A stretch of DNA of 11,300 nucleotides, taken from a virus. Taxonomy: Duplodnaviria > Heunggongvirae > Uroviricota > Caudoviricetes. Below are positions 1 to 11,300 of this stretch, piece after piece. How positions within the stretch are numbered: position 1 is the first letter of the stretch; the number at the start of each line of letters is the position of its first letter. The DNA is taken from the IMG/VR virus record IMGVR_UViG_2778261544_000008, one strand, 5' to 3'. A program made the translations under genes and the position numbers. The notes below the pieces were generated by a model, which was given only the letters and a program-made list of their open reading frames with translations, was not told the origin of the DNA and did no database searches.

Positions 1-249
1 ATGCGCACACAGGTTGTATTGCAAAAATGGGGTAACAGCATTGCCCTTCGACTAACGGGAAACCTTAAAACCGTTCCGGGTTTTTCAGTGGGTGATATCG
101 TCAACGTTGAAATTAGTGAAAAAGGGCTTTTTGTAGAAAAGCCTGCACGCCGTCGCCTGAGTGAAGCCGAACTACTCGCCGGGATAACGCCAGTTACAGC
201 GCACGCTGACGAAATTGCCATCCCATTCAATGAGGAGGTTGATTACTGA
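1..249 (+). CDS. Type II antitoxin, MazE/PemI/ChpS-like (AbrB/SpoVT-type)
   Basis: 82-aa ORF starting MRTQVVLQKWGNSIALRL, which matches the MazE/ChpS N-terminal pattern (K-WGNS-A-R-P). Its stop (TGA 247-249) overlaps the ATG of the next ORF by 1 nt, the usual antitoxin-toxin arrangement. Promoter lies outside the window. Confidence 0.7.
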   Translation: MRTQVVLQKWGNSIALRLTGNLKTVPGFSVGDIVNVEISEKGLFVEKPARRRLSEAELLAGITPVTAHADEIAIPFNEEVDY

Positions 250-593
250 TGTTTGTACCTAAGCGTGGTGATATTTGCTGGCTGGATTTTGAGCCGCAGA
301 AAGGAAAAGAGATCGGAAAGTATCGCCCGGCACTCATACTATCCCATGAGCAATATAACCGACTCACCGGGCTTGTCATATGCTGCCCCATAAGTACGAG
401 CATACGAAATGCTCCCACAGAAGTTCCGGTAACAAATCTGGACGCCCCCAGCGTGGTAGCAACCACACTCATTCAAACCCTTGACTGGCGTCAGCGGAAA
501 GCGCGCTTAATCACAGAGGCAGAAGATGGGGTATTTAATGATGTGCTTGAAAGAGTCATAACCCTGATTGGTGGAGAGCATCTGCTTAAGTAA
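249..593 (+). CDS. Type II toxin, MazF/PemK/ChpB-family endoribonuclease
   Basis: 114-aa ORF with the RGDI-W-DF-P-KG-E----RPA-IL N-terminal signature of the MazF/PemK fold. Translationally coupled to the upstream antitoxin-like ORF. Confidence 0.8.
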   Translation: MFVPKRGDICWLDFEPQKGKEIGKYRPALILSHEQYNRLTGLVICCPISTSIRNAPTEVPVTNLDAPSVVATTLIQTLDWRQRKARLITEAEDGVFNDVLERVITLIGGEHLLK

Positions 594-596
594 AAG

Positions 597-614
597 GAGG
601 GCTGAGAAGCCCTC
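597..614 (-). terminator. Stem-loop between convergent genes, probable terminator for the capsid gene
   Basis: 7-bp perfect stem (597-603 / 608-614) with a 4-nt loop. On the minus strand it is followed by CTTTTA. It sits between the plus-strand toxin stop (593) and the minus-strand capsid stop (637). Confidence 0.35.
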
Positions 615-636
615 AACGTTACCGGAAATTTCCTTG

Positions 637-1908
637 CTATTCTTTCCAGTCAATCCCATCCAGTAAGCACCCTGCCTCATATTGCCCCACCACCCAGTCA
701 AGGTTACAGGACTCATAGAACGCGAGGCGATTATACTGAGGCTCGTTTTTTACCAGGCCACGAACGGAACCACGCTGCCAGTACAGACACAGATTGGCAA
801 GAGGTGTGATCAATACAGCATTGTCCGGGAAAAATGGAACGGTCACAGCCGGGAGATTCCCCAGAACGGGATTTTTAATGATTTCCTCGTTAAGCAAAAT
901 TTCCTGATTCATCTGCGATGGATCAAGACGGTTTATCAAAGGCCATTGCTTACGGACCAGCGTATTGTGACTGCATACGGCCACAATGCCTTCCTGCCAC
1001 TGTTCATCAATCATGGATTGCCAGGCATCCAGAACGAGCGCATCTATCGTATGGTGTGTACCGCGTGTATTACTTTTCGGTGATGAAACAGAAAGGCCGC
1101 TGATAACCCTTCCCGCCGCTTCATTTCGAAACTTCTGCAACCAACCCACGCCGCAATCGTCACGCCCCGGATATGTTTCAGGGTCAGATTCGGCGGCATA
1201 ATGTGTGCCGTTAAAACCAATCTGAATTAAATCCAGCCATTTCCGGCGTTCAAAAGCGGCCCGCGCACTTCCTTCAAGGCCGTTTGCGGATGCGTGAGCA
1301 TCGGCATTGTCGTAGCTCAACGCAAAATCAAAATTAACCTGCTCGCAGCGGTAGCCCCTTGAAACCAGTGAATGCGCCTGTAGTGGCGAACGGCGCTCGT
1401 GAGGTGGCGATGTGCGTGCCAACGGCCCCGAAGCGTCTACCAGCACAACCCGACCTGATATATCCGTAACAGGCACGGGAGTTATTTCAGCAAGGAAATT
1501 TGCCTGCCATCCACTGGCAAGCGTTGCACTCTGGCGGGGAACGGGTTCAACTTCTGACGAATAGCGCGCAGTGTCACCGGAAAAGTGCAAATCCTTCGGA
1601 TGTTTTCCGGTTATCGACTCGATAGCGCAATTGAAAACCATCTGAGCCTGTTGATTTCGTTGTGATACAACAGAATCAGCAGTGCAATTATAACGCTCAA
1701 TGCCGTCGTTATTACCCCCACCGCTTGCAGTATGCAGGGTGTGAAGCTCAAGCTCACGCTCCAGTTTTTGATATTCATTGTCCAGCGCGCGACGCGTCTC
1801 ATCGCTTATGCTTGCTGTGTTTGCTTTCAGGCGATTCCGGGACATTAATCCCCTGAGTCGGCTCACTATATCAGCGCCGTGCAAATGTGGAGTATTCAGA
1901 CCGCCCAT
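637..1908 (-). CDS. Major capsid protein, P2 gpN-like; start codon uncertain
   Basis: Several blocks match my recollection of P2 gpN: CEQVNFDF, IGFNG, VGWLQKFRNEAAGRVIS, IDALVLDA, LGNLPAVTVPFFPDNAVLITPLANL, YESCNLDWVVGQYEAGCL. The homologous region begins near the ATG at 1641-1639. The frame is open up to 2085. An ATG at 1908-1906 overlaps the upstream ORF's stop as TAATG. Confidence 0.75.
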   Translation of the reverse strand: MGGLNTPHLHGADIVSRLRGLMSRNRLKANTASISDETRRALDNEYQKLERELELHTLHTASGGGNNDGIERYNCTADSVVSQRNQQAQMVFNCAIESITGKHPKDLHFSGDTARYSSEVEPVPRQSATLASGWQANFLAEITPVPVTDISGRVVLVDASGPLARTSPPHERRSPLQAHSLVSRGYRCEQVNFDFALSYDNADAHASANGLEGSARAAFERRKWLDLIQIGFNGTHYAAESDPETYPGRDDCGVGWLQKFRNEAAGRVISGLSVSSPKSNTRGTHHTIDALVLDAWQSMIDEQWQEGIVAVCSHNTLVRKQWPLINRLDPSQMNQEILLNEEIIKNPVLGNLPAVTVPFFPDNAVLITPLANLCLYWQRGSVRGLVKNEPQYNRLAFYESCNLDWVVGQYEAGCLLDGIDWKE

Positions 1909-2618
1909 TACTGCCACCCCCGGCAGAGTTCTCTGCCCTCCGCAAGGTCGCGCATTTTTTCTGGATTCTGTCGCGCCGCGCTCCATTGTACAGGTGAAGG
2001 GGCGTTCCTGATTGCGCGGCTTACCGAATCCGGGAGTTTCTCCGGGCAATAACGCAGCGGGCTGGAGGTGTCGCTTTCGGTATCGTTAATCCGGCCGCGA
2101 ATCATCCCGACACTTTCAGCAGTATCTGTCGCTTTCAGTGTTTCGCATATTTTCTTTTCTGCGTTATACAGCGGCTGGCCAAGCAGCTCACATAAACCAC
2201 GAATCAATAACAGAGCAGGGGTCAGCTCGTTAATCAGTTCGGGAAGTGCTTTTGCAAATATCTCTGCCCGCAACTTATTATCAATGCTTTCGTAAGCACA
2301 ACCAGCCTCTGCCGCGTTATAACGACACTCCAGTAGCCTGATGCGCGCCTCATCATGCAGCACCCGCAGACGCTCAAGATTTTCTCGCGCCACACCCGCC
2401 TGAATGGATAATTTCGCGGAGGCTTCCGTTTTTACGCCCAGCGCAGACAGGATTGAGTTCTGCCAGTCACGATCGAGAGATTCCAGCTCCCCTTTCGTCT
2501 GTTCGATAGTTGCTTCCAGATTGGTGATTAATGATTCCTGTTCACTGAGTTTTGCCATGGCTGCATCAAACTGTGCTTTACATACCTGATGTTCGGCGCT
2601 TGCCTGAGTTATATCCAT
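1908..2618 (-). CDS. Helical or coiled-coil protein, candidate capsid scaffold (Sid/gpO-like role)
   Basis: 236-aa ORF with a good SD (CAGGAGcaaatATG). The N-terminal two thirds are heptad-like and helical. It lies immediately upstream of, and overlaps, the capsid gene. Its last ~45 codons overlap the capsid-frame ORF and look low-complexity. Confidence 0.5.
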   Translation of the reverse strand: MDITQASAEHQVCKAQFDAAMAKLSEQESLITNLEATIEQTKGELESLDRDWQNSILSALGVKTEASAKLSIQAGVARENLERLRVLHDEARIRLLECRYNAAEAGCAYESIDNKLRAEIFAKALPELINELTPALLLIRGLCELLGQPLYNAEKKICETLKATDTAESVGMIRGRINDTESDTSSPLRYCPEKLPDSVSRAIRNAPSPVQWSAARQNPEKMRDLAEGRELCRGWQ

Positions 2619-2783
2619 TATTTGCTCCTGTAATACATTTTTTTACTTACGCCGATTTTTTCCATATTGCGTAATACATTCCAGCCGATTTTGTTCTCGT
2701 AATACGCTCACAATACTGTTGTATTACGCTTTCTTATATCGCGGGTGTTAAATCCCGGCATAAACAATCAGGGAGGCAACACG
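2619..2783. promoter_or_regulatory. Divergent promoter/operator region with clustered GTA(A/T)TAC palindromes
   Basis: 165-bp intergenic region between the minus-strand scaffold-like gene and the plus-strand RHH-like gene. It holds four copies of GTAATAC/GTATTAC (2630, 2671, 2699, 2721) and a 2-unit direct repeat gccgatttt...cgtaatac. One copy abuts the SD of the scaffold-like gene. Confidence 0.5.
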
Positions 2784-3017
2784 ATGAAAAAACAAAAGAA
2801 AATGCGATGCGTATTACGCTGTATTCGTATCCCGCACGAAATCGACCATAAAATAAATCAGATATGTCAGGACAGAGAGATGAACTACTCCCAGTGCGTC
2901 AGAATGTTTATCAGTCAGGGAATTAAGGCCGGGGAAACGCAGGAAGAAGACTGCAACGGGCGCAATGTAGCGGGGGATGTGTGGGCCTGGGCAAATGACC
3001 AGAACCACACGACGTAA
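2784..3017 (+). CDS. Small DNA-binding protein, ribbon-helix-helix-like (putative repressor)
   Basis: 77-aa ORF with a strong SD (GGGAGG, 7-nt spacing). The N-terminus has a beta-strand then two helices (MRCVLRCIRIP-HEIDHKINQICQDRE-MNYSQ-CVRMFISQGIK), typical of CopG/Arc-type RHH proteins. Divergent from the capsid operon. Confidence 0.45.
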   Translation: MKKQKKMRCVLRCIRIPHEIDHKINQICQDREMNYSQCVRMFISQGIKAGETQEEDCNGRNVAGDVWAWANDQNHTT

Positions 3018-3067
3018 TACAGAAATAACGCAGCCGGTCACACTCGCTGGCTGTGTTATACAAATCA

Positions 3068-3250
3068 CTATGAAGTTTTCGACTTCCTGCGCTTAGTAAT
3101 GCGTACAAACGACTCAAGCGTACAAAAACAAGCCCCACACTCAATATTATTGCACTGGTAATACGTTCTGTAGATGTTTTGTTCGTGTTCTTCCAACGAA
3201 CGACCACGGGTGCGGGCTGAAGCGCCACAGGCCGGGCAAGGGAAAGACAT
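3068..3250 (-). CDS. ogr: Ogr/Delta-family zinc-finger late-gene transcription activator
   Basis: 60-aa ORF MSFPCPACGASARTRGRS...YYQCNNIECGACFCTLESF. The C-x2-C-x22-C-x4-C spacing and flanking residues match P2 Ogr (MFHCPLC...HQCQNVNCSATFITYES). SD GAGGAG lies upstream. Confidence 0.85.
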   Translation of the reverse strand: MSFPCPACGASARTRGRSLEEHEQNIYRTYYQCNNIECGACFCTLESFVRITKRRKSKTS

Positions 3251-3613
3251 ATCACGCTCCTCTTACTGGTGTGAAATTTAACCTATTATATCTTCTGCCG
3301 CCCCCCTCTGGCTGTATCAAATAAACCCGCAGCAGTCGCCGCGTATTACGCACGGGCGCGCCGTTCCCATGCTCACTCGTCACATTCCCCGTATCAGTTC
3401 TCTCTTGCCGTAAGAACGGCTCTGGCTGGCGATAAAACTAACCCGGTCGGGGCATTCCCGCAGCCTTTAGCGAAAATGTAATTTACCCCCTGAAACGCGT
3501 GCTGTTCCCCCGTCACCTGCGCGCGAAAAACTCACCGTTTTTTGTGCACGCACGAAATCGCCCTCCGGGCGCGCCAGTACTTGGCCGGATGGGCAAAAAG
3601 TTACTCTAAAAAA

Positions 3614-3643
3614 TTGTGCAAATTTGTGCACTTTTGTGCAGAT
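3614..3643. repeat. Three direct TTGTGCA repeats at exact 10-bp phasing
   Basis: TTGTGCAAAT / TTGTGCACTT / TTGTGCAGAT starting at 3614, 3624 and 3634, in non-coding DNA upstream of the Ogr-like gene. Confidence 0.5.
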
Positions 3644-3862
3644 GAACAATAGCGTCAAAAAGAGTGCTTTTGAGAAATTTTTTATGGCAACTGCGCCGCG
3701 TGTATTACGTTTTTTACCATCCCCGCCGCGCATGTACATGCTTCATTTTTCTGCCAAACAACAGGGCAACTCCCCGTGACTGGCAGCCCCAAAAAATCAA
3801 TGATTGATATTGCATTTTTGTTAGAGGTTAGACCAGTTGTTTTGAGGCTCTGCCTCATAATC

Positions 3863-4185
3863 CGGTGGGGGGTGCGCAAAGCGGTTACAACGGTTACAAC
3901 AGTCAAAAACACCACTTAACAGCATGATTTTAATGGATATTGTTTGTAACCGCTTTGCGGTTACACTGCGGTTACAACGGTTACAGGTTTCAGAAAGTTA
4001 TTTATTATCAATCAGTTAAAAACTTAACTTGTAACCGCCTGTAACCTAACAAAACGGTTACATGTAACCGCGTTGTAACCGCTTTTGTAACTCATCGGAC
4101 CAGCTGCAATGTATTGATATATAATATAAAAATGAGTAATTTTAAATTTGTAACCGTTGTAACCGCTTTGCGCAACCCCCCCCGG
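3863..4185. repeat. Iteron array (TGTAACCG/CGGTTACA) with flanking inverted repeat; putative replication origin
   Basis: At least 13 full copies of the 8-mer in ~285 bp. The left half is mostly CGGTTACA, the right half mostly TGTAACCG, around an AT-rich centre. Outer arms 3874-3899 and 4148-4173 are exact reverse complements (26 bp). Embedded palindromes GTAACCGCtttGCGGTTAC and CGGTTACATGTAACCG. An AT-rich stretch lies at 4100-4150. Confidence 0.55.
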
Positions 4186-4380
4186 ACTTTAGCGCGACCC
4201 TTTAAAATGTTAATTAAACTAACTTATTCCGTCTCACTTTCATTAACTCTCTGTAATTGAAATGTGCCTCGCCACTGTTTGACCCTTTCTGATAATCAGG
4301 GGAGGGAGAGCAAAAAAAATTGATGGCGACACCGCTGCAATATGGCCACCATTGCATTGCTGTTACCGTTGGTTCTGGCC

Positions 4381-4408
4381 AACAAAAAAGGCCAGTGGAA
4401 AACTGACC
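4381..4408 (-). terminator. Probable rho-independent terminator downstream of the integrase gene
   Basis: On the minus strand: 7-bp stem GGUCAGU / ACUGGCC (one G-U pair), 5-nt loop, then UUUUUUGUU. About 30 nt after the int stop. Confidence 0.45.
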
Positions 4409-4438
4409 TCTTTTGCTGTGAATGTGGCGTTCTGCGGG

Positions 4439-5440
4439 TTACTCTGCTGGTTCTTTTTGTTCAGTGAATGCTATGTTAGCTATCGGGTTAAACCTCATGG
4501 CATCTGCCAGATAGTCGGGAGAAAAATGCGCATAAGTCATCGTTTGCTGAATAGTGGCATGGCCCAGAATCCGTTGCAGGGTAACGATGTTTCCCCCGTT
4601 CATCATGAAATGCGTGGCGAACGTATGACGCATCACATGAGTCGCCTGCCCTTTTGGCAAATCAGGCTTCACCTCCTGGAGGATCTCGCGAAACCGGAGA
4701 TAATCGACCTCGTACAGCGGCCCAGTTCGGCAGGTTTTAATCAGCGAGAGCACGGCATCAGACACCGGAACCGAACGGGACTTCCCGTTCTTGGTGTTGA
4801 AGAACGTCACGCGATTACCGACGATATGCTCCCCGCGTAATTCCGTCGCCTCACCCCACCGCGCCCCCGTGGAGAGACACAGAATGGCGACACGACGCGC
4901 ATCACCTTCGAGTCGCTCAAGAAGCCGCTCAATCTCATCATCAGAAAGAAAGGCCATCTCTGTATTCTGAATTTTTAGCTTACGTATACTGCGCACGGGG
5001 TTCGGGTTGTGAAAGACCCCTGCTTCAATCAACACCGTGAACATGGTAGACAGAACGCATAAGTCACGATTAATACTGGACGGCATTAATCCGGCCTGTA
5101 ATTTCTCTGACCGATACTCAAGCATAAATTTTCGCGTCATCTGGTTGGCGCGCGGATCTCCCATTTCACGAATCACTTTCTCCAGCCGGATCCTGTAGGT
5201 ATCGCCGTAAGCCTGATTACACCCGTCAAGCATCCACCATGTATCAAGCAACTCTGATAATCGCCGCCGATCAGCAGGTTTAGCTAGCCATGGGTTATTA
5301 TGGAAATTCTGCAAAACATATTGTTCGAACTTCTCTGCACTTCCTTTCCTGGTAAAAATTTTACGTATCCGTTTGCCGTATGTCCCTTGCGGCCTGATAT
5401 CTAGCAACCATCTTCCATCATCCATCTTTCTGATCGACAT
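4439..5440 (-). CDS. int: Tyrosine recombinase, P2-type integrase
   Basis: Strong similarity along the whole length to my recollection of P2 Int (MSIRKMDDGRWLLDIRPQG..., ILCLSTGARWGEA, ATHVMRHTFATHF, LQRILGHATIQQTMTYAHF, giving the catalytic R, H-x-x-R and Y). Start taken at ATG 5440 (SD AAGGAG upstream), not the upstream in-frame ATG at 5476. Confidence 0.9.
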   Translation of the reverse strand: MSIRKMDDGRWLLDIRPQGTYGKRIRKIFTRKGSAEKFEQYVLQNFHNNPWLAKPADRRRLSELLDTWWMLDGCNQAYGDTYRIRLEKVIREMGDPRANQMTRKFMLEYRSEKLQAGLMPSSINRDLCVLSTMFTVLIEAGVFHNPNPVRSIRKLKIQNTEMAFLSDDEIERLLERLEGDARRVAILCLSTGARWGEATELRGEHIVGNRVTFFNTKNGKSRSVPVSDAVLSLIKTCRTGPLYEVDYLRFREILQEVKPDLPKGQATHVMRHTFATHFMMNGGNIVTLQRILGHATIQQTMTYAHFSPDYLADAMRFNPIANIAFTEQKEPAE

Positions 5441-5442
5441 AC

Positions 5443-8112
5443 TTAAGATCTCTCCTTGTAACTGAATATCCGGCATTTCAGCACTTCCGGCTCTCTGGCC
5501 TCGGCTACTCCTTTTCCGGCGTTTGCCTGTCTGGACACCTCACTACGAATGGTTTTGCGGCCTGTCAAAGGTCGGGAACGCCCGGCTCCGAGCAGCTCAA
5601 TCATTTCGCGATCTGTTCTGATCTCCACGCGGTGAATGGCGGCAGCCTGTGCCAGTTGCGGAATGCTGATAGCAATCCCTTCGCGGCATCCCTTGCCGTA
5701 GTGGTTTACGCCGTATTTTGTTATGCCGTCCAGGAAGTCGAACGCCTCCCAGAACTCCGTCACTTCCGGCAAGTCAGCCGCCGCCGCTTTAACCTGCGCT
5801 GTTGCCATTTGTTCCAGTTCCAGACATGTGGCATCAAGCCATTCATCCGGGATATCAATAACGCATTTCAGCGCCCTGACCAGCGCGATAAGTTGTGCGT
5901 GATTTTTGGCGATGCGGGGATGGCGAATATTTTCGCATCCGCAAAGGCGTTCCGTTTCAGCTGGCGACACTTCCAGGAACGTTTGCATAATCGCCCGTTC
6001 CTGACTTACCGCCCGGTGAATAAAACCCGATACCTTCTCGACGGGGTAGAGTTCCAGCCGTCTCGCCGCCAGTCGGGTATCTGGTGAATGGCGTTTTTTA
6101 TCGGTGTATATGCGTATCAGGCGCTCAATAATTGCCGGTGAGGCGTTTACCCGCGCATTCTGTGCAATCACGATAGCGCCCTTAAAATCCGGATCATAGG
6201 TGTTGTTATTGTTGGCCTTAACACCACGAACACCGATACCGCCGCCGTTATAGAGGCTTTTCAGGTTATCGAAATCAAACGCACCTCTTTTTTGCGCATT
6301 GTCTCCCCGGTCTGCTTCAATCAGAACAACAGGCAATCCGGCGACCTGTCCAAAGGTGCGCTTCCAGCCCGCTTCTGATCCTTTGGTTGGATCAACGCCT
6401 TCGTAGTTGTCACGACCGCACAGCCGCCAGCAAAAATCAATCAATGTTGATTTACCCGTTCCGGGTTCCCCAGTGACTTCAAGGAAAGGGAAGGATTCTT
6501 CTTTATCCCGGATTTGTTCACTGAACAGCGACCCCAGCCAGAAAGCCAGGGTAATAATTCCCTTTTCGCCAAAAGCCAGCCAGAGATCTTCTACCCATGA
6601 CGTTGTAAATTCATCCGTTTTTTTGTAGTTAATCTGTAATGTGGGTTTTTCGCTTAATGGTTTTGCGTTTATGCCATCAATTTCAAAATAATCTTCGTCA
6701 TTGATTTCATAAGTTTTACCCTTGTAAACAGCAATATCATTAAACAGCCATGCCCCAATGGCCTTGTTGTATCCGATAAAATCCTGACCAATAACCTCTT
6801 TTATTGCAGGAAGGTCATTTTTTATTAATGCGTCAAGCTGCGTAGTCGTTCCGGTATAAATGCCGCCTTTTGCTACGTGCAACAGACGTTTTTTAAATTC
6901 AGATGCGGATGTTAATTGCCCTGATGTAAAGGTGTTTTTCACCGTAGCACCATCCGGGAATGTAATGCGGAAGTAATACCATGCTTCATCCGTATCATTG
7001 TTTCGAATGTAATAAAGCGGCACTGGGTTACAGTTTGCGATTTCTTTTACAGCGCCGGATTCCTTGAGTGCAATTTTGCGCGCTTCATCTTCGTCAACAT
7101 TTCGCTCATTAATGACACGCTCAACAGCCTTCATATGGCGCTCAATATCCAGCTTGAACCAGAAAACACGGTTATCAAAGGGAAAATGAAATTCCTTTCG
7201 CTCACGAAAGGAAAACATTATTAGTGCCTTATCTCGTGGAGATTTCGCCAGCAATAAATCACCGTAATAACGGTATCTTTTCACATCATGGCCACGCAGC
7301 TTTCCGGCGACGTGTAAATCATTCCAGTCGCGTTTATTGTTGTTTTTCCCTGGTAACGCCGCTGCCGTTCTCCAGCCGTCTTCGGCGCTGCGTTCTGCAT
7401 GTTTTTTCGCGTAACGCTCACCTGCACGCCCGTTATCCAGCGCCCACACGATAACCGGACGGGGATTATCCCCGCACAGCTTCGCCAGCTCTTCCAGCGC
7501 CTTATCAGGGTAGTTCACGGCAGACATGACAGAAACGGCCGCAATGCCATTCTGGTTAAGACTGATGGCATCAAAGATACCCTCACAAATCCAGATTTCT
7601 TTGGCCTTGCTTAAATCTGCTCCTGGATAAGCCCACCACAGCCCCTTGTAGCTGCCGGAAAAATTCGCCTTGCGTCCGAAGCGTTCCGGGCGATCTATGA
7701 TTCGCTCCCACCACACACCGTCAGCCAGCGTAAAACGCACAGTAGCGGCCTGTTCGCCGCTTTCCTTGTCCTGGTATCGCTCCTGGGTAAATGCTCCCCT
7801 CAGTGGCTCCACAGCAATATTGCGTGCTTCCTGAAGATAAGCTGCCGCCGCTGCGTATGGTTCATCTTTCGTACTGATATAGCGATCTGACCATGATGAA
7901 AACACATCCGGGTAAAGTTCTTTAGTCAGCAGGTCTACACCGCATTTATTTTCACGCCCGCAGTGTACGATGTACGGCCTTTCAAGGCTGGTAAACAACT
8001 CTTTCTTTCCACATTGCGGACAAACACCATACCGGAGGTAGTTATTTTCTTCTTTAAAGTTGTAATCACGAATAAGACGGTTAATAATCTCTTTTCTGGT
8101 GTTATGTTTCAT
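5443..8112 (-). CDS. Primase-helicase, P4 alpha-like (zinc ribbon + TOPRIM primase + P-loop helicase)
   Basis: N-terminal zinc-binding CPQCGKK...HCGRENKC, a TOPRIM-like segment EIWICEGIFDAISL...WALDNGRAG, and Walker A VTGEPGTGKST with a downstream VVLIEAD. ATG at 8112 is preferred; an in-frame GTG at 8130 is possible. The stop is 2 nt before the int start. Confidence 0.9.
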   Translation of the reverse strand: MKHNTRKEIINRLIRDYNFKEENNYLRYGVCPQCGKKELFTSLERPYIVHCGRENKCGVDLLTKELYPDVFSSWSDRYISTKDEPYAAAAAYLQEARNIAVEPLRGAFTQERYQDKESGEQAATVRFTLADGVWWERIIDRPERFGRKANFSGSYKGLWWAYPGADLSKAKEIWICEGIFDAISLNQNGIAAVSVMSAVNYPDKALEELAKLCGDNPRPVIVWALDNGRAGERYAKKHAERSAEDGWRTAAALPGKNNNKRDWNDLHVAGKLRGHDVKRYRYYGDLLLAKSPRDKALIMFSFRERKEFHFPFDNRVFWFKLDIERHMKAVERVINERNVDEDEARKIALKESGAVKEIANCNPVPLYYIRNNDTDEAWYYFRITFPDGATVKNTFTSGQLTSASEFKKRLLHVAKGGIYTGTTTQLDALIKNDLPAIKEVIGQDFIGYNKAIGAWLFNDIAVYKGKTYEINDEDYFEIDGINAKPLSEKPTLQINYKKTDEFTTSWVEDLWLAFGEKGIITLAFWLGSLFSEQIRDKEESFPFLEVTGEPGTGKSTLIDFCWRLCGRDNYEGVDPTKGSEAGWKRTFGQVAGLPVVLIEADRGDNAQKRGAFDFDNLKSLYNGGGIGVRGVKANNNNTYDPDFKGAIVIAQNARVNASPAIIERLIRIYTDKKRHSPDTRLAARRLELYPVEKVSGFIHRAVSQERAIMQTFLEVSPAETERLCGCENIRHPRIAKNHAQLIALVRALKCVIDIPDEWLDATCLELEQMATAQVKAAAADLPEVTEFWEAFDFLDGITKYGVNHYGKGCREGIAISIPQLAQAAAIHRVEIRTDREMIELLGAGRSRPLTGRKTIRSEVSRQANAGKGVAEAREPEVLKCRIFSYKERS

Positions 8113-8124
8113 ATATAAATCCCC

Positions 8125-8149
8125 CCCCACTGCACCTTTTGCAGTGGGG
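8125..8149. promoter_or_regulatory. Perfect 9-bp stem-loop just upstream of the primase start; attenuator or terminator-like
   Basis: CCCCACTGC-acctttt-GCAGTGGGG. On the plus strand it is followed by TTTTTATTAATT; on the minus strand it precedes the primase SD. It lies in the 43-nt gap between the 101-aa ORF and the primase gene. Confidence 0.4.
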
Positions 8150-8155
8150 TTTTTA

Positions 8156-8461
8156 TTAATTACTCGTTACTTCTTGTTCCCGGGCAATCCCTGCTGCTTC
8201 AGCCTGACGCCATGAAAAAATGCCGCCAGAAAGATGCATACCTGATTTTATTGATTGTAATTCCCGATAAATAATATTAGACAGAGATGTAATATCTTTA
8301 TTGGTAATTTCTGCACCCGCTCCGCAGCTTCTTTCATCAAACATGATAGACATAATGTTGACGAGATTAATTACATCCGTGAGATCTTCTTTTGCATCCT
8401 CTGTAAAAAAACCAACATACTCTTTATGTAAAAGATTTGCGTAATTCTGATTTTCAGACAT
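8156..8461 (-). CDS. Hypothetical protein, 101 aa, AT-rich
   Basis: ORF with SD GGGGAG and 5-nt spacing. Most of the gene is visibly more AT-rich than the flanking genes. No recognisable motif. Confidence 0.5.
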   Translation of the reverse strand: MSENQNYANLLHKEYVGFFTEDAKEDLTDVINLVNIMSIMFDERSCGAGAEITNKDITSLSNIIYRELQSIKSGMHLSGGIFSWRQAEAAGIAREQEVTSN

Positions 8462-8528
8462 AAAAACTCCCCGACCCGTTAAGGTCGAAATATAAATTTA
8501 ATTCAGTTATAAGTTGGTAATTCGGTAA

Positions 8529-8747
8529 TCAGGCGGAAAGCTGCGTCACCTTCAACGCTTTGAAATGTGTCATTCCCAGCTCTTCCAGCCCTTCGGCTGC
8601 GCGGCGTATGGCTTCGCCCGGCCCCGTTCCGTATACCGTTGCGTGTGCATGTTTGGTTAACCCACGTTTATTAACGGCATAACCCAACACAAAGAAACGT
8701 TTTTCACCACTGCCATTATTTTTACGGGATATTGAACGGCTTTTCAT
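8529..8747 (-). CDS. Hypothetical small protein, 72 aa
   Basis: ORF whose ATG overlaps the upstream ORF's stop (ATGA-type coupling). Basic N-terminus. Part of a compact small-gene block upstream of the primase gene. Confidence 0.45.
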   Translation of the reverse strand: MKSRSISRKNNGSGEKRFFVLGYAVNKRGLTKHAHATVYGTGPGEAIRRAAEGLEELGMTHFKALKVTQLSA

Positions 8748-8932
8748 TTCTTCACCTTTACCACTGATGCTGTGAGTTCTTCTTCTGGCAATTGATATTT
8801 CGGCGCAATTTCTTCCGTATACCTGATAGCGTCCCTTGCCGCTTTTCCTTTTGATTTATATTTACGTATCGTGTGGAAGTTTTCTTCCTCTCCTGTTACC
8901 ACATTACGCAATTTAATATGAATATCGTACAT
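8744..8932 (-). CDS. Hypothetical small protein, 62 aa
   Basis: Start chosen at ATG 8932, preceded by a strong SD GGAGGGG. The upstream in-frame start at 8962 lacks an SD. Stop overlaps the next ORF. Confidence 0.5.
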   Translation of the reverse strand: MYDIHIKLRNVVTGEEENFHTIRKYKSKGKAARDAIRYTEEIAPKYQLPEEELTASVVKVKK

Positions 8933-8934
8933 CG

Positions 8935-9117
8935 TTACCCCTCCATGATTTTTACTGCGCATTTGTGGGTTAATCGCCCCTGTTTGTCATTGCGGGAATA
9001 TGCCATACGACAGGCATCACGCCATGCATCGTCATAAGTCGGATATTCCCAGGAATGAATCATCTGGCGAACGTCGCCGTTCTGGTAGTTAATCAGAGTG
9101 ATAAGGAGCTTAAACAT
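8935..9117 (-). CDS. Hypothetical small protein, 60 aa
   Basis: Start chosen at ATG 9117 with SD GGGAGG. It begins 5-8 nt inside the end of the Icd-like ORF. Confidence 0.45.
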   Translation of the reverse strand: MFKLLITLINYQNGDVRQMIHSWEYPTYDDAWRDACRMAYSRNDKQGRLTHKCAVKIMEG

Positions 9118-9283
9118 GGCACGCCTCCCGGACACGGATACGAGCAACAAAGACCAGACGGGATGCCGGAAGCATGGCGCGCGCTTCGCGCTCACTGGCA
9201 GCGGTAACGGTATGAAGGCGAATATTTTTACCGTGGCACTGCATAAAGCGCCAGATAAAATCAGGGCGTGTTGATATAGCCAT
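9110..9283 (-). CDS. Icd-like small protein (P4-type immunity-region ORF)
   Basis: 57-aa ORF starting at ATG 9283 with SD GAGGAG (MAISTRPDFIWRFMQCHGKNIRLHTVTAASEREARAMLP...). It resembles small proteins annotated as Icd-like in P4-type elements, by recollection only. The longer 175-aa frame upstream has no SD. Confidence 0.4.
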   Translation of the reverse strand: MAISTRPDFIWRFMQCHGKNIRLHTVTAASEREARAMLPASRLVFVARIRVREACHV

Positions 9284-9535
9284 TTTGGCGGCTCCTCTAA
9301 CTGATTTACGGAGTCTCGCCAGCACGCTGCTAAACATGGTGGCGGGACGTAACAGGGTTAGCAGACTGGCGTTAGAGAAACCAGCGAGCGCAAAGGCTCC
9401 CCCATTACGCCCCGCCATAATACGGGGTAGGGTGGAATTACGGGCACAAAAAAACCGCATTACGGAAATATAGCGGCTACCCGCTCTAACAATCAGGCTG
9501 CTAAACCCGGCACCTGTTTTATGAGGTGCGGGCAA

Positions 9536-9565
9536 ACGATACGCCATGACAAAAAAGCGAGTCAA
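9536..9565 (-). promoter_or_regulatory. Candidate sigma70 promoter for the minus-strand early operon
   Basis: On the minus strand: TTGACT (9565-9560), 18-nt spacer, TATCGT (9541-9536). It would start a long leader (~240 nt) before the first SD-equipped ORF at 9283. Confidence 0.3.
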
Positions 9566-9699
9566 GAAAAATTGCAAATTATTTTGGCGATATTGCGCTG
9601 ACTTATTGATTTTTAAGAGTAAAAAAGTCATTATCATTTCTGCCTATTGTTTCTTATTGTTGGTTTCAGGTGCATTAAATGCACATCCTTGACTGGTTG

Positions 9700-9731
9700 G
9701 CTCGCTAGTTTTAGCGAGCTTCTTTTTTTTT
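9700..9731 (+). terminator. Rho-independent terminator, plus-strand orientation
   Basis: Perfect 8-bp stem GCTCGCTA / TAGCGAGC with loop GTTT, followed by TTCTTTTTTTTT on the plus strand. No annotated plus-strand gene feeds into it. Confidence 0.55.
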
Positions 9732-9831
9732 GCTCTGCTGTCAGTACTTGGCCTCCTTTCCCCACATGTAGCAATACGTTCAGATCAGTAAGTTTTGCCA
9801 CCCAGTGATGGACGCAATAAACCACCAACGC

Positions 9832-10152
9832 TTATTCAACTCTGGCGCTACCGGATTCCCTCTCCCTTTTCTTTTTGGCGTTTTCGTATGGGTTATTCAC
9901 TTTGGCAATAACTGGCGGATTACGCAGCCACCACAAAACATCACTTAACAGCCAGGTACATGAGCAACGCCCCAAAGAGTGACGGGGAGGAAAAGCACCG
10001 ATCTTCTCCAGTTCCCAGCGCCGGGAGCGTGAAAGCGTGGTCATCTTTTTACACTTCTCTTCCCTGATGCGTTCTTCGCAGTCAAAACCATACTCGGCGA
10101 GTATGGTGCGGCGCTGTTCTGGAGTTGGTGGAATGAATGCGGATTGAGTCAT
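9832..10152 (-). CDS. alpA: AlpA/Vis-family DNA-binding regulator (excisionase-like HTH)
   Basis: 106-aa ORF with SD GGGGGA. The central segment LSRSRRWELEKIGAFPPRHSLGRCSCTWLLSDVLWWL fits the AlpA/Vis pattern (LSRST-YR...G-FP-...LG-R-V-W...V--W). Confidence 0.6.
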   Translation of the reverse strand: MTQSAFIPPTPEQRRTILAEYGFDCEERIREEKCKKMTTLSRSRRWELEKIGAFPPRHSLGRCSCTWLLSDVLWWLRNPPVIAKVNNPYENAKKKRERESGSARVE

Positions 10153-10247
10153 ATTTCCCCCTATGTTTCTGAACTTTCGGGGGAGATTTTTGTTTTACGG
10201 AGTTTTGAAAGCAAGTATTAAAGGTCTTATTAAGATGCTTGCTGGTC

Positions 10248-11300
10248 TTACTGAGATGATGCCTTAATCCATCTTGATATAGTACTTTTATCAAAGCGCA
10301 TATTGAGTCCTGCCTCTCTTGCTTCCGCGGTCAATATATCAGCAAGTTTTACCGGATTGTTTTCGAGTTCTTTATAATGAATAACAAGCATCGCACGAAA
10401 AAAATCCTTCATTGTTTTAGATAATCGTTCTATATTGTTTTTATTGGTGCATATATCTTTCTCCCCATCCTCAGAACTTAATATATTGTTACCCGCACGC
10501 AAATATAAAGTATCTGCCAATGGACTAACATAATCTTTTCTTAACTCGCTATTGGAGTTTGTAGCATTTTGTATTTTTAAAAAATCATTCTTTAAGATAT
10601 ATAAATCACCAATATCAAAAGAAACATCCTCAGTAACAATTACTCCTATATGTATATCAACGTCAGAAGCAATTATAATATTGCTATTAATTATTCGGTT
10701 GGCTTTAAACTTCTTATTAAAATCATAGTTGGCAAAAAAACTTCCCCCCAAAGCGAAAATGCCGCCTATTTCAACAAAATACTTATGGTATTTTTCTTGA
10801 ATACCTTTAAATACTGGTGGTACAACTGCCACACCTCTTTCATCCGTTGCTATTCGATATACACTATATATGTGATAATTTTCCCCATAATATAACCCCC
10901 TGTTATAATAATTTAACAAAGCAAATGCAGTATCAATTGCTATGTCACCAAATTTGGGCGCTACATATGAATGGCTTAGAGATTCACACATTGAATCAAA
11001 TATAATTCTCGACTTGTTTTTTATATAATTAAAACCATGGTGTTCTGCCGCCCTTTCTGAAATGGCATCAAGGTCAGATAACCGTGATTTACATGGTTCT
11101 GAATCCATAAACTTACGCAGACAATCGAAATTAACCACATCTTTTTCATCTGGGATATTTAATACTCCATATGCAGATTCAATTTTTATACAAATACGAA
11201 TGCAGCCTGTCACAGCCCAATGAATAAGATCATCAATATCGCAGTCTAATAACTTTGCCGCGCGCTCAATAGGATAGTAATCTCTTAGTGGTAACGTCAT
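10248..11300 (-). CDS. Hypothetical protein, 350 aa, strongly AT-rich cargo gene with HTH-like termini
   Basis: Uninterrupted 1053-nt ORF whose ATG is the last three bases of the window. Composition is far more AT-rich than the neighbouring alpA and primase genes. The N-terminus (IERAAKLLDCDIDDLIHWAVTG) and C-terminus (LADILTAEAREAGLNMRFDKSTISRWIK) look HTH-like. The central domain is unrecognised. Confidence 0.65.
   Translation of the reverse strand: MTLPLRDYYPIERAAKLLDCDIDDLIHWAVTGCIRICIKIESAYGVLNIPDEKDVVNFDCLRKFMDSEPCKSRLSDLDAISERAAEHHGFNYIKNKSRIIFDSMCESLSHSYVAPKFGDIAIDTAFALLNYYNRGLYYGENYHIYSVYRIATDERGVAVVPPVFKGIQEKYHKYFVEIGGIFALGGSFFANYDFNKKFKANRIINSNIIIASDVDIHIGVIVTEDVSFDIGDLYILKNDFLKIQNATNSNSELRKDYVSPLADTLYLRAGNNILSSEDGEKDICTNKNNIERLSKTMKDFFRAMLVIHYKELENNPVKLADILTAEAREAGLNMRFDKSTISRWIKASSQ

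Follow-up and report, generated by a model that had tools for sequence, protein, structure and literature searches.

The toxin-antitoxin pair at the left end of the window, by which we mean the whole 11,300-nucleotide stretch of the IMG/VR virus record IMGVR_UViG_2778261544_000008, is intact and ordinary: a toxin of the MazF/PemK family paired with an antitoxin of the MazE type. An integrative island some 13 kb long, belonging with the P4-like satellites, carries it as accessory cargo at the attR end, distal to the integrase. The content of the island further comprises an integrase, an AlpA-like regulator, a C4/CI-type RNA, an Icd-like protein, a primase, Ogr/Delta, and a homologue of the P2 capsid protein. 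We propose that this autonomously promoted MazE/MazF cassette serves mainly in addiction, that is, in stabilisation of the island, a reading to which we give a probability of roughly 60%. Because the pair is island cargo, functional tests of it call for the satellite and its P2-type helper to be present.

The features around the pair are as follows (window coordinates, strand, description, and source).

1-249, plus strand: mazE-like antitoxin gene, 82 aa (ORF; BLASTP against K-12 MazE)
232-238, plus strand: Shine-Dalgarno sequence GAGGAGG of the toxin gene, inside the 3' end of mazE (read off the sequence)
249-593, plus strand: mazF/pemK-family toxin gene, 114 aa (ORF call; Pfam PF02452)
587-614, minus strand: intrinsic terminator of the capsid-like (late) operon (terminator scan and RNA folds)
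597-614, between the convergent genes: stem-loop GAGGGCT-GAGA-AGCCCTC with a 7-bp GC-rich stem (terminator scan)
637-1908, minus strand: P2-family major-capsid homologue, 423 aa (Pfam PF05125, E 3e-72; RefSeq annotation in the near-identical record L001)

The initial annotation had described a MazEF-like pair convergent on a capsid operon. This description was borne out by the Pfam match of the toxin, the BLASTP match of the antitoxin to MazE, and the P2-family capsid gene on the minus strand. The capsid homologue is extended at its N terminus by about 120 aa; its gene closes the late module and runs towards the pair.

A PemK/MazF toxin and a MazE relative

By its sequence, the 114-aa protein is clearly a PemK/MazF toxin. 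In a profile HMM search it matched Pfam PF02452 (PemK_toxin) with 88.5 bits (cut-off 23.1, E 4.3e-25), and the match spans profile positions 1-107 of 109. The PHROG 'MazF-like growth inhibitor' matched it at 3e-27, solved MazF structures in the PDB at E values of 1e-16 to 1e-19, and K-12 MazF at 37% identity (BLASTP, E 5e-23). Arg26 of the toxin aligns with the catalytic Arg29 of MazF, and Ser49 aligns with MazF Thr52, also a functional residue of MazF; both R26 and S49 are invariant across 34 homologues. An AF2 model of the toxin reached a pLDDT of 73.6, with low confidence in the loops at residues 18-23 and 51-69. Its best Foldseek matches have target-normalised TM-scores (TMt) of 0.73-0.81, and the top 50 PDB matches are all MazF or Kid (E down to 2e-9, TMt 0.67-0.83); by Foldseek, then, the model has the SH3-like barrel fold of the MazF/Kid/CcdB type. 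The toxin is annotated as PemK/MazF in every one of the 40 listed among the 57 E. coli matches. Its subfamily (65-84% identity) occurs widely across Enterobacterales and Vibrio and includes proteins from Salmonella, Brenneria, Photorhabdus, Yersinia, and Vibrio.

The evidence that the 82-aa protein is a MazE relative is weaker but consistent. K-12 MazE aligns with it at 31% identity (BLASTP, E 9e-10), PHROG 4324 matches it at 2e-9, and phmmer against the PDB gave 7d2n_E (8e-5) and 1ub4_C (4e-4). Its N-terminal half is of the AbrB/MazE type and its C-terminal tail is acidic, with an aromatic final residue (…EIAIPFNEEVDY), and RefSeq names it as a member of the AbrB/MazE/SpoVT family. A Pfam search at E<=0.01 returned no match, and no curated HMM cut-off in Pfam or NCBIfam was reached. 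The AF2 monomer model is of low confidence (pLDDT 57), showing a beta-beta-beta-beta-helix arrangement with residues 60-82 unstructured, as would be expected for the monomer of an obligate dimer with a disordered tail. MazE 1ub4_C was the best fold match of this low-confidence model (E 0.025); a fold assignment from structure prediction was nevertheless dropped, the model being too poor. Both genes are already correctly annotated in RefSeq. By homology, the larger protein would be toxic and would cleave RNA, and the smaller would be labile and would neutralise it.

The pair shares several properties with E. coli MazE-MazF (b2783/b2782): the gene order, the sizes (82 aa for the antitoxin; 114 versus 111 aa for the toxin), the conserved catalytic Arg, and the predicted toxin fold. 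In the island toxin, however, Thr52 of E. coli MazF is replaced by Ser, and the pair sits on a mobile island rather than beside relA. Neither protein reaches its NCBIfam equivalog cut-off: the toxin scores 92.1 bits against NF007386 (MazF; cut-off 120) and the antitoxin 20.8 bits against MazE (E 3.6e-4; cut-off 113). The pair is therefore not the orthologue of chromosomal mazEF, and the toxin belongs to a distinct subfamily. Kis-Kid/ParD of R1 and PemIK of R100 belong to the same toxin fold family, and Kid (1m1f) matches the island toxin both by sequence (1e-6) and by fold.

Operon, promoter, and selection

The stop codon of mazE and the start codon of mazF share one base (TGATG, 247-251), just as in K-12 mazEF. 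With small co-directional genes, the antitoxin gene first, translational coupling, and a promoter of its own, the pair has the organisation of a type II toxin-antitoxin operon. Position 1 of the window is the A of the mazE ATG, and the promoter lies outside the window, as had been noted from the sequence. In L001, a predicted TAGACA-17-TATCCT promoter is found 66 to 38 bp upstream of the mazE ATG, which places it about 40-65 bp to the left of the window.

Comparison of island copies at hpt and at argW shows that homology upstream of mazE ends after about 90 bp; beyond that point each copy has its own integrase-specific repeats. A -10 element (TATCCT or TATACT) and two flanking TGTAGAYAC boxes are kept in the E. 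coli, Salmonella, Brenneria, and Yersinia copies, and the DNA around this conserved region is unrelated between these genera. The retention of the -10 element and the boxes amid unrelated DNA implies that the cassette brings its own promoter, which is probably autoregulated. We also considered an inverted repeat near the ribosome-binding site, CTGTAT-N11-ATACAG, as the main operator. It was rejected because its left arm is not conserved, and for the same reason the assignment of an operator stays tentative.

Between the E. coli and Salmonella copies, pN is 0.14 and pS 0.81 for the toxin gene, and 0.19 and 0.86 for the antitoxin gene; synonymous sites are saturated at this distance. As judged from these substitution rates, both genes are shown to be under purifying selection. 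At the protein level, E. coli and Salmonella are 79% identical in the toxin and 71% in the antitoxin, and the corresponding values for the rest of the island are 50% for the capsid-like protein, 35% for the 236-aa protein, 47% for Ogr, 54% for the internal integrase, and 22% for the primase. The pair is thus the best-conserved part of the island in this comparison.

Borders of the island and location of the pair

The nearest complete genome, NZ_CP080233, is 99.2% identical to the window over positions 1-10191, and there the window lies between hpt and gcd. The att core is a direct repeat, CATTACTTCTACA..ATGTTTCAT, with copies 12,993 bp apart, one of which forms the first codons of hpt and the other of which stands in front of gcd. 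The K-12 hpt-gcd intergenic region aligns with the outer flanks of both copies and contains nothing between them; it is an empty site. Between mazE and the att core there is a second repeat, ATATTGATACACnnATTGATACAC, which recurs beside the 403-aa integrase at the other end of the island, as is typical of integrase arm-type sites. These landmarks put the left border of the island within the beginning of hpt, about 255-285 bp to the left of window position 1. No gene unit of the island lies further out than the pair, which is separated from the attR core by about 255 bp; this supports the suggestion of the initial annotation that the pair may lie at an element border. Because the pair is enclosed by the att repeats and arm sites and is absent from the empty K-12 site, we conclude that it is island cargo and not a chromosomal locus.

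The att core is the 5' end of hpt (L001 11715-11746 and 24708-24739), and the island re-supplies hpt codons 1-8 with one change, MKHTVEVM becoming MKHYVEVM. The native hpt promoter region is displaced to the other end of the island, about 13 kb away. The island's own att-proximal integrase is encoded outside the window, to its right (L001 23338-24549).

The distribution of the pair follows that of the island. DNA of the pair is present in 57 of 5,426 complete E. coli genomes and absent from the other 5,369. The capsid-like module was likewise found in 57 of the 5,426 (megablast and sensitive blastn), and it adjoins the pair everywhere inspected; no E. coli chromosome was seen to carry the pair without it. 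In the sensitive blastn search, no diverged relatives of the capsid module were detectable in E. coli at the DNA level. No strain among the 5,426 E. coli genomes was found to have the pair at this position without the element. In ETEC1732, the same backbone and pair are associated with a different integrase at tRNA-Arg (argW)/dsdC, and this strain carries a copy at a second site as well. Islands in Salmonella are organised in the same way (primase, internal integrase, Ogr/Delta, a 241-aa protein, and the capsid-like gene), and in these satellites the pair converges on the capsid-like gene at three different chromosomal neighbourhoods. These data show the pair to be an internal part of the island and to travel with it.

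Variation in the attR-proximal slot

Although the content of the slot is uniform within the 57 E. coli genomes, it differs across the wider family. Nine further E. coli genomes have the primase backbone in common; in the four of these that were inspected, the capsid homologue is elsewhere, and Hok/Gef and a small hypothetical gene occupy the attR-proximal slot, both at hpt and at argW. In an E. coli island whose capsid-like gene is 44% identical, Hok/Gef follows that gene. In a Klebsiella island the slot is empty, with a tRNA-like stretch and then mug coming straight after the terminator. A Pectobacterium island has no obvious cargo in the slot and an AIPR Abi protein further in, and one island in Erwinia borders on genes for GmrSD and type I RM. 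When GTDB genomes were scanned with the capsid-like protein, one close locus and six capsids of P2-like prophages turned up, a result uninformative on the cargo slot. In the sister islands, the capsid module lies between the AlpA-like gene and icd.

The cassette can also decay without loss of the island. In another E. coli island at hpt (L026, 8426-8778), with a capsid-like gene 48% identical to that of the window, mazE is 95% identical and the hairpin is kept, and the toxin has been lost through a change of the start codon and an internal deletion; loss of the toxin with the antitoxin kept is indirect support for the predicted toxicity of the one and rescue by the other. In a Salmonella locus (L018, 8830-9000), the N-terminal half of mazE is missing beside an inserted relB/parE pair, and the toxin is intact.

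Conversely, the cassette occurs without the satellite. In Brenneria and Yersinia it stands alone, outside any satellite, and 15 E. coli plasmid records contain an orthologous pair. The plasmid toxin is 94% identical in amino acids (80% in nucleotides) and the antitoxin 74% in amino acids, implying that the two partners have diverged unevenly. In the one plasmid that was inspected (pRM10042-1; L031 5753-6345), an IncI-gamma/K1 conjugative plasmid, the pair lies between the relaxase gene and trbC. Toxin-antitoxin cargo on mobile elements is well known as a general phenomenon, and the slot described here is one more case of such modules at the ends of mobile elements, occupied by MazEF in this island and by Hok/Gef in its sisters. 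In the literature searched, neither MazEF in satellites nor this capsid-bearing type of satellite was described.

The hairpin between the convergent genes

A hairpin sits in the 43-nt spacer between mazF and the capsid-like gene, with a folding energy of -18.1 kcal/mol on the plus strand (z -3.0) and -16.3 on the minus strand (z -2.2). A U-run, CUUUUACUUA, exists on the minus strand only; it is encoded by 587-596 and overlaps the last codon and the stop codon of mazF. On the plus strand the hairpin is followed by AACGUUACC, with no U-run. Since the U-run is confined to the minus strand, the hairpin is a canonical intrinsic terminator for the capsid operon only, and for the plus-strand transcript of the pair it is only a 3' stem-loop lacking a U-run. 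The earlier proposal of a terminator shared by the two operons is thus only half right.

The hairpin is kept with the cassette even where the capsid-like gene is only 48% identical. In the Salmonella relatives, the stem is GGGGGCT/AGCCCCC, a two-sided change of one pair, with seven U on the capsid strand. Island relatives that lack the pair have unrelated terminators after the capsid-like gene, and the stand-alone Yersinia copy has its own U-run terminator. Most likely, the strong terminator of the late operon protects the toxin-antitoxin operon from antisense read-through.

Proposed role of the cassette

In MazEF systems, the antitoxin, which as a dimer represses its operon, is degraded faster than the toxin, an endoribonuclease of single-stranded RNA. 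By analogy, the operon of the island would be repressed by MazE dimers bound to the repeated TGTAGAYAC boxes that surround the -10 element, and the acidic C-terminal tail of MazE would neutralise the MazF dimer. Because MazE would be labile, loss of the cassette or arrest of its expression would leave free MazF, which would cleave single-stranded RNA and arrest growth. The main beneficiary would be the island, in that cells losing it, for instance by excision without re-integration or replication, would be penalised.

We rank addiction first on three grounds: the alternative occupant of the slot is Hok/Gef, orthologues of the pair are found on conjugative plasmids, and the island encodes a primase and contains iterons. 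Hok/Gef is the other classical post-segregational killer; in the sister islands, at hpt and argW as here, its cassettes fill the attR-proximal slot, although Hok/Gef is a type I system (RNA antitoxin) with a membrane toxin unrelated in sequence to the pair described here. At least eight CGGTTACAA/TTGTAACCG iterons are clustered at about 3880-4200, in a 1.2-kb non-coding stretch between the internal integrase gene and ogr, and this cluster is probably a replication origin. A primase together with an iteron-type origin makes an episomal state of the island plausible. As with the plasmid addiction modules Kis-Kid/ParD and PemIK, the carrier can be lost; unlike there, the carrier is here an integrated island of the satellite type. 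Because an integrated island is rarely lost, the benefit of addiction may be small.

A second possibility, raised already in the initial annotation and one that we hold to be less likely, is that the pair is anti-phage cargo acting by abortive infection. A non-helper phage that halts host transcription or degrades MazE would free MazF, which would cut host and phage RNA so that no phage is produced; clonal satellite hosts, and possibly the helper too, would be protected. The variation of the end slot across the wider family, from MazEF and Hok/Gef to nothing, with GmrSD and type I RM genes nearby in one case, speaks for this reading, as does a second slot, occupied in relatives by the Abi protein AIPR or by a HigBA-like pair. 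Both chromosomal MazEF and Hok/Sok are reported to limit certain phages. Against it, PADLOC models match neither protein of the pair, the slot is not variable among the 57 E. coli genomes with this late module, and the plasmid-borne and stand-alone chromosomal orthologues fit generic selfish toxin-antitoxin behaviour equally well. Addiction and abortive infection are not mutually exclusive roles.

Also in favour of abortive infection, the accessory slots of P4-like satellites are documented anti-phage reservoirs, and the toxin-antitoxin-like gop-beta-cII of P4 protects against lambda and P1 (Rousset et al., 2022; PMC9122126). The island resembles that hotspot in its small cargo of toxin-antitoxin type, in P2-type late activation (Ogr/Delta), in the position of the cargo after the last late morphogenetic gene, and, across the wider family but not among the 57 E. 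coli genomes, in a slot content that differs between related elements. The P4 hotspot is, however, defined as lying between psu and int, beside cos (PMC9122126), and the island departs from this arrangement: int is at the opposite end of the prophage, a capsid homologue stands in place of psu/sid, and the pair abuts attR. A search of the neighbouring genes against Pfam, NCBIfam, and PHROGs gave no match to psu or sid. The P2 cos 19-mer, with up to 3 mismatches, was not found, and no cos was identified; the result is uninformative, since the 19-mer used may be inaccurate or the cos of the island may differ. Nor was the P2 late-promoter motif TGT-N12-ACA found upstream of the late module, its single match elsewhere being at chance level.

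It is improbable, in our view, that the pair is instead coupled to the life cycle of the satellite. Late transcription activated by the helper (Ogr/Delta-dependent) would run head-on into mazEF during helper infection, lowering MazE and freeing MazF, and expression would thereby be biased to the satellite or the helper limited. The convergent layout of the pair and the capsid-like gene is kept over deep divergence, the capsid-like proteins of E. coli and Salmonella being 50% identical, and the overlap of the terminator U-run with the mazF stop codon, the two-sided stem change in Salmonella, and the persistence of the hairpin with the cassette all fit such a coupling. If it were true, the toxin would be a helper-sensing effector of the satellite, and its footprint would be the lasting association of the pair with the capsid-like gene in an island otherwise diverged to 22-54% identity. 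Yet a strong canonical terminator on the capsid strand argues for insulation, not interference; relatives work without a toxin-antitoxin pair in the slot, and the same cassette exists without a satellite. ACA is the site of E. coli MazF. Neither ACA nor the other motifs tested (TACAT, TAC, and ACT) are depleted in island genes relative to codon-resampled controls (abs(z) <2.2 in all but one small gene), a weak test, since this toxin may have another cleavage specificity.

Finally, the suggestion that the pair is simply the adjacent chromosomal locus, which its outermost position and its orientation opposite to the neighbouring island genes might seem to favour, is refuted, given that the pair lies inside the att repeats and arm sites, is missing from the empty K-12 hpt-gcd site, occurs in the same number of E. 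coli genomes as the capsid-like module, and accompanies the island to argW and to three Salmonella sites.

Further features of the island

The more unusual features of this locus are that the satellite has its own P2-capsid homologue and a second, helper-like integrase. The capsid homologue has a 236-aa partner of unknown family beside it (1908-2618, minus strand), and the island, of the satellite type, has no other structural genes. The capsid-like proteins of Escherichia, Salmonella, Klebsiella, Erwinia, and Pectobacterium form a clade of their own (41-52% identity), and true P2-like phage capsids are separate from it (<=41%). The second, internal tyrosine recombinase (4439-5476, minus strand) is encoded directly downstream of the primase gene. 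It is about 83% identical in nucleotides to a P2-like prophage integrase that lies beside Cox and gpA in about 300 E. coli genomes.

Two RNA families score above the Rfam gathering score, C4 antisense RNA (72.9 bits; 9335-9422, minus strand) and isrK (52.2 bits; 9448-9529, minus strand). They mark an RNA immunity region of the P4/P1 type, which adjoins the Icd-like gene. Further to the right, a 350-aa ORF without a family match (10248-11300, minus strand) adjoins the integrase. Beyond 10191 the window differs from its closest relative, and a gene is missing here from the argW variant; the region looks like a second variable accessory slot.

The pair had been placed on the strand opposite to the rest of the window, but it is not alone there: a 77-aa ORF at 2784-3017 is also on the plus strand. 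This ORF, which has no family match, lies between ogr and the gene for the 236-aa protein, and its size (76-77 aa) and position are kept in the Salmonella, Klebsiella, Erwinia, and Pectobacterium relatives.

Follow-up and report, generated by a model that had tools for sequence, protein, structure and literature searches.

P4, the satellite of phage P2, carries no capsid gene of its own and reshapes the capsid of its helper. SatelliteFinder defines the core of P4-like satellites by int, psu, delta, sid, alpA, ash/epsilon and alpha (PMC10085698), and Sid binds the P2 capsid protein gpN at its sir loop (PMC7552001). The cfPICIs encode the capsid, portal, protease, head-tail adaptor and connector, TerS and TerL, and take only tails from their helpers (PMC10085698). 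In SaPIbov5, a cos-type SaPI of Staphylococcus aureus, the protein Ccm is a homologue of the helper capsid protein and is associated with small T=4 heads (PMC8569155). The literature searched described no P4-like satellite with a capsid gene.

The DNA analysed here (the window; 11,300 nt) covers most of an E. coli island of 12.95 kb (12,952 bp). An earlier note on this DNA had placed P4-type hallmarks beside a capsid gene and a scaffold-like gene, and had proposed either a satellite with its own P2-fold capsid or a rearranged P2-like prophage remnant. The features located in the window are as follows.

1-249, + strand: MazE-like antitoxin (RefSeq name)
249-593, + strand: MazF/PemK toxin (PF02452, E 4.3e-25; RefSeq name)
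597..614, - strand: terminator-like hairpin and T run just past the capsid stop (consensus scan; putative function)
637..1908, - strand: major capsid protein of the P2 gpN family, 423 aa (PF05125, phrog_70, 7jw1_A, BLASTP)
1908..2618, - strand: Sid-like protein, 236 aa, all-helical, presumed external size-determining scaffold
2670..2818, no strand assigned: putative divergent promoter/operator region between the Sid-like and small RHH-like genes
2784..3017, + strand: small 77-aa ORF, divergent from the Sid-like gene, with weak CopG/RelB (RHH) matches only
3068..3250, - strand: Ogr/Delta zinc-finger late activator, 60 aa (PF04606, E 3.3e-11)
3475..3641, - strand: cos-like packaging region, by likeness to P88-like DNA
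3861..4186, no strand assigned: iteron-rich presumed replication origin, 13 GGTTACA copies in both orientations
4439..5476, - strand: second, internal tyrosine recombinase (Int_N and Phage_integrase; likely start giving ~333 aa, 4439-5440)
5443..8130, - strand: primase-helicase with zinc ribbon, Toprim and P-loop (895-aa ORF; likely start giving 889 aa)
9110..9637, - strand: P4-type immunity region with Icd-like ORF (NF033153, E 2.3e-14)
9832..10152, - strand: AlpA-family regulator/excisionase, 106 aa (PF05930, E 3.3e-7; phrog_2790, E 4.6e-30)
10248..11300, - strand: protein of unknown function, 350 aa, in AT-rich DNA between AlpA and the P4-type integrase

Direct repeats of 24 bp flank the island and rebuild the start of hpt; the island is inserted at the 5' end of this gene and lies between hpt and gcd. 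A P4-type integrase of 399 aa (Arm-DNA-bind_3 and Phage_integrase) is located at the far island end, just right of the window (L001). Gene searches of the 12.95 kb found no portal, terminase, gpO, gpM, gpL or tail genes, and of the Peduoviridae head module Q-P/O-N-M-L with its tail and lysis genes the island has the N homologue only. Homologues of portal, TerL, gpO, gpM and gpL were likewise absent within 10 kb at all nine closely related loci (0 at 9/9), and the Q-P/O-N-M-L head order was present at 15/15 phage loci compared. No portal, protease, head-tail connectors, TerS or TerL of the cfPICI style was found in the island or the nine related loci. The pair of genes is thus not part of a complete P2-like prophage, which the earlier note had named as a finding that would overturn its proposal.

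The island resembles P4 satellites, which measure 11-13 kb, in size and in its arm-binding integrase, AlpA, C4/CI-type immunity RNA with Icd-like ORF, primase-helicase with iteron origin, Ogr/Delta, Sid-family protein, a cos apparently copied from a Peduoviridae helper, and the lack of portal, terminase and tail genes. Tested against the P4-like core set, it has the integrase with att repeats, Delta/Ogr and AlpA, and a remote homologue of Sid. It differs from P4 in owning a gpN-family capsid gene, in giving no match to Psu, in a primase-helicase of a different family, and in the second tyrosine recombinase, which is kept after the primase gene in relatives. Its cos lies between the origin and ogr rather than beside psu, the gene order being ogr, Sid-like, capsid, and P88-type phages, not P2, are its likely helpers. 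Epsilon was not detected in this copy: the small ORFs of the window gave no Pfam match, and the E. coli island gave no BLASTP match to P4 epsilon. Epsilon homologues were identified by BLASTP in the related loci L006 (31% identity) and L020, L022 and L024 (44-48%), and Phage_ASH is carried by L015 and L016. BLASTN of the entire P4 genome gave no match in the window, and P4 Psu gave no BLASTP match among all ORFs of the island and 14 related loci.

The hallmarks named earlier were recovered as AlpA, the Icd-like ORF, Ogr/Delta and a Toprim primase-helicase, the last being only weakly similar to P4 alpha. Its best family is phrog_1139 (992 bits), with Toprim_2 at E 6.7e-13, and its likeness to alpha is confined to short stretches (best E 2e-4); architecture and position are the same, and the protein is predicted to be the functional counterpart of alpha. 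The presumed origin has a 39-nt inverted repeat at its bounds and an AT-rich centre, and GGTTACA occurs 15 times in the window against 1.15 expected, with 13 of the 15 copies within 3861..4186. The immunity region holds a C4 (CI-type) antisense RNA inside the Icd-like ORF (9335-9422; RF01695, 72.9 bits) and an isrK match (9448-9529; RF01394, 52.2 bits).

Both ORFs of the capsid and scaffold-like pair were confirmed on the - strand, with the capsid protein at 423 aa rather than the 424 aa given earlier. The product of 637-1908 is a true gpN homologue, with a similarity far beyond chance. It matches PF05125 (E 3.3e-72, 243.8 bits against a cut-off of 27), phrog_70 (E 1.6e-76) and the solved gpN structure 7jw1_A (E 1.3e-54), and in BLASTP it is 34% identical to P2 gpN over gpN residues 3-340 (E 7e-67). 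The identity to the P2 and P88 capsid proteins together is 34-35%. Against the stricter NCBIfam equivalog TIGR01551 it scored 133.6 bits, below the cut-off of 219.65, which fits a divergent subfamily of the P2-family capsid proteins. The earlier proposal, which would have fallen had no capsid family been matched, is therefore sound on this point. The start codon is the ATG at 1908-1906, identical to the RefSeq start, and overlaps the TAA of the upstream gene by one base (TAATG); the Sid-like and capsid genes are, from this arrangement, translationally coupled. The longest ORF, of 470 aa from a TTG at 2049, is an unlikely capsid gene.

Compared with gpN (PDB 7jw1), the protein has ~85 extra N-terminal residues, a shorter and different sir loop, and no gpO and gpM genes at its flanks. 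The N-terminal extension is clade-specific and contains a clade-conserved motif; by BLASTP and by profile comparison it is unrelated to gpO. Between two E. coli variants, the extension has 13 synonymous against 15 non-synonymous changes, so purifying selection on it is only weak, and the capsid body in the same comparison has 21 against 7. Where the protein aligns with the gpN sir loop, it shows a 7-residue deletion and substitutions, and V268, G271, S273 and V274 in this stretch are invariant in the clade. Modelling of the capsid protein with AlphaFold2 on 19 sequences gave a structure of unusably low quality (pLDDT 49.9).

The 236-aa protein encoded upstream was described in the earlier note as helical and scaffold-like. 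Its helical nature was borne out by an AlphaFold2 model that is all-helical (mean pLDDT 93.3), and the scaffold it points to is an external one of the Sid type, without similarity to gpO or Psu. Coiled-coil proteins are prone to spurious matches, and single-sequence scores for this protein were weak (E 0.013 against the PHROG); weak too were the E of 0.15 for the Sid-like family profile against the PDB Sid sequence and the E of 0.05 in Foldseek. In the family as a whole, 9 of 15 members match the Sid/Psu PHROG (phrog_6165; best E 1.9e-6), and hhalign of the family profile against a Sid alignment gave 87.8% probability (E 3.3e-6, 139 columns). In a Foldseek search of the pLDDT-93 model against 350,542 PDB chains, the best two matches were Sid (7jw1_E; prob 0.99, TM 0.50) and Psu. 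We conclude from these comparisons that the protein is a remote Sid homologue, presumed to act as an external size-determining scaffold, and that it would probably escape a standard Sid profile. Two other identities were rejected with hhalign: an internal scaffold like gpO (probability 0.1%) and Psu (0.2% for the Sid-like profile).

The C-terminal tail is the most conserved part of the Sid-like family. A likeness seen by eye between Sid 'TPxQ...LKARG' and Sid-like 'SPxQ...CRG' was discarded, as the tails alone gave 0.13% probability in hhalign. The tails of the two families do not align in a profile comparison, so capsid binding in the manner of Sid is only a possibility. A word-indexed search with the 236-aa protein returned only near-identical E. 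coli proteins, so an exhaustive HMMER search was needed; related loci were gathered with the capsid alignment, as the Sid-like alignment did not have enough conserved stretches.

The Ogr, Sid-like and capsid genes were found together in every related small island examined, across at least 8 Enterobacterales genera; a comparison of synteny had been suggested in the earlier note. This recurring module comes with the same replication and integration genes in many genera. Between the Sid-like and capsid genes there is either no further gene or one small ORF; the identity of module proteins across genera falls to 24-45%, and that of the Sid-like proteins to ~24-30%, with the gene order kept. The lineage occurs in ~1% of complete E. 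coli genomes, and also in Klebsiella, Enterobacter, Kluyvera, Erwinia and other genera. In neighbour-joining, the Sid-linked capsid proteins were placed apart from all sampled phage capsid proteins in 100/100 bootstrap replicates, and database scores showed a gap between the two groups (>=269 vs <=202 bits). The satellite capsid proteins, by these data, form their own long-separate lineage.

These observations bear on whether the island arose by fusion of a decayed P2-like prophage with a P4-like element, the pair being a functionless leftover of O and N. The genes are phage-derived, and RefSeq names the capsid gene 'P2 family phage major capsid protein'. However, the upstream gene is not gpO, the module and its order persist at identities down to 24-45%, the capsid proteins form a branch of their own and are not nested among those of local phages, and 56 of the 57 module-bearing E. 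coli genomes have an intact copy, with the synonymous excess in the capsid body noted above. We regard this explanation as highly improbable, and the remnant offered as an alternative in the earlier note is abandoned. The evidence, namely the borders, the absent head and tail genes, the recurring module, the separate capsid branch and the 56/57 intact copies, supports a satellite with its own capsid gene. The gene identities, borders, missing head and tail genes, cos likeness, module conservation and capsid lineage were each established from the sequence.

The cos region was located solely via similarity to P88-like phages. A stretch of ~165 bp is ~80% identical to the non-coding DNA that directly follows the portal gene of P88-like Peduoviridae (P88, 569R5 and 500465-2). 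Its core, GGTGACGGGGGAACAGCAC, lies at 3517..3499 on the - strand, with three TTGTGCA repeats at ~3610-3640, and is invariant in 11 satellites and 6 phages. By reading, 14 of 19 bases are identical to the P2/P4 cos, and a search with the P2/P4 19-mer at <=3 mismatches gave no match. Outside the core, the sequence differs from host to host: the E. coli satellite is P88-like there, and the Klebsiella satellites are similar to a prophage of Klebsiella whose isolate also carries one of these satellites. The end of the L022 contig, which falls inside the cos core, was considered as a mapped cos end and set aside as too uncertain, since the next 9 bases resemble a Nextera adapter. In tblastn, the top phage matches of the satellite Ogr were P88, 500465-2, Chuche and PhiR44_2 (50.9% identity), its closest phage relatives being those of the P88 group. 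The satellite/helper size ratio is 0.34-0.36, against 0.346 for P4/P2, and P88-like prophages are present in 1122 of 5426 genomes. E. coli P15-25 (NZ_CP080233.1) has a module 100% identical to the present one, and in JP538 (NZ_AP025180.1) the satellite and a P88-like element occur together. The likely helper is a P88-like (Xuanwuvirus/Gemsvirus) Peduoviridae phage and not P2.

A metagenome contig of 12,723 bp is terminally redundant over 507 bp, across the capsid-to-integrase junction. This gives a unit of 12,207 bp and is what an excised circle or a concatemer would be expected to show. This form and the conserved cos are relevant to the proposal that the element serves interference only, in which the capsid homologue and the Sid-like protein poison or misdirect helper heads, the host is protected and the satellite is itself poorly packaged. 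Helper interference is common among satellites, the island carries MazEF as cargo, and transfer of the satellite is so far predicted from sequence. A cos matched to the helper and conserved in 11 satellites would, however, serve the element's own packaging rather than pure defence; the replication module, the integrase with att repeats and the circular or concatemeric form also speak against it, and PADLOC gave no match for the capsid protein or the Sid-like protein. We therefore consider interference alone improbable.

For the satellite with its own capsid gene, we infer every functional step, the T number and the capsid positions filled by the satellite protein. Excision from the 5' end of hpt would be the work of the P4-type integrase and AlpA, and replication from the GGTTACA iteron origin that of the primase-helicase, while the Ogr/Delta protein would switch on the late genes. 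The coupled pair would then be expressed, and the satellite's gpN-type capsid protein and external Sid-like scaffold would together assemble a small shell, probably T=4, sized for a 12-13 kb genome. The helper would give the portal, gpO protease, terminase, head completion proteins and tail, and its terminase would recognise the satellite cos as a copy of its own. In the capsid protein, the conserved N-terminal extension of two helices may be a tethered internal scaffold that is cut off by the helper protease. Owning a capsid protein would give independence from that of the helper, including 'sir'-type helper escape mutations. We consider it reasonably probable that this P4-like lineage makes small heads from its own capsid and Sid-like proteins and obtains portal, terminase and tail from a P88-like helper. 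Whether an undescribed, widespread lineage builds the whole small capsid from its own gpN-type protein, co-evolved with its own Sid-type cage, and takes only portal, protease, terminase and tail from P88-like helpers is a proposition to which we give an even chance. The 12.95-kb element is ~11% longer than P4, which was counted against the small-head reading, as were the weak purifying selection on the N-terminal extension and the missing P2 late-promoter dyad.

The missing portal and protease genes mean that helper head proteins are still needed, and this would also suit a mixed shell, in which the satellite capsid protein co-assembles with that of the helper at particular positions, for example pentamers or Sid-bound hexamers, and with the Sid-like protein forces a small shell. 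A precedent is given by Ccm of SaPIbov5, a capsid homologue found in the pentamers of T=4 procapsids (PMC8569155), and all sequence evidence for satellite status fits this arrangement equally. An identity of 34-35% and a long-separate lineage make a shared lattice less likely, though not impossible, and the Sid partner encoded alongside points to a pair that is self-contained. A mixed shell is thus an unlikely but serious alternative.

Under the preferred reading of a self-built shell, the island can be placed among the known systems. It is like SaPIbov5 in being a cos-site satellite with a homologue of the helper capsid protein; small T=4 heads were observed for SaPIbov5 and are only proposed here. 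The phylum and helper are unrelated, and Ccm has no Sid-type external scaffold and fills only pentamers. Like a cfPICI, the island encodes an HK97-fold capsid protein and would rely on a helper to complete the virion; unlike a cfPICI, it has only a capsid and an external scaffold, its capsid is of the P2 family and its backbone is P4-like. If the proposal is true, owning the shell protein and an external size cage only would be a third design, between P4, with no head proteins, and cfPICIs, with all of them. It would also provide a natural, co-evolving Sid-capsid pair for the study of capsid size setting and a route to satellite immunity from helper capsid escape mutations. The finding bears on the origin of Sid and Psu and on satellite escape from helper counter-mutations. 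Satellite finders that seek Psu and canonical Sid, and that may read capsid genes as prophage, could miss or misfile this lineage.

With respect to operon control, no canonical P2 late-promoter dyad (TGT-N12-ACA) was found near or upstream of the Sid-like/capsid operon. The sequence CGTAATAC has 7 copies in the window against 0.3 expected, 4 of them in 2670..2818. As a helper Ogr site it was rejected, being absent from the P88 O/P late-promoter region and from most relatives, and a lineage-specific operator is therefore more likely. The 77-aa ORF is kept at the same position across the family, with 33-41% identity.

The MazEF pair is cargo. It occupies the interval from the capsid gene to the left att site, where related islands carry other toxin-antitoxin pairs. 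At the opposite side of the window, the 350-aa protein gave no match in Pfam, PHROGs, NCBIfam or PADLOC, and homologues 31-32% identical to it are located at the same position in L022-L024.

The capsid ORF and the 236-aa ORF upstream of it formed a coupled pair on the minus strand (window 637-2618):

1908-637, minus strand, major capsid protein of the P2 family, 423 aa, with Pfam, PHROGs, PDB chain and BLAST matches
2618-1908, minus strand, Sid-like protein, 236 aa, with a strong AGGAG site and coupled to the capsid ORF

The ATG of the capsid ORF has one base in common with the TAA of its neighbour and the RefSeq annotation gives the identical start, which corrects the 424 aa of the earlier note to 423 aa. 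The claim that this is a P2 gpN-like capsid gene was confirmed, as the product matched PF05125 (E 3.3e-72), phrog_70 (E 1.6e-76) and the solved gpN chain 7jw1_A (E 1.3e-54), and aligned with P2 gpN residues 3-340 at 34% identity; identity to the P88 capsid protein was 35%. Its database matches fell into two sets, a closer set (41-52% identity, 269-389 bits, mostly 393-497 aa) from Escherichia, Salmonella, Klebsiella, Erwinia, Pectobacterium and Symbiopectobacterium, and an ordinary P2-family set (at most 202 bits, about 335-410 aa). The alignment revealed an N-terminal extension in the closer set, which opens with a conserved motif, roughly xF..RIK.LI.RN...SPE.R..LE.EN.KLE.EL, followed by a variable Gly/Ser/Asn/Pro-rich linker. 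Within the extension, only this motif was modelled as two helices (pLDDT 66-78), in a capsid model that was poor overall, and neither BLASTP nor profile comparison found a relationship between the extension and gpO. In some E. coli lineages the linker showed a Ser/Pro-rich tandem-repeat expansion (capsid homologs P0035 and P0037, 474-497 aa), so its length is free to vary. The 'sir loop' of gpN (residues 183-224) is the contact for Sid (PMC7552001); the counterpart aligned here was 7 residues shorter and held residues that were invariant in the clade and different in the phages (RVISGLSV vs RVMSKVTD in P2).

The partner gene had been described as encoding a helical, scaffold-like protein. The AlphaFold2 model (pLDDT 93.3) was indeed wholly helical with a long hairpin stem, but a scaffold of the gpO type was not borne out, the resemblance being to Sid instead. 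A word-indexed search matched only near-identical E. coli proteins, while an exhaustive HMMER search yielded 20 representatives, most of 236-276 aa, and the full-length relatives were aligned (A1). Nine of 15 family members matched phrog_6165 (best E 1.9e-6; window protein E 0.013), an annotation given in the P4 record to both sid and psu. The family profile reached 58.6% probability against a single Sid sequence and 87.8% (E 3.3e-6, 139 columns) against an alignment of 18 Sid proteins (A6); the same profile comparison returned nothing against Psu or gpO. A Foldseek search of the model against 350,542 PDB chains gave as its two best matches Sid from the P4 procapsid (7jw1_E; prob 0.99, TM 0.50, 242 columns) and Psu (3rx6). 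Individually modest scores are expected here because the proteins are coiled coils, and all scores together indicate that the 236-aa protein is likely a remote Sid homolog. The profile searches proposed in the earlier note thus supported gpN for the 423-aa product and, remotely, Sid for the 236-aa product, and gave no support for gpO or Psu. The best-conserved region of the family was the C-terminal tail, in which P207 and S208 were invariant and Q211, L225 and G228 near-invariant (A1). In Sid, it is the C-terminal helix that binds gpN (PMC7552001). The tails of Sid and of the Sid-like family gave no alignment in the profile comparison, and a shared binding mode is therefore one that we infer.

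A copy in E. coli NCTC9082 (L001), 92.5% identical, displayed the entire element, flanked by hpt and gcd. The island ends were marked by 24-bp direct repeats, CATTACTTCTACA(TA/GT)ATGTTTCAT, 12,952 bp apart, and paired ATTGATACAC repeats lay near both ends. The left direct repeat is the hpt start itself, meaning that insertion took place in the 5' end of hpt, which the island rebuilt. An integrase of 399 aa with a P4-type arm-binding domain was located at the gcd end, just beyond the window. From there the order was the 350-aa protein, AlpA, the Icd-like ORF, small ORFs, the primase-helicase, a second tyrosine recombinase, the origin, the cos-like region, Ogr/Delta, a divergent RHH-like ORF, the Sid-like gene and the capsid gene, followed by a terminator-like hairpin and MazEF:

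10248-11300, minus strand, 350-aa ORF in DNA of 31-41% GC
9110-9637, minus strand, Icd-like ORF, 175 aa, enclosing the C4 antisense RNA and isrK
9448-9529, minus strand, isrK (RF01394, 52.2 bits)
9335-9422, minus strand, C4 (CI-type) antisense RNA (RF01695, 72.9 bits)
primase-helicase, 889-895 aa, of the uncharacterised family phrog_1139
4439-5476, minus strand, second tyrosine recombinase (Int_N + Phage_integrase), directly after the primase-helicase gene
3861-4186, iteron origin with 13 GGTTACA and an AT-rich centre
3517..3499, minus strand, cos-like core GGTGACGGGGGAACAGCAC, within a conserved block
1-593, plus strand, MazE/MazF pair, between the capsid terminator and the att site

Pfam, PHROGs, the RefSeq annotation and reference-protein searches showed neither portal nor terminase in the island, nor any gene for gpO, gpM, gpL, tail or lysis; the island is not a P2 prophage. 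Inspection of the flanks, as suggested earlier, returned att-like repeats and a cos-like region, with portal and terminase absent.

Sid-like relatives at ~25-33% identity adjoined a PF05125 gene in small integrase-bearing islands (L006/L007, L008 and L009), and the loci of capsid relatives from Klebsiella (L015) and another E. coli lineage (L016) had the same overall layout. One genome per species was scanned, and the 24 loci obtained were annotated with reference proteins and the Sid-like HMM. The synteny was recovered in all nine loci with a capsid at least 43% identical (from Escherichia, two Klebsiella species, Enterobacter, Izhakiella, Kluyvera, Ca. Erwinia dacicola, Apirhabdus and one mis-binned MAG contig), which carried the Ogr, RHH-like, Sid-like and capsid genes and none of the P2 head genes; the internal recombinase and the primase were also seen in most of them, and AlpA or epsilon in several. 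A Sid-like gene was missing from all 15 loci at 29-38% capsid identity, each of which had the canonical Q-P|O-N-M-L head module. Neighbour-joining, the only and a simple method used on this limited sampling of 30 capsid proteins, split 14 Sid-linked proteins, including those of L008 and L009 (both without the extension), from 16 phage proteins in 100/100 bootstraps, which argues for an old, single Sid-like/capsid association over repeated prophage decay. Among complete E. coli genomes the module was present in 57/5426, always at 95% identity or more and full-length in 56 of the 57, many of these strains being porcine ETEC or STEC. The capsid body had accumulated 21 synonymous vs 7 non-synonymous substitutions, indicating purifying selection. 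A rearranged, decayed P2-like prophage, the alternative raised earlier, is thus contradicted by the conserved module, the separate capsid lineage, the intact genes and this selection.

The P2/P4 cos 19-mer was absent from the window. Window 3475-3641 shared ~80% identity with non-coding DNA of P88, vB_EcoM-569R5, 500465-2, Chuche, PhiR44_2 and Shae_phiSM, and in the three phages whose annotation was compared (P88, 569R5 and 500465-2) the cos-like match lay directly downstream of the portal gene, as cos does in P2. The core agreed with the P2/P4 cohesive end GGCGAGGCGGGGAAAGCAC at 14/19 positions and was oriented alike with respect to the portal gene, and GCGCGCAGGTGACGGGGG was invariant or nearly so across 11 satellites and 6 phages or prophages. 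The flanks tracked the host, with GCGTTTCAGGGGGTAAAT common to the E. coli satellite and P88, and GGGGGGC..GCCCCCGCAA common to Klebsiella satellites and a K. spallanzanii prophage (L026) that shares one isolate, SB6411, with satellite L018. The closest phage relatives of the satellite Ogr were the same P88-group phages (50.9% identity). P88-like terminase and portal genes occurred in 1122/5426 E. coli genomes, and strain JP538 had both these and the satellite module. P88 itself came from a porcine K88 strain, and porcine strains are a niche where the satellite is common. Based on the cos and Ogr similarity and the two co-occurrences, we propose a P88-like phage as the helper.

The metagenome contig L022 (12,723 bp) had a 507-bp terminal redundancy, with the capsid gene running straight into the integrase gene, which implies a circular or concatemeric form of 12,207 bp; contig L024 was permuted likewise. 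The satellite/helper length ratio was 0.34-0.36, the same as for P4/P2 (0.346). At 12,700-12,723 L022 ended inside the cos core (…GGTGACGGGGGGACAG), followed by 9 bases resembling the Nextera mosaic end; the break may reflect a natural terminus at cos or an error of assembly. Pure interference with the helper is an unlikely role for the island given its conserved, helper-matched cos, its replication and integration machinery and its circular form.

From the observed gene content, borders, cos similarity and conservation, we propose that the island is a P4-like satellite exploiting P88-like helpers and that it builds small heads from a capsid protein and a Sid-type cage which it encodes itself, a model whose functional steps we infer throughout. 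Portal, terminase, tail, completion proteins and the gpO protease would be contributed by the helper, and the mimicked cos would allow the satellite to be packaged. Shells of P4 size have been reported to form from gpN and Sid without gpO. In P4, Sid dimers bridge gpN hexamers, trimerise and impose T=4 (PMC7552001). More speculatively, the N-terminal extension could be a tethered scaffold removed near a conserved VEP motif, which in the alignment falls at the gpN region just after the processed N-terminus (31 residues; PMC7552001). The serious alternative to a head of the satellite's own protein is a mixed shell like that of Ccm, the capsid homolog of SaPIbov5 (PMC8569155).

The proposed satellite has a P4-like backbone, and it owns a capsid-protein gene as cfPICIs and SaPIbov5 do. 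Of the seven-component P4-like definition it has the integrase, Delta, Sid (remotely) and AlpA, and lacks Psu and, in the window copy, epsilon; like P4-like satellites it has a cos matched to a Peduoviridae helper. Its counterpart of alpha is a primase-helicase of a different family. It has none of the portal, protease, connectors and terminases that define a cfPICI, and it falls outside the prophage definition. It is therefore filed as a variant of the P4-like kind. Full-text searches of a literature set with few subscription journals found no mention of a P4-like element with a capsid gene, nor was one found in the main P4-like and satellite-family surveys (PMC8628076, PMC10085698, PMC13586616, PMC13612085, PMC7552001).

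In L009, a more distant Sid-like and capsid island, a 101-aa protein (249-554) resembled the N-terminal part of terminase gpP (PF06056). The lineage of the window lacks this protein, which may be a packaging-redirection factor. The C4/isrK region is a P4-type RNA immunity region, and the Icd-like ORF, which has both RNAs inside it, is thus likely to function largely as leader RNA and not as a protein. Relatives of the second recombinase (51-59% identity) were found in Klebsiella, Izhakiella, Kluyvera, Erwinia and E. coli, and the enzyme may resolve multimers or belong to a second integration system. The iterons and AT-rich centre are enclosed by a 39-nt inverted repeat (95% complementary), a tidy architecture for the presumed origin of a phrog_1139-family primase-helicase. 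The 350-aa ORF had no match in Pfam, PHROGs, NCBIfam or PADLOC; homologs at 31-32% identity likewise lay between integrase and AlpA in L022-L024. The octamer CGTAATAC occurred in 7 copies (0.3 expected), all within ~1 kb (window 2670-3709), with four in the gap that separates the RHH-like ORF from the Sid-like gene, one ahead of ogr and one next to cos. The octamer was missing from the P88 late promoter and most related satellites, and is therefore probably a lineage-specific operator. In relatives, the MazE/MazF slot held Gp49/HTH (HigBA-like) genes or hok, which suggests a cargo hotspot like that described for P4.

Follow-up and report, generated by a model that had tools for sequence, protein, structure and literature searches.

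Results

A P4-like satellite carrying a capsid gene

The window, a stretch of 11,300 nucleotides from a virus of the Caudoviricetes, is a P4-like phage satellite, inserted between the genes hpt and gcd. It carries an integrase, a toprim (alpha-type) primase, AlpA, an Ogr/Delta activator, and the C4 and isrK RNAs, and thus the integrase, primase, regulators and CI/C4 immunity RNA of a P4-like element. Two genes on the minus strand are the subject of this study. The first is a candidate gene for a Sid-like helical protein of 236 aa (1908..2618), from a family conserved at the same position in five lineages. The second is a capsid gene of the P2 (gpN) family (637..1908), which encodes 423 aa and starts at the ATG of a TAATG stop-start junction (1906..1910, minus strand), where the TAA stop of the Sid-like gene and the capsid ATG share base 1908. 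The capsid gene is flanked by the Sid-like gene and a MazEF module. An intrinsic-terminator-like hairpin, found by a scan, lies just past the capsid stop codon (597..614, minus strand).

A gene for an Ogr/Delta-type zinc-finger activator (3068..3250, minus strand; Pfam PF04606, 3.3e-11) is the same neighbour in all related loci. A late-promoter-like element, TGT-N12-AGA (2695..2712, minus strand), precedes the Sid-like ATG by about 85 nt. The consensus of Ogr/Delta-dependent P2/P4 late promoters is TGT-N12-ACA, and this motif is perfect at the aligned position in the related loci L006 and L007. From the gene list and annotation, the satellite has no portal, protease or terminase genes. The 19-nt cos sequence of P2/P4 is absent from it even when three mismatches are allowed, and no Psu-like match was found in the element. 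It does contain a cos-like stretch about 80% identical to that of P88-like (Peduoviridae) and Gemsvirus phages, where the stretch lies beside the portal gene. From this likeness, we infer that a P88-like phage may be the helper.

The region is present in 57 of 5426 complete E. coli genomes, with both genes annotated in every match listed. In E. coli alleles of 94.5-98.5% identity, neither gene changes in length, and the sole indel is intergenic. The satellite clade as a whole is rare: among 185,579 species-representative genomes, about 9 carry it, and apart from one MAG labelled Bacillota these are from Enterobacterales. In the literature that we searched, mostly without subscription journals, no P4-like satellite was described as carrying a capsid gene of the gpN type.

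The capsid protein belongs to the gpN family

By family profile and predicted fold, the 423-aa product is a P2-type (gpN, HK97-fold) capsid protein. Pfam PF05125 covers residues 132-419 (2.4e-72; 244 bits against a cut-off of 27), and the protein matches phrog_70 at 1.2e-76. Its AF2 model has a pLDDT of 76, and the best Foldseek matches of this model are the gpN chains of the P4 procapsid 7jw1 (E 6.6e-28), with the phiRSA1 capsid protein also among the top matches. The same CDS is annotated by PGAP in E. coli as WP_021526864.1. The protein is 35-39% identical to any phage capsid protein, including 35% to that of P88. The gpO/gpM gene neighbourhood of P2-like phages is not found here, as the element has no gpO, gpM, gpP or gpQ.

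Strong homology to gpN profiles begins only past residue ~119. gpN is cleaved between residues 31 and 32 (PMC7552001), and the region aligned to this gpO-protease site (1537..1563, minus strand) reads S118/E119-V-E-P here as compared to F31/T32-V-E-P in gpN. Cleavage is predicted at the equivalent position. Within this region, P122 and P124 are nearly invariant in the capsid family alignment. Long gpN homologues of Yersinia phages (384-411 aa) were also considered as possible counterparts, but their extra length is C-terminal, not N-terminal.

Translation start and the open frame upstream

Minus-strand translation of window positions 637-2085 gives 483 codons without a stop, and a stop lies directly upstream at 2086-2088, as expected from the initial annotation, which had described a capsid frame open from 2085. 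The same annotation counted about 136 codons from there to an internal Met (Met90; 1639..1641, minus strand). This distance is correct from TTG 2049, the start of the program-made capsid ORF, which has 142 nt in common with the 236-aa ORF upstream of it (1908-2618, minus strand); counted from 2085, the distance is 148 codons. The two figures disagree because different start points were meant. The TAATG reported at the junction is indeed present, read from 1910 to 1906.

That the capsid frame stays open as far as 2085 is due to chance: here the G+C-rich, conserved 3' end of the Sid-like gene is read in another frame. Between 1911 and 2085 (minus strand), the true coding frame is that of the conserved C-terminal tail of the Sid-like protein. 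With an off-frame stop frequency of 6.7% in the genes of the window, 59 stop-free codons at one given place have P=0.017. Off-frame runs at least as long account for 6 of 383 in the window, and the third frame is likewise open over the last ~38 codons of this stretch; hence, 1911-2085 is unremarkable as an open frame. In addition, the open stretch ahead of the capsid ATG is just 0-13 codons long in five divergent homologous loci, and an allele at 94.5% identity has an additional capsid-frame stop at 2079.

Comparison of alleles and homologues places the start of the capsid gene at ATG 1908, in a predicted two-gene message read from the Sid-like gene into the capsid gene via the TAATG overlap. 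The two PGAP CDS share one base at this junction, the junction is identical in three divergent E. coli alleles, and a purine-rich GGGGGTGG is located 6-13 nt upstream of it. In each homologue, a Shine-Dalgarno-like element precedes the upstream ATG. The spacing of the two genes varies among homologous junctions, from gaps of 2-19 nt (17 and 2 among them) to direct abutment or an 8-nt overlap; in the Salmonella locus, both genes are in the same frame with a TGA between them. An in-frame ATG at 1986-1984, upstream of ATG 1908, may serve as an alternative start. Overall, the gene calls in public records are right, and both genes are intact.

Three other readings of this region were weighed. The initial annotation let the gpN-like part begin at Met90, and translation from this codon, with the upstream 89 codons as an untranslated leader, would agree with the late onset of strong gpN profile homology. 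However, Met1 of gpN aligns to residue 80, and codon 90 is ATA (Ile) in the E. coli 600468 allele, which matches a cluster of 764 member sequences (P0001); Met90 is therefore not the start. The retention of the upstream residues as protein across genera, with synonymous changes in excess, and the Shine-Dalgarno-like elements at the upstream ATG also argue against this reading, which we regard as very improbable. An even smaller chance is left to a frameshift, a pseudogenised scaffold gene or a sequencing or assembly indel in 1908-2085 that split a former single scaffold-capsid frame. The 59 codons open upstream of the ATG would fit such an event, as would the rare database proteins P0022 and P0251, in which both parts are fused. 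The comparison with independent assemblies refutes this reading: the two-gene structure is the same in 57 independent complete genomes, gene lengths and the 1-nt overlap are constant at 94.5-100% identity, and the Sid-like tail encoded by 1911-2085 is conserved in proteins that are only 19-34% identical. The P0022 and P0251 fusions were set aside as assembly noise or decay; they come from Logan contigs of 1.5-2 kb with several frame breaks, P0022 changing frame several times and the P0251 contigs breaking the locus into short fragmentary genes. Similarly negligible is a programmed -1 ribosomal frameshift that would yield a Sid-capsid fusion. Relative to the Sid-like gene, the capsid frame is -1 and stays open along the last 59 codons of that gene, and an A6 run (GAAAAAATG) is found near 1960, but this run reads GAA AAA ATG in the zero frame, and no X XXY YYZ slippery heptamer is in phase. 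Moreover, the frame relation and the overlap vary among relatives, with their 0-13 open codons.

The upstream gene encodes a candidate Sid-like protein

The initial annotation called the upstream ORF scaffold-like. This ORF is not gpO-like, and profile comparisons suggest that its product is a distant relative of P4 Sid, a candidate assignment drawn from weak profile matches. By hhalign, the family aligns with P4 Sid over 122 collinear columns that include the D-W...G motif (P=0.0044), and when 6088 ORFs were searched with the family HMM, P4 Sid ranked first among the non-self matches (E=0.015). The proteins of the family share a C-terminal tail, AIRxxPSPxQ..AR..P.K...LAEGRE.C.G, conserved at overall identities of 19-34%. 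The family has no match in Pfam, PHROG or NCBIfam, the Pfam, NCBIfam and PADLOC scans returning coiled-coil noise only, and it does not match Psu. The AF2 model is all-helical with a pLDDT of 49, from a shallow alignment, and has no Foldseek match with E<0.1. Relatives of P4 Sid itself were mostly copies 96-100% identical (one, truncated, at 93%); because they are nearly identical, no Sid profile could be built.

A conserved two-helix extension precedes the N-arm

Residue 80 of the capsid protein aligns with Met1 of P2 gpN, which leaves residues 1-79 as an N-terminal extension (1672..1908, minus strand). As judged from its conservation, the stretch from 1908 down to ~1672 is a real, conserved coding extension of the capsid gene. 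It is retained in relatives of 38-50% identity from Salmonella, Klebsiella, Erwinia and Enterobacter, and codons 12-61 differ from a 95%-identical allele by seven synonymous and three non-synonymous changes. AF2 predicts two helices, a disordered linker and then the N-arm helix. The helices form a predicted hairpin (residues 11-29 and 36-61; 1726..1878, minus strand) with a pLDDT of 80-86 and, in two alignments, the family motif F-x-x-R-I-K-x-L-I-x-R-N ... E-N-x-K-L-E-x-E-L. The linker that follows (residues 62-82; 1663..1725, minus strand) is predicted to be flexible, with a pLDDT of ~33. It is rich in Gly and Asn, carries SGGGNNDGIERYNC, varies in length across the family and is poorly conserved even between close alleles, with changes such as C75R and G64E. 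Residues 1-79 thus appear, from alignments and model together, as a conserved two-helix hairpin and linker joined directly to the N-arm of a P2-type capsid protein. This is the arrangement of a fused delta domain, with a conserved, predicted helical N-terminal domain ahead of the N-arm. The extension is much shorter or absent in P0016, P0018 and L184-L187; since some members are short or lack it, either some lineages can do without it or the copies concerned are in decay.

Similarity of the extension to the C-terminal domain of gpO

Residues 195-284 of gpO constitute its scaffolding domain (PMC7552001). The initial annotation had pointed to a segment, HTASGGGNNDGIERYNC, as similar to the C-terminus of P2 gpO. 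The segment is present, as residues 59-75 of the protein read from ATG 1908 (nt 1734-1684), and its likeness is real, as P2 gpO ends in ...RRSKATGGGGDALMTNC, though statistically weak. SGGGNNDGIERYNC, which resembles the last residues of gpO, is located four residues ahead of the gpN-equivalent start; at the same place in a phage (L011), the O/N junction reads ...AQLADF*EVTM. A pattern written for this tip motif matches 52 gpO ORFs and otherwise this protein alone among 6088 ORFs, the pattern being post hoc and designed from both sequences.

Several profile comparisons point to the same partner. Searched with an HMM of the gpO C-terminal domain, two Salmonella members score 13.3 and 9.9 bits in their N-terminal helix, values reached by 0 of 300 shuffles, and the 13.3-bit match falls at the start of the gpO domain. 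The extension of the window itself scores 3.9 bits, which 2 of 300 shuffles equal. In the reverse direction, gpO C-terminal domains make up 13 of the 14 best non-self matches of the extension HMM among the 6088 ORFs. In phages where O and N are in frame (P2-like), tblastn alignments of the capsid protein cross the O stop codon into gpO ~236-284. For these comparisons, diverse gpO sequences were taken from loci flanking capsid genes, the listing of P2 gpO homologues being confined to relatives of at least 78% identity. Coiled-coil segments are known to yield spurious similarity, a caveat that applies to matches between the extension and gpO.

Other searches gave no such link. BLASTP of the extension against P2 gpO returned E=1.4, an hhalign comparison of the extension family with the C-termini of gpO covered 16 columns only (P=0.033), and gpO of P88, the candidate helper, is not similar to the extension. 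The extension alone has no match in Pfam and PHROGs scans, and PF05929 matches neither it nor the upstream ORF, even at E<=10. Against 1.84 billion protein representatives, the extension profile gave 11 matches, 10 of them members or fragments of the same family and one an unrelated repeat protein, with no gpO and no bridging sequence among them. Overall, several concordant but weak signals hint at homology between the extension and the gpO C-terminal domain. In phages, O and N are neighbours and frequently in frame, so that one lost stop codon is enough to fuse them. The best reading of the extension is a fusion of scaffold and capsid protein, comparable to the HK97 delta domain or SaPIbov5 Ccm. 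The initial annotation had listed such a fusion among its options: it is the best-supported one for residues 1-79 after ATG 1908, and does not apply to 1911-2085.

Discussion

P4 is the textbook satellite that takes the capsid protein of its helper and reshapes the shell with Sid. The element described here resembles P4 in its alpha-type primase, AlpA and C4 RNA, and in the ~240-aa helical protein that heads a late operon beside an Ogr/Delta-type activator, as in the sid-delta-psu operon. On the other hand, the gene order differs, a capsid gene is present, the P2/P4 cos is absent, and Psu and epsilon, of which Psu was searched for specifically, were not recognised. Among other capsid-encoding satellites, cf-PICIs also encode an HK97-fold capsid protein. 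However, theirs is of a different capsid lineage and part of a complete head module, with portal, protease or scaffold, connectors and terminase, whereas the element here has the capsid protein and the Sid-like gene only.

The closer parallel is Ccm of SaPIbov5, a cos-type satellite of Staphylococcus aureus. In both cases, the satellite encodes a strongly diverged homologue of the helper HK97-fold capsid protein (PMC8569155) with an N-terminal helical domain of ~80-90 residues, lacks portal, protease and terminase, and apparently has a helper-type cos region. Our element therefore has the hallmarks of a Ccm-type system, a diverged capsid homologue on a cos-type satellite, with the identity of its helper inferred. 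The differences are in the helpers and in the partner gene: phi12, the helper of SaPIbov5, has its own delta domain and no separate scaffold, whereas in P2-type helpers gpN is without a delta domain and gpO is a protein of its own. Here, furthermore, the capsid homologue has a Sid-like gene as its partner, and its incorporation into particles, its cleavage and any redirection of capsid size are putative. HK97 gp5 likewise has an N-terminal helical segment (delta domain) before the N-arm of an HK97-fold protein, followed by a conserved protease-site region. Unlike in HK97, the extension is shorter (a ~50-residue hairpin and linker) and shows no sequence relationship to the delta domain; it precedes a capsid protein of the P2 family, which normally has a separate scaffold, and the protease would be that of the helper. 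With the C-terminal domain of P2 gpO, the extension shares an amphipathic helix motif (gpO 183-200), coiled-coil helices, a Gly-rich tip ending of the hydrophobic-x-x-N-C type and a position directly upstream of the gpN N-terminus. It differs in being about half as long, in having no protease domain and in being covalently joined to the capsid protein, and the similarity stays below usual significance thresholds.

From these comparisons, we propose that the extension would act as a built-in, delta-like scaffolding domain. Its most likely source is the scaffolding domain at the C-terminus of a helper-type gpO; the O stop codon would have been lost first, and the protease part of gpO afterwards. 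Expression would depend on Ogr/Delta-type late activators. By virtue of this domain, the satellite capsid subunit could form small capsids with the Sid-like protein, or re-tile them. The helper gpO protease would then cut the extension off at the conserved site near S118/E119, and portal, protease, terminase and tail would be provided by the helper. For this explanation as a whole, which includes the gene structure, the fused scaffold-like extension and the proposed function, we estimate a probability of roughly 60%. The corresponding evolutionary scenario is put forward more tentatively: a rare P4-like clade may have captured the helper capsid gene together with the gpO scaffolding tail as one fused gene, for building or re-tiling, with its Sid-like protein, small capsids that would need nothing from the helper beyond portal, protease, terminase and tail.

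Two alternatives concern the nature and the role of the extension. It could be a lineage-specific add-on unrelated to gpO, such as a regulatory, targeting or oligomerisation helix pair, with a Gly-rich likeness that is convergent or due to chance. The weakness of every sequence link to gpO would be explained in this way, and so would the changes between close alleles in the linker (C75R, G64E) and the relatives without the extension. We nevertheless find such an origin rather unlikely, as several independent weak signals lead to the same partner, are collinear and fall at the position expected next to the gpN N-terminus, where adjacent and often in-frame O and N genes require a single lost stop codon to fuse. 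The satellite protein could also be mainly an interference device, a poison or size-redirecting subunit that co-assembles with helper gpN, for example in pentamers, with an extension that competes with helper gpO. Ccm of SaPIbov5 provides the precedent: this satellite capsid homologue has a cleaved delta domain, forms no capsids alone and occupies pentamers (PMC8569155). The absence of portal, protease and terminase genes from the satellite and the low identity to any phage capsid protein (35-39%) agree with such a role. As the main account this is less probable still; it is compatible with a built-in scaffolding domain, and would refine that explanation rather than replace it.

According to a review, P4-like satellites share no helper homologues among the proteins with which they subvert helpers (PMC11389934). 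A P4-like clade that encodes a gpN-type capsid protein itself would depart from this statement, the more so with an apparent gpO scaffolding tail fused to that protein, and would parallel Ccm of the staphylococcal cos-type islands and, in part, the cf-PICIs. If the proposed explanation is true, the locus would offer a natural experiment in which a separate scaffold turns into a delta domain, as well as a compact two-gene system, Sid-like protein and fused capsid protein, for the study of size determination. Under the more tentative capture scenario, it would define a "capsid-forming" branch of the P4 family, with the first P2-type capsid protein that has its scaffold in cis.

The capsid gene starts at a stop-start junction

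On the minus strand, the capsid frame is free of stop codons from 2085 to 637 in the translated window, and a TTG at 2049 is the earliest candidate start of the mechanical capsid ORF. The upstream 236-aa ORF (2618-1908, minus) ends with a TAA at 1910-1908, which overlaps an ATG at 1908-1906 in a TAATG junction. Read from this ATG, the capsid protein has 423 residues. The NCBI pipeline calls the capsid CDS exactly there (423 aa); its entry for the 236-aa gene reads hypothetical protein and has one base in common with the capsid CDS. The long open capsid frame, the TAATG and the segment recalling the end of the P2 scaffold gpO (HTASGGGNNDGIERYNC, residues 59-75) were accurately described in the initial annotation; its figures of 136 codons and 141 nt are true counted from TTG 2049, but not from 2085.

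The open frame had raised the possibility of a frameshifted or pseudogenised scaffold gene, a sequencing indel or a programmed frameshift within 1908-2085. Nothing in this region is broken or recoded. Both gene lengths and the same junction are kept in three E. coli alleles (94.5, 96.0 and 98.5% identity), the sole length difference being a single intergenic base upstream of the 236-aa gene, and in one E. coli allele the capsid frame is interrupted by an extra stop at 2079. Nucleotides 1911-2085 code for the C-terminal tail of the 236-aa protein, where its family is best conserved; this tail (AIRxxPSPxQ..AR..P.K...LAEGRE.C.G) is common to proteins only 19-34% identical (Klebsiella, Salmonella, second E. 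coli lineage). Substitutions there favour the frame of the 236-aa gene (7 synonymous, 5 non-synonymous) over the capsid frame (4 and 8). The junction itself varies in five divergent relatives (17-nt gap, direct abutment, 8-nt overlap, 2-nt gap), with 13, 0, 4, 13 and 9 open capsid-frame codons before the ATG versus 59 in the window; further related loci have gaps of 17-19 nt. Such differences argue against programmed frameshifting, as does the A6 run near 1960, where the zero frame reads GAA AAA ATG and there is no slippery heptamer. Among 383 off-frame runs in the genes of the window, six reach at least 59 codons, and the third frame is likewise open across the last ~38 codons of 1911-2085. 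Two-gene fusions do occur in databases (proteins P0022 and P0251), both from Logan contigs of 1.5-2 kb in which the frame is broken several times. Taken together, these data mark both the long open frame and the overlap of 141 nt as incidental; the real overlap is the one-base stop-start arrangement, which is typical of translationally coupled genes.

The Met codon at 1641-1639, proposed earlier as a gpN-like start, is internal: it encodes residue 90, whereas Met1 of the P2 capsid protein gpN aligns opposite residue 80. As a start it was rejected, the codon being ATA in the E. coli 600468 allele, which matches a cluster of 764 database sequences. Relatives with 38-50% identity (Salmonella, Klebsiella, Erwinia, Enterobacter, Izhakiella) start with a common motif, M-x-F-A-x-R-I-K-x-L-I-x-R-N, that aligns with residues 12-25 and is preceded in every relative by a purine-rich Shine-Dalgarno-like element. 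Relative to the 95%-identical allele, 7 synonymous and 3 non-synonymous changes fall in codons 12-61, and 2 and 5 in linker codons 62-82. An in-frame ATG at 1986-1984 is formally conceivable as an alternative start; it lies within the conserved tail of the 236-aa gene and has no counterpart among the relatives.

The extension has the layout of a delta domain

An AlphaFold2 model of the capsid protein, built on a 39-sequence alignment, predicts two helices in the extension (residues 11-29 and 36-61, pLDDT 80-86), a disordered Gly/Asn-rich linker (residues 62-82, pLDDT about 33) and, from residue 79, an N-arm helix followed by the HK97 fold. Structurally, the capsid fold is matched best by gpN of the P4 procapsid (7jw1, E 6.6e-28), and the Pfam P2 capsid profile spans residues 132-419. 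In P2 gpN, the gpO protease cleaves at F31|T32-V-E-P (PMC7552001). The aligned capsid region is conserved (S118|E119-V-E-P, with P122 and P124 nearly invariant) and is a probable protease site. Of the readings offered initially, a scaffold-capsid fusion like the HK97 delta domain matches this modelled layout: the predicted helical N-terminal domain, flexible linker, probable protease site and capsid fold are those of a delta-domain capsid protein.

Hairpin-less satellite capsid homologues, starting just before the N-arm (MNKTTGMPQPVML...), are found in Kluyvera, Ca. Erwinia dacicola, Apirhabdus, Pectobacterium and Salmonella (loci L184-L187; proteins P0016 and P0018). With the extension truncated or absent in these members, the domain appears not to be universally required. 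In L185-L187, the capsid frame is also open about 60-110 codons upstream, across the 3' end of the Sid-like gene.

Possible descent of the extension from gpO

Genes for both gpO and gpN were drawn from about 80 contigs of P2-like viruses. A gpO C-terminal HMM matched the N-terminal helix of Salmonella family members with 13.3 and 9.9 bits, equalled by none of 300 shuffles; the scaffolding domain (195-284) begins 12 residues after the start of the matched segment (P2 183-222). For the extension of the window's capsid protein the score was 3.9 bits, equalled by 2 of 300 shuffles. Conversely, among 6088 ORFs from all loci gathered, gpO C-terminal domains, mostly of one gpO clade, were 13 of the 14 best non-self matches of the extension HMM (E about 1-4). 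In tblastn against P2-like phages with O and N in frame, the window capsid alignment passes the O stop codon into gpO ~236-284. Four residues ahead of the gpN-equivalent N-terminus lies a motif, SGGGNNDGIERYNC, similar to the extreme end of gpO (ATGGGGDALMTNC, AGGGGNAQLADY); P2 gpO ends ...KATGGGGDALMTNC. A pattern spanning both sequences, written post hoc with both already known, retrieved 52 gpO ORFs and otherwise this capsid protein only, and no shuffled ORF.

On the other hand, BLASTP gave E=1.4 for gpO similarity of the extension, hhalign of the extension with gpO gave P=0.033 over 16 columns, and gpO of phage P88 shows no similarity to it. Searched against 1.84 billion representatives, the extension profile found 11 proteins only, with no gpO and no intermediate among them. 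The likeness of the HTASGGGNNDGIERYNC segment to the gpO C-terminus is real but statistically weak, and ancestry is not established; on these sequence comparisons, we consider descent from gpO slightly better than an even bet.

In many P2-like phages (viral contigs of the L011-L026 type; L002, Serratia phage KSP20), gpO and gpN lie in one frame with a stop codon and 3-13 codons between them, so that a single stop-codon mutation would yield an O-N fusion. At the junction in phage locus L011, ...AQLADF*EVTM..., loss of the one stop codon would give such a protein.

The upstream gene is a candidate Sid

The 236-aa protein, initially described as scaffold-like, is not gpO-like, as it has no PF05929 (gpO) match. 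Its family profile is collinear with the P4 external scaffold Sid over 122 columns (hhalign P=0.0044), including the invariant D-W...G motif. P4 Sid is also the best non-self match of the family HMM among the 6088 ORFs (E=0.015); Psu gave no match to the family. Its length, helices, operon-head position beside an Ogr/Delta gene and conserved upstream TGT-N12-ACA-like element fit a Sid-like late gene and make it a candidate member of the Sid family; the structure model was too poor for fold comparison.

The heptamer GTATTAC/GTAATAC is repeated at 2664-2825 and 3702-3716, around the region of divergent promoters that separates the Sid-like gene from a small ORF on the opposite strand (2745-3017; 77 aa per PGAP), which keeps this position in all related loci. 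These heptamers may be an operator for the small protein.

The element is a P4-like satellite

A contig of Escherichia sp. MOD1-EC7003 carries the region at 100% identity, as do 57 of 5426 complete E. coli genomes at 94.5-100%. In E. coli O139:H1, it lies within an island of about 13 kb in the hpt-gcd interval, carrying a MazEF module, the capsid gene, the 236-aa gene, an Ogr/Delta zinc-finger gene, an inner integrase, a 2.7-kb toprim primase, an Icd-like gene, an AlpA-type regulator and a terminal integrase. Rfam detects adjacent C4 antisense RNA (72.9 bits) and isrK (52.2 bits) at 9335-9529 (minus), a P4-type RNA immunity region overlapping the mechanical 175-aa ORF annotated 'Icd-like'. From this gene content and these RNAs, the element is classified by sequence as a P4-like satellite.

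The P2/P4 19-nt cos is absent from the window, and P2 itself is probably not the helper. Non-coding positions 3475-3641 share about 77-81% identity with a stretch, likewise non-coding, that lies ~290 bp beyond the portal gene in P88 (Xuanwuvirus) and is also found in phage 500465-2 (Gemsvirus; bp 133-299 of the linear record). In the P88-like/Gemsvirus group, this place beside the portal gene is that of cos. The stretch is probably a cos-type packaging site, and its resemblance suggests helpers among the P88-like Peduoviridae. Over residues 120-423, the capsid protein shares 35% identity with that of P88.

Other features accompany these genes. At 3861-4186, GCGGTTACAAC-type iterons cluster in the two orientations; they include 39-nt inverted arms with 95% complementarity, separated by 248 nt. 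The cluster resembles a replication origin that would serve the neighbouring primase, a counterpart of P4 ori/crr. Of two tyrosine recombinases, the inner one (4439-5476, minus) has a 34-nt overlap with the 3' end of the primase gene and is conserved in this position in both the Klebsiella and the second E. coli lineage (L004/L005, L007/L008); the other (22839-24050 of island locus L001) lies at the gcd-proximal end. The MazE/MazF (PemK) toxin-antitoxin pair (1-593, plus), also present in a Salmonella relative, directly follows the capsid gene at the hpt-proximal end. Beside the terminal integrase, an AT-rich 350-aa ORF (10248-11300, minus) matched nothing in Pfam or PADLOC. Database protein P0004 (534 aa, 52-kb Logan contig) is a chimera of the first ~350 residues of the satellite primase and the last ~180 of the capsid protein, presumably an island deletion derivative that lost everything between the two genes.

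Proposed working and relation to known systems

The analysis shows the gene structure, a conserved extension with predicted helices, the P2-type fold and the satellite setting. Beyond this, we propose that an Ogr/Delta-dependent late promoter would drive a two-gene message ending at the terminator at 614-597, with capsid translation coupled to Sid-like translation. As an in-cis scaffold, the extension would later be cut off by the gpO protease of the helper. With the Sid-like protein as partner, the satellite subunit may form small shells or take special positions within helper shells, the helper providing portal, protease, terminase and tail.

In function, the nearest precedent is SaPIbov5 Ccm. 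This capsid homologue of a satellite shares 24% identity with the capsid protein of its helper, loses its 87-residue delta domain by cleavage and occupies pentamers of T=4 shells (PMC8569155). Ccm and the present protein are both satellite capsid homologues with an N-terminal domain. The gene's existence is not new, since it is already annotated as a P2-family capsid protein; surveys of P4-like satellites mention no capsid gene, and according to a review, P4-like satellites and their helpers have no hijacking proteins in common (PMC11389934). As far as we could find, what is new is a conserved, scaffold-like N-terminal domain, plausibly derived from gpO, and a rare clade of P4-like satellites with their own capsid gene, present in about 9 of 185,579 species-representative genomes. 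Within the P2/P4 system, we class the protein as a satellite capsid protein of the delta-domain or Ccm-like kind.

Follow-up and report, generated by a model that had tools for sequence, protein, structure and literature searches.

The clustered copies of the palindromic heptamer GTAWTAC around the capsid and ogr genes of this satellite are probably operators for a DNA-binding protein encoded by the same swappable cassette (about 617-3496), the likeliest candidate being a 77-aa protein whose gene is divergent from the capsid operon. The first-pass annotation had proposed an operator array for a dimeric regulator and had named this ribbon-helix-helix-like protein as the candidate. Supporting that idea are the positions of the sites relative to an activator box, the linkage of the word to the cassette and the pairing of the word with the N-terminal strand of the protein, to which can be added hints of a ribbon-helix-helix fold that fall below significance.

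The satellite element and its GTAWTAC sites

The window, by which we mean the whole stretch of 11,300 nucleotides that was analysed, is a P4-like satellite located between hpt and gcd as a chromosomal island in E. coli. It was assigned to the P4-like satellites based on its integrase, alpha-type primase, AlpA-type regulator and Delta/Ogr protein, along with a cos site of helper type (the main integrase lies just past the window end in NCTC9082). The element also carries its own P2-type capsid gene and a gene for a 236-aa protein. Its relevant features are as follows:

640-1908, minus strand: major capsid gene of the P2 family (423 aa, extended at the N-terminus; 34% identity to P2 gpN)
1908-2618, minus strand: gene for the 236-aa protein, first in the leftward operon
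2695-2712: activator box of the Ogr/Delta type, TCT-N12-ACA (TGT-N12-ACA with one mismatch), between the divergent genes
2784-3017, plus strand: gene for the 77-aa candidate regulator, ribbon-helix-helix-like by sub-threshold family matches
3068-3250, minus strand: ogr, gene for a zinc-finger activator of the Ogr/Delta family (60 aa; PF04606, E 3.3e-11)
3328-3343, minus strand: hairpin resembling a terminator, with site H on one side and the ogr -10 element (TATAAT, 3290-3285) on the other
3475-3641: helper-type cos block with three TTGTGCA repeats, sites H and I on either side

In roughly 1100 P2-like prophages of E. coli, a sequence just past the portal gene is ~80% identical to the cos block, and the SE11 prophage is one such match. 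P2 itself was rejected as a match given that its cos sequence is unlike that of the window, and the helper type belongs to a different P2-like lineage. The 236-aa protein had been called a scaffold in the first-pass annotation, a designation that does not hold up: comparison of the protein with P2 gpO, the scaffold, and with P4 Psu gave no match, and its family weakly resembles P4 Sid (hhalign probability 34%, E 4e-4, 135 columns). It is possibly a distant relative of Sid.

In total, 11 copies of GTAWTAC are present in the window compared to 0.93 expected (200 dinucleotide shuffles, with 4 copies in the largest). Within a 1.7-kb region there are nine versus 0.17 expected, a number reached in 0 of 2000 shuffles. 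GTAATAC also led an unbiased k-mer count (9 copies in 1.26 kb versus 2 in the other 10 kb), and the same k-mer was independently at the top in a Salmonella lineage (L011; 7 copies in 1.26 kb versus 3 in 19 kb). The sites of the array, and two further copies, are:

Site A, 2630-2636: GTAATAC, 70.5 bp left of the box centre
Site B, 2671-2677: GTAATAC, 29.5 bp left of the box centre (alignment A3)
Site C, 2699-2705: GTAATAC, inside the activator box, its centre at -1.5 from that of the box
Site D, 2721-2727: GTATTAC, 20.5 bp right of the box centre
Site E, 2811-2817: GTATTAC, inside the 77-aa gene, about +110 from the box centre
Site F, 3014-3020: GTAATAC, with the TAA that ends the 77-aa gene inside it
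Site G, 3158-3164: GTAATAC, inside ogr, encoding T-Y-Y on the minus strand
Site H, 3343-3349: part of the perfect palindrome GCGTATTACGC, 93 bp before the ogr ATG
Site I, 3702-3708: GTATTAC, 68 bp past the last TTGTGCA repeat of the cos block
Extra copy, 1067-1073: GTATTAC, within the capsid gene and within the cassette
Extra copy, 6973-6979: GTAATAC, within the primase gene, encoding W-Y-Y, outside the array

All nine coordinates reported in the first-pass annotation (2630, 2671, 2699, 2721, 2811, 3014, 3158, 3343 and 3702) were exact, and we confirmed that four copies lie inside the 165-bp intergenic region (2619-2783), that the site at 2630 adjoins CTCCT, the complement of the Shine-Dalgarno sequence of the 236-aa gene, and that the site at 3014 is at the stop of the 77-aa gene, with the TAA (3015-3017) within it. 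The assertion that the word occurs nowhere else in the 11.3 kb was wrong in view of the copies at 1067 and 6973, the latter of which we consider a coding by-product because the W-Y-Y codons recur at the same place in a relative, L004. The description of the sites as usually CGTAWTACG is loosely right, the longer word being exact in 3 sites, with one mismatch in 5 and two mismatches in the site at 2630.

Positions of the sites across five lineages

Four distant relatives of the divergent 77-aa gene were found (L011 from Salmonella, L005 from a metagenome, L004 and L014), and these came only from an exhaustive search; word-indexed protein searches returned near-identical proteins only, and a search for related loci by alignment A5 in genome, viral and metagenome contigs found none. 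One further hit (P0020) was set aside as an irrelevant 434-aa repeat protein. All five lineages share the order capsid gene, ~240-aa gene, divergent 70-82-aa gene and ogr, with the last of these convergent with the 77-aa gene and its homologue at the same relative position in every case. The cassettes of L014, L005 and L004 are absent from complete E. coli genomes.

It had been suggested in the first-pass annotation that the capsid operon may be free of classic Ogr/Delta control. An exact search for TGT-N12-ACA in the promoter region finds none, which is why the box at 2695-2712 was missed, and its presence with a single mismatch leaves that suggestion unsupported. At the homologous position the box is perfect in L011, L005 and L004 and has one mismatch in L014 (alignment A3). 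The layout also speaks against such an escape, given its likeness to the shared activator site of the P2 P/O pair and to the box-to-ATG distance at P4 sid, and an activator of the required family is available in the element itself. Judging from its sequence, the intergenic region appears to contain two divergent late promoters arranged as in P2, with a single Ogr/Delta box for both.

Motif discovery across homologous elements, put forward in the first-pass annotation as a check, showed that the positions around the activator box are kept, though the word itself varies by cassette. Measured from the box centre, the counterparts of site B are at -29.5 in the window, -28.5 in L011, -28.5 in L005 (one mismatch) and -29.5 in L014 (as GTCTGAC), and those of site D are at +20.5 in the window and +21.5 in L011, L005 and L004 (GTATAAC in L004). 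Relative to the box, these positions vary by no more than 1 bp across lineages without nucleotide similarity. Site A, at about -70, has counterparts at -72.5 in L011 (GTAAGAC, one mismatch) and -67.5 in L004 (GTATAAC). Site C is peculiar to the window lineage, with a counterpart in none of the four others. Transcription starts were inferred by the -55 rule alone and would be shifted by a second -10-like hexamer beside site B; on this basis, site A would lie at about +16 and site B, which adjoins the -10-like hexamer CAATAT, at about -26 of the leftward (236-aa/capsid) promoter, and site D at about -34 of the rightward (77-aa gene) promoter.

The word is CGTAWTACG in the window, TGTAWTACA in L011 and L005, TGTCWGACA in L014 and TGTATAACA in L004 (three copies). 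GTCWGAC occurs 4 times in L014 versus 0.45 expected and 0 times in the window, even though the two elements have flanks that are 90-94% identical around cassettes without nucleotide similarity. The N-terminal strand of the 77-aa protein reads RCVLRC in the window, SVLRT in L011 and L005, SVLRA in L004 and SIRRT in L014, and each variant of the word is paired with a different strand, a match that is anecdotal because only five lineages are known.

The remaining sites are of more varied character. Site E reads GTA TTA C in codons, encoding V-L-R in the putative DNA-reading strand. The Val codon is GTA in 4 of the 4 V-L-R lineages and the Leu codon TTA in 3 (element-wide codon frequencies 0.26 and 0.17, respectively), and the flanking Ser and Arg codons vary; the codon choice is kept between lineages and synonymous positions nearby vary. 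Site G may be a coding by-product given that it encodes T-Y-Y on the minus strand. That sites G and E coincide with conserved codons is a point against the operator reading. For site F, L011 has a copy near the 3' end of the homologous gene (relative position +358). Another candidate, L003, was rejected as a 52%-identical relative and is instead a noisy assembly of a close relative; it lacks site F and keeps GTATTAC at the position of site G although the flanks diverge. Site H is followed directly, on the minus strand, by the terminator-like hairpin, and upstream of ogr L011 likewise has a site, a hairpin, a T run and TATGAT, in that order. At about -68 from the inferred ogr start, site H is in an atypical position for a repressor, which also counts against the operator reading. 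Past the cos block, L004 has its own variant CACTGTATAACAGTG at 66 bp and L011 has CTGTATTACAT at 54 bp. L014, whose cassette uses another word, retains the window-type word at site I because it shares this flank with the window, and this too sits poorly with operators of a cassette protein.

Close relatives in E. coli comprise 57 genomes that are at least 95% identical in the region, and they are too similar to be informative on selection: in NCTC9082, for example, 63 of 63 site bases are identical versus 1056 of 1079 outside the sites (97.9%).

The 77-aa protein and other candidate binders

The 77-aa protein is predicted to have a strand RCVLRCIRIP, helices at 18-31 and 35-51 and a C-terminal helix at 62-75; in its structural model, two helices come after an N-terminus that is disordered. 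The Foldseek top list for it consists almost entirely of Arc, CopG, NikA, AmrZ, VapB and TacA proteins. None of the curated ribbon-helix-helix families matched it at threshold; sub-threshold matches were to CopG_antitoxin (E 0.04, 15 bits versus a cutoff of 28) and RHH_9 (E 0.15) in Pfam and to RelB/DinJ in NCBIfam (E 0.007, 16.6 bits versus 45.65). These hints, all below significance, suggest that the protein is ribbon-helix-helix-like.

We propose that the 77-aa protein would bind as a dimer, with one palindrome per dimer. Sites B and D would lie in the core of the leftward and rightward promoters, sites A and E just downstream of the presumed transcription starts, and site C, in this lineage only, within the activator box. 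The sign of action would be negative, in that the protein, by competing with the activator and RNA polymerase, would limit or time the Ogr-driven expression of the head genes as well as its own. Further sites lie beside the terminator-like hairpin upstream of ogr and on both sides of cos. More speculatively, and we consider this improbable, the 77-aa protein could be a cassette-specific self-recognition factor that gates Ogr-driven production of capsid and the Sid-like protein and tags DNA on both sides of cos, with the result that satellite genomes, not those of the helper, are packed into satellite-built heads. Word and reading strand would then change together at each cassette swap, and the intragenic copy would arise from the very codons that encode the reading strand.

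Other proteins could bind the sites. The satellite's own Ogr/Delta-type zinc-finger protein is an unlikely binder, for which the sites would be short-spaced TGT-N3-ACA elements that supplement the activator box, much as P4 sid has a second box upstream. The extended word TGTAnnACA of L011, L005 and L004 has the outer triplets of the activator box, P4 has two boxes upstream of sid (9493 and 9531), and ogr is part of the same cassette and also divergent between lineages, so that by co-occurrence the zinc-finger protein is inseparable from the 77-aa protein, a difficulty for the preferred reading. However, most window sites are CGT...ACG and not TGT...ACA, the TGT-N12-ACA box is constant across lineages while the short palindrome changes, and it is the strand of the 77-aa protein that tracks the change of word. 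Moreover, the activator family must go on recognising helper late promoters. It is similarly doubtful that the 77-aa protein binds the sites mainly to assist packaging by marking or bending the DNA around cos, or that it is mainly a factor of the centromere or plasmid-maintenance type, as omega and ParG are, with the promoter sites being only autoregulatory. Sites do flank the cos block in both the window (3343 and 3702) and L011 (relative positions +897 and +1136), L004 has its own variant past cos at an offset as in the window, and the copies of L014 between ogr and cos lie in a tandem repeat; conversely, conservation of position is strongest around the activator box, the cos-side word of L014 is of window type and mismatched to its own cassette, and a partition ATPase gene was not seen in the window.

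Binding by a protein of the host or helper phage, with the array as a sensor of host state or helper infection, is less likely still. GntR/FadR-type host repressors use GT-N3-AC cores, a general form that the palindrome shares, and satellites are known to read helper signals, as illustrated by the P2 Cox protein, which activates a P4 promoter. A GntR-type host repressor is nevertheless disfavoured because the word changes with the cassette, and does so between elements whose flanks, helper-type cos block included, share 90-94% identity. The phages themselves offer few sites: P2 (33.6 kb) has only three GTAWTAC, with none at its late promoters, including the P/O operon promoter region, and an 8-kb segment of the SE11 prophage that spans the scaffold/terminase intergenic region has one, within the portal gene. 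Least probable by far is a functionless cluster arising from composition, codon content and common descent. Of the 11 sites, three are on conserved codons (2811, V-L-R; 3158, T-Y-Y; 6973, W-Y-Y), and the similarity of the close E. coli relatives would conceal any selection, but the observed count was reached by no shuffle, the enrichment recurs independently in the Salmonella lineage without nucleotide similarity and the spacing from the activator box is constant.

Relation to P2, P4 and ribbon-helix-helix repressors

P2 and P4 are the textbook pair of phage and parasite, and their late genes are described as purely activator-controlled, by Ogr and Delta. It appears that a rare P4-like satellite with its own capsid gene adds to this a small cassette-encoded DNA-binding protein, with candidate sites to either side of the activator box and of cos. 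This would represent, if confirmed, a negative or timing layer upon Ogr-type promoters and a new family of small regulators in which the match between protein and operator can be read across natural variants, as well as a handle on the coordination between a helper and a satellite that produces a head protein of its own.

With P4-like satellites the element shares an integrase, a toprim primase, an AlpA-like protein, an Ogr/Delta protein, a C4 antisense RNA with an Icd-like ORF, a helper-type cos and the chromosomal island state. It differs from P4 in having its own P2-family capsid gene and the extra 77-aa gene, in having only a doubtful Sid relative and no match to Psu (the 236-aa protein being that compared), and in that its delta/ogr gene is separate and convergent, whereas in P4 it is part of the sid operon. 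The promoter region is arranged as in the divergent P/O pair of P2, where 173 bp separate the genes compared to 165 bp in the window, with a central box of the TGT-N12-ACA type, and where the activator site (3057-3087) serves divergent starts at 3016 and 3127. The distance from box to ATG is like that of the P4 sid promoter, and, as for P2 and P4 late promoters, an Ogr/Delta gene is in the element. In contrast to those of P2 and P4, the window box has one mismatch, contains a GTAATAC and is accompanied by palindromic sites at -29 and +21. To our knowledge, neither P2 nor P4 has been described as encoding a protein that has operators over late promoters.

Like Arc and Mnt of P22, CopG, MetJ and omega, the 77-aa protein is predicted to have an N-terminal strand motif (xVLRxIRIP) followed by two helices, and the sites resemble the operators of such repressors in being a palindromic word of 7-9 bp, a size that one dimer could cover, and in being present in several copies over presumed core promoters, including that of the regulator itself, in a divergent gene arrangement. 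The 77-aa protein is distinguished from these repressors by an additional C-terminal helix with an invariant Trp and by its lack of a curated family at threshold, and its candidate sites, far from forming a tight tandem array, extend over 1.1 kb, with some in coding sequence and some on either side of cos.

The palindrome cluster and its genetic setting

The nine GTAWTAC coordinates of the first-pass annotation (sites A to I: 2630, 2671, 2699, 2721, 2811, 3014, 3158, 3343 and 3702) were each confirmed in the window, but its claim that the word occurs nowhere else did not hold, as further copies lie at 1067 and 6973. Site 6973 is a coding by-product, because it encodes W-Y-Y in the primase and the same codons carry GTAWTAC in a distant relative. 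The cluster itself is real: the window holds 11 copies versus 0.93 expected from dinucleotide shuffles (largest shuffle 4), and the 1.7 kb around the divergent region holds 9 versus 0.17 expected, a count reached in 0 of 2000 shuffles. GTAATAC was the top k-mer in a blind count (9 copies in the region versus 2 in the other 10 kb), and the longer form CGTAWTACG is matched perfectly by three sites and with a single mismatch by five. It is very likely that the cluster is functional.

Gene order was derived from protein family scans and the annotated E. coli relative NCTC9082, where the island lies between hpt and gcd:

1-593, MazE/MazF, hpt-proximal end of the island
640-1908, minus strand, P2-family major capsid gene
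1908-2618, minus strand, 236-aa gene
2784-3017, plus strand, divergent 77-aa gene
3068-3250, minus strand, convergent Ogr/Delta zinc-finger gene (ogr)
about 1.2 kb, non-coding, between the Ogr/Delta gene and the second tyrosine recombinase
4439-5476, minus strand, second tyrosine recombinase (XerC-like, 345 aa), directly after the primase
5443-8130, minus strand, toprim primase
between the primase and the AlpA-like gene, small ORFs and an Icd-like ORF with C4 antisense RNA and isrK
9832-10152, minus strand, AlpA-like gene
10248-11300, minus strand, 350-aa ORF

The main integrase lies just past the window end (beyond 11300, as seen in NCTC9082), giving two tyrosine recombinases in all. The C4 antisense RNA (72.9 bits) and isrK (52.2 bits) were found beside the Icd-like ORF (9335-9529), and this segment is an RNA immunity region of the P4/P1 type. 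The capsid protein is 34% identical to P2 gpN and has an N-terminal extension of 85 aa. The 236-aa protein has no resemblance to the P2 scaffold gpO and a weak likeness to P4 Sid (hhalign probability 34%, E 4e-4, 135 columns); no Psu-like gene was seen in the window. Its gene content and its helper-type cos block make the element a P4-like satellite, one that carries a capsid gene of its own. In addition, dense CGGTTACAA / TTGTAACCG iterons in both orientations occupy 3861-4186, enclosed by the arms of a 39-nt inverted repeat (3861-3899 / 4148-4186, 95% complementary), and this segment is likely the replication origin for the adjoining toprim primase.

Cassette exchange and the candidate binder

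Word-indexed searches with the 77-aa and 236-aa proteins recovered only near-identical E. coli relatives, whereas exhaustive searching added four distant 77-aa homologues (33-38% identity), at loci L004, L005/L006, L011/L016 (Salmonella) and L014. All four loci share the order capsid, ~240-aa gene, divergent small gene, ogr, primase and integrase, and none has nucleotide similarity to the window cassette (617-3496; capsid, 236-aa, 77-aa and ogr genes). Since the flanks of the window and L014 are closely matched (MazEF 94% and cos/ori 90.5% identical) but the cassettes between them have no nucleotide similarity, the comparison indicates otherwise similar elements with a swapped cassette.

In the Salmonella lineage GTAATAC was again the first-ranked k-mer (7 copies in 1.26 kb versus 3 in 19 kb), and the region holds 8 GTAWTAC versus 0.12 expected, spelled TGTAWTACA. 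This word is also that of L005 (4 versus 0.15 expected). The L004 word is (A)CTGTATAACAG(T), in three copies. There is no GTAWTAC in the L014 cassette, and the L014 word, GTCWGAC (4 versus 0.45 expected), is absent from the window. Separately, between ogr and cos of L014 (3850-4100) there are ~126 bp tandem repeats with one TGTCAGACA copy of its word per unit.

Because the word switches together with the cassette between similar flanks (window versus L014), these sequences point to a binder encoded by the cassette itself and away from one supplied by host or helper. The 33.6 kb of P2 contain only three GTAWTAC copies, all away from its late promoters, and a sampled 8-kb segment of the cos-matching prophage has a single copy, which falls within the portal gene. 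Two DNA-binding candidates are encoded in the cassette. Across lineages the activator box is constant and the short palindrome variable, and the small protein's N-terminal strand changes along with that palindrome, a concordance that is suggestive and, at five lineages, not statistical.

Putative DNA-reading strand of the small protein and palindromic word, by lineage
Window: RCVLRCIRIP; CGTAWTACG
L011: KSVLRTMRIP; TGTAWTACA
L005: RSVLRTIRIP; TGTAWTACA
L004: KSVLRAMRVP; TGTATAACA
L014: KSIRRTIRIP; TGTCWGACA

The 77-aa model has an unstructured N-terminus and helices at 18-31, 35-51 and 62-75 (mean pLDDT 68). Its top Foldseek matches were nearly all ribbon-helix-helix proteins (Arc, NikA, VapB, AmrZ, MatP, CdbA, CopG, TacA), every one at E > 0.6, and profile matches were weak (CopG_antitoxin 0.04, RHH_9 0.15, RelB/DinJ 0.007). 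On these grounds we describe the protein only as ribbon-helix-helix-like, a candidate member of that family.

Sites within genes and beside cos

Site E (2811-2817) forms the codons GTA TTA C of V-L-R in the putative DNA-reading strand. Among V-L-R lineages GTA is used in 4/4 and TTA in 3/4, and the adjoining Ser and Arg codons differ. Given element-wide codon frequencies of 0.26 (GTA) and 0.17 (TTA), the chance of GTA-TTA in at least three of four lineages is about 3.5e-4 by our arithmetic, which suggests constraint at the DNA level. The L004 word could not be placed here, since GTA TAA would be a stop; L014 has ATC AGG C (I-R-R; 2986-2992), two changes away from its word GTCAGAC.

Site G, which encodes T-Y-Y of Ogr, may be incidental. 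Site H lies within the perfect palindrome GCGTATTACGC; on the minus strand (3285-3343) a terminator-like hairpin follows it directly, and between this hairpin and ogr stands a perfect TATAAT with no recognisable -35 element. The same order precedes ogr in Salmonella L011 (10497-10617).

The segment 3475-3641, with three TTGTGCA repeats, has a counterpart of ~80% identity in ~1100 E. coli P2-like prophages, where it lies shortly after the portal gene. The segment does not match P2's own cos and is likely a helper-type cos or terminase recognition site. Cos-adjacent sites recur across lineages: site I lies 68 bp past the last TTGTGCA repeat, and beyond cos L004 has its own word variant at 66 bp and L011 a site at 54 bp. 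L014 keeps the window-type word here because that flank is shared with the window. In the SE11 P2-like prophage (L002), the 8-bp palindrome GTAATTAC (897-904) directly precedes the Shine-Dalgarno of the helper terminase gene and resembles site A beside that of the satellite 236-aa gene, which may be coincidence or a common leader element.

The activator box and predicted promoter layout

Intergenic alignment revealed a conserved TTGTTGT...ACAAC element. This element is the Ogr/Delta-type box TGT-N12-ACA, which is perfect in L011, L005 and L004, has one mismatch in L014, and reads TCT-N12-ACA in the window (2695-2712). Site-to-box distances are near constant across lineages.

Position of sites relative to the box centre
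Site A: about -70
Site B: -29.5 / -28.5 / -28.5 / -29.5
Site C: within the box, window lineage only
Site D: +20.5 / +21.5 / +21.5 / +21.5
Site E: about +110

By the -55 rule, transcription would start near 2648 and 2759; relative to these predicted starts, B would lie near -26 in the leftward promoter and D near -34 in the rightward promoter. In the proposed mechanism, the 77-aa protein would bind as a dimer to palindromes that overlie both divergent Ogr-type promoter cores; in the window lineage one more palindrome lies inside the activator box. Such occupancy would reduce, or set the timing of, expression of the satellite head genes and of the 77-aa protein itself; accessory sites near ogr and cos might serve cooperative binding or packaging. 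The enrichment, conserved positions and cassette-linked word change support the earlier reading of the cluster as an operator array for a dimeric regulator.

A small repressor-type protein with its own candidate operators is of an ordinary kind. The setting, a P4-like satellite that encodes its own capsid protein, is rare and undescribed, and the satellite surveys consulted make no mention of capsid-encoding P4-like elements. The suggestion that the capsid operon might lie outside Ogr/Delta control is not supported, because the box is conserved and the layout is that of known systems: in P2 a single activator site (3057-3087) acts on both divergent transcripts, which start at 3016 and 3127, with the divergent genes 173 bp apart versus 165 bp in the window, and in P4 the sid ATG (9583) is preceded by TGT-N12-ACA boxes at 9493 and 9531.

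Follow-up and report, generated by a model that had tools for sequence, protein, structure and literature searches.

A P2-family integrase gene joined to the primase operon of a satellite of P88-like phages

What does a P2-type integrase do when its gene lies directly behind that of a primase, in an island that has no cognate attP for it? This question is raised by a viral stretch of 11,300 nucleotides (IMG/VR record IMGVR_UViG_2778261544_000008, Caudoviricetes; hereafter the window), which covers most of an E. coli island of ~12.9 kb. The island is a satellite of P88-like (Xuanwuvirus) P2-type phages, with a compact 11–13 kb architecture that is conserved across genera.

The Primase–Integrase Junction

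The internal P2-family tyrosine recombinase (Int, 333 aa, allele A) is encoded at 4439..5440 on the minus strand, behind a primase-helicase of 889 aa (5443..8112, minus strand). Direct reading of the sequence places the primase TAA at 5443–5445, followed on this strand by a GT spacer (5441..5442) and by the ATG of Int at 5440, which is preceded by AGGAG. The 2-nt spacer between stop and start codons is too short for a promoter or a terminator, so primase and int form one operon. Int appears to be co-transcribed with the primase, between the latter and the origin, and the two genes are probably translationally coupled. RefSeq gives identical primase and Int coordinates in relatives, and the junction recurs in 27 of the 27 close relatives compared (from Escherichia, Yersinia, and metagenomes), with spacings that range from −4 to +22 nt. 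A spacer of precisely 2 nt, counted in 18 loci besides the window, is shared by L001, L004, L005, L007, L011, L021 (Yersinia), and L025 and by ten loci from IMG/VR, whereas the distance is −4 nt in L010, 15 nt in L028, and 22 nt in L020. Such a junction is not a product of chance. The main genes all lie on the minus strand, the exceptions being a mazEF-like pair and one small ORF. The first-pass annotation of this DNA was right to describe a P2-type Int that starts 2 nt after the primase stop on the same strand, in a nearly complete collinear series of genes, and a P2-family integrase inside a primase operon in a layout unlike those of both P2 and P4. As to its proviso that this gene order might be typical of an already described satellite family, the order is typical of the whole family, while the literature search found no paper describing an island family with it.

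The P2 affiliation of Int, also proposed there, is borne out by its Pfam domains, Int_N (PF24624, 2.1e-28) and Phage_integrase (PF00589, 2.3e-19), by 54.3% identity to P2 Int over residues 1–325 (98% of the length), and by the lack of significant similarity to P4 Int. Its domain architecture is identical to that of the UTI89 phage Int, and it shares 85% identity with Int of vB_EcoM-569R5 and of P88-like prophages. Island and phage proteins alike keep the catalytic residues R194, K217, H268, R271, H294, and Y303 without change. None of the 27 Int-bearing loci has a broken ORF, and dN/dS is 0.07 at dS 0.58 (0.07–0.10 overall, at dS up to 0.63), as low as in the primase. Int, with its intact catalytic set and low dN/dS, is under purifying selection and, judged by its sequence, functional.

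These features bear on whether Int could be an ancestral remnant of P2-like origin, or could passively undergo gene conversion by P2-like prophages in the same host, in either case with no function of its own. Capsid, ogr, cos, primase, and Int are all closest to P2-like phages, and the gene is dispensable to the family, since two Salmonella relatives, L023 and L029, have a primase but no Int; both points would suit such a relic. Nevertheless, the intact ORFs, the invariant catalytic residues, the low dN/dS, and the close coupling to the primase, mostly kept at 2 nt, make this origin very unlikely.

The Primase-Helicase

The primase-helicase contains an N-terminal Cys4 zinc finger, a TOPRIM domain, and the Walker A motif 'GEPGTGKS', and is matched by the Pfam families Toprim_2/Toprim_3, with DUF5906 remaining below its cutoff. 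It matches phrog_1139 over its full length (E=3.6e-298) and is 51.5% identical to the protein of Escherichia phage ESSI2_ev239 and 41.6% identical to phiCTX orf37, which identifies it as the phiCTX/ESSI2 type of primase carried by some P2-like phages. The first-pass annotation had taken it for a P4 alpha-type primase, an identity that has to be abandoned: P4 alpha belongs to PHROG 2249 instead of 1139, the BLASTP alignment of the two proteins is confined to a 27-aa patch at Walker A and a 123-aa TOPRIM patch, at 30% identity, and P4 is absent from the 40 phage matches listed for the primase. Moreover, TIGR01613 (the P4-family primase C-terminal domain) has no match in the window primase at E<=1e-3, whereas it scores 108.7 bits, at its cutoff, on P4 alpha. 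P4 alpha matches all five of Zn_Ribbon_Prim, Toprim_3, D5_N, DUF5906, and Pox_D5, of which Zn_Ribbon_Prim, D5_N, and Pox_D5 find no match in the window primase.

Full-length homologues that share the PHROG and 41–52% identity are found in phiCTX, Ralstonia phage RSY1, and ESSI2_ev239, which are P2-like phages with a primase replacing GpA, and the prophages L030 and L031 carry a phiCTX-type primase inside genuine P2-like genomes. However, phages of the phiCTX/ESSI2 type differ from the island in having their Int at the canonical C–int position, 2–3 kb away and on the opposite strand, and among 17 distant primase homologues that were checked, none has a P2-type Int within 9–10 kb.

The Island and Its Terminal Integration Module

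Every full-length relative contains a second integrase, of P4 architecture (Arm-DNA-bind_3 plus Phage_integrase), at the end of the island just past window position 11300; its identity to P4 Int is 53% in L005 and 22% in L001. The island targets the 5' end of hpt, and islands at hpt are flanked by a 24-bp imperfect repeat (13 bp exact) and by ATTGATACAC arm pairs. A sister island at tRNA-Arg has a different terminal integrase, namely the type with 53% identity to P4 Int, different arms, and a different AlpA. Islands at the two chromosomal sites differ jointly in the terminal integrase, both att arms, and the AlpA-like gene, but all have the internal Int–primase pair in its place. The module for chromosomal integration consists of the terminal integrase, the attP arms, and the AlpA/Vis-like gene, and the internal Int is very probably not the island's own integrase.

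The first-pass annotation had viewed the internal Int as the integrase of the element, with an att site unrecognised in 3250–4440. Int is indeed the sole integrase in the window, and the window contains no tRNA. Nevertheless, the terminal integrase and the att repeats lie just outside the window, another insertion site brings another terminal integrase but leaves the internal Int in place, and the 3250–4440 gap holds the origin and cos, which makes that reading highly improbable.

The anatomy of the island, the rest of which follows, is described here with high confidence. A MazE/MazF-like toxin–antitoxin pair occupies the left end (1..593, plus strand; PemK_toxin at 4.3e-25, RefSeq), followed by a homologue of the P2-family major capsid protein (423 aa; 637..1908, minus strand; PF05125 at 3.3e-72). 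The latter has an N-terminal extension of ~118 aa, with phrog_70 covering residues 119–422 and TIGR01551 scoring below cutoff, and its gene is preceded by a 236-aa ORF (1908–2618). An Ogr/Delta-like zinc-finger activator of late genes (60 aa, single domain; 3068..3250, minus strand) is supported by phrog_603, NF007241, and RefSeq annotation in relatives. On the other side of the primase, a C4 antisense RNA (9335–9422; 72.9 bits in Rfam, gathering score 45) and an isrK-like RNA (9448–9529; 52.2 bits, gathering score 50) represent P4/P1-type immunity RNAs (9335..9529, minus strand) and lie inside an annotated 'Icd-like' ORF (NF033153). The AlpA/Vis-like excisionase/regulator of the terminal module (9832..10152, minus strand; PF05930, phrog_2790 at 4.6e-30) is followed by a low-GC (about 32%) variable cargo gene of 350 aa (10248..11300, minus strand) adjoining the terminal integrase. 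The cargo product is 97–98% identical in L001 and L004 and 26% identical in L007, and has no match in PADLOC, Pfam, or PHROG. A P2-like prophage, complete or degraded, was considered and rejected: the GpQ–GpL head operon, the tail genes, and the C/Cox switch are absent, and the P2-like parts of the island are the capsid homologue, ogr, Int, and cos only.

Replication Origin and Packaging Site Downstream of Int

The gap of 3250–4440 holds an iteron array and a helper-type cos, and not an attP. The array (3861..4186), ~250 nt beyond Int, contains 13 copies of GGTTACA in both orientations, versus 1.15 expected in the whole window, and is bounded by 39-nt inverted repeats (3861–3899 and 4148–4186) around an A+T-rich core. 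It resembles the annotated ori/crr iterons of P4, although the repeat sequence differs from the TGTTCACC of P4. The array travels with the primase; it is conserved in Yersinia L021, and Salmonella L023, which has no Int, keeps an iteron-like segment behind its primase. Replication of the satellite would, hence, depend on the phiCTX-type primase-helicase and on the GGTTACA array as its candidate origin.

The packaging site (cos region, 3475..3640) is homologous to that of P88-like/Xuanwuvirus P2-like phages and contains GGTGACGGGGGAACAGCAC and three TGCACAA-type repeats. It shares 80% identity with the intergenic region near the portal gene in the UTI89 P2-like prophage, and 76–82% identity with the sequence that spans the genome ends of phage P88_4B11; where cos lies in P2-like phages follows PMC9122126. 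The segment is present in about 420 other E. coli genomes and does not align with the cos region of P4. The island has copied its cos site from the helper clade, that is, P88-like P2 phages.

The 39-nt repeats could also be viewed as the substrate of a DNA invertase, with Int flipping the 248-bp segment between them as a switch, since they are 95% complementary and adjoin a tyrosine recombinase gene. This is scarcely credible: all 56 full-length copies in complete genomes are collinear, with no inverted form, the repeats are made of iterons that are also found in the interior, and the array occurs without Int in L023.

The location of Int between the primase and the iteron origin, where it would be expressed with the replication genes, could also favour a housekeeping role, in which Int resolves satellite multimers to monomer circles or acts at or near the origin. 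The P2 terminase packages monomer circles, and plasmids and phage P1 use multimer-resolving recombinases. However, L023 and L029 lack Int and keep the primase, L023 together with its iteron-like segment, and Int alleles that are 43–58% identical share an origin region that is 88–100% identical, with no allele-matched site in the DNA downstream of Int. Such a replication-linked task is, hence, distinctly unlikely.

No cognate attP for the internal Int was found anywhere in the island. The att site of the UTI89 type consists of a core, AAAGCGCCTGCGGGCGCTTT, with GTCCAT arm repeats; neither this core, sought in the island with <=5 mismatches, nor the arm motif was found, and the earlier statement that the gap lacks a P2-type att core stands.

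Comparison with P4, P2-Like Phages, and PICI

The core set of P4-like satellites comprises int, alpA/vis, CI RNA, epsilon, alpha, sid, delta, and psu, and in the seven-component definition of P4-like types A–C five or more components are present and two or fewer are missing (PMC8628076). The island has three of the seven components of that definition (P4-type integrase, alpA/vis, and delta/ogr), and no homologues of sid, psu, or epsilon were detected among the window ORFs. It is rated here as a variant of P4-like satellites. It resembles P4 in its size of ~12–13 kb, a terminal integrase of P4 architecture, an AlpA/Vis gene, a C4-type CI RNA in an Icd-like ORF, an Ogr/Delta activator, a helper-type cos, and an iteron origin, and also in a leftward operon that ends in a primase-helicase and is followed by iterons and an integrase gene on the same strand. 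In P4 itself, alpha and int share a strand, int coming ~0.7 kb further downstream, beyond a terminator, crr, and attP, and the first-pass view that the P4 Int gene is encoded away from alpha was mistaken. Unlike P4, the island has a primase that is not alpha, a P2-type capsid gene instead of sid/psu/epsilon, and late genes that run in the direction of the early operon, where those of P4 diverge from it, and the integrase that follows its primase is of P2 type, comes in addition to the terminal enzyme, and has no attP.

The Ints of P2/P88-like phages (P88_4B11 and the UTI89 prophage at serS–dmsA) match the internal Int in length, domains, and catalytic residues. However, their gene follows that of the C repressor and abuts attP, whereas the island gene follows the primase, and the N- and C-termini of the island protein are specific to the island. 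The order int–alpA–...–primase from one end of the island recalls that of PICI, and cfPICI carry their own capsid gene, as does the island. Nevertheless, immunity, cos, Ogr, and capsid are of P4/P2 type, unlike those of PICI and cfPICI, and the capsid gene is accompanied by one ORF only, in contrast to the full head module of cfPICI.

Allelic Replacement of Int and Its Possible Role on the Helper

Otherwise near-identical islands contain different P2-family alleles in a swapped block of int (4670..5390, minus strand; approximately residues 18–257, with breakpoints from the comparison of the window with L004), which takes in both DNA-binding domains (arm-binding and core-binding) and the catalytic domain up to its middle. 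Int is 51–58% identical between islands whose other proteins are 95–100% identical, and the alleles A/A2, B, C, and D and those of L020, L021, and L028 share 43–58% mutual identity in islands whose primases are 60–99% identical. Int has been replaced repeatedly by other P2-family alleles. Only one other gene of this 95–100% conserved backbone is hypervariable, namely ORF101 (8156..8461, minus strand), directly upstream of the primase, for which no homology to P4 epsilon was detected. Of the 43 positions with fixed differences between A-class and B-class islands, 15 fall at 8240–8405, in the central region of ORF101, and one only (4312) in the noncoding gap. The central region of ORF101 is linked to the Int allele, although imperfectly, since allele C pairs with an A-like ORF101.

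Phages usually change their integration site by swapping alleles, and Int is complete, including its arm-binding N-terminus. Together with the order in P4, where int follows alpha on one strand with attP between them, and with weak arm-like motifs at 4341 (GTGGCCATA) and 3683 (GTTGCCATA), this could indicate a second integration module, through which the internal Int would insert the island at an alternative site by an unrecognised attP. However, all islands examined are contiguous across the gap, are located at hpt or tRNA-Arg, and contain the terminal integrase; none of 56 full-gap copies is split there, no donor-type core exists in the island, and the downstream DNA does not co-vary with the Int allele, even though the swapped block holds the DNA-binding domains. 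A second module is, therefore, unlikely, if less so than the housekeeping role.

An alternative that is tentatively preferred is that Int is a helper-specific recombinase acting in trans on the att sites of the helper. Allele A is 83–86% identical to Int of UTI89/569R5-type prophages, and the Ints of P88_4B11, Chuche, and PhiR44_2 match allele B at 82% identity; both types of phage carry the cos region copied by the island, and their C repressors differ (42% identity). An extra cos-type locus occurs in 20 of the 56 island genomes, versus a background of about 7.7%, and a second A-type int in 8 of the 21 allele-A genomes, versus about 5.4%, with clonal relatives counted separately in both cases; these second copies are putative P2-like prophages. 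Int would be made only when the replication operon of the satellite is switched on and would then act on the att sites of a helper phage or prophage. The helper's own supply of Int would be limiting after derepression, and the satellite's Int could promote or otherwise control the excision and integration of the helper, to the satellite's benefit.

Some observations count against this role in trans. The identity to helper Ints is only 82–86%, and the first ~17 residues of Int, part of the presumed arm-binding domain, and its C-terminal tail are island-specific, so that its specificity may have shifted. Moreover, a megablast search of 5,426 complete E. coli genomes finds no close relative of allele B outside the islands; thus, its match to a resident helper is conjectural. 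P4 itself does not need helper excision, which makes a benefit to the satellite speculative, and the reaction may run in either direction. It is possible, though rather doubtful, that Int and the co-varying ORF101 constitute a helper-specificity cassette that tracks the C–int module of the helper. To our knowledge, no other satellite has been described as manipulating its helper through an integrase copy, and, if the role in trans is correct, this satellite would drive or block the excision and integration of its helper through an interchangeable copy of the helper integrase that has no att site of its own.

Integration of the Island

Over its whole length the window aligns to E. coli chromosomes at 92.5% identity. 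The island is placed between hpt and gcd in strains NCTC9082, KD602, P15-25, and A36, where a further integrase of 399–403 aa is found directly past the point at which the window ends. This terminal enzyme combines Arm-DNA-bind_3 and catalytic domains, as P4 Int does. The window itself would be followed by such a gene, because its right-end gene is 97–98% identical to that of two related island loci (L001 and L004). At hpt, the island is ~12,950 bp long and is bordered by a 24-bp imperfect repeat, exact over 13 bp (CATTACTTCTACA; L001, 11715–11738 and 24667–24690), and both island ends carry paired ATTGATACAC motifs. The gcd side retains the native first eight hpt codons (MKHTVEVM) as a remnant, and the island supplies a replacement hpt 5' end, reading MKHYVEVM, together with a new upstream region. 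The insertion falls in hpt codons 5–8, and Hpt residue 4 is changed from Thr to Tyr.

A tRNA-Arg site is occupied instead in strains TOE17 and PEC240, whose copies of this island differ in the terminal integrase (there 53% identical to P4 Int), the arm repeats, and AlpA but keep the primase–integrase junction and the origin region. Since the terminal module is swapped with the site and the junction is kept, it is the terminal module that sets the insertion site and not the internal P2-family integrase (Int; 4439–5440, minus strand). Int is not the insertion enzyme of the island, and the earlier reading, in which it was taken as the element's own integrase, retains very little probability.

A 12.6-kb Logan contig was considered as a circular form, but its 15-nt identical ends are a tRNA-like fragment, which fits att repeats and is no proof of a circle. 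IMG/VR contigs were likewise rejected as packaging evidence, since the close matches bear isolate-genome-style identifiers and are therefore read as provirus calls, not as proof of encapsidation. In Yersinia enterocolitica, a second element (L021, 17146–22673) carrying a P4-architecture integrase, an AIPR gene, Ogr/Delta, and a primase (Zn_Ribbon_Prim/Toprim_3/DUF927) adjoins the island member, and the two satellites appear to stand in tandem.

Gene Content

The near-total collinearity remarked on in the first-pass annotation is borne out, since nearly all window genes lie on the minus strand, with a MazE/MazF-like toxin–antitoxin pair on the plus strand (1–593) at the left end of the island. 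The terminal integrase is adjoined by a low-GC (~32%) cargo ORF of 350 aa (10248–11300, minus strand), followed on the same strand by an AlpA/Vis-like gene (9832–10152) and a 'host cell division inhibitor Icd-like' ORF, within which a C4 antisense RNA and an isrK-like RNA (together 9335–9529) are Rfam-significant. Four small ORFs, the last of them ORF101 (8156–8461, minus strand), separate the latter from an 889-aa primase-helicase (5443–8112, minus strand) and the 333-aa Int. A 1.2-kb stretch without convincing genes then leads to an Ogr/Delta-like gene (3068–3250, minus strand) and to two ORFs (together 637–2618, minus strand), one of 236 aa without assignment and the other a P2-family capsid homologue of 423 aa.

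The Icd-like ORF with its C4 and isrK-like RNAs is arranged as in the P4 immunity region, and the protein annotation may partly reflect an RNA locus. A 36-nt segment (9494–9529), isrK/C4-target-like in the island, matches the coding strand of an early gene, annotated as 'transcriptional regulator', in the helper-type phage P88_4B11 (L027, 31259–31294) at 92% identity; the segment may be a target that both share for the C4-type immunity RNA. In the capsid homologue, the family match is limited to residues 119–422, leaving an N-terminal extension of ~118 aa, and neither sid nor psu was found in the satellite. Other family members have a capsid gene of 335–350 aa at a different island position, and in the other layout (L011, L021, and L025) a Hok/Gef toxin replaces the mazEF-like pair, which had no PADLOC match. 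The cargo gene, located where P4 has its known defence hotspot, varies among islands (26% identity in P15-25) and has no match in Pfam, PHROG, or PADLOC.

The Primase and Its Junction with Int

The primase was at first called P4 alpha-type, a label that does not stand, as alignment to P4 alpha is confined to Walker A and a TOPRIM patch of 30% identity. The two proteins are assigned to different PHROGs (phrog_1139 for the island primase and phrog_2249 for alpha), and TIGR01613, Zn_Ribbon_Prim, D5_N, and Pox_D5 all match alpha and none of them the island primase. Full-length relatives, at 41–52% identity, are found in phiCTX, RSY1, and Escherichia phage ESSI2_ev239, and Providencia and Salmonella carry the same type in prophages that are truly P2-like. 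In the P2-like phages with such a primase, Int occupies its usual C-int position, well apart from the primase, and no P2-type Int lies within 9–10 kb of the seventeen more distant homologues examined; therefore, the junction is specific to the satellite lineage.

At this junction, the primase TAA is followed by two bases and the Int ATG, as originally described. The 2-nt spacing is exact in eight annotated E. coli/Yersinia loci and ten IMG/VR loci, the two genes overlap by 4 nt in strain PEC240, and two metagenomic relatives, with primases of just 60–61% identity, have spacings of 15 and 22 nt. Because it is conserved across relatives, the junction is a real, selected arrangement, and Int is predicted from it to be co-transcribed with the replication genes.

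Alleles of the Internal Integrase

The assignment of Int to the P2 type rather than the P4 type is upheld by its Int_N and Phage_integrase domains and by its identity to P2 Int (54%) and to the Int of P88-like prophages (85%), whereas P4 Int does not align. The six catalytic residues are invariant, and dN/dS is 0.07–0.10 at dS up to 0.63, comparable with that of the primase, so that Int looks functional and the reading of the gene as a relic is improbable. Int is accessory, since it is missing from two Salmonella satellites that carry the same primase.

Int is only 51–58% identical between E. coli islands that agree at 95–100% in their other proteins, and at least seven alleles occupy the slot. 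The swapped block (4670–5390, ~residues 18–257) spans the presumed DNA-binding domains; outside it, island-type sequence is kept in the 17 codons at the start of the gene, the 77 at its end, and all DNA downstream. Allele A, carried by the window, is 83–86% identical to the Int of UTI89/569R5-type prophages, and for allele B the figure is 82% against the Int of P88_4B11, Chuche, and PhiR44_2. The two phage types have the cos of the island; they differ in their C repressor (42% identity), and C and int are adjacent in these helper phages. Strain A36 has a second allele-A copy.

In the conserved backbone, the only other hypervariable gene is ORF101, which is 35–76% identical between islands otherwise 95–100% identical and which shows linkage disequilibrium between its central region and the Int allele. 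Epsilon (Pfam 'Derepression') holds the same position in two relatives (L028 and L029), but homology of ORF101 to P4 epsilon was rejected (BLASTP E=0.11, no alignment to the L028 homologue, hhalign probability 0.3%). A single-sequence structure model of ORF101 was unusable (pLDDT 47.8).

Candidate Origin and cos in the Intergenic Region

Between 3861 and 4186 there are 13 GGTTACA iterons in both orientations, compared with 1.15 expected in the whole window, placed within 39-nt inverted repeats that flank an A+T-rich core. The array is conserved in Yersinia, recurs slightly changed (GGTTACT) beside a 61%-identical primase, and is matched over 104 nt (74% identity) downstream of the primase in one of the Int-less Salmonella relatives (L023). 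Its layout recalls the annotated ori/crr repeats of P4, and we read it as a candidate origin of replication; as an independent check on this idea, the surroundings of the ESSI2_ev239 primase showed no obvious iterons. Int might resolve multimers near such an origin, which the proximity of the array would suit, but this role is rather unlikely. That Int is an invertase flipping the segment between the inverted repeats is scarcely credible, as no inverted copy occurs among 56 genomes.

The segment 3475–3640 shares 80% identity with the intergenic region nearest the portal gene in the UTI89 P2-like prophage and 76–82% with the genome ends of P88_4B11, the position at which cos is located in P2-like phages (PMC9122126). 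This segment gave no significant alignment to the P4 cos region, the cos being of the P88-like type instead. This type is carried by ~420 other E. coli genomes, and an extra copy is present in 20 of the 56 island genomes vs. a background of ~7.7% (Fisher p=4e-9, uncorrected for clonality). Cos identity and this enrichment thus indicate P88-like/Xuanwuvirus phages as the helper clade. Three TGCACAA-type repeats at ~10-bp spacing (3610–3650), common to the island and helper cos regions, may serve as a terminase-binding element. A 90-aa 'hypothetical protein' of several RefSeq genomes (3467–3739, minus strand) overlaps the cos homology, a stretch left unannotated in the helper prophage, and is probably spurious.

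Sites in cis and Proposed Action in trans

The lack of a tRNA and of a P2-type att core reported earlier is confirmed and extended, with no tRNA in the window and the UTI89-type core (AAAGCGCCTGCGGGCGCTTT) absent from whole islands at up to 5 mismatches, as is the arm motif; the presence of a donor-phage-type attP was rejected accordingly. A comparison of eight A-class with seven B-class islands yielded 43 positions of fixed difference, all of them in int and its immediate flanks, in ORF101 (8240–8405), or at the single position 4312, which was the only one in the origin/cos gap; none lay in the primase body past 5595. By this comparison no allele-matched site exists in cis, and the two variable genes that flank the primase are linked. 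Int has no recognisable substrate on the island, and it is doubtful, though less so than multimer resolution, that this enzyme forms a second integration module working through an unrecognised attP.

Tentatively, and still at less than even probability, we favour the action of Int in trans on helper att sites. Such a role would fit the helper-like alleles and the shared cos, as well as the hypervariability, a typical trait of specificity genes, and the linkage with ORF101. Poor excision of derepressed P2 prophages is due to limiting Int, and Int supplied by the satellite could free or control the helper genome.

Relation to P4-Like Satellites

The island resembles P4-type satellites in its terminal int and AlpA, CI-RNA immunity, Ogr/Delta, helper cos, and length of ~12–13 kb, whereas it has only three of their seven defining components, in place of which it carries the primase of P2 phages, a capsid gene of P2 type, and the extra Int. 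Thus, the family, which combines P4-type integration and immunity with the primase, capsid gene, Ogr, and cos of P2 phages, should fall outside the seven-component P4-like definition (PMC8628076), and the number of satellites in Enterobacterales may have been underestimated. Its modules recombine freely, as seen in the insertion site (hpt or tRNA-Arg), the place of the capsid gene (left end or the alpA–icd interval), and the Int allele (A to D). No description of the family or of a second integrase was found in the accessible literature, which does not prove that none exists. Moreover, the window exemplifies an 'orphan' integrase able to mislead the prediction of att sites and element boundaries.

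Helper capsids, packaging, and repressors are known targets of satellites, and we know of no described satellite-encoded copy of a helper integrase. If Int does act on helper att sites, control of helper excision or integration would be a new lever in satellite–helper conflict, and this would explain why Int and ORF101 are the sole fast-swapping genes in an otherwise conserved backbone.

Follow-up and report, generated by a model that had tools for sequence, protein, structure and literature searches.

The hairpin between a small gene, ORF101, and the primase gene of a phage satellite, together with the T-run beside it, is a conserved intrinsic terminator that reads against the operon in which it lies. 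We studied it in an 11,300-nucleotide stretch of a Caudoviricetes record (IMG/VR IMGVR_UViG_2778261544_000008), here called the window. ORF101, the last small gene before the primase gene, is a real protein gene under purifying selection, and its alleles are ancient and have been exchanged as cassettes between nearly identical backbones. Judged from promoter-like and complementary sequences, the most likely mechanism would be a short antisense RNA limiting primase translation, and we give it an even chance of being correct. We are just as evenly divided on the explanation as a whole, which joins a real, cassette-swapped ORF101 acting as a binding factor to an antisense terminator and an antisense RNA.

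The satellite and its early genes

By megablast, the region from 7900 to 8800 was matched in 66 of 5,426 complete E. coli genomes, and the match was chromosomal every time. In the near-identical E. coli P15-25 the element is an island between hpt and gcd. The first part of this island encodes a tyrosine integrase, an AT-rich 350-aa gene, an alpA-type regulator, an Icd/Ash-like protein and three small ORFs. These are followed by the 101-aa ORF, which RefSeq annotates as a hypothetical protein, an 889-aa Toprim primase-helicase and a second "phage integrase". An ogr/delta zinc-finger gene, a P2-family capsid gene and mazEF make up the last part. All genes around the ORF101 locus lie on the minus strand, with the early genes running from alpA through the icd/ash-like gene, the three small ORFs, ORF101 and the primase gene to the second integrase gene. 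The features of the primase leader are collected in Table 1.

Table 1. Known and predicted features in and around the primase leader, numbered from the first letter of the window.
Feature	Position	Strand	Remarks
Primase-helicase gene, 889 aa	5443-8112	minus	Toprim and DUF5906 P-loop domain; presumed target of the leader hairpin or antisense RNA
Predicted sigma-70-like promoter (TTGTAA, 17-nt spacer, AATAAT)	8060-8088	+	in primase codons 9-18; consensus-level prediction
Predicted antisense RNA, about 61 nt	8095-8155	+	ends approximate; 5' single-stranded part, then terminator hairpin
Primase SD, GGGG	8121-8124	minus	within a G8 homopolymer formed with the last four G of the stem
Perfect hairpin, 10 bp, 5-nt loop CCTTT	8125-8149		on the + strand, terminator stem; on the minus strand, stem-loop abutting the primase SD
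T-run, TTTTT, then ATT	8150-8154	+	completes the antisense terminator; on the gene strand, A-run before the hairpin
ORF101 (X), 101 aa, ATG start	8156-8461	minus	final small gene of the early operon, next to the primase gene on its upstream side
Second conserved hairpin	8469-8490	minus	ORF101 leader; 3' arm enters the ORF101 SD (GGGGAG), followed by UUUUUAUG

The P4-type core genes present are the integrase gene (in L001), alpA, the icd/ash-like gene, the ogr/delta gene and the gene for the Toprim primase-helicase, the last related only faintly to P4 alpha. No psu, sid, cnr or epsilon gene was recognised in the window's satellite, and a P2-family capsid gene is found in place of psu and sid. 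Unlike P4, the window's lineage thus has neither cnr nor a recognisable epsilon gene. The element does not carry all seven core genes of a canonical P4-like element. As its core set is incomplete, we regard it, on gene content, as a P4-related satellite and not as a canonical member of the P4 group.

The capsid gene lies within 637-2618 (minus strand), and its product is a homologue of the P2-family major capsid protein (E = 3e-72). The element itself may supply this satellite's capsid protein. An uncharacterised 236-aa protein with only weak matches to coiled-coil families precedes the capsid homologue; relatives in Salmonella, and others in E. coli, have these two after alpA instead. At the hpt-side end of the island, positions 1-593 of the + strand encode a mazE/mazF-type toxin-antitoxin pair that is also found in the Salmonella relative L011. 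Beside the integrase gene, an AT-rich gene of at least 350 aa (10248-11300, minus strand; 33.6% GC, GC3 25.6%) had no match in any library, PADLOC included, and is a candidate cargo or defence gene in a known satellite hotspot. GC content is low in the middle of the primase gene too (36-42% at 6450-7050), but there the elements share 83-100% identity and do not diverge as they do in the X region.

The ORF101 region was also considered as a replication origin. This was rejected, with 13 copies of the iteron CGGTTACAA clustering only at 3882-4165. The copies, in both orientations, occupy AT-rich intergenic sequence that lies downstream of the second integrase gene, and a 39-nt inverted repeat (3861-3899 and 4148-4186, 95% complementary) frames them. 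Replication of the satellite probably starts at 3861-4186, which would make this stretch the counterpart of P4 ori/crr.

ORF101, a core gene with exchanged alleles

ORF101 is AT-rich beside its neighbours, as the sequence-only reading had observed, at 36.6% GC against about 49-50%. Its GC3 is 27.5%. The primase gene has 48.8% GC and 49.1% GC3, and the 72-aa gene upstream has 50.2% and 47.9%. With the AT-rich gene at 10248-11300 left out, only 1.5% of 306-nt segments are equally AT-rich. The earlier statement that the protein has no recognisable domain also stands, no library having matched it: the search of Pfam, PHROGs, NCBIfam, PADLOC and PDB sequences returned nothing. ORF101 thus escapes all current family libraries.

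That reading had further described ORF101 as inserted upstream of the primase gene and had proposed a comparison of this slot across related elements. The slot was filled in every relative examined. An X-family ORF stands directly before the primase gene in the four E. coli genomes read (of the 66 with primase matches), and each of the 11 IMG/VR satellites whose primase identity is 75% or more has an X homologue in the slot; these homologues are 94-119 aa long. In ten further E. coli and Salmonella loci, an X-family ORF likewise adjoins the primase gene on its upstream side. Homologues of 21-30% identity stand directly upstream of a primase gene in a metagenome contig, Erwinia tracheiphila and Salmonella. 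In Serratia, a homologue of similar identity is separated from the primase gene by one epsilon-like gene. Since the slot is filled in all relatives and homologues of about 25% identity occur in other genera, ORF101 is not an insertion and is instead a fixed core gene, its slot lying at the end of the early operon. The earlier reading had held that universal conservation of the ORF, with uniform composition, would speak against it, and the presence half of that statement is what the comparison found.

X is a small orphan family confined to Enterobacterales. It forms 55 clusters at 90% identity, 14 representative clusters were found among 1.84 billion proteins, and all members are unnamed. Across lineages, the GC content of X is 34-42% and that of the primase gene 47-56%. 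The more distant satellites carry unrelated small genes in the slot, and these are AT-rich as well. AT-richness is thus a trait of the X family and of any occupant of the slot, not a sign of recent arrival.

In the alignment and its entropy profile, two conserved blocks of ORF101 (aa 14-32 and 59-84) flank a hypervariable centre (aa 33-58). The blocks contain the motifs YxGFFTE...DVIN and SLxNIxYRELxxIKSGMHxSGGIFSW. The protein is acidic, with a pI of 4.6 (4.4-5.8 in the family). Two AlphaFold runs gave a helical AF2 model of low confidence (pLDDT 66), and Foldseek found no match to it with E < 1 in PDB or BFVD.

Selection on ORF101 was examined in 13-14 E. coli elements. Its dN/dS of about 0.3 is the evidence for purifying selection. 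Its dS is about 1.1 as compared with 0.12-0.19 in the flanks, namely the two upstream genes and the 5' end of the primase gene. The gene has therefore had a history unlike that of its flanks, as its composition had suggested to the earlier reader. In a sliding comparison, nucleotide identity to the window is mostly 83-100% over the primase gene and the upstream operon, and a drop to 47-60% is confined to X and the second integrase gene. ETEC1732 and JML285 have the same backbone with an X allele only 33% identical to that of the window. As the X alleles are much older than their flanks, they must have been swapped as cassettes. The slot is in this sense a natural experiment, with ancient alleles shuffled between near-identical backbones as would be expected of a specificity or arms-race gene. 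X alleles range from 31 to 100% identity while the primase stays at 88-98%, and the two do not co-vary (Spearman 0.17). X also precedes two essentially unrelated families of primase-helicase, even at one E. coli site.

At the E. coli gcd site, L114-L116 share the upstream backbone and have the replicase module replaced by an unrelated primase-helicase (Zn-ribbon/Toprim_3/DUF927, about 21% identity to that of the window), with the junction at the X and hairpin region. The triad of X, primase and second integrase is retained even where the primase family has been swapped. The second integrase gene (4439-5440, minus strand; Int_N and Phage_integrase domains) lies 2 nt downstream of the primase gene and has about 83% DNA identity to the integrases of P2-like phages, seen in about 300 E. 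coli genomes. Its protein is only 45-60% identical among otherwise near-identical satellites, and P15-25 has two places that match it. The linkage between X alleles and second-integrase alleles looked strong at 11 loci and was imperfect at 23.

P4 is the textbook satellite, and both its replication control by Cnr and its CI RNA immunity have been well studied. Like Cnr (ORF106, DUF5375), ORF101 has about 100 aa, and its gene immediately precedes that of a primase-helicase in the early (left) operon. The two have no detectable homology, and ORF101 is AT-rich and allelically hypervariable. It had no Pfam match even at E = 10, DUF5375 included. P4 also differs from the window in having 11 nt between the cnr stop and the alpha start, with no hairpin. 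P4 epsilon and the PF25738 "Derepression" proteins resemble ORF101 in being small proteins of the same operon. They are not homologous to X, and both genes co-exist in the Serratia relatives; hhalign gave ORF101 a probability of 0.1-0.2% with P4 epsilon and a Serratia PF25738 protein, and Pfam gave no match. ORF101 was accordingly rejected as a homologue of P4 Cnr, epsilon or ORF151, being similar to none of them. In L036, L039 and L070, a protein that by eye is like the Serratia Derepression protein occupies the slot just before the hairpin and primase gene. The cnr family fills the region before alpha in 90% of canonical P4-like elements (PMC8628076). With cnr/ORF106 directly before alpha and epsilon-like genes in related satellites, the sequence-only reading was right that ORF101 sits where P4 carries its accessory genes.

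Our best guess is that ORF101 is a small acidic binding protein specific for its partner. The conserved helices might contact a partner that stays the same and the hypervariable loop one that varies, perhaps a protein of the helper phage. One form of this would make ORF101 a helper-specificity factor, an anti-repressor or other binder of a helper protein, with alleles diverse because they match different P2-like helpers. The exchange of ancient alleles between conserved flanks, the hypervariable centre between conserved blocks and the acidity of the whole family are consistent with such a role. So are the epsilon-like Derepression genes in the slot of related satellites, none of which is found in the window, and the partial allelic linkage between X and the second integrase, itself similar to the integrases of P2-like phages. 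That linkage is imperfect and could reflect ancestry alone. The protein has no similarity to epsilon, and the Serratia relatives have X and a Derepression gene together, so we consider this role possible but on balance unlikely. A functional analogue of Cnr, that is, a negative regulator of replication acting through the primase-helicase or its binding to the origin, would account for the position that ORF101 shares with cnr directly upstream of the replicase. It would also fit the finding that X loci have no DUF5375 gene and cnr loci (P4, L105) no X. Here the sequences are dissimilar (hhalign probability 0.3%). X and the primase do not co-vary and X stands upstream of two unrelated primase families, which speaks indirectly against a specific contact with the primase. 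We think the analogy unlikely to hold, although it and the helper-specific role are the two leading candidates for ORF101.

A terminator that reads against the operon

The hairpin lies between the ORF101 stop codon (8156-8158) and the primase SD GGGG (8121-8124), beyond which is the primase start ATG (8110-8112). Its arms on the + strand are CCCCACTGCA (8125-8134) and TGCAGTGGGG (8140-8149). The sequence-only reading had reported a perfect stem of 9 bp in this position; it is indeed perfect, but it has 10 pairs. Seven of these are GC pairs, and the free energy is -20.1 kcal/mol (z = -3.9 as compared with shuffles). This is the sole perfect hairpin of at least 10 bp in the 11.3-kb window, where shuffled sequences predict 0.09. 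Along the gene strand, AAAAA comes first, then the stem-loop, GGGG (the SD), AUUUAUAU and AUG.

The G-run at 8121-8128, a C-run on the + strand, is G9 in L001 and L015, where it was read directly, and in other relatives differs in length or is broken up (GGGGAGGG, GGGGTGGAG). The window and its closest genome (99.6% identical) differ in length by one base, which is explained by an extra G here. Variation in the length of the run might adjust the strength or spacing of the SD, or may be a sequencing artefact.

As part of the primase leader the hairpin is conserved, and at least six unrelated sequence versions preserve its structure. An alternative stem, CCCCCTGTA/TACAGGGGG, is found on the same E. 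coli backbone. Other lineages have, in the same place, stems of GCGCCG/CGGCGC, GCGCCC/GGGCGC, TGCAC/GTGCA or GCCGCCA/TGGCGGC, and homologues in HP1-like phages have an imperfect GCACACAA stem at the leader position. The versions were folded separately; MAFFT did not bring different versions into register. Leaving out the GCCGCCA and GCACACAA stems, all nine versions fold significantly well (z = -3.3 to -3.9). In Serratia the hairpin remains beside the primase gene, after the intervening epsilon-like gene, and so belongs to the primase leader and not to X. No hairpin was found in the leader of P4 or of the cnr-bearing relative. The hairpin is functional and very probably concerns primase expression.

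On the + strand the stem is followed by TTTTTATT, the tail of an antisense terminator. On the gene strand it is followed by GGGGAUUU, which is not a U-tract. At all 11 loci compared, the 8 nt after the GC core contain 6-7 T in the antisense direction and 0-4 T in the sense direction. A tolerant scan of 80 primase leaders from the window's primase family found an antisense-oriented terminator-like site in 40, about 30 of them strong and adjoining the SD, and a sense-oriented site in none of the 80. Since the structure is conserved, an A-run precedes it and no U-tract follows it on the gene strand, it is an intrinsic terminator of the opposite strand and not an attenuator. The earlier suggestion that the stem could attenuate primase expression fails on the same counts where a classical intrinsic attenuator is meant. 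A sense-strand transcriptional attenuator reducing read-through from ORF101 into the primase gene would fit a stem that is stable, GC-rich and placed between the two genes, and the three U that follow the stem in GCGCCG-type relatives might permit weak termination. With no proximal U after the window's stem, and with sense tails and leaders as just described, we judge it highly improbable.

The same layout is present outside the satellites. L038-L057 are HP1-like phage contigs of 6-38 kb from IMG/VR with a primase about 56% identical to that of the window, and their leader consists of an A-run, the imperfect hairpin and an SD. In two of the three contigs read, the hairpin follows a gene that by eye resembles a TraR/DksA-type zinc finger. 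The antisense terminator is therefore not specific to satellites.

ORF101 has a conserved leader hairpin of its own (Table 1). Across versions its variants run from A-U to G-U to G-C pairs, so this hairpin acts in the sense RNA, and the one in the primase leader could therefore be a sense-RNA element too.

A candidate antisense RNA over the primase start

Seven lineages of the window's primase family have a promoter-like site at the position of the predicted antisense promoter or at most 3 nt away, and in several of them the TATAAT is perfect. The site of the Serratia relative L013 is TGGTAA-17-TATAAT and ends 3 nt further into the primase gene. DUF927-type primases that follow X have promoter-like sites of their own, TTGCTA or TTGACT with a 16-nt spacer, and in two of these lineages the -35 box falls in different reading frames. 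All lineages that have the hairpin show candidate sites of consensus level, confounded with coding constraint. P4 and the cnr-bearing relative, both hairpin-free, have no antisense promoter-like site.

When the opening 110 nt of the primase gene are scored for antisense promoters, the best values are 9.6-11.9, against a sense-strand mean of 6.9; the scores are consensus matches to an approximate matrix of our own making. Per lineage the empirical fraction is 0.018-0.086, which places the scores among the highest 2-9% of background windows. Combining the lineages gives a Fisher p of 8e-6, which is optimistic because the lineages are related. Protein constraint could account for the window-type -10 box, since its reverse complement is a pair of conserved Ile codons. 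In the HP1-like L038-L057, the only antisense candidate is an extended -10 (TGnTATGAT) of modest score that ends at +6 of the primase gene. These phages have imperfect hairpins with only this extended -10, which weakens the argument from the co-occurrence of promoter and hairpin. On the sense strand, no convincing promoter was found for ORF101 or for the primase gene, and as there is no strong one between them both genes are on one transcript.

Given its predicted ends, the antisense RNA would span both the SD (8121-8124) and the ATG (8110-8112), its 5' part being complementary to primase codons 1-6, the AUG and the SD. In ten lineages the predicted RNA is 52-65 nt long although promoter and hairpin shift relative to the AUG. 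Complementarity to the SD is found in these predicted RNAs; the AUG is covered as well only in the window type and in one DUF927-type lineage. Rfam searches of both strands matched no family. Another origin considered for the + strand terminator, as the end of a small antisense protein gene (ORF 7963-8118), was rejected, no antisense frame being conserved.

In the mechanism that we favour, the promoter-like site in the first primase codons and the hairpin would together define a cis-antisense RNA of about 60 nt. By pairing with the primase SD and AUG this RNA would hold down primase translation, and replication or copy number of the satellite would be limited until the operon is strongly induced. 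Should the antisense terminator mark a genuine regulatory RNA, the replicase of a whole branch of satellites and related phages would be under antisense control in the style of plasmids.

A sense-RNA role for the hairpin is a serious rival to this mechanism. The hairpin might be a processing or stability element of the mRNA, with RNase E cutting in the AU-rich stretch just upstream. It would then shield either the ORF101 message at its 3' end or, as a 5' stem-loop, the primase message, and in both cases the cistrons would differ in level. We view this reading as a minority possibility. It would draw on the single transcript, on a hairpin that abuts the SD in many lineages and on the ORF101 leader, which shares the layout of AU-rich stretch, hairpin, SD and AUG and has G-U intermediates that indicate structure in the sense RNA. 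It does not explain why an A-run abuts the stem in nearly every lineage (one version is AAGAATAA), with 6-7 T opposite, or why the opposite asymmetry is absent from every leader. An RNase E site requires A/U-richness and not a tract of terminator grade. The terminator could instead be a plain insulator that stops stray transcription from the primase gene or beyond from entering the early operon, its RNA having no regulatory part. The orientation of the terminator, which is the best-supported fact, suits this, and the promoter support is at consensus level only and weaker in the HP1-like group. The terminator is, on the other hand, never more than a few tens of nucleotides away from the primase SD, with promoter-like sites a constant 52-65 nt away in unrelated primase families. 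This close placement and constant length fit a defined short RNA better than a generic barrier, and we think a mere insulator very unlikely.

The predicted RNA can be set beside several short antisense RNAs. In the immI region of P22, arc and ant form a similar arrangement of a small upstream gene, an intercistronic terminator hairpin and a downstream gene. The P22 sar RNA, of about 68 nt, starts in the first codons of the downstream gene, covers its RBS and ends between the cistrons. OOP of lambda begins next to where replication gene O starts and extends back in the direction of the gene upstream of it. In IncB/I and ColE2 plasmids, RNAI is a short cis-encoded antisense RNA to the leader or initiation region of rep, ended by a terminator, and controls copy number. 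In published listings, sar appears as an inhibitor of anti-repression, CopA/CopT as an antisense system and OOP as a 77-nt antisense RNA (PMC5415839).

The likeness to sar is one of layout. The target in the window is a primase-helicase and not an antirepressor, the setting is the replicase leader of a satellite and of HP1-like phages, and the predicted RNA has no sequence relation to sar. Satellites of this P4-related lineage, and HP1-like phages that share the replicase, might control their primase-helicase by an undescribed sar-like RNA of about 60 nt in place of a Cnr-type protein. ORF101 might at the same time be a determinant of specificity, with ancient alleles, partly linked to the helper-like second integrase, that fit the satellite to particular P2-like helpers. 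We consider this combination quite unlikely. With the plasmid countertranscripts (R1 CopA/CopT, IncB/I RNAI and ColE2 RNAI) the predicted RNA shares a terminator whose complement forms a hairpin in the target leader. It differs in that no leader peptide or translational coupling is evident in the window. CopA folds into two stems, as compared with one hairpin and a single-stranded tail predicted here, and the window had no Rfam match. OOP overlaps and targets the 3' end of cII, while the window's predicted RNA stops before the ORF101 stop codon and overlaps the primase start only.

What the first reader, a model, noticed from the sequence alone, without database searches (positions are those of the whole stretch)
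8529..9117. Three overlapping small ORFs (60-72 aa) between the Icd-like gene and the primase gene
They have tight start/stop overlaps and two have strong SDs, so they are probably real and co-translated. None carries a motif I can name. In P4 the equivalent block encodes kil and epsilon (helper derepression), so these are candidates for helper-manipulation factors.
Basis: inference. Interest (0 to 1): 0.35.

Follow-up and report, generated by a model that had tools for sequence, protein, structure and literature searches.

The report
Tiny conserved satellite early-operon genes
The three small overlapping ORFs are real, conserved genes in the immunity-controlled early operon of a P4-type phage satellite of E. 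coli, but they are not relatives or stand-ins of P4's Epsilon or Kil, and what they do is still unknown.

Summary
Confirmed. Three back-to-back minus-strand genes lie at C 8935-9117 (60 aa), B 8744-8932 (62 aa; the 72-aa form is over-extended) and A 8529-8747 (72 aa). They have Shine-Dalgarno sites and tight junctions. They lie downstream of isrK-like RNA, C4 RNA and a short Icd-like gene. A fourth small gene D (8156-8461) and a Toprim primase follow.

All three frames are kept under purifying selection (pN/pS: A 0.26, C 0.42, B 0.53). They recur in Escherichia, Yersinia, Salmonella, Serratia and Rahnella satellites. B and C are tandem paralogues (hhalign E 9e-8). A is a separate basic family with an invariant GYAV motif. 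AlphaFold2 gives A and B the same beta-beta-alpha-beta topology.

No Pfam, NCBIfam, PADLOC or PDB match was found, and no PHROG of known function. None resembles P4 Epsilon, ORF151 or Cnr.

The decisive result is that related satellites carry C(-B)-A together with a true Epsilon-family gene (Pfam PF25738). So the trio is not the Epsilon replacement. In this window, D occupies the Epsilon slot.

Best reading, with the function only inferred: small binder or inhibitor proteins released when satellite immunity is lifted. Ordinary in kind, uncharacterised in detail.

The parts
8935..9117 (-). Gene C, 60 aa. First gene after the Icd-like gene, with an 8-nt overlap (ATGTTTAA). SD GGGAGG at 9124-9129.
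   Evidence: pN/pS 0.42. Homologues at 44-52% identity in Salmonella/L030, Serratia, L037-L039 and L040. Paralogue of B.
8744..8932 (-). Gene B, 62 aa (ATG 8932; SD GGAGGGG at 8938-8944). The 72-aa version from ATG 8962 is probably over-extended. Its stop overlaps the A start (ATGA).
   Evidence: pN/pS 0.53. AF2 mean pLDDT 82.3, beta-beta-alpha-beta. At least four allele types at 50-65% identity.
8529..8747 (-). Gene A, 72 aa, basic (pI 10.5, net charge about +8). Disordered N-terminal tail, then a beta-beta-alpha-beta core with an invariant GYAV..G.T motif.
   Evidence: pN/pS 0.26; mean pLDDT 85.5.
8156..8461 (-). Gene D, 101 aa, acidic (pI 4.6). Not in the finding. It sits between A and the primase, where related elements carry an Epsilon-family gene. 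Its alleles are extremely diverse.
   Evidence: 33-95% identity between otherwise close elements; homologues in Serratia, Rahnella, Salmonella; Epsilon in this slot in L040.
8469..8490 (-). Hairpin followed by GGGGAG-TTTTT-ATG, between A and D. It is terminator-like and overlaps D's SD.
   Evidence: Compensatory stem changes in Yersinia (CAACC/GGTTG against CGACC/GGTCG) and a different hairpin at the same place in Salmonella/L030. The 91-nt region as a whole folds no better than shuffles.
9110..9283 (-). Short Icd-like gene (about 57 aa, 'MAISTRPDF...'). This is the real coding part of the annotated 175-aa ORF 9110-9637.
   Evidence: NCBIfam NF033153 matches residues 127-169 of the long ORF. 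The RNA genes occupy the upstream part. Nearly invariant among copies. pN/pS 0.17.
9335..9422 (-). C4-type antisense RNA, the counterpart of the P4 CI / P1 C4 immunity RNA.
   Evidence: Rfam RF01695, 72.9 bits, E 4.7e-13. Same element in P4, L006 and L030.
9448..9529 (-). isrK-like leader RNA.
   Evidence: Rfam RF01394, 52.2 bits against a gathering score of 50. Also present in P4 and L006.
9536..9565 (-). Sigma-70-like promoter candidate (TTGACT-18-TATCGT) just upstream of the isrK-like RNA.
   Evidence: This is a consensus match only, and the number of such matches is not above the shuffle expectation.
5443..8130 (-). Toprim primase/helicase-type replicase, the counterpart of P4 alpha and the last large gene of the operon. 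RefSeq starts it 18 nt further in.
   Evidence: Toprim_2 6.7e-13, Toprim_3.
9832..10152 (-). AlpA-family regulator/excisionase upstream of the immunity region.
   Evidence: Pfam PF05930 3.3e-7 and phrog_2790 4.6e-30.

Best explanation
SHOWN. A, B and C are genuine protein-coding genes of a P4-related satellite integrated in E. coli. They lie in one minus-strand array: isrK-like RNA, C4-type immunity RNA, short Icd-like gene, C, B, A, a hairpin, D, then the Toprim primase. This is the same layout as the P4 left operon, but with different genes in the slot between the Icd-like gene and the replicase.

Each product is a roughly 7-kDa single domain. AlphaFold2 gives A and B the same beta-beta-alpha-beta order of elements. 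C is a sequence paralogue of B, so B and C are a tandem duplication. A is a separate, strongly basic family.

A C-(B)-A cassette, or A alone, recurs in P4-type satellites of at least five Enterobacterales genera. It occurs next to three different replicase types, and both with and without a true Epsilon gene.

INFERRED, regulation. C overlaps the Icd-like stop by 8 nt, and the array has almost no untranslated gaps. The trio should therefore be made only when the C4-type RNA block on icd translation is lifted. This would work through translational coupling and polarity, as established for P1 c4-icd-ant and P4 CI RNA. In other words, the trio is made on satellite activation.

INFERRED, function. 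They most likely act as small stoichiometric binder or inhibitor proteins aimed at a helper-phage or host target that is distinct from the Epsilon target. C and B behave like fast-turnover specificity modules: they show several allele types, reassortment, loss in Yersinia and replacement by DUF4222 in Serratia. A behaves like a conserved core factor, possibly nucleic-acid binding. If anything in this window substitutes for Epsilon, D is the positional candidate, not A, B or C.
For: Coding status.

Annotation and spread:
- 66 of 5426 E. coli genomes.
- Yersinia L006.
- Salmonella L036 and L030.
- Serratia L033 and Rahnella L034.
- E. coli KCJ3K291, L040.

Operon layout: Rfam C4 and isrK inside the annotated Icd ORF. 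P4 has the same order, and Epsilon starts 8 nt before the end of the Icd-like ORF.

B/C paralogy: BLASTP of the L030 copies gives E 2e-8. hhalign of the two families gives probability 94% and E 9e-8.

Folds: A has mean pLDDT 85.5 and about 96 in the core. B has 82.3. The element order is identical.

Independence from Epsilon: PF25738 genes lie beside C/A homologues.

Independence from replicase type:
- Toprim_2/Toprim_3 primases.
- Zn_Ribbon_Prim/DUF927 primase in L036.
- Phage_GPA in L034.

Allele mosaicism of C, B and D against near-invariance of A and Icd.

A is basic and D is acidic.
Against: No experiment and no informative homologue supports any specific activity.

Foldseek finds nothing at E <= 1e-3. 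The best matches are a generic small fold: the eL20/LX ribosomal domain, T7 Gp2 and many uncharacterised phage proteins. The binder/inhibitor idea and the nucleic-acid-binding idea therefore rest on size, charge, position and evolutionary pattern only.

pN/pS is below 1 everywhere, so there is no direct sign of positive selection on B or C.

The promoter call is a bare consensus match.

C was not modelled. Its fold is inferred from its paralogy with B.

Transcription and translation were not observed.
Confidence: 0.5

Rival explanations
1. One reading: one or more of A, B and C is the functional analogue of P4 Epsilon, an antirepressor that derepresses a P2-type helper prophage. It would have replaced Epsilon non-homologously in this lineage.
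For: C sits exactly where Epsilon sits in P4, immediately after the Icd-like gene and with the same 8-nt overlap. The window has no Epsilon homologue. In P1, P7 and Gifsy-1 the gene after c4-icd or isrK-orf45 is an antirepressor (own knowledge). B and C show the allelic diversity expected of specificity determinants.
Against: There is no sequence or profile similarity to Epsilon and no PF25738 hit. C, B and A homologues co-occur with a bona fide PF25738 gene in L040, L033, L037 and L038, so they are not alternatives to it. In the window lineage it is D that occupies the slot where those relatives carry Epsilon.
Confidence: 0.15
2. They are replication accessory or copy-number regulators of the satellite replicase, the role Cnr plays for P4 alpha.
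For: They lie just upstream of the primase in the same operon, as cnr does in P4. A is basic and could bind DNA.
Against: There is no similarity to Cnr/DUF5375. A-family genes occur with three unrelated replicase architectures, including a P2 gpA-type initiator. No iterons lie in or near the block.
Confidence: 0.1
3. They are anti-defence proteins that neutralise host or helper-encoded immunity when the satellite is activated.
For: They have the small size, early expression, rapid turnover and allelic diversity typical of anti-defence genes. The fold resembles many small uncharacterised phage early proteins.
Against: No hit to any known family was found. A large survey detected no known anti-defence systems in P4-like satellites (PMC13586616), though that only excludes known types.
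Confidence: 0.15
4. The reading frames matter only as translated spacers. Ribosome traffic would prevent Rho-dependent polarity on the primase, and the proteins themselves would have no function. Alternatively, the ORFs are spurious.
For: P4 immunity works through translation-dependent premature termination (own knowledge). The array is gap-free.
Against: Amino-acid sequences are under purifying selection, most strongly in A. Families are conserved at 37-60% identity across genera with invariant motifs. AlphaFold2 gives confident compact folds from shallow alignments.
Confidence: 0.03

Closest known systems
P4 left (early) operon: CI RNA, Kil/Icd-like, Epsilon, ORF151, Cnr, alpha
   Same: Same order of isrK-like RNA, C4/CI RNA, Icd-like domain, small genes and replicase. 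The first small gene overlaps the Icd-like stop by 8 nt in both. AlpA lies upstream and an Ogr/Delta-like gene lies elsewhere in the element.
   Different: The slot holds C, B, A and D instead of Epsilon, ORF151 and Cnr, with no detectable homology. The element also lacks sid and psu and carries its own P2-family capsid gene.
P4 Epsilon / Ash helper derepression protein (Pfam PF25738)
   Same: Small protein encoded right after the immunity region of a P4-type satellite.
   Different: No sequence match. Epsilon-family genes coexist with C/B/A homologues in related elements. The Epsilon slot, directly before the primase, is filled by D in this window.
P1/P7 c4-icd-ant operon and Salmonella Gifsy-1 isrK-orf45-anrP
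   Same: An antisense or leader RNA is followed by a short icd-like ORF that is translationally coupled to downstream effector genes (Rfam hits; mechanism from own knowledge).
   Different: The downstream genes there are large antirepressors. Here they are 60-72-aa proteins of unknown activity.
Small beta-beta-alpha-beta phage proteins such as T7 Gp2 (RNA polymerase inhibitor), and the eL20/LX ribosomal domain
   Same: Similar size and topology. For model A, Foldseek gives TM-scores (normalised to the query) of 0.62-0.70 to eL20/LX and 0.58 (normalised to the target) to Gp2 chain 4lk0_M.
   Different: All E-values are at or above 0.02, identity is 8-18%, and the fold is very common. This is an analogy, not membership.
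phrog_3672 (PHROG family of unknown function)
   Same: Three distant members of the A family match it, best E 3.5e-7.
   Different: The window's A does not reach it, and the family has no annotated function.

Membership tests
P4 Epsilon / Ash (Pfam PF25738 'Derepression') | Sequence match to the family profile (gathering score 27 bits; P4 Epsilon scores 170 bits). | tested here: not met
   A, B, C and D give no PF25738 hit at E <= 1. BLASTP and hhalign against P4 Epsilon find nothing. tblastn of three Epsilon proteins against the window finds nothing meaningful. The positive controls hit.
P4 Epsilon / Ash (functional replacement) | If the trio were a non-homologous replacement, it should be an alternative to Epsilon in related elements. 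| tested here: not met
   C, B, A and Epsilon occur together in L040. C, DUF4222, A, D and Epsilon occur together in L033. C, A and Epsilon occur together in L037 and L038.
P4 Epsilon / Ash | Binds the helper's C repressor and induces the helper prophage. | not testable with these tools
   Needs expression in lysogens and binding assays.
Icd-like / P4 Kil (NCBIfam NF033153) | Match to the 48-residue Icd-like domain. | tested here: not met
   Only the upstream ORF matches (2.3e-14, residues 127-169). A, B and C have no hit.
P4 Cnr (Pfam DUF5375) | Match to DUF5375. P4 ORF106 scores 2.9e-63. | tested here: not met
   No hit for A, B, C or D. hhalign against Cnr is negative. Control.
C/B family (defined here) | N-terminal 'M[FY]x[IL]x[IV]x..N...G', then 'Y.[ST]...A', about 60-65 aa, placed after the Icd-like gene. 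| tested here: met
   In alignment A8, M1, N10, Y25 and A31 are invariant and G14 is nearly so. BLASTP C' against B' gives 2e-8. hhalign gives 94% probability, E 9e-8. Cross-genus hits reach 1e-17 to 1e-22.
A family (defined here; distant members in phrog_3672) | Invariant K..(F/Y).V.GYAV..G.T ... A...A ... G motif, 67-91 aa, downstream of C/B or of the Icd/ASH ORF. | tested here: met
   15 cluster representatives at E <= 1e-3 among 1.84 billion. Alignment A7. Contexts.
DUF1508 / YegP-like domain (a resemblance I recalled from the motif 'NG...Y.S...A') | Profile or structural match to DUF1508. | tested here: not met
   No Pfam hit. No PDB sequence hit. No DUF1508 structure appears among the top 50 Foldseek matches for either model.
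Known anti-phage defence proteins (PADLOC) | Match to any PADLOC model. | tested here: not met
   No hit for A, B, C or D.

The most novel reading that the evidence does not exclude
The C-(B)-A cassette is a previously unrecognised, widely shared effector module of P4-type satellites, and P4 itself lacks it. It would be a pair of tiny beta-beta-alpha-beta proteins released by the C4-RNA/Icd switch. They would act on a target other than the helper's C repressor, for example another helper regulator, the host transcription or replication machinery, or a defence system. C and B would supply variable specificity, and the basic A protein would be a conserved nucleic-acid- or protein-binding core.
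Probability: 0.3. Interest if true: 0.55.

Novelty: new variant of a known kind. Interest (0 to 1): 0.3.

Why it matters
P4 is the textbook phage satellite, but P4 itself lacks these genes. They recur in satellites of at least five Enterobacterales genera, at the position where the satellite first acts on its helper and host after immunity is lifted.

Showing that they coexist with Epsilon separates them from the one known function of this slot. That makes them, together with the hypervariable neighbour D, concrete candidates for undiscovered satellite-helper or satellite-host interactions.

In practical terms the result also corrects annotation:
- The 175-aa 'Icd-like' ORF is mostly RNA genes.
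- B is 62 aa, not 72 aa.
- Two small protein families can now be defined.

It remains an ordinary kind of object: uncharacterised small early genes of a mobile element.

Tried and rejected
- **Direct family searches.** Pfam, PHROGs, NCBIfam and PADLOC scans of A, B, C and D gave only sub-threshold noise, such as AAA_lid_RFC1, CotG_ExsB_Nterm, CdrS and AbiEi_4. I discarded these.
- **Family-wide scans.** The C/B set gave only DUF6316 (0.0016, 2 of 16 members), Ribosomal_L33 and CSD, all below the cut-offs. PHROG hits were similarly weak.
- **PDB sequence searches.** Four profiles were tried. The only 'hit' (4yxx, a designed repeat protein, 2.8e-4) is a sum of repeated weak helix matches and was rejected. 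P2 Cox (4lhf, E 0.44) is not significant.
- **DUF1508/YegP idea.** I raised it from a motif resemblance. Neither sequence nor structure supports it.
- **Foldseek.** Model A was searched against PDB and BFVD, and model B against PDB. Nothing reached E <= 1e-3, so the fold is generic.
- **GenBank phages.** tblastn of A, B, C and two distant A relatives found no relatives.
- **Species-representative genomes.** A pattern scan with A found one locus, an Escherichia sp.. This method only finds near-exact motifs.
- **Primase-anchored search in IMG/VR.** It produced one distant high-GC element (L032) with no C, B or A, which was uninformative.
- **A against B/C paralogy.** No sequence signal was found. 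I claim only shared topology.
- **Positive selection.** Not detected; all pairwise pN/pS values are below 1.
- **Iterons or an origin in the block.** None found.
- **Literature.** No paper cites the RefSeq accessions. The P4-like surveys mention only a 75-aa unknown family between epsilon and alpha (PMC8628076), which I could not equate with A. The 'Icd' hits in PMC10111431 refer to isocitrate dehydrogenase.

Full report
**What is there.** The window is part of a P4-related satellite integrated in an E. coli chromosome. Megablast of 8100-10300 finds 91 complete E. coli genomes, all chromosomal. The annotation of the best hit, together with the window's own ORFs, gives one minus-strand array:
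- AlpA (9832-10152)
- an ORF annotated 'Icd-like' (9110-9637)
- three small genes
- a 101-aa gene
- a Toprim primase (5443-8130)
- a second integrase-like gene

I call the three small genes C (8935-9117), B (8744-8932) and A (8529-8747), in order of transcription.

- The junctions are as tight as described. Icd-like/C overlap by 8 nt (ATGTTTAA). C/B are separated by 2 nt (TAA-CG-ATG). B/A share ATGA.
- C and B have strong Shine-Dalgarno sites: GGGAGG at 9124-9129 and GGAGGGG at 8938-8944. A has a weaker one, AAGGTGA at 8752-8758.
- B is listed mechanically as 72 aa from ATG 8962. All homologues begin 'MY[DEK]I...' and RefSeq aa, so ATG 8932 is the likely start.
- In 2000 dinucleotide shuffles of 8500-9150, three ORFs of at least 60 aa on one strand occurred in 0.5% of cases. 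No shuffle reached the observed 95.5% coverage.

**Are they genes?**
- The block is present in 66 of 5426 complete E. coli genomes.
- Across ten diverged copies, the summed pN/pS in the proposed frames is 0.26 (A), 0.53 (B) and 0.42 (C), against 0.76-1.33 in the other frames. Variable sites are enriched at third codon positions.
- Pairwise values between allele types are all below 1.
- The frames persist in Yersinia, Salmonella and an IMG/VR element, Serratia and Rahnella, and a second kind of E. coli element. Amino-acid identity there is 37-60%.

**What the proteins look like.**
- No Pfam, PHROG, NCBIfam or PADLOC family matches any of them.
- The word-indexed homologue search finds only 8-15 close clusters each, almost all E. 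coli.
- Nothing is found in GenBank phages.
- AlphaFold2 on shallow alignments still gives confident compact models. A has mean pLDDT 85.5 (about 96 in the core), with a disordered basic tail at residues 1-12, strands at 16-25, 31-40 and 60-70, and a helix at 43-56. B has pLDDT 82.3, with strands at 2-10, 16-20 and 51-59 and a helix at 28-46. Both have a beta-beta-alpha-beta order.
- Foldseek finds nothing at E <= 1e-3 in PDB or BFVD. The nearest shapes are the eL20/LX ribosomal domain, T7 Gp2 and many uncharacterised small phage proteins. The fold is generic and says little about function.

**B and C are paralogues.**
- The window's own copies show only a weak profile signal (E 3e-4).
- The copies in the more distant element L030 align directly (BLASTP E 2e-8).
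- The enlarged family profiles match with 94% probability, E 9e-8, over residues 1-45.
- A joint alignment has M1, N10, Y25 and A31 invariant.

**A is a separate family.**
- A shows no sequence relation to B or C.
- An exhaustive HMMER search gives 15 cluster representatives at E <= 1e-3. They share an invariant GYAV..G.T motif. They come from Salmonella, Serratia and Rahnella as well as Escherichia and Yersinia.
- Three distant members touch phrog_3672, a family of unknown function.
- A is strongly basic (pI 10.5). D is acidic (pI 4.6).

**Context: the P4 comparison.**
- Rfam places a C4-type antisense RNA at 9335-9422 and an isrK-like RNA at 9448-9529, both inside the annotated 175-aa 'Icd-like' ORF.
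- Only residues 127-169 of that ORF match the Icd-like model. The real gene is probably the last 57 codons or so (9110-9283).
- P4 has the same series. It carries isrK-like RNA, then C4 (its CI RNA), then an Icd-like domain at the end of the old 'cI ORF'. Epsilon follows and begins 8 nt before that ORF ends, then ORF151, ORF106 (Cnr) and alpha.
- C therefore sits exactly where Epsilon sits in P4. From my own knowledge, Kil is most likely the Icd-like gene itself.
- None of A, B, C or D resembles Epsilon, ORF151 or Cnr by BLASTP or hhalign.
- The window contains no Epsilon, Cnr, ORF151, Sid or Psu homologue. It does contain a Delta-like zinc finger.

**The decisive comparison.** Pfam PF25738 'Derepression' is the Epsilon family; P4 Epsilon matches it at 9e-51. 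Related satellites carry the same small genes together with a PF25738 gene:

| Element | Gene order between Icd/ASH and the replicase |
|---|---|
| E. coli KCJ3K291 (L040) | Icd, 84 aa, C, B, A, Epsilon (6e-20), primase |
| Serratia (L033) | C, DUF4222, A, D-like, Epsilon (2e-20), primase |
| Two metagenomic contigs (L037, L038) | C, A, Epsilon, primase |
| Rahnella (L034) | ASH ORF, A, D-like, 171 aa, P2 gpA-type replicase |
| Salmonella (L036) | C, B, A, D, then a Zn-ribbon/DUF927 primase |
| Yersinia (L006) | C lost (remnant 'MFKLLIN*'); B, A and D kept |

Three conclusions follow:
- The trio is not an alternative to Epsilon.
- It is not tied to one replicase type.
- In the window lineage, the gene in the slot directly before the primase, where relatives have Epsilon, is D.

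**Evolutionary behaviour.** Among copies that are about 90-99% identical in flanking DNA:
- C has three allele types (about 73-75% identity).
- B has at least four (50-65%).
- D has many (33-95%).
- A and Icd are nearly invariant.
- Alleles reassort freely. For example, C1 occurs with B1 or B3, and C2 occurs with B1, B2 or B3.

In short, there is a variable set (C, B, D) and a constant set (Icd, A). This fits specificity modules plus a core factor, but it is not proof.

**How it most likely works.**
- Shown: the three are genuine, co-oriented, tightly packed genes downstream of a C4-type RNA and an icd-like gene.
- Inferred from the established P1 c4-icd-ant and P4 CI-RNA mechanisms (own knowledge): the RNA blocks translation of the leader gene. 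Coupling and polarity then silence everything downstream. The trio would therefore be made only when satellite immunity is lifted.
- Inferred from size, fold, position and turnover: the products are small stoichiometric binders or inhibitors of a helper or host target distinct from the Epsilon target.
- A may bind nucleic acid. It has a basic tail and its best shape match is an rRNA-binding domain, but the match statistics are weak.

My confidence is about 0.95 that they are real genes and 0.9 that B and C are paralogues. It is about 0.8 that the genes are immunity-controlled and about 0.35 for the binder/inhibitor function. The rivals (Epsilon analogue, replication regulator, anti-defence protein, translated spacer) are weighed separately.

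**Other structure in the block.** A small hairpin followed by GGGGAG-TTTTT-ATG lies between A and D (8469-8490). Yersinia keeps it through compensatory changes, and Salmonella/L030 has a different hairpin at the same place. It may attenuate read-through or modulate D translation. As a whole, the spacer does not fold better than shuffles. No iterons were found.

**Novelty and verdict.** The architecture is the known P4-type early operon. The content of the slot is a different cassette (C, B, A, D), built from two small protein families that no curated library describes. I rate this a new variant of a known kind. It is of modest interest because it supplies defined, testable candidates, but it carries no mechanistic surprise yet.

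Noticed in passing
window 9110-9637 (-): The ORF that RefSeq annotates as a 175-aa 'host cell division inhibitor Icd-like protein' is mostly laid over two RNA genes: isrK-like at 9448-9529 and C4 at 9335-9422. Only its last 57 codons or so (9110-9283) look like a real Icd-like gene. P4's old 'cI gene product' ORF has the same problem.
   Followed up: yes
window 8156-8461 (-): Gene D (101 aa, acidic) is hypervariable, at 33-95% amino-acid identity between otherwise near-identical elements. It keeps the motifs 'Y.GF(F/I)(T/S)E' and 'GGIF(S/T)'. It has homologues in Serratia, Rahnella and Salmonella, and it sits where related elements carry an Epsilon-family gene. It is a better positional candidate for helper derepression than A, B or C.
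   Followed up: partly
window 8469-8490 (-): A hairpin plus GGGGAG-TTTTT-ATG lies just before D. It shows compensatory stem changes in Yersinia, and Salmonella/L030 has a different hairpin at the same place. It may be an attenuator or a translational control element.
   Followed up: partly
window 8640-8651 (-), gene A residues 33-36: The 'HAHA' dipeptide repeat (CATGCACACGCA) expands in frame to HAHAHA or HAHAHAHA in some copies (P0002, P0004, L003, L021). It lies in the second beta-strand of the model.
   Followed up: no
window 637-2049 (-) and 1908-2618 (-): The satellite carries its own P2-family major capsid gene (Pfam PF05125, 3.3e-72), preceded by a 236-aa gene with no family match. The window has no sid, psu or epsilon. 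In relatives (L002, L004, L006, L009, L010, L030, L036) the same capsid module sits between AlpA and the Icd region instead. This looks like a capsid-encoding branch of P4-type satellites.
   Followed up: partly
window 4439-5476 (-): A second tyrosine-recombinase gene (Int_N plus Phage_integrase) follows the primase and overlaps its 3' end. This arrangement is conserved in all related elements, in addition to the attachment-site integrase at the element's end.
   Followed up: no
window 1-593 (+): An 82-aa ORF plus a PemK/MazF toxin (Pfam PF02452, 4.3e-25) lie at the edge of the element, probably a toxin-antitoxin cargo.
   Followed up: no
window 10248-11300 (-): A 350-aa AT-rich ORF lies between AlpA and the element's integrase. 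It has no Pfam or PADLOC hit. It sits in a position where P4-like satellites often carry defence cargo.
   Followed up: no
L030, L033, L036, L037-L040 junctions; window 9110-9117: Genes in this array are repeatedly joined by the same 8-nt overlap (ATGNNNTAA/TGA). As a result, unrelated upstream proteins end in '...HV' or '...HG' and the next protein starts 'MFK', 'MYK' or 'MVK'. P4 Epsilon also ends '...THV'. This may be a cassette junction that keeps translational coupling when genes are swapped.
   Followed up: no
window 8125-8149: A perfect 10-bp inverted repeat (CCCCACTGCA/TGCAGTGGGG) lies between the D stop and the primase start. It reads as an intrinsic terminator on the plus strand, opposite to the operon.
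   Followed up: no

Follow-up and report, generated by a model that had tools for sequence, protein, structure and literature searches.

A C4/CI-type antisense-RNA immunity module very probably precedes the replication operon of an integrated E. coli phage satellite

The minus-strand region 9565..9283 of the window (the whole 11,300-nucleotide stretch of DNA that was analysed) is very probably a C4/CI antisense-RNA immunity, or self-repression, module belonging to an integrated phage satellite, and it most likely silences the replication genes of this E. coli element. The system is a known one, C4 in P1 and P7 and CI in P4, whose principle has been familiar from these phages for about 30 years, and the module described here is an ordinary, previously unannotated member of it. 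The original prediction, which placed RNA immunity of the P4 style in the leader of an operon with an Icd-like ORF and a primase gene, is supported by matches to the Rfam C4 and isrK models, both above their curated cut-offs, and by co-variation at three sites. It was correct in kind and wrong in detail, namely in the identity of the repeats, the nearest relative and the translation of the upstream part. The two Rfam matches follow each other in the order isrK then C4, the same order as in P4 itself when searched with the same models, and the region aligns feature by feature to the annotated promoter, a1, b1, c4, a2, b2 and icd of P1. The features on which the argument depends are the following.

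9832..10152, minus strand: homologue of the AlpA-family regulators/excisionases, counterpart of P4 orf88/vis (Pfam PF05930, 30.5 bits)
9110..9637, minus strand: 175-aa open frame, P4 eta-like, containing the promoter, the leader, C4 and the Icd-like ORF (from the ORF list)
9536..9565, minus strand: predicted sigma-70 promoter of the constitutive type (consensus scan and alignment with P1c4), with -35 TTGACT at 9565..9560, an 18-nt spacer and -10 TATCGT at 9541..9536
9448..9529, minus strand: isrK / P4 seqA-type leader (Rfam RF01394, 52.2 bits, cut-off 50)
9498..9504, minus strand: a1 target UUAGCAG, upstream copy, complementary to a', at a position homologous to the annotated a1 of P1
9484..9490, minus strand: b1 target GUUAGAG, upstream copy, complementary to b', homologous to the annotated b1 of P1
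9448..9478, minus strand: intrinsic-terminator-like hairpin AGCCGC / 14-nt loop / GCGGUU overlapping U7 (3' hairpin of Rfam isrK)
9335..9422, minus strand: gene for a C4/CI-type antisense RNA (Rfam RF01695, 72.9 bits, cut-off 45, E 5e-13)
9371..9377, minus strand: recognition segment b', CUCUAAC, looped out in C4 hairpin 2 and fully complementary to b1 and b2
9358..9364, minus strand: a' recognition segment CUGCUAA in a single-stranded joint of C4, exact complement of a1 and a2
9327..9333, minus strand: a2 target UUAGCAG, downstream copy, P4 seqC-like, homologous to the annotated a2 of P1
9301..9295, minus strand: b2 target GUUAGAG, homologous to the annotated b2 of P1, overlapping the Shine-Dalgarno (SD) sequence GAGGAG (9297..9292) of the Icd-like ORF
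9110..9283, minus strand: 57-aa Icd-like ORF, first in the operon to carry an SD (56 bits with NCBIfam NF033153 phage_ICD_like)
9117..8935, 8932..8744, 8747..8529 and 8461..8156, minus strand: four small ORFs (from the ORF list)
8130..5443, minus strand: Toprim primase/helicase-type gene (Pfam Toprim_2/Toprim_3; RefSeq annotation of the near-identical locus L001)

A covariance-model search for P4 CI RNA had been proposed as a check, and it was run: RF01695, a family that also matches P4 CI, was found at 72.9 bits over its full length (model positions 1-87). Nucleotide identity to the P1/P7 c4 region is about 80% over 9510..9325. The C4 RNA folds with -45 kcal/mol (z = -5.56), and its minimum-energy fold is that of the family, in which two hairpins are enclosed by a long basal stem. 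In a comparison of 20 homologues, pairing holds in 98.2% of cells and compensatory double changes are seen in 15 of the 28 pairs, which none of 500 shuffles matched; when the partners were slid by 1-3 columns as a control, just 37-53% remained paired. From homology to the 77-nt C4 of P1, the mature RNA is predicted to be about 79 nt long (9416..9338, GGCGGGG...GCCACC). The sequence ACCA (9340..9337) comes after the stem, a feature of RNase P substrates, and both ends match P1 C4 by homology; processing of C4/CI, by RNase P at the 5' end and by trimming at the 3' end, has been published for P1/P7 and P4 (PMC5499578). The original prediction had also pointed to a CCCCG/CGGGG hairpin. Both sequences are indeed present (9427..9423 and 9414..9410), but the hairpin could not be confirmed as meaningful: its supposed 3' arm, CGGGG, belongs to the basal stem of C4 as the 5' strand and, in the minimum-energy fold, pairs with the C4 3' strand instead.

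The recognition segments of this RNA have exact 7-nt complements both upstream and downstream of C4. The significant repeat GTTTAGCAGC, present in two copies, corresponds to the a element, while GTTAGAG occurs as two copies plus one complement within 200 nt, its 4 matches in the window being reached in 0 of 200 shuffles. For b2, the P1 record carries the note 'repression of icd ant translation'. Complements of a module's own a' and b' are present upstream and downstream in all of the 90 unique related modules, and this presence falls to 0-1.5% when alleles are swapped between modules as a control. All three copies of a, and likewise of b, vary together in 90/90 modules. Among close relatives, 9 of the 12 leader differences fall within the 42 of 250 columns that are occupied by the a/b sites (P = 7e-6); concerted changes of all three separated patches are found on otherwise identical backgrounds, twice independently in the case of the dinucleotide swap in the a element. 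The sample contains at least 18 b alleles and at least 3 a alleles. The a allele of this element is identical to that of P7, and its b allele, GUUAGAG, was seen in no other element of the sample (P1 has GUUAGUG and P7 GAUUGUG); the combination of the two is previously unsampled. The a and b sequences are the expected determinants of immunity specificity.

The minus-strand promoter TTGACT/18 nt/TATCGT is present as originally claimed, and in the alignment it coincides with P1c4/P51b, a mapped sigma-70 promoter annotated in P1, whose -10 TATAGT lies opposite TATCGT. Judged by consensus only, it does not exceed chance, since 2 matches were found where 1.3 were expected in a scan of 900 nt; as judged from the sequence, it is the likely counterpart of P1c4/P51b and of PLE in P4. 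The leader, for which a length of about 240 nt had been given, measures 246 nt from the predicted start (~9529) to the ATG at 9283. The isrK match starts at 9529, 7 nt downstream of the -10, and spans the full model (positions 1-77), its 52.2 bits being marginal against the cut-off of 50; the leader of P4 itself scores 60.8 bits with RF01394. The c4-a1b1 motif RF03163 is sub-threshold here (33.8 bits vs 46.7), with the a1/b1 sites themselves present, whereas P1 (51.0 bits) and P7 (55.5 bits) pass the threshold.

This leader opens with a hairpin (9529..9510); a second one displays a1 and is followed by b1. The terminator hairpin comes last, together with U7, which is the minus-strand T7 run of the original prediction, located at 9454..9448. 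Terminator scans with a loop limit of 8 nt overlook this terminator, whose loop has 14 nt. Alternatively, its 5' arm can pair with the terminal AGCGG of b1 (9486..9472), which makes a candidate anti-terminator. According to ViennaRNA, the free leader favours the AGCGG/CCGCU hairpin and the terminator hairpin forms once a1 and b1 are blocked, the two folds being only about 2 kcal/mol apart. This terminator/anti-terminator arrangement is conserved in P1/P7 and in the satellites, with GCGG-N4-CCGC ... GCGG invariant in the enterobacterial relatives; because the nucleotides are invariant, co-variation cannot support the alternative pairing. Leaders from Acinetobacter are built differently from the enterobacterial ones.

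The Icd-like protein shares 48% identity with Icd of P1 (E 2e-14). P4 Kil matches the same phage_ICD_like model with 76 bits, and P4 Eta matches it too; the ORF thus corresponds to icd of P1 and kil of P4. Codon periodicity is seen in it. Its stop overlaps the ATG of the next ORF (ATGTTTAA, 9117..9110). The ORFs that follow it (9117..8156) gave no Pfam, NCBIfam or PHROG match and none of them is Ant-like, and the primase is only a distant relative of P4 alpha. BLASTP gave no alignment of the Icd-like protein with P4 Kil, nor of the long ORFs with each other. We treat these genes as one operon because of their tight spacing and overlaps, and those at 5443..9117 on the minus strand are presumably under the control of the module. 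The functions controlled are deduced from gene order, because there is no Ant homologue, the primase is distant from alpha and the Icd-like and Kil proteins do not align by BLASTP.

The closest layout is that of immI of P1/P7, with which the module shares the position of the promoter, the order a1, b1, C4 (b', a'), a2, b2, icd and the location of b2 on the icd SD. In P1/P7, icd is followed by, and translationally coupled to, the ant1/ant2 antirepressor, whereas four small ORFs and the primase gene are found here, and on reading, the sequence upstream of the promoter showed no obvious C1 operator. Here the icd frame continues without a stop across the RNA region, while in P1/P7 it is closed 33 nt upstream of icd. 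The likeness to P4 (PLE - seqA - CI RNA - seqC - kil/eta - ... - alpha) extends beyond the isrK and C4 matches: GUGAGAA and UUCACAGG flank CI in a similar a/b layout with b2 on the kil SD, Kil is Icd-like, the promoter lies within a long ORF in which a short one with an SD is nested, and the module stands at the head of a replication (primase) operon, with an AlpA/Vis homologue upstream of it. A blastn search of phages in 'distant' mode found P1/P7-type records and no nucleotide similarity to P4; since both blastn and BLASTP were negative, the relationship to P4 is visible solely via the Rfam and NCBIfam models.

Several traits set the element apart from P4. Leader and C4 lie 25 nt apart, as compared with 107 nt in P4. 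There is no direct coupling of the long ORF to alpA, from which a 195-nt gap separates it; this gap holds a 64-aa TTG ORF (9828..9634) that has no family match and is not conserved in close relatives. A 48-aa plus-strand ORF (9546-9692) has no family match either. There is no PLL-like Delta-dependent promoter in the window: the P4 PLL / Ogr-Delta dyad TGT-N12-ACA is absent near alpA and the long ORF, its one match in the window lying inside a 350-aa ORF, with 2.5 expected by chance, and no convincing sigma-70 site is seen upstream of the long ORF. Instead of sid or psu, neither of which was found, the element carries a P2-family capsid homologue (Pfam). It adjoins hpt, with one integrase upstream of the window and a second recombinase gene after the primase. 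The hpt neighbour and the zone order AlpA, immunity-RNA, replication, late are shared with the Gram-negative PICIs, as described in PMC10111431. That paper already reports Rfam C4 and isrK profile matches in the 'Bro zone' of several PICI satellites, including hpt-integrated ones, and in its available part neither the a/b allele series nor this element is described. The long ORF of the present element differs in lacking any domain that could be recognised at the N terminus, be it Bro-N, Rha or another.

The mechanism that we propose follows the accounts of such RNA immunity summarised in PMC10111431 and PMC4825925. The constitutive promoter at 9565..9536 would transcribe the 246-nt leader, and a C4/CI-type RNA of about 79 nt (~9416..9338) would be cut from the same transcript, presumably by RNase P as in P1/P7 and P4. 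Its exposed a' (CUGCUAA) and b' (CUCUAAC) could then pair with a1/b1 on the nascent transcript and with a2/b2 upstream of the Icd-like ORF. Pairing at b2 would cover the SD and leave the Icd-like (kil-like) ORF untranslated, and the untranslated transcript would be terminated ahead of the small ORFs and the primase gene. A translation block followed by termination is what has been shown for P1 icd-ant and P4 kil/alpha. Pairing with a1/b1 may in addition open the small hairpin and free the 5' arm of the terminator, so that transcription would tend to end at U7. This stop at U7 is the weakest step of the proposal, suggested by the folding calculations. P4-type immunity includes a premature, CI-dependent termination (timm) of transcripts near the promoter, for which the U7 terminator would be the candidate here. 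An efficient terminator at U7 would also block C4 synthesis, and it must therefore be leaky. Finally, ribosomes on transcripts that come from an upstream promoter may read through the long ORF and thereby override the RNA-mediated block.

The isrK match lends itself to another reading, which we regard as possible though rather unlikely: the short leader RNA (~9529..9448) could be a trans-acting sRNA of the IsrK type that activates the Icd-like ORF and the operon, its a1/b1 sites binding the long transcript or titrating C4. The model for this is the Salmonella Gifsy-1 isrK - orf45 - anrP locus, whose leader RNA, like the present one, has two hairpins at the 5' end and an intrinsic terminator that is leaky. 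Downstream of it lie a processed RNA (STnc1160, with the predicted C4 RNA in its place here) and a short ORF whose translation is coupled to that of the gene after it (PMC4825925). In Gifsy-1, the short IsrK produced by termination at the equivalent hairpin activates orf45-anrP translation in trans, and IsrK is called a structural homologue of the P4 SeqA RNA (PMC4825925); moreover, a1/b1 are perfect decoys for a'/b'. Against this, the short RNA of Gifsy-1 is reported to activate an antirepressor cascade in a lambdoid prophage, whereas satellite replication genes are concerned here and the isrK score is marginal. In P4 genetics, as presented in PMC10111431 and PMC4825925, seqA is a site needed for termination and not an activator. 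Positive control of the IsrK kind is in any case compatible with C4-mediated immunity rather than exclusive of it.

That the 175-aa ORF is itself the functional product, an Ash-, Eta- or 'cI'-like or a long Icd-like protein, with the RNA motifs incidental, is very unlikely. Its frame runs open through the 354 nt that precede the Icd-like ATG, it shows 0 stops in 12/12 satellite-type relatives (with 6.5 and 4.2 in the other frames), and the indels of these relatives keep it. In six relatives the stop codon of an ORF further upstream is overlapped by the first ATG, the PHROG families phrog_6928 and phrog_29966 cover the full length, and at a 99.7%-identical locus in RefSeq (L001), PGAP called a CDS of 173 aa, 'host cell division inhibitor Icd-like protein'. 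On the other hand, third-position values upstream of 9283 are 0.205/0.222/0.219, without any excess, as compared with 0.279/0.209/0.367 in the Icd-like ORF, and in P1-type modules the same frame through the homologous RNA region contains 2.8 stops on average. The Icd-like domain match is limited to aa 127-169; the N-terminal 118 aa have no Pfam or NCBIfam match, 'Ash'-type included, and their sole match is a weak one to PHROG 995 (E 0.004). The promoter lies inside the ORF, the variation tracks RNA pairing rather than codons, and in P4 it is an RNA that has been shown to be the immunity factor (cited in PMC5499578 and PMC10111431). The original prediction had argued that the upstream part lacks an SD and that its ATG falls within the promoter spacer. 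Indeed, no upstream in-frame start has an SD and an in-frame ATG (9547) lies in the spacer, but the ORF starts upstream of the promoter, at 9637/9631, and homology with the relatives breaks at about 9638. The conclusion drawn from this, that the upstream part is not translated, agrees with the absence of codon periodicity in the leader; the frame is nonetheless open in all satellite-type relatives.

We favour the RNA module, in which the long ORF is probably, by analogy, a device like P4 eta, which is translated only from an upstream late promoter (PMC10111431). In P4-type systems this translation, coupled to the alpA/vis homologue, overrides immunity. In the present lineage the long ORF is not convincingly coupled to an upstream gene, and the upstream ORF is not conserved. 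The RefSeq CDS at L001 is accordingly over-long and calls for correction: it consists mostly of promoter, leader RNA and C4 RNA, and is gene-like only in its last 57 codons.

It is very unlikely that the module is a decaying relic without any remaining regulatory role. Defective elements are common among integrated satellites and RefSeq annotates no RNA at the module, but the six recognition and target sites are perfectly matched here and in every relative despite differing alleles, near-identical relatives show concerted three-site changes, which requires ongoing selection, and both the C4 stem and the operon ORFs are intact. As to the ATTACGG/CCGTAAT repeats of the original prediction, it is almost certain that they are not functional elements, whether antisense targets or protein-binding sites: the leader has two exact copies 22 nt apart (9437-9443 and 9459-9465, plus strand) and a third with 1 mismatch (9404-9410), but the 3 exact matches of the whole window (1.58 expected) are reached by 43 of 200 shuffles, the copies sit in the terminator loop, a spacer and the C4 stem and are complementary to no unpaired part of C4, and relatives, which do not keep them as a set, carry CCGATAT, CCGTAAA or GCGTAAC/GCGTGAT in their place. 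As a repeat unit, ATTACGG is effectively refuted, the functional repeats being a (UUAGCAG) and b (GUUAGAG).

The switch identified here is the one that most likely holds the replication operon of an hpt-adjacent satellite silent. Immunity is predicted toward elements that share both the a and the b alleles, and the allele series offers ready-made natural compensatory mutants for studies of RNA-RNA specificity and of satellite-satellite exclusion. More tentatively, and with rather less than even confidence in the two taken together, the a and b sites may constitute a two-site immunity 'barcode' under diversifying selection, in which concerted three-patch changes would create new specificities, while the ORF is kept open only for the passage of ribosomes; the same 250 nt would then be maintained stop-free without amino-acid constraint, so that ribosomes cancel the RNA-mediated termination. 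If both are true, satellites would compete through RNA immunity types, and the long 'Icd-like/Ash-like' CDSs of the databases would be ribosome conduits and not proteins.

Rfam was scanned over the whole window at curated thresholds, and exactly two matches were obtained, both on the minus strand and both inside the region of interest: the C4 antisense RNA of P1 and P7, and isrK, a leader family of the P4 seqA type. The a1/b1 target motif (RF03163) matched under threshold. In phage P4, the CI RNA scores as C4 and the seqA leader as isrK, in the same order as in the window, so that the original prediction of a P4-style RNA immunity region is supported in kind. No nucleotide similarity to P4 was detected by blastn; over 9510..9325, identity with the c4 regions of phages P1 and P7 is about 80%. 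The richly annotated P1 record, aligned to the window, was the basis for the following map, in which a and b are short target sites and a' and b' their complements within C4.

Features of the C4 module, with P1 counterparts
9541..9536, minus: promoter -10, TATCGT (P1, TATAGT, P1c4/P51b)
9529..9448, minus: isrK (RF01394), 52.2 bits against a cut-off of 50
9504..9498, minus: a1, TTAGCAG (P1, TTGACAG)
9490..9484, minus: b1, GTTAGAG (P1, GTTAGTGC)
9422..9335, minus: C4 antisense RNA (RF01695), 72.9 bits against a cut-off of 45
9416..9338, minus: C4 RNA, predicted, about 79 nt (P1, 77 nt)
9377..9371, minus: b', CTCTAAC, C4 loop, exact complement of the b sites
9364..9358, minus: a', CTGCTAA, single-stranded joint of C4, exact complement of the a sites
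9333..9327, minus: a2, TTAGCAG (P1, TTGACAG)
9301..9295, minus: b2, GTTAGAG (P1, GTTAGTGA), on the Shine-Dalgarno
9283..9110, minus: 57-aa Icd-like ORF (P1 icd, 73 aa)

Most signals claimed for the leader are present as described: the putative minus-strand promoter (TTGACT, 9565..9560; 18 nt; TATCGT), an in-frame ATG at 9547 within its spacer, CCCCG at 9427..9423 with CGGGG at 9414..9410, and the T7 run at 9454..9448 (minus strand). The first in-frame start with a Shine-Dalgarno is ATG 9283 (GAGGAG, 9297..9292), earlier in-frame starts having none. The ATTACGG repeats, on the other hand, did not hold up. The window carries three exact copies against 1.58 expected, a number equalled in 43 of 200 shuffles, and the two exact and one imperfect copies of the leader region lie in three unrelated contexts and are not retained in relatives.

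The predicted C4 fold is that of the family (-45 kcal/mol, z = -5.56). In an alignment of 20 diverse homologues (the window, P1, P7, P4, Budvicia, Aeromonas, Acinetobacter and viral contigs), 98.2% of cells are paired and 15 of 28 pairs show changes on both sides, values reached by none of 500 shuffles; pairing falls to 37-53% when the partners are slid by 1-3 columns.

Relative to P1, the a and b elements are both altered at all three places together. The window shares its a allele with P7, while its b allele is unlike those of P1 and P7. When genome and viral collections were scanned by pattern, 90 unique modules were recovered, with no fewer than 16 b' and 3 a' alleles among them (additional E. 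coli loci supply two more b' alleles). Each of the 90 has sequences complementary to its own a' and b' on either side of C4, in the leader as well as downstream; swapping alleles between modules left a match in only 0-1.5%. The sets a1/a'/a2 and b1/b'/b2 are matched in every satellite-type relative. Differences between the window and its close relatives lie mostly at pairing sites: of the 12 leader differences counted for L096 and L139, 9 are in site columns, which make up 42 of 250 (P = 7e-6). In the pairs of loci L046/L139 and L137/L138, the two members are alike over about 300 nt except that the a dinucleotide is swapped at each of the three sites (-218/-217, -77/-76 and -47/-46 from the Icd-like ATG; a1, a' and a2). 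Six substitutions made in concert, with no other change around them and seen twice independently, require selection on pairing. The three separate patches might have changed together by gene conversion between co-resident modules.

Within the 175-aa ORF, the match to the Icd-like HMM (NF033153) is confined to residues 127-169, that is, to the nested 57-aa ORF, which is 48% identical to P1 Icd; P4 Kil also scores as Icd-like (76 bits). The long ORF does not begin in the promoter spacer, as had been proposed, but upstream of the promoter, at 9637/9631. Whether its upstream part goes untranslated received a mixed answer. Mean pairwise differences by codon position in 12 satellite-type sequences are 0.279/0.209/0.367 in the Icd-like ORF, as expected of a coding sequence, and 0.205/0.222/0.219 in the leader, which therefore is not evolving as protein. 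Against this, the Icd frame is stop-free from transcription start to ATG in 12/12 of these sequences (6.5 and 4.2 stops in the remaining two frames; 2.8 in the Icd frame of P1-type modules), and leader indels keep it. A stop-free, non-coding frame agrees with the published P4 eta/kil arrangement: in the summary of Forti et al. 1999 given in PMC10111431, the promoter PLE sits within eta; kil, the short form nested in eta, is the gene translated first on transcripts from PLE; and translation of full-length eta, which prevents termination, occurs only on transcripts from the late promoter upstream. In six relatives, the start codon (ATG) of the long ORF and the stop of an ORF upstream of it overlap. 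Since this partner is not conserved in the window's own lineage and a search for a late promoter near alpA or the long ORF was negative, an eta-like role is no more than plausible.

Several observations concern the annotation and surroundings of this frame. At the RefSeq locus L001, no ncRNA is annotated, and 9631..9110 (10070-10591 there) is a single PGAP CDS, a 173-aa "host cell division inhibitor Icd-like protein" spanning promoter, leader RNA and C4 RNA. In L139 (95.5% identical), the CDS begins at the Icd-like ATG and continues into the next ORF as a fusion of 119 aa. Homology between the window lineage and its close relative L046 breaks at about 9638 (about -357 from the Icd-like ATG), so that the mosaic boundary coincides with the ATG (9637) of the 175-aa ORF. 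In E. coli PICIs (L134-L138, 3744-4401), another Icd-like CDS directly precedes the C4-containing long ORF with an 8-nt overlap (ATGnnTAA); upstream, some of these loci also carry a third Icd-like sequence, a pseudogene, together with a divergently oriented YlcI/YnfO gene. A 48-aa ORF of the opposite strand (within 9546-9730, +), with a Lys-rich N-terminus, a hydrophobic C-terminus and no family match, overlaps the C4 promoter; 3' to it, at 9699-9720 (+), is a strong hairpin that resembles a terminator and has a T8 run; read on the minus strand, this hairpin lacks a U tail.

Family membership, the C4 structure, perfect co-varying complementarity and the overlap of b2 with the Shine-Dalgarno are established by this analysis. 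The Icd-like stop overlaps the next start (ATGTTTAA, 9117..9110), in a compact ORF run reaching the Toprim primase. C4 and CI are processed by RNase P (PMC5499578); as outlined in PMC10111431 and PMC4825925, control is by a translational block followed by downstream termination in P1, and by premature termination in P4. In the free leader, AGCGG at the b1 end would pair with CCGCU, the 5' arm of a terminator, and blocking of a1 and b1 would let the terminator hairpin and U7 form. The case for this switch is weak, because the two folds differ little in energy and the bases involved do not vary. An IsrK-type reading, in which a short leader RNA acts in trans (PMC4825925), would complement the antisense explanation.

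L033 (10284-10951, -) and L092 (2801-3467, +) each have a tandem pair of complete modules with a spacing of about 480 nt, in the order isrK + C4, then c4-a1b1 + C4; in L092 an open frame (615 nt) spans both. C4 modules that share hairpin 2 and have matched a/b sites are found well beyond Enterobacteriaceae: in Acinetobacter (L006, L007, L010, L012), whose leaders lack the GCGG...CCGC/U-run terminator arrangement, Aeromonas (L011), Budvicia (L009) and a MAG labelled Bacillota (L008). As the L008 C4 segment agrees with the P1/P7-type consensus except in the b' loop, this contig may be contamination.

In E. coli 08_3323, a segment between gcd and hpt matches the window at 99.7% identity, and the genes there run: integrase, a 350-aa ORF of no assigned function, AlpA, C4 module, four small ORFs, primase, second tyrosine recombinase, Ogr/Delta, P2-family capsid homologue and a PemK/MazF toxin gene adjoining hpt. 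PICIs integrated at hpt are already reported, and the Rfam C4 and isrK profiles match several Gram-negative PICIs (PMC10111431). The first integrase, at the gcd-proximal end, lies outside the window. The 350-aa ORF (10248..11300, -), between integrase and alpA, matched nothing in Pfam, NCBIfam or PHROG. The second recombinase (4439..5476, -; Int_N + Phage_integrase) overlaps the primase gene end. This small satellite carries a P2-family major capsid homologue (637..2049, -; PF05125 over aa 179-466 of a 470-aa ORF with an N-terminal extension; 423 aa in RefSeq); no sid or psu homologue was recognised in it. The PemK/MazF-type ORF (249-593, +), at the hpt-proximal end, follows an 82-aa ORF (1-249, +; RefSeq hypothetical protein, no Pfam match), possibly an antitoxin.

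Textbook knowledge is exceeded, and only somewhat, in two respects: the series of alleles, and the frame that is non-coding yet free of stops. With the original observation partly confirmed and its interpretation supported in kind, the module is a c4-icd cassette of P1/P7-like type that is deployed as in P4, at the head of a satellite's putative replication operon, and bears its own specificity alleles.

Follow-up and report, generated by a model that had tools for sequence, protein, structure and literature searches.

Immunity in satellite P4 is the textbook example of an RNA repressor that acts by transcription termination and is escaped by translation of the eta frame from an upstream late promoter. 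Phage regulatory regions are known to contain short antisense RNAs encoded in cis, each with its own promoter and intrinsic terminator, such as sar in the immI region of P22, which targets the ribosome-binding region of ant, and OOP in lambda. To our knowledge, translation that overrides immunity is not a target of either RNA. The P4 immunity region has been described as comprising promoter PLE, the elements seqA, CI RNA and seqC, the nested eta/kil genes, and an upstream late promoter, PLL, with vis (PMC10111431). According to the summary of Forti (1999) given in the same source (PMC10111431), transcripts from the upstream late promoter are the only ones on which full-length Eta can be made; its translation is coupled to that of the alpA homologue and prevents CI/seqA-dependent termination.

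The window, i.e., the whole stretch of 11,300 nucleotides analysed here (IMG/VR record IMGVR_UViG_2778261544_000008), is a nearly complete P4-like satellite of Escherichia coli, and is 99% identical to the element located between hpt and gcd in E. coli 08_3323 (NZ_CP074914). The minus strand carries, in order, a gene for a 350-aa protein of unassigned function, alpA, an intergenic stretch, an isrK/seqA-like element, a C4/CI-type RNA, and an Icd-like gene with small ORFs; farther on, the same strand encodes a P4-alpha-type primase, a second recombinase, Ogr/Delta, and a P2-family capsid gene. The likeness to the P4 immunity region lies in the isrK/seqA-like element, the C4/CI RNA, the Icd-like (Kil-type) domain, the long nested ORF that begins upstream of the leader promoter, and the AlpA/Vis gene upstream (Table 1). 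The start predicted for the leader promoter falls on position 9529, where the isrK match begins, and the isrK/C4 immunity loops occur in several variants among relatives. A search for the TGT-N12-ACA site of Ogr/Delta upstream of alpA gave one match, inside the 350-aa gene and at chance level.

The two regions differ in the interval that precedes the leader. In P4, the eta ORF overlaps vis, and the approximately 70 bp between vis and PLE contain no plus-strand terminator and offer no room for an additional unit, whereas in the window 195 nt separate the alpA stop from the start of the long ORF, and this interval is filled by a putative transcription unit on the plus strand. In function, the unit most resembles P22 sar and lambda OOP; by genetic context, its closest counterpart is the P4 immunity region, where the unit is missing. 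As for sar and OOP, the size is approximately 70–90 nt, the small promoter is presumably constitutive, the terminator is intrinsic, and transcription would converge with the major operon; the product is also predicted to be perfectly complementary to the mRNA of a regulatory gene, in this case in the ribosome-binding region of the eta-like ORF. Unlike sar and OOP, to which it has no sequence or Rfam relationship, the predicted unit resides on a P4-like satellite, and the target proposed for it is translation that would override an RNA-based immunity. The Rfam families C4 (RF01695), isrK (RF01394), and c4-a1b1 (RF03163) match the same locus at a distance of 110–300 nt from the unit, but on the opposite strand and without overlap, and the unit itself matches none of them.

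Table 1. Positions of features in and around the interval between alpA and the immunity leader (numbering of the window)
Feature	Position	Strand	Basis or remark
alpA (Vis-like)	9832..10152	-	Pfam PF05930, E = 3.3e-7
Predicted non-coding RNA of approximately 90 nt, type A	~9641..9731	+	5' end predicted from the position of the -10 box
-35 box TTGATT of the predicted plus-strand promoter	9606..9611	+	Invariant in 29/30 sequences, including types B and C; TTGATA in L030
-10 box	9629..9634	+	CATTAT in the window; CATAAT in the other 29/29 sequences
Palindrome GTGCATTAAATGCAC, stem-loop 1	9670-9684	+	Stem GUGCA(U)/(A)UGCAC
Single-stranded linker TCCTTGACTGGTT	9686..9698	+	Least variable part of the unit; kept in type C
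Hairpin GGCTCGCTA/GTTT/TAGCGAGCT	9699-9720	+	Followed by the tail TTCTTTTTTTTT to 9731
Intrinsic terminator	9699-9731	+	8-9 bp stem, 4-nt loop, TTC(T6-9) tail of varying length among relatives
13-codon upstream ORF	Start 9675, stop TGA 9636-9634	-	Overlaps ATG#1 of the long ORF as ATGA
Shine-Dalgarno-like AGGCA of the long ORF	9641..9645	-	Read from the sequence; GGGA at the same place in type B
175-codon eta/kil-like nested ORF	9110..9637	-	ATG#1 at 9637, ATG#2 at 9631
Immunity-leader promoter TTGACT-18-TATCGT, PLE-like	9536..9565	-	Promoter scan
c4-a1b1 match, overlapping the isrK element	9542-9490	-	Rfam RF03163, 33.8 bits, below gathering score
isrK/seqA-like leader element with own terminator	9448..9529	-	Rfam RF01394, 52.2 bits (gathering 50)
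C4/P4 CI-type immunity RNA	9335..9422	-	Rfam RF01695, 72.9 bits, E = 4.7e-13

The long ORF across the immunity leader

The long ORF starts approximately 105 nt upstream of the leader transcription start, spans the isrK and C4 elements, and shares its frame with the short Icd-like protein, for which an internal start is present at 9283. An in-frame stop (9646–9644) is positioned directly upstream. In nearly all relatives, and across the different immunity-loop variants, the frame remains open over 175 codons, with two sequences altered near the C-terminus only. Between 9433 and 9631 (199 nt, 30 sequences), the frame of the long ORF contains 0 stops, and each of the other five frames 2–7. A start upstream of the leader, a span that includes seqA/CI elements, a common frame with an Icd/Kil-type ORF, and openness are the hallmarks of P4 eta/kil, all of which are found here, and the NCBIfam profile NF033153 matches the C-terminus of the window ORF as well as that of the P4 eta/kil ORF (L012, 8812–8168). 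BLASTP detected no similarity between the N-terminal part and P4 Eta, and the term eta-like therefore refers to architecture and to the C-terminal domain. As judged by these features, the long ORF is a real, eta-like gene of P4 eta/kil layout. PGAP annotates a 173–175-aa "Icd-like" protein at the locus; the PGAP annotations inspected contain no RNA genes there, and the long frame is named "Icd-like" only. The initial annotation of the window overlooked the 175-codon ORF, which starts inside the promoter considered below, together with the Rfam isrK and C4 elements.

Hairpins and predicted promoter of the putative plus-strand unit

What the initial annotation had reported is a perfect palindrome followed by an "orphan" terminator, with an 8-bp stem and a 12-nt T-tract, that points in the plus direction among minus-strand genes. 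Both elements are present as described: the palindrome is perfect at 9670–9684, 11 of the 12 tail nucleotides of the terminator are T, and every credible gene in the neighbourhood is on the minus strand. The terminator stem has 8 Watson-Crick pairs, or 9 pairs if one G-U is counted, 5 of these 9 being G-C; the stem is thereby longer than the 5 bp required of an intrinsic terminator, the loop is short, and the 8-bp core hairpin was assigned −12 kcal/mol by a purpose-written terminator finder. A U-tract directly 3' of the stem, as expected for intrinsic termination, exists on the plus strand only. Because the minus strand continues past the same hairpin as CAACCAGTCAAGG, without a T-run, the hairpin is predicted to be a one-way plus-strand terminator, and the terminator scan found no minus-strand terminator-like site anywhere in 9566–9831. 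Folding of the plus-strand RNA between 9660 and 9735 yields exactly two hairpins, at −22 kcal/mol (z = −2.7).

Taken alone, the palindrome and the terminator are not beyond chance. The window contains 27 terminator-like sites, compared with 12.3 ± 4.1 in shuffled sequences, and a palindrome with 7-bp arms is expected approximately 0.7 times per 11.3 kb (11300/4^7). Their significance derives from being conserved in relatives.

Approximately 65 nt upstream of the hairpin is a conserved putative plus-strand promoter, which is arranged back-to-back with that of the isrK/C4 leader and has a spacer fixed at 17 bp in 30/30 sequences. In the relatives, TTGATT-17-CATAAT scores 9/12 and is flagged by the promoter scan; the window version, with CATTAT as the weakest −10 box of the 30 sequences, scores 8/12 and is unflagged. 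The hexamers and spacer overlap codons 1–9 of the long ORF, and the complement of the −10 box contains ATG#2 (9631–9629). The overlapping ORF confounds the conservation seen in the two boxes, since CAT in the −10 box is at the same time the ORF start codon on the other strand. Firing of this promoter, from a 5' end that we place by the position of the −10 box, would give an RNA in which a 5' tail rich in U and G is followed by stem-loop 1, the invariant linker, and finally the hairpin of the terminator. Based on the sequence evidence, the plus-strand unit at approximately 9641–9731 is probably a real transcribed RNA. The label "orphan" does not fit a terminator that closes a self-contained unit of approximately 90 nt, in which the predicted promoter and the 65–90 nt spacing are kept even where the body is different or the neighbour is not alpA. 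An antisense or convergent transcript across the immunity region had also been suggested, and the terminator does imply a plus-strand transcript convergent with alpA, but "across the immunity region" is not supported, since the predicted start is located upstream of the isrK/C4 leader promoter and the direction is away from it.

The unit is non-coding: the two ORFs on the plus strand, of 48 aa (9546–9692) and 9 aa (9679–9708, inside the RNA), are both broken in relatives, the former in most of them by an in-frame TGA at codon 24 (GCT GAG TGA), and the latter by loss of its stop or of its frame. That the hairpin should be the terminator of a gene for a small hydrophobic 48-aa protein is extremely improbable: the ORF does specify a basic N-terminus and a hydrophobic stretch, and ends just ahead of the terminator, but besides the broken frame it is not preceded by a Shine-Dalgarno sequence and its ATG lies inside the leader promoter.

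As for the palindrome, the earlier alternative was a regulatory site, taken as an operator for AlpA or the 350-aa protein, that would shield alpA from the early operon on the level of DNA. A perfect dyad between two regulatory regions would suit an operator. However, the perfect form is a minority state, most relatives having GTGCAC..ATGCAC; the dyad is missing in the body types B and C (see below), where the rest of the unit persists, and the window holds a single copy, with approximately 0.7 expected by chance. Operator function is very improbable on these grounds, and of all readings considered, the operator and the small protein are those most directly contradicted by the evidence. The palindrome is best read as an RNA stem-loop because the form with GTGCAC..ATGCAC corresponds to a 5-bp stem with a CUAAA loop, which does not behave as a symmetric protein site; in the window the loop is UAA and the stem 6 bp. 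YUNR U-turn motifs are a feature of the recognition loops of antisense RNAs, and we take the (U/C)UAA in the loop of stem-loop 1 to fit this motif. What survives of the insulation proposal is the separation of alpA-side transcription from the early/immunity operon, which fits the model that we favour below. As an operator, the variable dyad at 9583–9600, between the two promoters, is the better candidate.

A scan of the unit against Rfam 15 gave no family at threshold; the best match, suhB/mmgR, reached 21.7 bits compared with a gathering score of 41 (E = 0.8), and probably reflects the arrangement of a stem-loop followed by a terminator. We found no description of the unit in Rfam or in the searchable literature (sRNA papers, texts on P4 immunity, and sequence strings).

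Conservation among relatives of the window

A first alignment comprised 12 E. coli relatives. With a 24-nt leader-promoter probe, which is blind to the hairpins, 30 distinct sequences were gathered and aligned; a search of genome contigs with the primase returned 8 loci, 7 of them too distant for alignment. All 30 sequences contain the putative plus-strand promoter and, 65–90 nt downstream, a plus-strand hairpin with a T-run.

The body of the unit falls into three types, i.e., type A, which is that of the window (22 sequences), type B (7), and type C (1). The type B body is unrelated to type A, and its terminator, CGGCCCG(C)..GCGGGCCG followed by TTTTCTTTT, is non-homologous as well and abuts the capsid gene rather than alpA. 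In type C, stem-loop 1 is missing but linker and terminator are retained, and locus L046 looks alike. Recombination breakpoints at approximately 9638 and 9775 flank the RNA body on both sides. In the aligned sequences, the position of the unit is conserved while the sequence of its body is replaced.

Within type A, nucleotide diversity is 0–0.05 from stem-loop 1 to the T-tract (9669–9731), with 0.007 in the linker, compared with 0.11 in the 5' part and 0.13–0.24 downstream. The 5-bp core of stem-loop 1 is invariant, and the run of 6–9 T after TTC is kept in every type A and type C sequence. Covariation in type A is almost nil because the stems are invariant apart from the loop-proximal pair, which is A-U, G-U, or A·C, and where the change from A to G gives a G-U pair that exists on the plus strand only. 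Five type B sequences show G-U and loop changes, and L023 has a mid-stem U-G pair that corresponds to C·A on the minus strand. Since G-U pairs of this kind function on the plus strand only, and the T-tract is always on the plus side, the plus strand is indicated as that of the structure.

The presence of a plus-strand terminator in every arrangement, whatever the next gene, and in type B approximately 10 nt from the capsid stop codon, is what would be expected of a mere safety device, an insulator that stops plus-strand leakage from running antisense into the alpA, integrase, and capsid genes and whose RNA is functionless; a swappable body agrees with this as well. We nevertheless consider such an explanation rather unlikely, as it accounts neither for the conservation of stem-loop 1 and the linker above the flanks in type A, nor for a dedicated promoter with a fixed spacer 65–90 nt upstream in 30/30 sequences, nor for the covarying hairpin that adjoins the ORF start in the second lineage described below.

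At ≥90% identity, the type A unit is present in 57/5426 complete E. coli genomes, in each case in the chromosome, and was not found in PLSDB plasmids; type B is present in 9 genomes. When 9440–9840 was used as query against a phage collection, only the isrK part of the query was matched.

Candidate roles and a second satellite lineage

The role that we tentatively favour, from the geometry of the overlap, is that of a cis-antisense RNA that would block translation of the eta-like ORF on read-through transcripts and thereby keep immunity tight. With its predicted promoter embedded in the initial codons of the ORF, the RNA is perfectly antisense to the ribosome-binding region and the 5' leader: given the predicted 5' end, the RNA 9641–9731 is complementary to the leader and to the Shine-Dalgarno sequence (9645–9641), in which AGGCA would face the first bases of the RNA. 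Opposite-strand overlap with a translation-initiation region is the geometry of OOP- and sar-type RNAs. What counts against this role is that an RNA starting at approximately 9641 covers the Shine-Dalgarno sequence but not the AUG, and that the type B RNA barely reaches the Shine-Dalgarno sequence.

In the mechanism that we envisage, the sigma-70 promoter at 9606–9634 drives synthesis of the approximately 90-nt RNA, the target of which would be all transcripts that reach the long ORF from the side of alpA or, in type B elements, of the capsid operon. During lysogeny, pairing with such read-through transcripts would occlude the ribosome-binding site, the duplex probably being a substrate for RNase III, and convergent transcription could contribute interference. 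With the long ORF untranslated, C4-dependent termination in the leader would stay effective. Strong late transcription from upstream would outrun the small promoter or occlude it; the long ORF could then be translated through the leader, and the replication genes would escape immunity, as for eta in P4. Near-invariance of the linker is not a property that a purely cis-antisense role requires. A role as a sponge of C4 RNA was rejected: inspection revealed no stretch of the RNA complementary to the C4 loops, and among relatives the immunity loops are variable, unlike the RNA.

A different role would be that of a trans-acting satellite sRNA, probably Hfq-dependent, in which the linker CAUCCUUGACUGGUUGG or the U/G-rich 5' tail serves as seed against mRNAs of the host or a helper phage, and the position beside the leader is incidental. 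The architecture is typical of such RNAs in that a single-stranded 5' region rich in U precedes an internal hairpin and a terminator that ends in a long U tail, and conservation is highest in the single-stranded linker, a fact left unexplained by a pure cis-antisense role. E. coli prophages commonly encode sRNAs of this size (PMC4104026), and AgvB, AsxR, Esr41, and IsrK, Hfq-dependent sRNAs of pathogenic E. coli, are likewise short, terminator-ended, and located on mobile elements; they differ in being trans-acting and located on lambdoid prophages or SpLE1, and no sequence or positional match of the unit to any of the four was found in the Esr41, EcOnc, and Pas sRNA papers or in Table S2 of Tree et al. 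(2014). Types B and C, however, exchange the body, and type B the linker too, and yet keep position, promoter, and terminator. Nor is there any duplex with the satellite or with phage P2 that is better than those of shuffled queries: in RNAduplex runs with the first 58 nt, the best value against both strands of P2 was −40.3, compared with shuffle minima of −38.7 to −48.2, and the best non-self match on both strands of the window, at approximately 490–478 (minus), is a 10-mer at chance level. We judge a trans-acting role to be unlikely.

The preferred cis-antisense reading also draws on a second satellite lineage (lineage 2), represented by loci L043–L045 and L059–85 and by many IMG/VR loci found with an Icd-like profile. 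On the plus strand of these elements, a −10 box, TATGAT, is followed after about 10–11 nt by CAT, which is complementary to the start codon of the upstream "Icd-like" CDS. Beyond CAT come AACGGCTCC, which is the Shine-Dalgarno complement, TAGTTTACGTTGTTGGTTAGA, a 14-bp hairpin, and TTTGCTCTTTG, with TTGTTGGTTAGA placed between the Shine-Dalgarno complement and the 14-bp hairpin with its T-run. Compensatory double changes are seen in 8/14 pairs of this hairpin, and 95.6% of the cells are paired; 0/500 shuffles reach the observed values, and slid controls give 39–57%. By our tally of pair types, approximately 26/180 cells are G-U or U-G, and because of these cells the pairing works only in the orientation antisense to the ORF. 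On this sequence evidence, lineage 2 is an independent lineage with the same geometry as the window. Its version of the unit is present in 1090/5426 E. coli genomes, including O157:H7. The Sakai counterpart of the O157:H7 element is, we assume, Sp7. As a point against the preferred reading, no Hfq-bound sRNA is annotated to Sp7 in Table S2 of Tree et al. (2014).

The same pair types bear on whether the conserved structure might instead act in the minus-strand transcript, as a 5' leader in which the two hairpins and the 13-codon upstream ORF control or couple translation of the long ORF, with the plus-strand "terminator" as a by-product. In every type A sequence the upstream ORF is intact, its end coinciding with the start of the long ORF or falling 2 nt short of it, and the T/C polymorphism that decides whether the palindrome is perfect also switches the start of the upstream ORF between ATG and GTG. 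Type A and lineage 2 moreover share TTGTTGGTT, which on the minus strand reads as the CA-rich AACCAACAA just before the Shine-Dalgarno sequence. Even so, this explanation is improbable. The G-U and U-G pairs, both in L023 and in lineage 2, turn into C·A and A·C mismatches when read from the minus strand. On that strand no role is known for an A-tract that precedes a hairpin, whereas a hairpin followed by a U-tract is, on the plus strand, a terminator. The upstream ORF is also lost in types B and C, and its substitutions are approximately 5 synonymous to 8 non-synonymous.

A wider generalisation, which we regard as more doubtful than not, is that P4-like and PICI-like satellites with C4/CI-type immunity have a hitherto unrecognised second RNA layer, made up of at least three non-homologous antisense RNAs from promoters in the first codons of the eta-like ORF that would gate override translation. 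The balance between convergent late transcription and the RNA would then set the switch from lysogeny to replication, and one version would be present in approximately 20% of complete E. coli genomes, O157:H7 among them. If so, this would explain why replication is not set off by leaky transcription from upstream in lineages that have lost the translational coupling of vis and eta. Elements present in a fifth of E. coli genomes would gain a so far unannotated RNA gene, and the systematic pattern in which PGAP annotates the locus as "Icd-like" only, with no RNA gene, would be corrected. The interest lies in a putative and testable additional layer, apparently widespread, on a classic RNA-immunity switch.

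A terminator finder of our own, for which the surveyed loci also served as calibration (0.67 sites per kb per strand), located a terminator on the opposite strand in the equivalent 520-nt interval of 31/47 Icd-like loci, compared with approximately 14 expected. The terminator positions cluster by lineage, and the hairpins of distant lineages are unrelated to one another.

Promoter-proximal sites and variation of the immunity leader

Between the back-to-back promoters of the predicted plus-strand RNA unit and the minus-strand isrK/C4 leader lies a variable dyad, flanked on both sides by invariant sequence (see table for positions). The dyad reads GGCGATATTGCGC in the window and TGCGCGATTGCGC or TGCTCACTTGCGC in relatives, and is perfect in one relative locus, L008 (GCGCAATTGCGC). 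As a candidate operator it is preferable to the palindrome at 9670-9684 that the initial annotation had put forward as a possible regulatory site, and its variants may represent specificity variants of the putative operator.

The isrK/a1b1 loops of the leader also vary, with at least five sequence variants (CTCTAACAAT, TTGATTGTT, TTTGTCAAT, TTCTACTAT, and TTTGGTATT) among otherwise near-identical relatives. These presumably correspond to distinct immunity specificities. The long ORF, a 175-codon eta/kil-like frame spanning isrK and C4, is uninterrupted across every loop variant. In some elements of the second satellite lineage (lineage 2), the whole isrK and C4 leader is tandemly duplicated (1874-2059 and 1396-1600 in L043), giving two C4 matches per locus.

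A second plus-strand promoter-like site overlaps the leader promoter, with the sequence ATGACA-16-AATATT in relatives and AAAATT as the second element in the window. If active, this site would yield an RNA of about 150 nt that shares its 3' end with the plus-strand unit at the terminator (9699-9731) and spans the entire start region of the long ORF.

Directly upstream of the long ORF is a 13-codon ORF that is open in all relatives carrying the same version of the plus-strand unit as the window (type A), starting with GTG where the palindrome is imperfect, and that does not persist in types B and C. Its peptide is unconserved, with changes in a ratio of about 5 synonymous to 8 non-synonymous.

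Features located in the window
Feature	Position	Strand	Remark
Toxin-antitoxin pair	1-593	plus	
Capsid gene and 236-aa neighbour	637-2618	minus	
Ogr/Delta zinc-finger gene	3068-3250	minus	
Second tyrosine recombinase	4439-5476	minus	
Linker motif copy	703-690	minus	13/14 match
Strongest hairpin	8125-8149	plus	-18.7 kcal/mol
isrK/a1b1 loops	9448-9542		
Second promoter-like site	9546-9573	plus	
Variable dyad	9583-9600		
13-codon upstream ORF	9675-9634	minus	MHLKPTIRNNRQK; TGA stop overlaps long ORF ATG#1 as ATGA
Linker motif copy	9811-9798	minus	11/14 match
Hairpin across alpA stop codon	9847-9823	minus	AAUAAGC..GUUUAUU

Linker motif copies and other hairpins

The invariant linker motif of the plus-strand unit (CCTTGACTGGTTGG) recurs within the capsid gene (13/14), on the other DNA strand and in the same 5'-3' sense, and directly past the alpA stop (11/14); allowing up to three mismatches, four matches are found versus 0.72 expected. 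The two RNAs would be same-sense rather than complementary.

The strongest hairpin of the window (CCCCACTGCA/CCTTT/TGCAGTGGGG, after which the plus strand reads TTTTTATT) is located at the primase start (GTG 8130 / ATG 8112), past a 101-aa ORF. Because an A-tract borders one side of it and a T-rich run the opposite side, the hairpin may act as an attenuator or a bidirectional terminator, or else be a second opposite-strand terminator adjoining a start codon. The hairpin at the alpA stop shows G-C to G-U and loop changes in relatives, and a T-run is absent on both strands.

Gene content of the satellite and an O157:H7 element

In E. coli O157:H7, a PICI-like element adjoining roxA/pepT (L096) carries the lineage-2 antisense hairpin and encodes a PerC-family regulator. 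We take Sp7 to be its Sakai counterpart. Tree et al. (2014) list no Hfq-bound sRNA annotated to Sp7 in their Table S2.

The satellite in the window has a major capsid gene of its own, of the P2 family (PF05125) and accompanied by a 236-aa neighbour. It also encodes an Ogr/Delta zinc-finger protein and, immediately downstream of the primase, a second tyrosine recombinase; its left end holds a toxin-antitoxin pair whose toxin is of the PemK/MazF type. Type B relatives instead have the capsid module adjoining the immunity leader.

Follow-up and report, generated by a model that had tools for sequence, protein, structure and literature searches.

Gene X and the satellite that carries it

Directly upstream of alpA, at the end of an 11,300-nt stretch of viral DNA (the window; all coordinates are those of this stretch), lies an AT-rich gene of 350 codons, here called X. 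Is it defence cargo, or does it belong to the element's own control circuitry? The preliminary description had seen in it a candidate for horizontally acquired cargo, naming defence and regulation side by side. The evidence assembled here favours the regulatory option, and we consider it about an even bet that X regulates alpA in an allele-specific manner through operators of its own, the whole organized as an immunity-like cassette. The two genes at issue are:

10248..11300, minus strand: X gene (ORF350), 350 aa; open reading frame and translation, same CDS in RefSeq, AlphaFold model
9832..10152, minus strand: alpA, AlpA/Vis-type regulator and proposed target of X (PF05930, E=3e-7; phrog_2790, E=5e-30)

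The open reading frame is real. A 350-codon open frame would arise with a chance of ~1e-13 at the base composition of X, the AlphaFold model of the protein has a mean pLDDT of 81.9, and RefSeq holds a "hypothetical protein" (WP_000174596.1) with the same start and stop in an E. coli locus 99.5% identical to this one; in our literature search, WP_000174596 was named in no paper found. As first described, the A of the ATG is base 11300, the last base of the window, and RefSeq uses the same start. Because every X homologue opens with the motif M-x-LPLR, the start codon can be taken as correct and the ORF as complete in the window. The AT-richness was also described correctly (GC 0.336 and GC3 0.256, compared with ~0.49 for the neighbours: alpA 0.505, primase 0.488 and int2 0.493), but its reading as a mark of recent acquisition is not supported. 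All alleles examined have a GC content of 0.28-0.36, regardless of host, integration site or allele, and AT-richness is therefore a trait of the X family.

Beyond base 11300, in sequence that had been out of view, the upstream partner of X proved to be a P4-type tyrosine integrase gene (Arm-DNA-bind_3 and Phage_integrase domains) in the same orientation, with its stop codon 16 nt before the X ATG. Across loci, this int-X junction ranges from a 4-nt overlap to a 16-nt gap.

X belongs to a P4-related satellite whose integration site lies between hpt and gcd, which agrees with the context proposed from the window. It has the P4-like set of P4-type integrase, AlpA/Vis, alpha-type primase and Ogr/Delta activator, and Rfam matches to C4 (72.9 bits, 9335-9422) and isrK (52.2 bits, 9448-9529) indicate a P4-type CI/C4 immunity RNA inside the eta/kil (Icd-like) gene. 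Sid is absent from the element, and for Psu there was only a weak match (E=0.013) in a 236-aa protein. The order of the element, int-X-alpA-...-alpha-int2-delta-236aa-capsid homologue, differs from the canonical P4 order, int-hotspot-psu-delta-sid-alpA-...-alpha. A reading of the island as two elements in tandem was judged unlikely because int2 starts 2 nt past the primase stop and because, in locus L004, a capsid gene lies between alpA and icd.

The slot between int and alpA holds one hypervariable family

X belongs, as one allele, to a protein family without annotation, for which we collected 111 representatives. The family counts 54 clusters at 90% identity in E. coli and Salmonella; its more distant relatives occur in Klebsiella. 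In 43 of 43 E. coli genomes with the hpt-gcd island, the slot between int and alpA contained exactly one X-family gene of the same length (span 2680-2719 nt); it was never empty and never held other cargo. The order int, X, alpA was kept at ~25 further loci from Salmonella, Klebsiella and IMG/VR, among them Salmonella gcd, ycaO and other sites, a Klebsiella plasmid, and IMG/VR loci with Toprim, D5_N or DUF927 primases. Such constancy argues against the earlier view of the slot as one for variable cargo. In position and family membership X is a conserved core component of these elements; its sequence, however, is hypervariable and not what would be expected of a housekeeping gene.

The variation resides within this one family. 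As anticipated, the slot does vary between otherwise identical elements: X is the sole hypervariable segment of the 13-kb satellite, its allele classes sharing 25-45% amino acid identity with each other while the remainder is 93-97% identical. For the loci L001 and L029, 96.5% identity across 10.4 kb ends 39 nt before the alpA ATG, the next ~1 kb is unalignable, and 89-95% identity returns at about codon 30 of X and continues through int. With other alleles, the homology breakpoint on the int side falls at ~11211-11239, inside the sequence coding for the N-terminal unit of the protein, and on the alpA side shared DNA resumes at 10191. Int is 93-99% identical among alleles in which X is at just 25-35% identity. 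Judged from these alignments, the exchanged cassette is X together with its two 11-bp palindromes, described below.

Conserved ends and a variable centre in the X protein

Alignments and the AlphaFold model divide the protein into four parts:

11151..11300, minus strand: conserved N-terminal unit, codons 1-50; invariant residues M.LPLR.YYP..RAA.LL.C..DDL.HWA..G.I
10536..11150, minus strand: globular helical and beta region, codons 51-255; alignments, pLDDT mostly >90
10428..10535, minus strand: predicted disordered linker, codons 256-291; pLDDT <50 at residues 260-291
10251..10427, minus strand: basic C-terminal three-helix domain, codons 292-350, class A1 (..FDKSTISRWIK); AlphaFold model, pI 9.9

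The preliminary description had noted HTH-like segments at both ends and an unrecognised centre. The layout is partly borne out by the model, with a beta-alpha-alpha-beta-beta unit of possibly winged-helix-like topology at residues 8-48 and, at residues 295-348, a bundle of three helices (295-308, 316-329 and 338-348), but profile and fold searches connected neither end with a known HTH or DNA-binding family. Both ends are conserved in the alignments, and the N-terminal unit, which is acidic (pI 4.9), is the most conserved portion of X. Codons 51-255, which finish with the conserved motifs G.F.L and DLFI.K.DF, are hypervariable among alleles and gave no match in fold searches; identity over the N-terminal and middle parts was mostly 21-40% among the compared loci. 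The linker differs in length among homologues. The C-terminal three-helix domain is the candidate DNA-binding domain.

Remote homology searches and structure prediction placed X in no recognisable family. Scans of X against Pfam, PADLOC, PHROGs and NCBIfam gave no match, no match recurred in a Pfam scan of 51 family members and of the C-terminal domains taken alone, and Pfam domains were absent from ten distant homologues. HTH families of the PF05930, PF12728 and PF13411 types were found in none of the 51 members at E<=10. Foldseek searches of PDB and BFVD with the AF2 model returned nothing at E<0.7, and profile searches of PDB sequences with whole X, its N-terminus or its C-terminus gave spurious matches only. 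For the N-terminal unit, there were weak local fold matches to MerR-like and excisionase HTH proteins, all at E>1; a homology search with its profile yielded fragments only, and hhalign of the same profile against the element's own AlpA family gave a probability of 0.3%, that is, no relation. A tblastn search with X found no match among 50,697 phage records, and P4 itself is thus without an X homologue. Back-translated patterns detected no relatives in GTDB species representatives or JGI metagenomes. YfjH of K-12 CP4-57, also encoded between intA and alpA, was considered as a counterpart of X and rejected, being unrelated and on the opposite strand.

Paired palindromes upstream of alpA follow the class of the X C-terminal domain

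Between X and alpA, four features were mapped:

10246..10256, minus strand: dyad O1, TCTCAGTAAGA, 4/5 palindromic pairs, overlaps the X stop codon
10225..10235, minus strand: dyad O2, TCTTAATAAGA, perfect palindrome, 21 nt from O1
10186..10214, minus strand: weak sigma-70-like promoter candidate for alpA (TTGCTT at 10209-10214, 17 nt, AAAAAT at 10186-10191)
10156..10184, minus strand: hairpin in the alpA 5' leader, UCCCCC...GGGGGA, includes the Shine-Dalgarno

Two self-palindromic 11-mers lie exactly 21 nt apart in 13 of 16 loci, a score reached by 0 of 300 shuffles, and in loci with the dyad pair the centre of site 2 is 71-80 nt before the alpA ATG. The sites are degenerate or differently spaced in the close loci L005, L009 and L017, and the pair is absent from the loci of the distant homologues L019, L025 and L026. 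Each element has its allele-specific dyad confined to the X-alpA junction; within the 33-kb locus, O2 has no second copy except a one-mismatch site inside X (10712-10722).

The class of the dyads follows the class of the X C-terminal domain, with just three classes to compare and with dyads and domain physically linked in one cassette. Dyads of the type GCTTA-W-TAAGC or TCTTAATAAGA go with a C-terminal helix ..T[IV][SGK][RN]W.., GCTAA-W-TTAGC goes with ..KDTITNW.., and GTTAG-N-CTAAC goes with a different C-terminal domain (..W..H.H....CPL..). Int and AlpA are near-identical where the dyad classes differ and therefore are not the specificity determinants: between the Salmonella gcd islands L032 (class B) and L035 (class A1), for which X is essentially the sole difference, Int is 99% and AlpA 98% identical, and L001 and L002 have different dyads with AlpA 99% identical.

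The TTG and AAAAAT of the alpA promoter candidate are conserved among alleles. Because the site scores 7/12 in the window allele and was not called by the consensus scan, we treat it as a putative promoter. The leader hairpin of alpA has a predicted stability of -12.1 kcal/mol, compared with -3.9 +/- 2.1 for shuffles, and the same hairpin is formed by different sequences in L010 and L017. Dyads of the Ogr/Delta type (TGT-N12-ACA) were not enriched, with 1 match compared with 2.5 expected.

X as a regulator of alpA, and the alternatives

We propose that X, co-transcribed with the P4-type integrase, would bind O1 and O2 through its basic C-terminal three-helix domain, probably as dimers. The two sites, two helical turns apart and directly downstream of the X stop codon, would have their centres ~50 and ~70 nt upstream of the transcription start that the weak alpA promoter-like site predicts. 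From there X would set the level of AlpA, the activator/excisionase with which the satellite cycle begins; as to the sign of the regulation, we lean towards repression. X and its operators would be swapped as one cassette, like lambdoid immunity regions, giving hetero-specific variants of an otherwise identical satellite, and by analogy with SaPI Stl the hypervariable central domain may be the input domain for a helper-phage protein or another signal.

A more far-reaching version, which we think unlikely, makes X a helper-sensing master switch in a large enterobacterial group of P4/PICI-like satellites, with the C-terminal domain on allele-specific alpA operators, a fast-evolving centre reading a helper protein, and the whole forming a hetero-immunity cassette. 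Since a P2-like helper has a counterpart of one operator class in its late operon (see below), the helper could be a further target of X, or its replicating DNA could titrate X.

Further observations count against a regulator. The element already has P4-type RNA immunity (C4/isrK), so a protein repressor is not obviously needed, and the dyad arms are also complementary to each other, with the possibility of an RNA hairpin. The latter is at the heart of the alternative that survives best, which we regard as possible though rather doubtful. X would then have another core role, either as an integrase accessory or directionality factor acting through its excisionase-like N-terminus, or in helper interference, and the palindromes would form an RNA hairpin (a terminator, insulator or transcript stabiliser) that ends the int-X transcript and blocks read-through into alpA. 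The tight int-X coupling would fit such a role, as would the strong conservation of the N-terminal unit and its weak matches to MerR-like and excisionase folds; the acidity of this unit and the divergence of X beside a near-identical Int, which argues against co-evolution with the integrase, would not. As for the hairpin itself, O1 and O2 are mutually reverse-complementary, and a structure of -17 to -27 kcal/mol is predicted at the int-X transcript end in 8 of 11 loci folded. A hairpin has no need of self-palindromic arms, however, and in three unrelated sequence classes each dyad arm is self-palindromic (chance expectation ~1e-3 per arm). L005, L010 and the window allele have no strong hairpin from the dyad sites, and the window allele has kept its palindromy nonetheless, with an unstable O1+O2 hairpin of just -5.8 kcal/mol. 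Moreover, the dyads are not followed by a T run, and no terminator was called by the scan.

Outside satellites, this hairpin recurs with a pyrimidine/U-rich tail. A P2-like prophage (L067) has in its late operon an A1 dyad pair that is identical, down to the 21-nt phasing, and is followed by a similar pyrimidine-rich 3' tail. This prophage encodes nothing X-like, and the pair in it thus fits a hairpin or a shared module. Dyad pairs of classes A2 and B were found in satellites only, with none in IMG/VR P2-like phage contigs.

The defence reading is improbable. It takes X as horizontally acquired anti-phage cargo, a single-gene sensor-effector in a variable slot comparable to the P4 int-psu hot spot and likewise beside the integrase. 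X does adjoin a P4-type integrase, which is the site of the defence hot spot in canonical P4-like satellites (PMC9122126, PMC13586616), and many P4 hot-spot genes without annotation were protective when tested (PMC13586616). The extreme allelic divergence would be compatible with an arms race, and X is AT-rich (GC 0.34), but this AT-richness is common to all alleles checked and the slot always holds this one family. PADLOC-DB 2.0, including P4 gop-beta-cII, gave 0 families for X at E<=1, in addition to the lack of Pfam, NCBIfam and PHROG matches noted above. Nuclease, NTPase/ATPase, TIR, kinase and pore/membrane domains were not recognisable in profiles, the confident model or fold searches, and none of gop-beta-cII, the other P4 hot-spot systems and the newly named P4 systems resembles X. 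The conserved ends of X and the linked cis-sites beside the alpA promoter candidate also speak against this reading. AT-richness, unknown function and a place beside a satellite integrase do not by themselves mark a gene as defence cargo.

Least probable is that a helper-phage or host factor reads the dyads in place of X, the satellite copying a helper site so that alpA fires in the helper late phase and X acting elsewhere or as a modulator: the A1 pair in the prophage late operon would agree with this, as would the presence of that prophage family in 4 of the 43 genomes that carry the island (0.33 expected) and the 54% identity of the satellite's second integrase to the prophage integrase, but the co-resident islands have A2-type or window-type alleles and not the GCTTA-W-TAAGC class, the A2 and B pairs are restricted to satellites, the dyad class tracks the X C-terminal class, and the X-less prophage offered no candidate binder.

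Comparison with known systems

The slot of X recalls the P4 defence hot spot (int-psu: gop-beta-cII, PARIS, retrons and others), which also lies beside a P4-type integrase and varies in content. The hot spot, however, holds many unrelated systems and lies between int and psu, whereas the slot between int and alpA holds a single family of constant length that matches no defence model.

With AlpA, Vis and excisionases (HTH_17, MerR-like), X residues 8-48 share, in the model, the beta-alpha-alpha-beta-beta order of elements and have a similar residue pattern (Y-x-I-x-x-A-A-x-L-L ... W), and both are encoded in the integration module. Unlike them, X has no profile match, and its unit is acidic and fused to ~300 more residues. 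Although just one X dyad class has a phage counterpart, the A1 pair in the P2-like late operon suggests a possible likeness to PLE CapR, a DNA-binding protein by which a satellite represses a helper gene.

In lambdoid immunity regions, as in the X cassette, a regulator and its linked palindromes are replaced together; for X, the flanks are 90-97% identical and there are several specificity classes. The function of X is a proposal, and the protein lacks the CI/Cro-type HTH signature of lambdoid repressors. The cassette is also simpler, a single gene with two sites, both upstream of one candidate promoter, in place of a divergent promoter pair and a cro-like partner.

Finally, X may be likened to Stl of SaPIs and Rpr of Gram-positive PICIs. 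These are modular proteins with a DNA-binding part and a variable part (in Stl, the part that binds a helper-phage protein), and they control the promoter of the excision/replication operon. Like X, they are encoded beside the integrase and are extremely divergent between similar islands. No sequence or fold similarity to X was found, a profile search of PDB sequences giving a single match (E=0.31) to an unrelated protein. X differs further in being co-directional with its proposed target operon, where Stl and Rpr are divergent from theirs, in having its candidate DNA-binding domain at the C-terminus, and in residing in an element that also has P4-type RNA immunity. With its conserved position, its hypervariability and its linked, allele-specific palindromes beside the alpA promoter candidate, the X family is a concrete candidate for the control point at which Gram-negative satellites would sense a helper and switch on alpA.

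ORF350 is a complete, AT-rich gene of a P4-related satellite

The final 1,053 bases of the window form one minus-strand ORF (ORF350, 10248..11300, 350 aa), an open frame of 350 codons with a chance probability of ~1e-13 in DNA of its composition. As the preliminary description held, the gene is strongly AT-rich (GC 0.336, GC3 0.256; alpA, primase and second integrase 0.49-0.51), lies upstream of alpA, with the AlpA-family gene (9832..10152) beginning 95 nt downstream, and starts on the window's last base, 11300, which is the A of the ATG. The ORF is complete, since every homologue begins with the motif M-x-LPLR; the same CDS is annotated as "hypothetical protein" (WP_000174596.1) in the E. coli chromosome NZ_CM143726 (locus L001, 99.5% identical). 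The low GC had been read as a mark of recent acquisition, but all alleles checked were AT-rich (GC 0.28-0.36), so composition gives no date. Another viral contig of near the window's length (IMGVR_UViG_2645728091_000014, 11,289 nt) likewise stops at the ORF350 start codon, and the window edge was thus probably set by a virus-prediction tool that placed its cut just within the integrase.

Inspection of L001 beyond the position corresponding to 11300 supplied the upstream partner that could not be seen in the window: a co-oriented P4-type tyrosine integrase (Arm-DNA-bind_3 and Phage_integrase), which ends 16 nt ahead of the ORF350 ATG and faces gcd. The island occupies the entire space between hpt and gcd and carries, in the direction of transcription, int, ORF350, alpA, an Icd-like gene (with C4 RNA and an isrK-like element), small ORFs, an 895-aa Toprim primase (phrog_1139), a second integrase, an Ogr/Delta zinc finger, a 236-aa coiled-coil protein, a P2-family capsid homologue and mazEF, followed by hpt. 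By this content the element is a satellite related to P4, although its genes stand in a non-canonical order.

Features of the satellite in the window
1-593, plus strand: MazE/MazF-type toxin-antitoxin pair (PemK_toxin, E=4e-25)
637-2049, 1908-2618 and 3068-3250, all minus strand: late-type genes
4439-5476, minus strand: second tyrosine integrase (Int_N + Phage_integrase, 345 aa)
9110-9637: Icd-like ORF, enclosing the next two features
9335-9422, minus strand: C4 (P4 CI immunity RNA; Rfam, 72.9 bits)
9448-9529, minus strand: isrK-like element (Rfam, 52.2 bits)

The two RNA elements inside the Icd-like ORF indicate that the satellite has P4-type RNA immunity besides ORF350. The second integrase begins right where the primase gene ends and shares 54% identity with that of L067, a P2-like prophage of E. 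coli STEC711; two integrases are also present in related Salmonella satellites. Among the late-type genes, the P2-family major capsid homologue has a ~165-aa N-terminal extension and 27% identity to prophage gpN over 164 aa, the coiled-coil protein upstream of it gave a weak Psu-like PHROG match (E=0.013), and the third encodes the Ogr/Delta zinc finger; no Sid was found in the satellite. In locus L004 and in Salmonella loci, the capsid gene lies instead between alpA and icd. The MazE/MazF pair occupies the hpt-proximal end, on the strand opposite to the rest of the element. RefSeq annotates no gene in the ~1.2 kb that separate the Ogr/Delta gene from the second integrase (3251-4438); GC content there swings from 0.40 to 0.57, and the stretch could hold ori, cos or RNA features.

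The slot varies by allele within one protein family

A 2,685-nt query spanning alpA, ORF350 and int detected 43 islands in 5,426 complete E. coli genomes, all annotated as integrase, hypothetical protein and HTH regulator over a total span of 2,680-2,719 nt. The window's allele was present in 30 of these; in the other 13, ORF350 was unalignable between flanks 81-97% identical. The slot thus differs between otherwise identical elements, as the preliminary description had raised, but every island holds a single gene of the same family (replacements of 346-356 aa, 25-45% identical between classes), which speaks against a variable slot taking cargo. For example, the 13-kb islands of L001 and L029 are 96.5% identical over 10.4 kb, as far as a point 39 nt ahead of the alpA ATG; the next ~1 kb cannot be aligned, and from ~codon 30 of ORF350 through int identity returns at 89%. 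Judged from these same-family replacements between conserved flanks, ORF350 is the one hypervariable locus in an otherwise conserved satellite, varying by allelic replacement and not by a swap of unrelated cargo. We consider it very probable that the gene is core, and the proposal of recently acquired defence cargo is unsupported.

A phmmer search against 1.84 billion representatives gave 111 matches, ~30 of them full length (300-378 aa), and a profile search gave 54 family clusters, all "hypothetical" and none with a Pfam domain; those with a named source were all from Salmonella enterica or E. coli. Our literature search found no paper on the family. Klebsiella plasmid and orphan copies apart, the gene occupied a core position in all contexts examined, with a P4-type int, the ORF350 homologue 0-150 nt after it, and then the AlpA gene. 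These contexts comprised Salmonella islands (at gcd, ycaO and another site), IMG/VR contigs and distant relatives matching at the N-terminus only, and the order was kept across differing replication modules (Toprim, D5_N/DUF5906 and DUF927). In the Klebsiella plasmid locus, the homologue precedes alpA with no integrase listed upstream in PLSDB, which omits pseudogenes. The orphan, a 273-aa gene of Klebsiella pneumoniae NZ_CP129740 (L037, 3962-4783) with N-terminal similarity only, sits between wbuC and cynR with int and alpA absent nearby, and is perhaps a remnant or a copy that became domesticated.

An AlphaFold2 model built from a 51-sequence alignment (mean pLDDT 81.9, pTM 0.70) predicts the following organization.

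Predicted regions of the ORF350 protein
Residues 8-48: beta-alpha-alpha-beta-beta unit
Up to ~residue 250: compact helical and beta region (pLDDT mostly >90)
Residues 260-291: disordered linker
Residues 295-348: three-helix bundle

Conservation peaks at residues 1-50, at a G.F.L/DLFI.K.DF motif (~180-245) and in the C-terminal bundle, while the centre is variable. Neither end matched a known family in sequence-profile searches; the two differ in pI, which is 9.9 for the basic C-terminal domain and 4.9 for the acidic first 50 residues. Type-B alleles (Salmonella and IMG/VR loci L009, L030-L032 and L085) have a C-terminal domain unrelated to the three-helix one, with a C...W...H.H...CPL pattern that is possibly metal-binding.

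Paired dyads upstream of alpA follow the C-terminal class

Alignment of the region from the ORF350 stop to the alpA ATG revealed a layout shared by almost all alleles: a pair of self-palindromic 11-13-mers with centres 21 nt apart, a conserved TTG 9-10 nt on, AAAAAT or CAAAAT 17-18 nt further, and a conserved leader.

Elements between ORF350 and alpA in the window
10246-10256: O1, TCTCAGTAAGA, overlapping the ORF350 stop codon
10225-10235: O2, TCTTAATAAGA
10209-10214: -35-like box, TTGCTT
10186-10191: -10-like element, AAAAAT
10156-10184, minus strand: alpA leader hairpin (UCCCCC...GGGGGA), covering the Shine-Dalgarno sequence

Of 16 close loci, 13 had the pair in a scoring scan, spaced at exactly 21 nt; none of 300 shuffles attained the observed score. 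The alpA ATG follows the centre of site 2 by 71-80 nt. Within each element the allele-specific dyad is confined to the ORF350/alpA junction. A one-mismatch copy of O2, TTTTAATAAGA, at 10712-10722 inside the ORF350 coding sequence may be due to chance in AT-rich DNA. DNA conserved between alleles resumes at the -10-like element, and the exchanged cassette therefore consists of ORF350 from ~codon 21-31, both dyads and the -35-like box. The leader hairpin (-12.1 kcal/mol, vs -3.9 +/- 2.1 for shuffles) is re-formed from different sequences in loci L010 and L017 (AGCCUCAU/AUGAGGCU and UUCUCUGU/ACAGAGAG), which suggests translational or attenuation control of alpA.

Dyad class and C-terminal class of ORF350 alleles
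Class A1: dyad GCTTA-W-TAAGC or that of O2; C-terminal helix ..T[IV][SGK][RN]W..; the window, L003, L007, L010, L017, L033-L035 (L005 degenerate)
Class A2: dyad GCTAA-W-TTAGC; ..KDTITNWLKR; L002, L004, L029
Class B: dyad GTTAG-N-CTAAC; type-B domain; L030-L032, L085 (L009 degenerate)

The integrases of L032 (class B) and L035 (class A1) are 99% identical and their AlpA proteins 98%, and AlpA is 99% identical between L001 and L002; neither protein can therefore specify the site class, and only ORF350 differs. The N-terminal and middle part of the A1 allele in L005 shares 25-31% identity with other A1 alleles and somewhat more (35-39%) with type-B alleles, suggesting that the C-terminal domain has been shuffled with the dyads travelling along. 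Because dyad class follows C-terminal class with Int and AlpA excluded, our main hypothesis is that ORF350 binds O1 and O2 by way of its C-terminal domain and controls alpA; of the two roles originally suggested, regulator is the better.

The two dyads could instead constitute an RNA hairpin, as they are mutually reverse-complementary and fold at -17 to -27 kcal/mol in many alleles. However, a stable hairpin is not formed in the window allele (-5.8 kcal/mol), L005 or L010, a terminator scan was negative and a T-run is absent after the dyads. Moreover, each arm is self-palindromic in three unrelated sequence classes, which is needless for a hairpin and favours dimer-binding sites.

An identical dyad pair is present in a P2-like prophage

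Public contigs were searched for the A1, A2 and B pairs. A2 and B were found only in satellites, while an identical A1 pair, equally phased and followed by a similar CCTCT..TTCTTG tail (GGCTTAATAAGCC-N8-GGCTTATTAAGCC + CCTCTTATTCTTGAC tail), was unexpectedly found in the P2-like prophage (L067 21185-21216, also L045-L066), where it lies between the genes for M15 endolysin and tail chaperone; this arrangement is seen in 21 IMG/VR contigs and in E. albertii. The flanking prophage segment occurs in 41-42 of the 5,426 E. coli genomes, and L067 encodes nothing ORF350-like. Prophage family and island occur together in four of the 43 island genomes (0.33 expected), two of the four being near-clonal; none of the four carries the GCTTA-W-TAAGC allele class. 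An L067-type prophage is a plausible helper, and the shared site could reflect a common hairpin module, the action of one helper factor on prophage and satellite alike, or ORF350 acting on, or titrated by, helper DNA.

A model for control of alpA

In the model we favour, in which ORF350 binds the dyads, int and ORF350 would form an operon, so that the protein would be made in the quiescent state. Dimers would occupy O1 and O2, at ~50 and ~70 nt ahead of the transcription start that a weak promoter-like site would give, and this occupancy would set alpA transcription. We lean to repression, or a roadblock against int-ORF350 read-through, though activation from upstream positions would be equally compatible. 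AlpA would be further gated by the leader hairpin over its Shine-Dalgarno sequence. We regard the chances that ORF350 regulates alpA through the dyads as evenly balanced, and a role as helper-sensing master switch as rather doubtful.

By analogy with Stl, the hypervariable centre may take in a signal that alters occupancy. Canonical P4-like satellites have a variable defence hot spot between int and psu (PMC9122126, PMC8628076, PMC13586616). ORF350 represents a protein family, new and unannotated, whose functional niche is a known one, that of the regulatory specificity cassette of satellites or phages.
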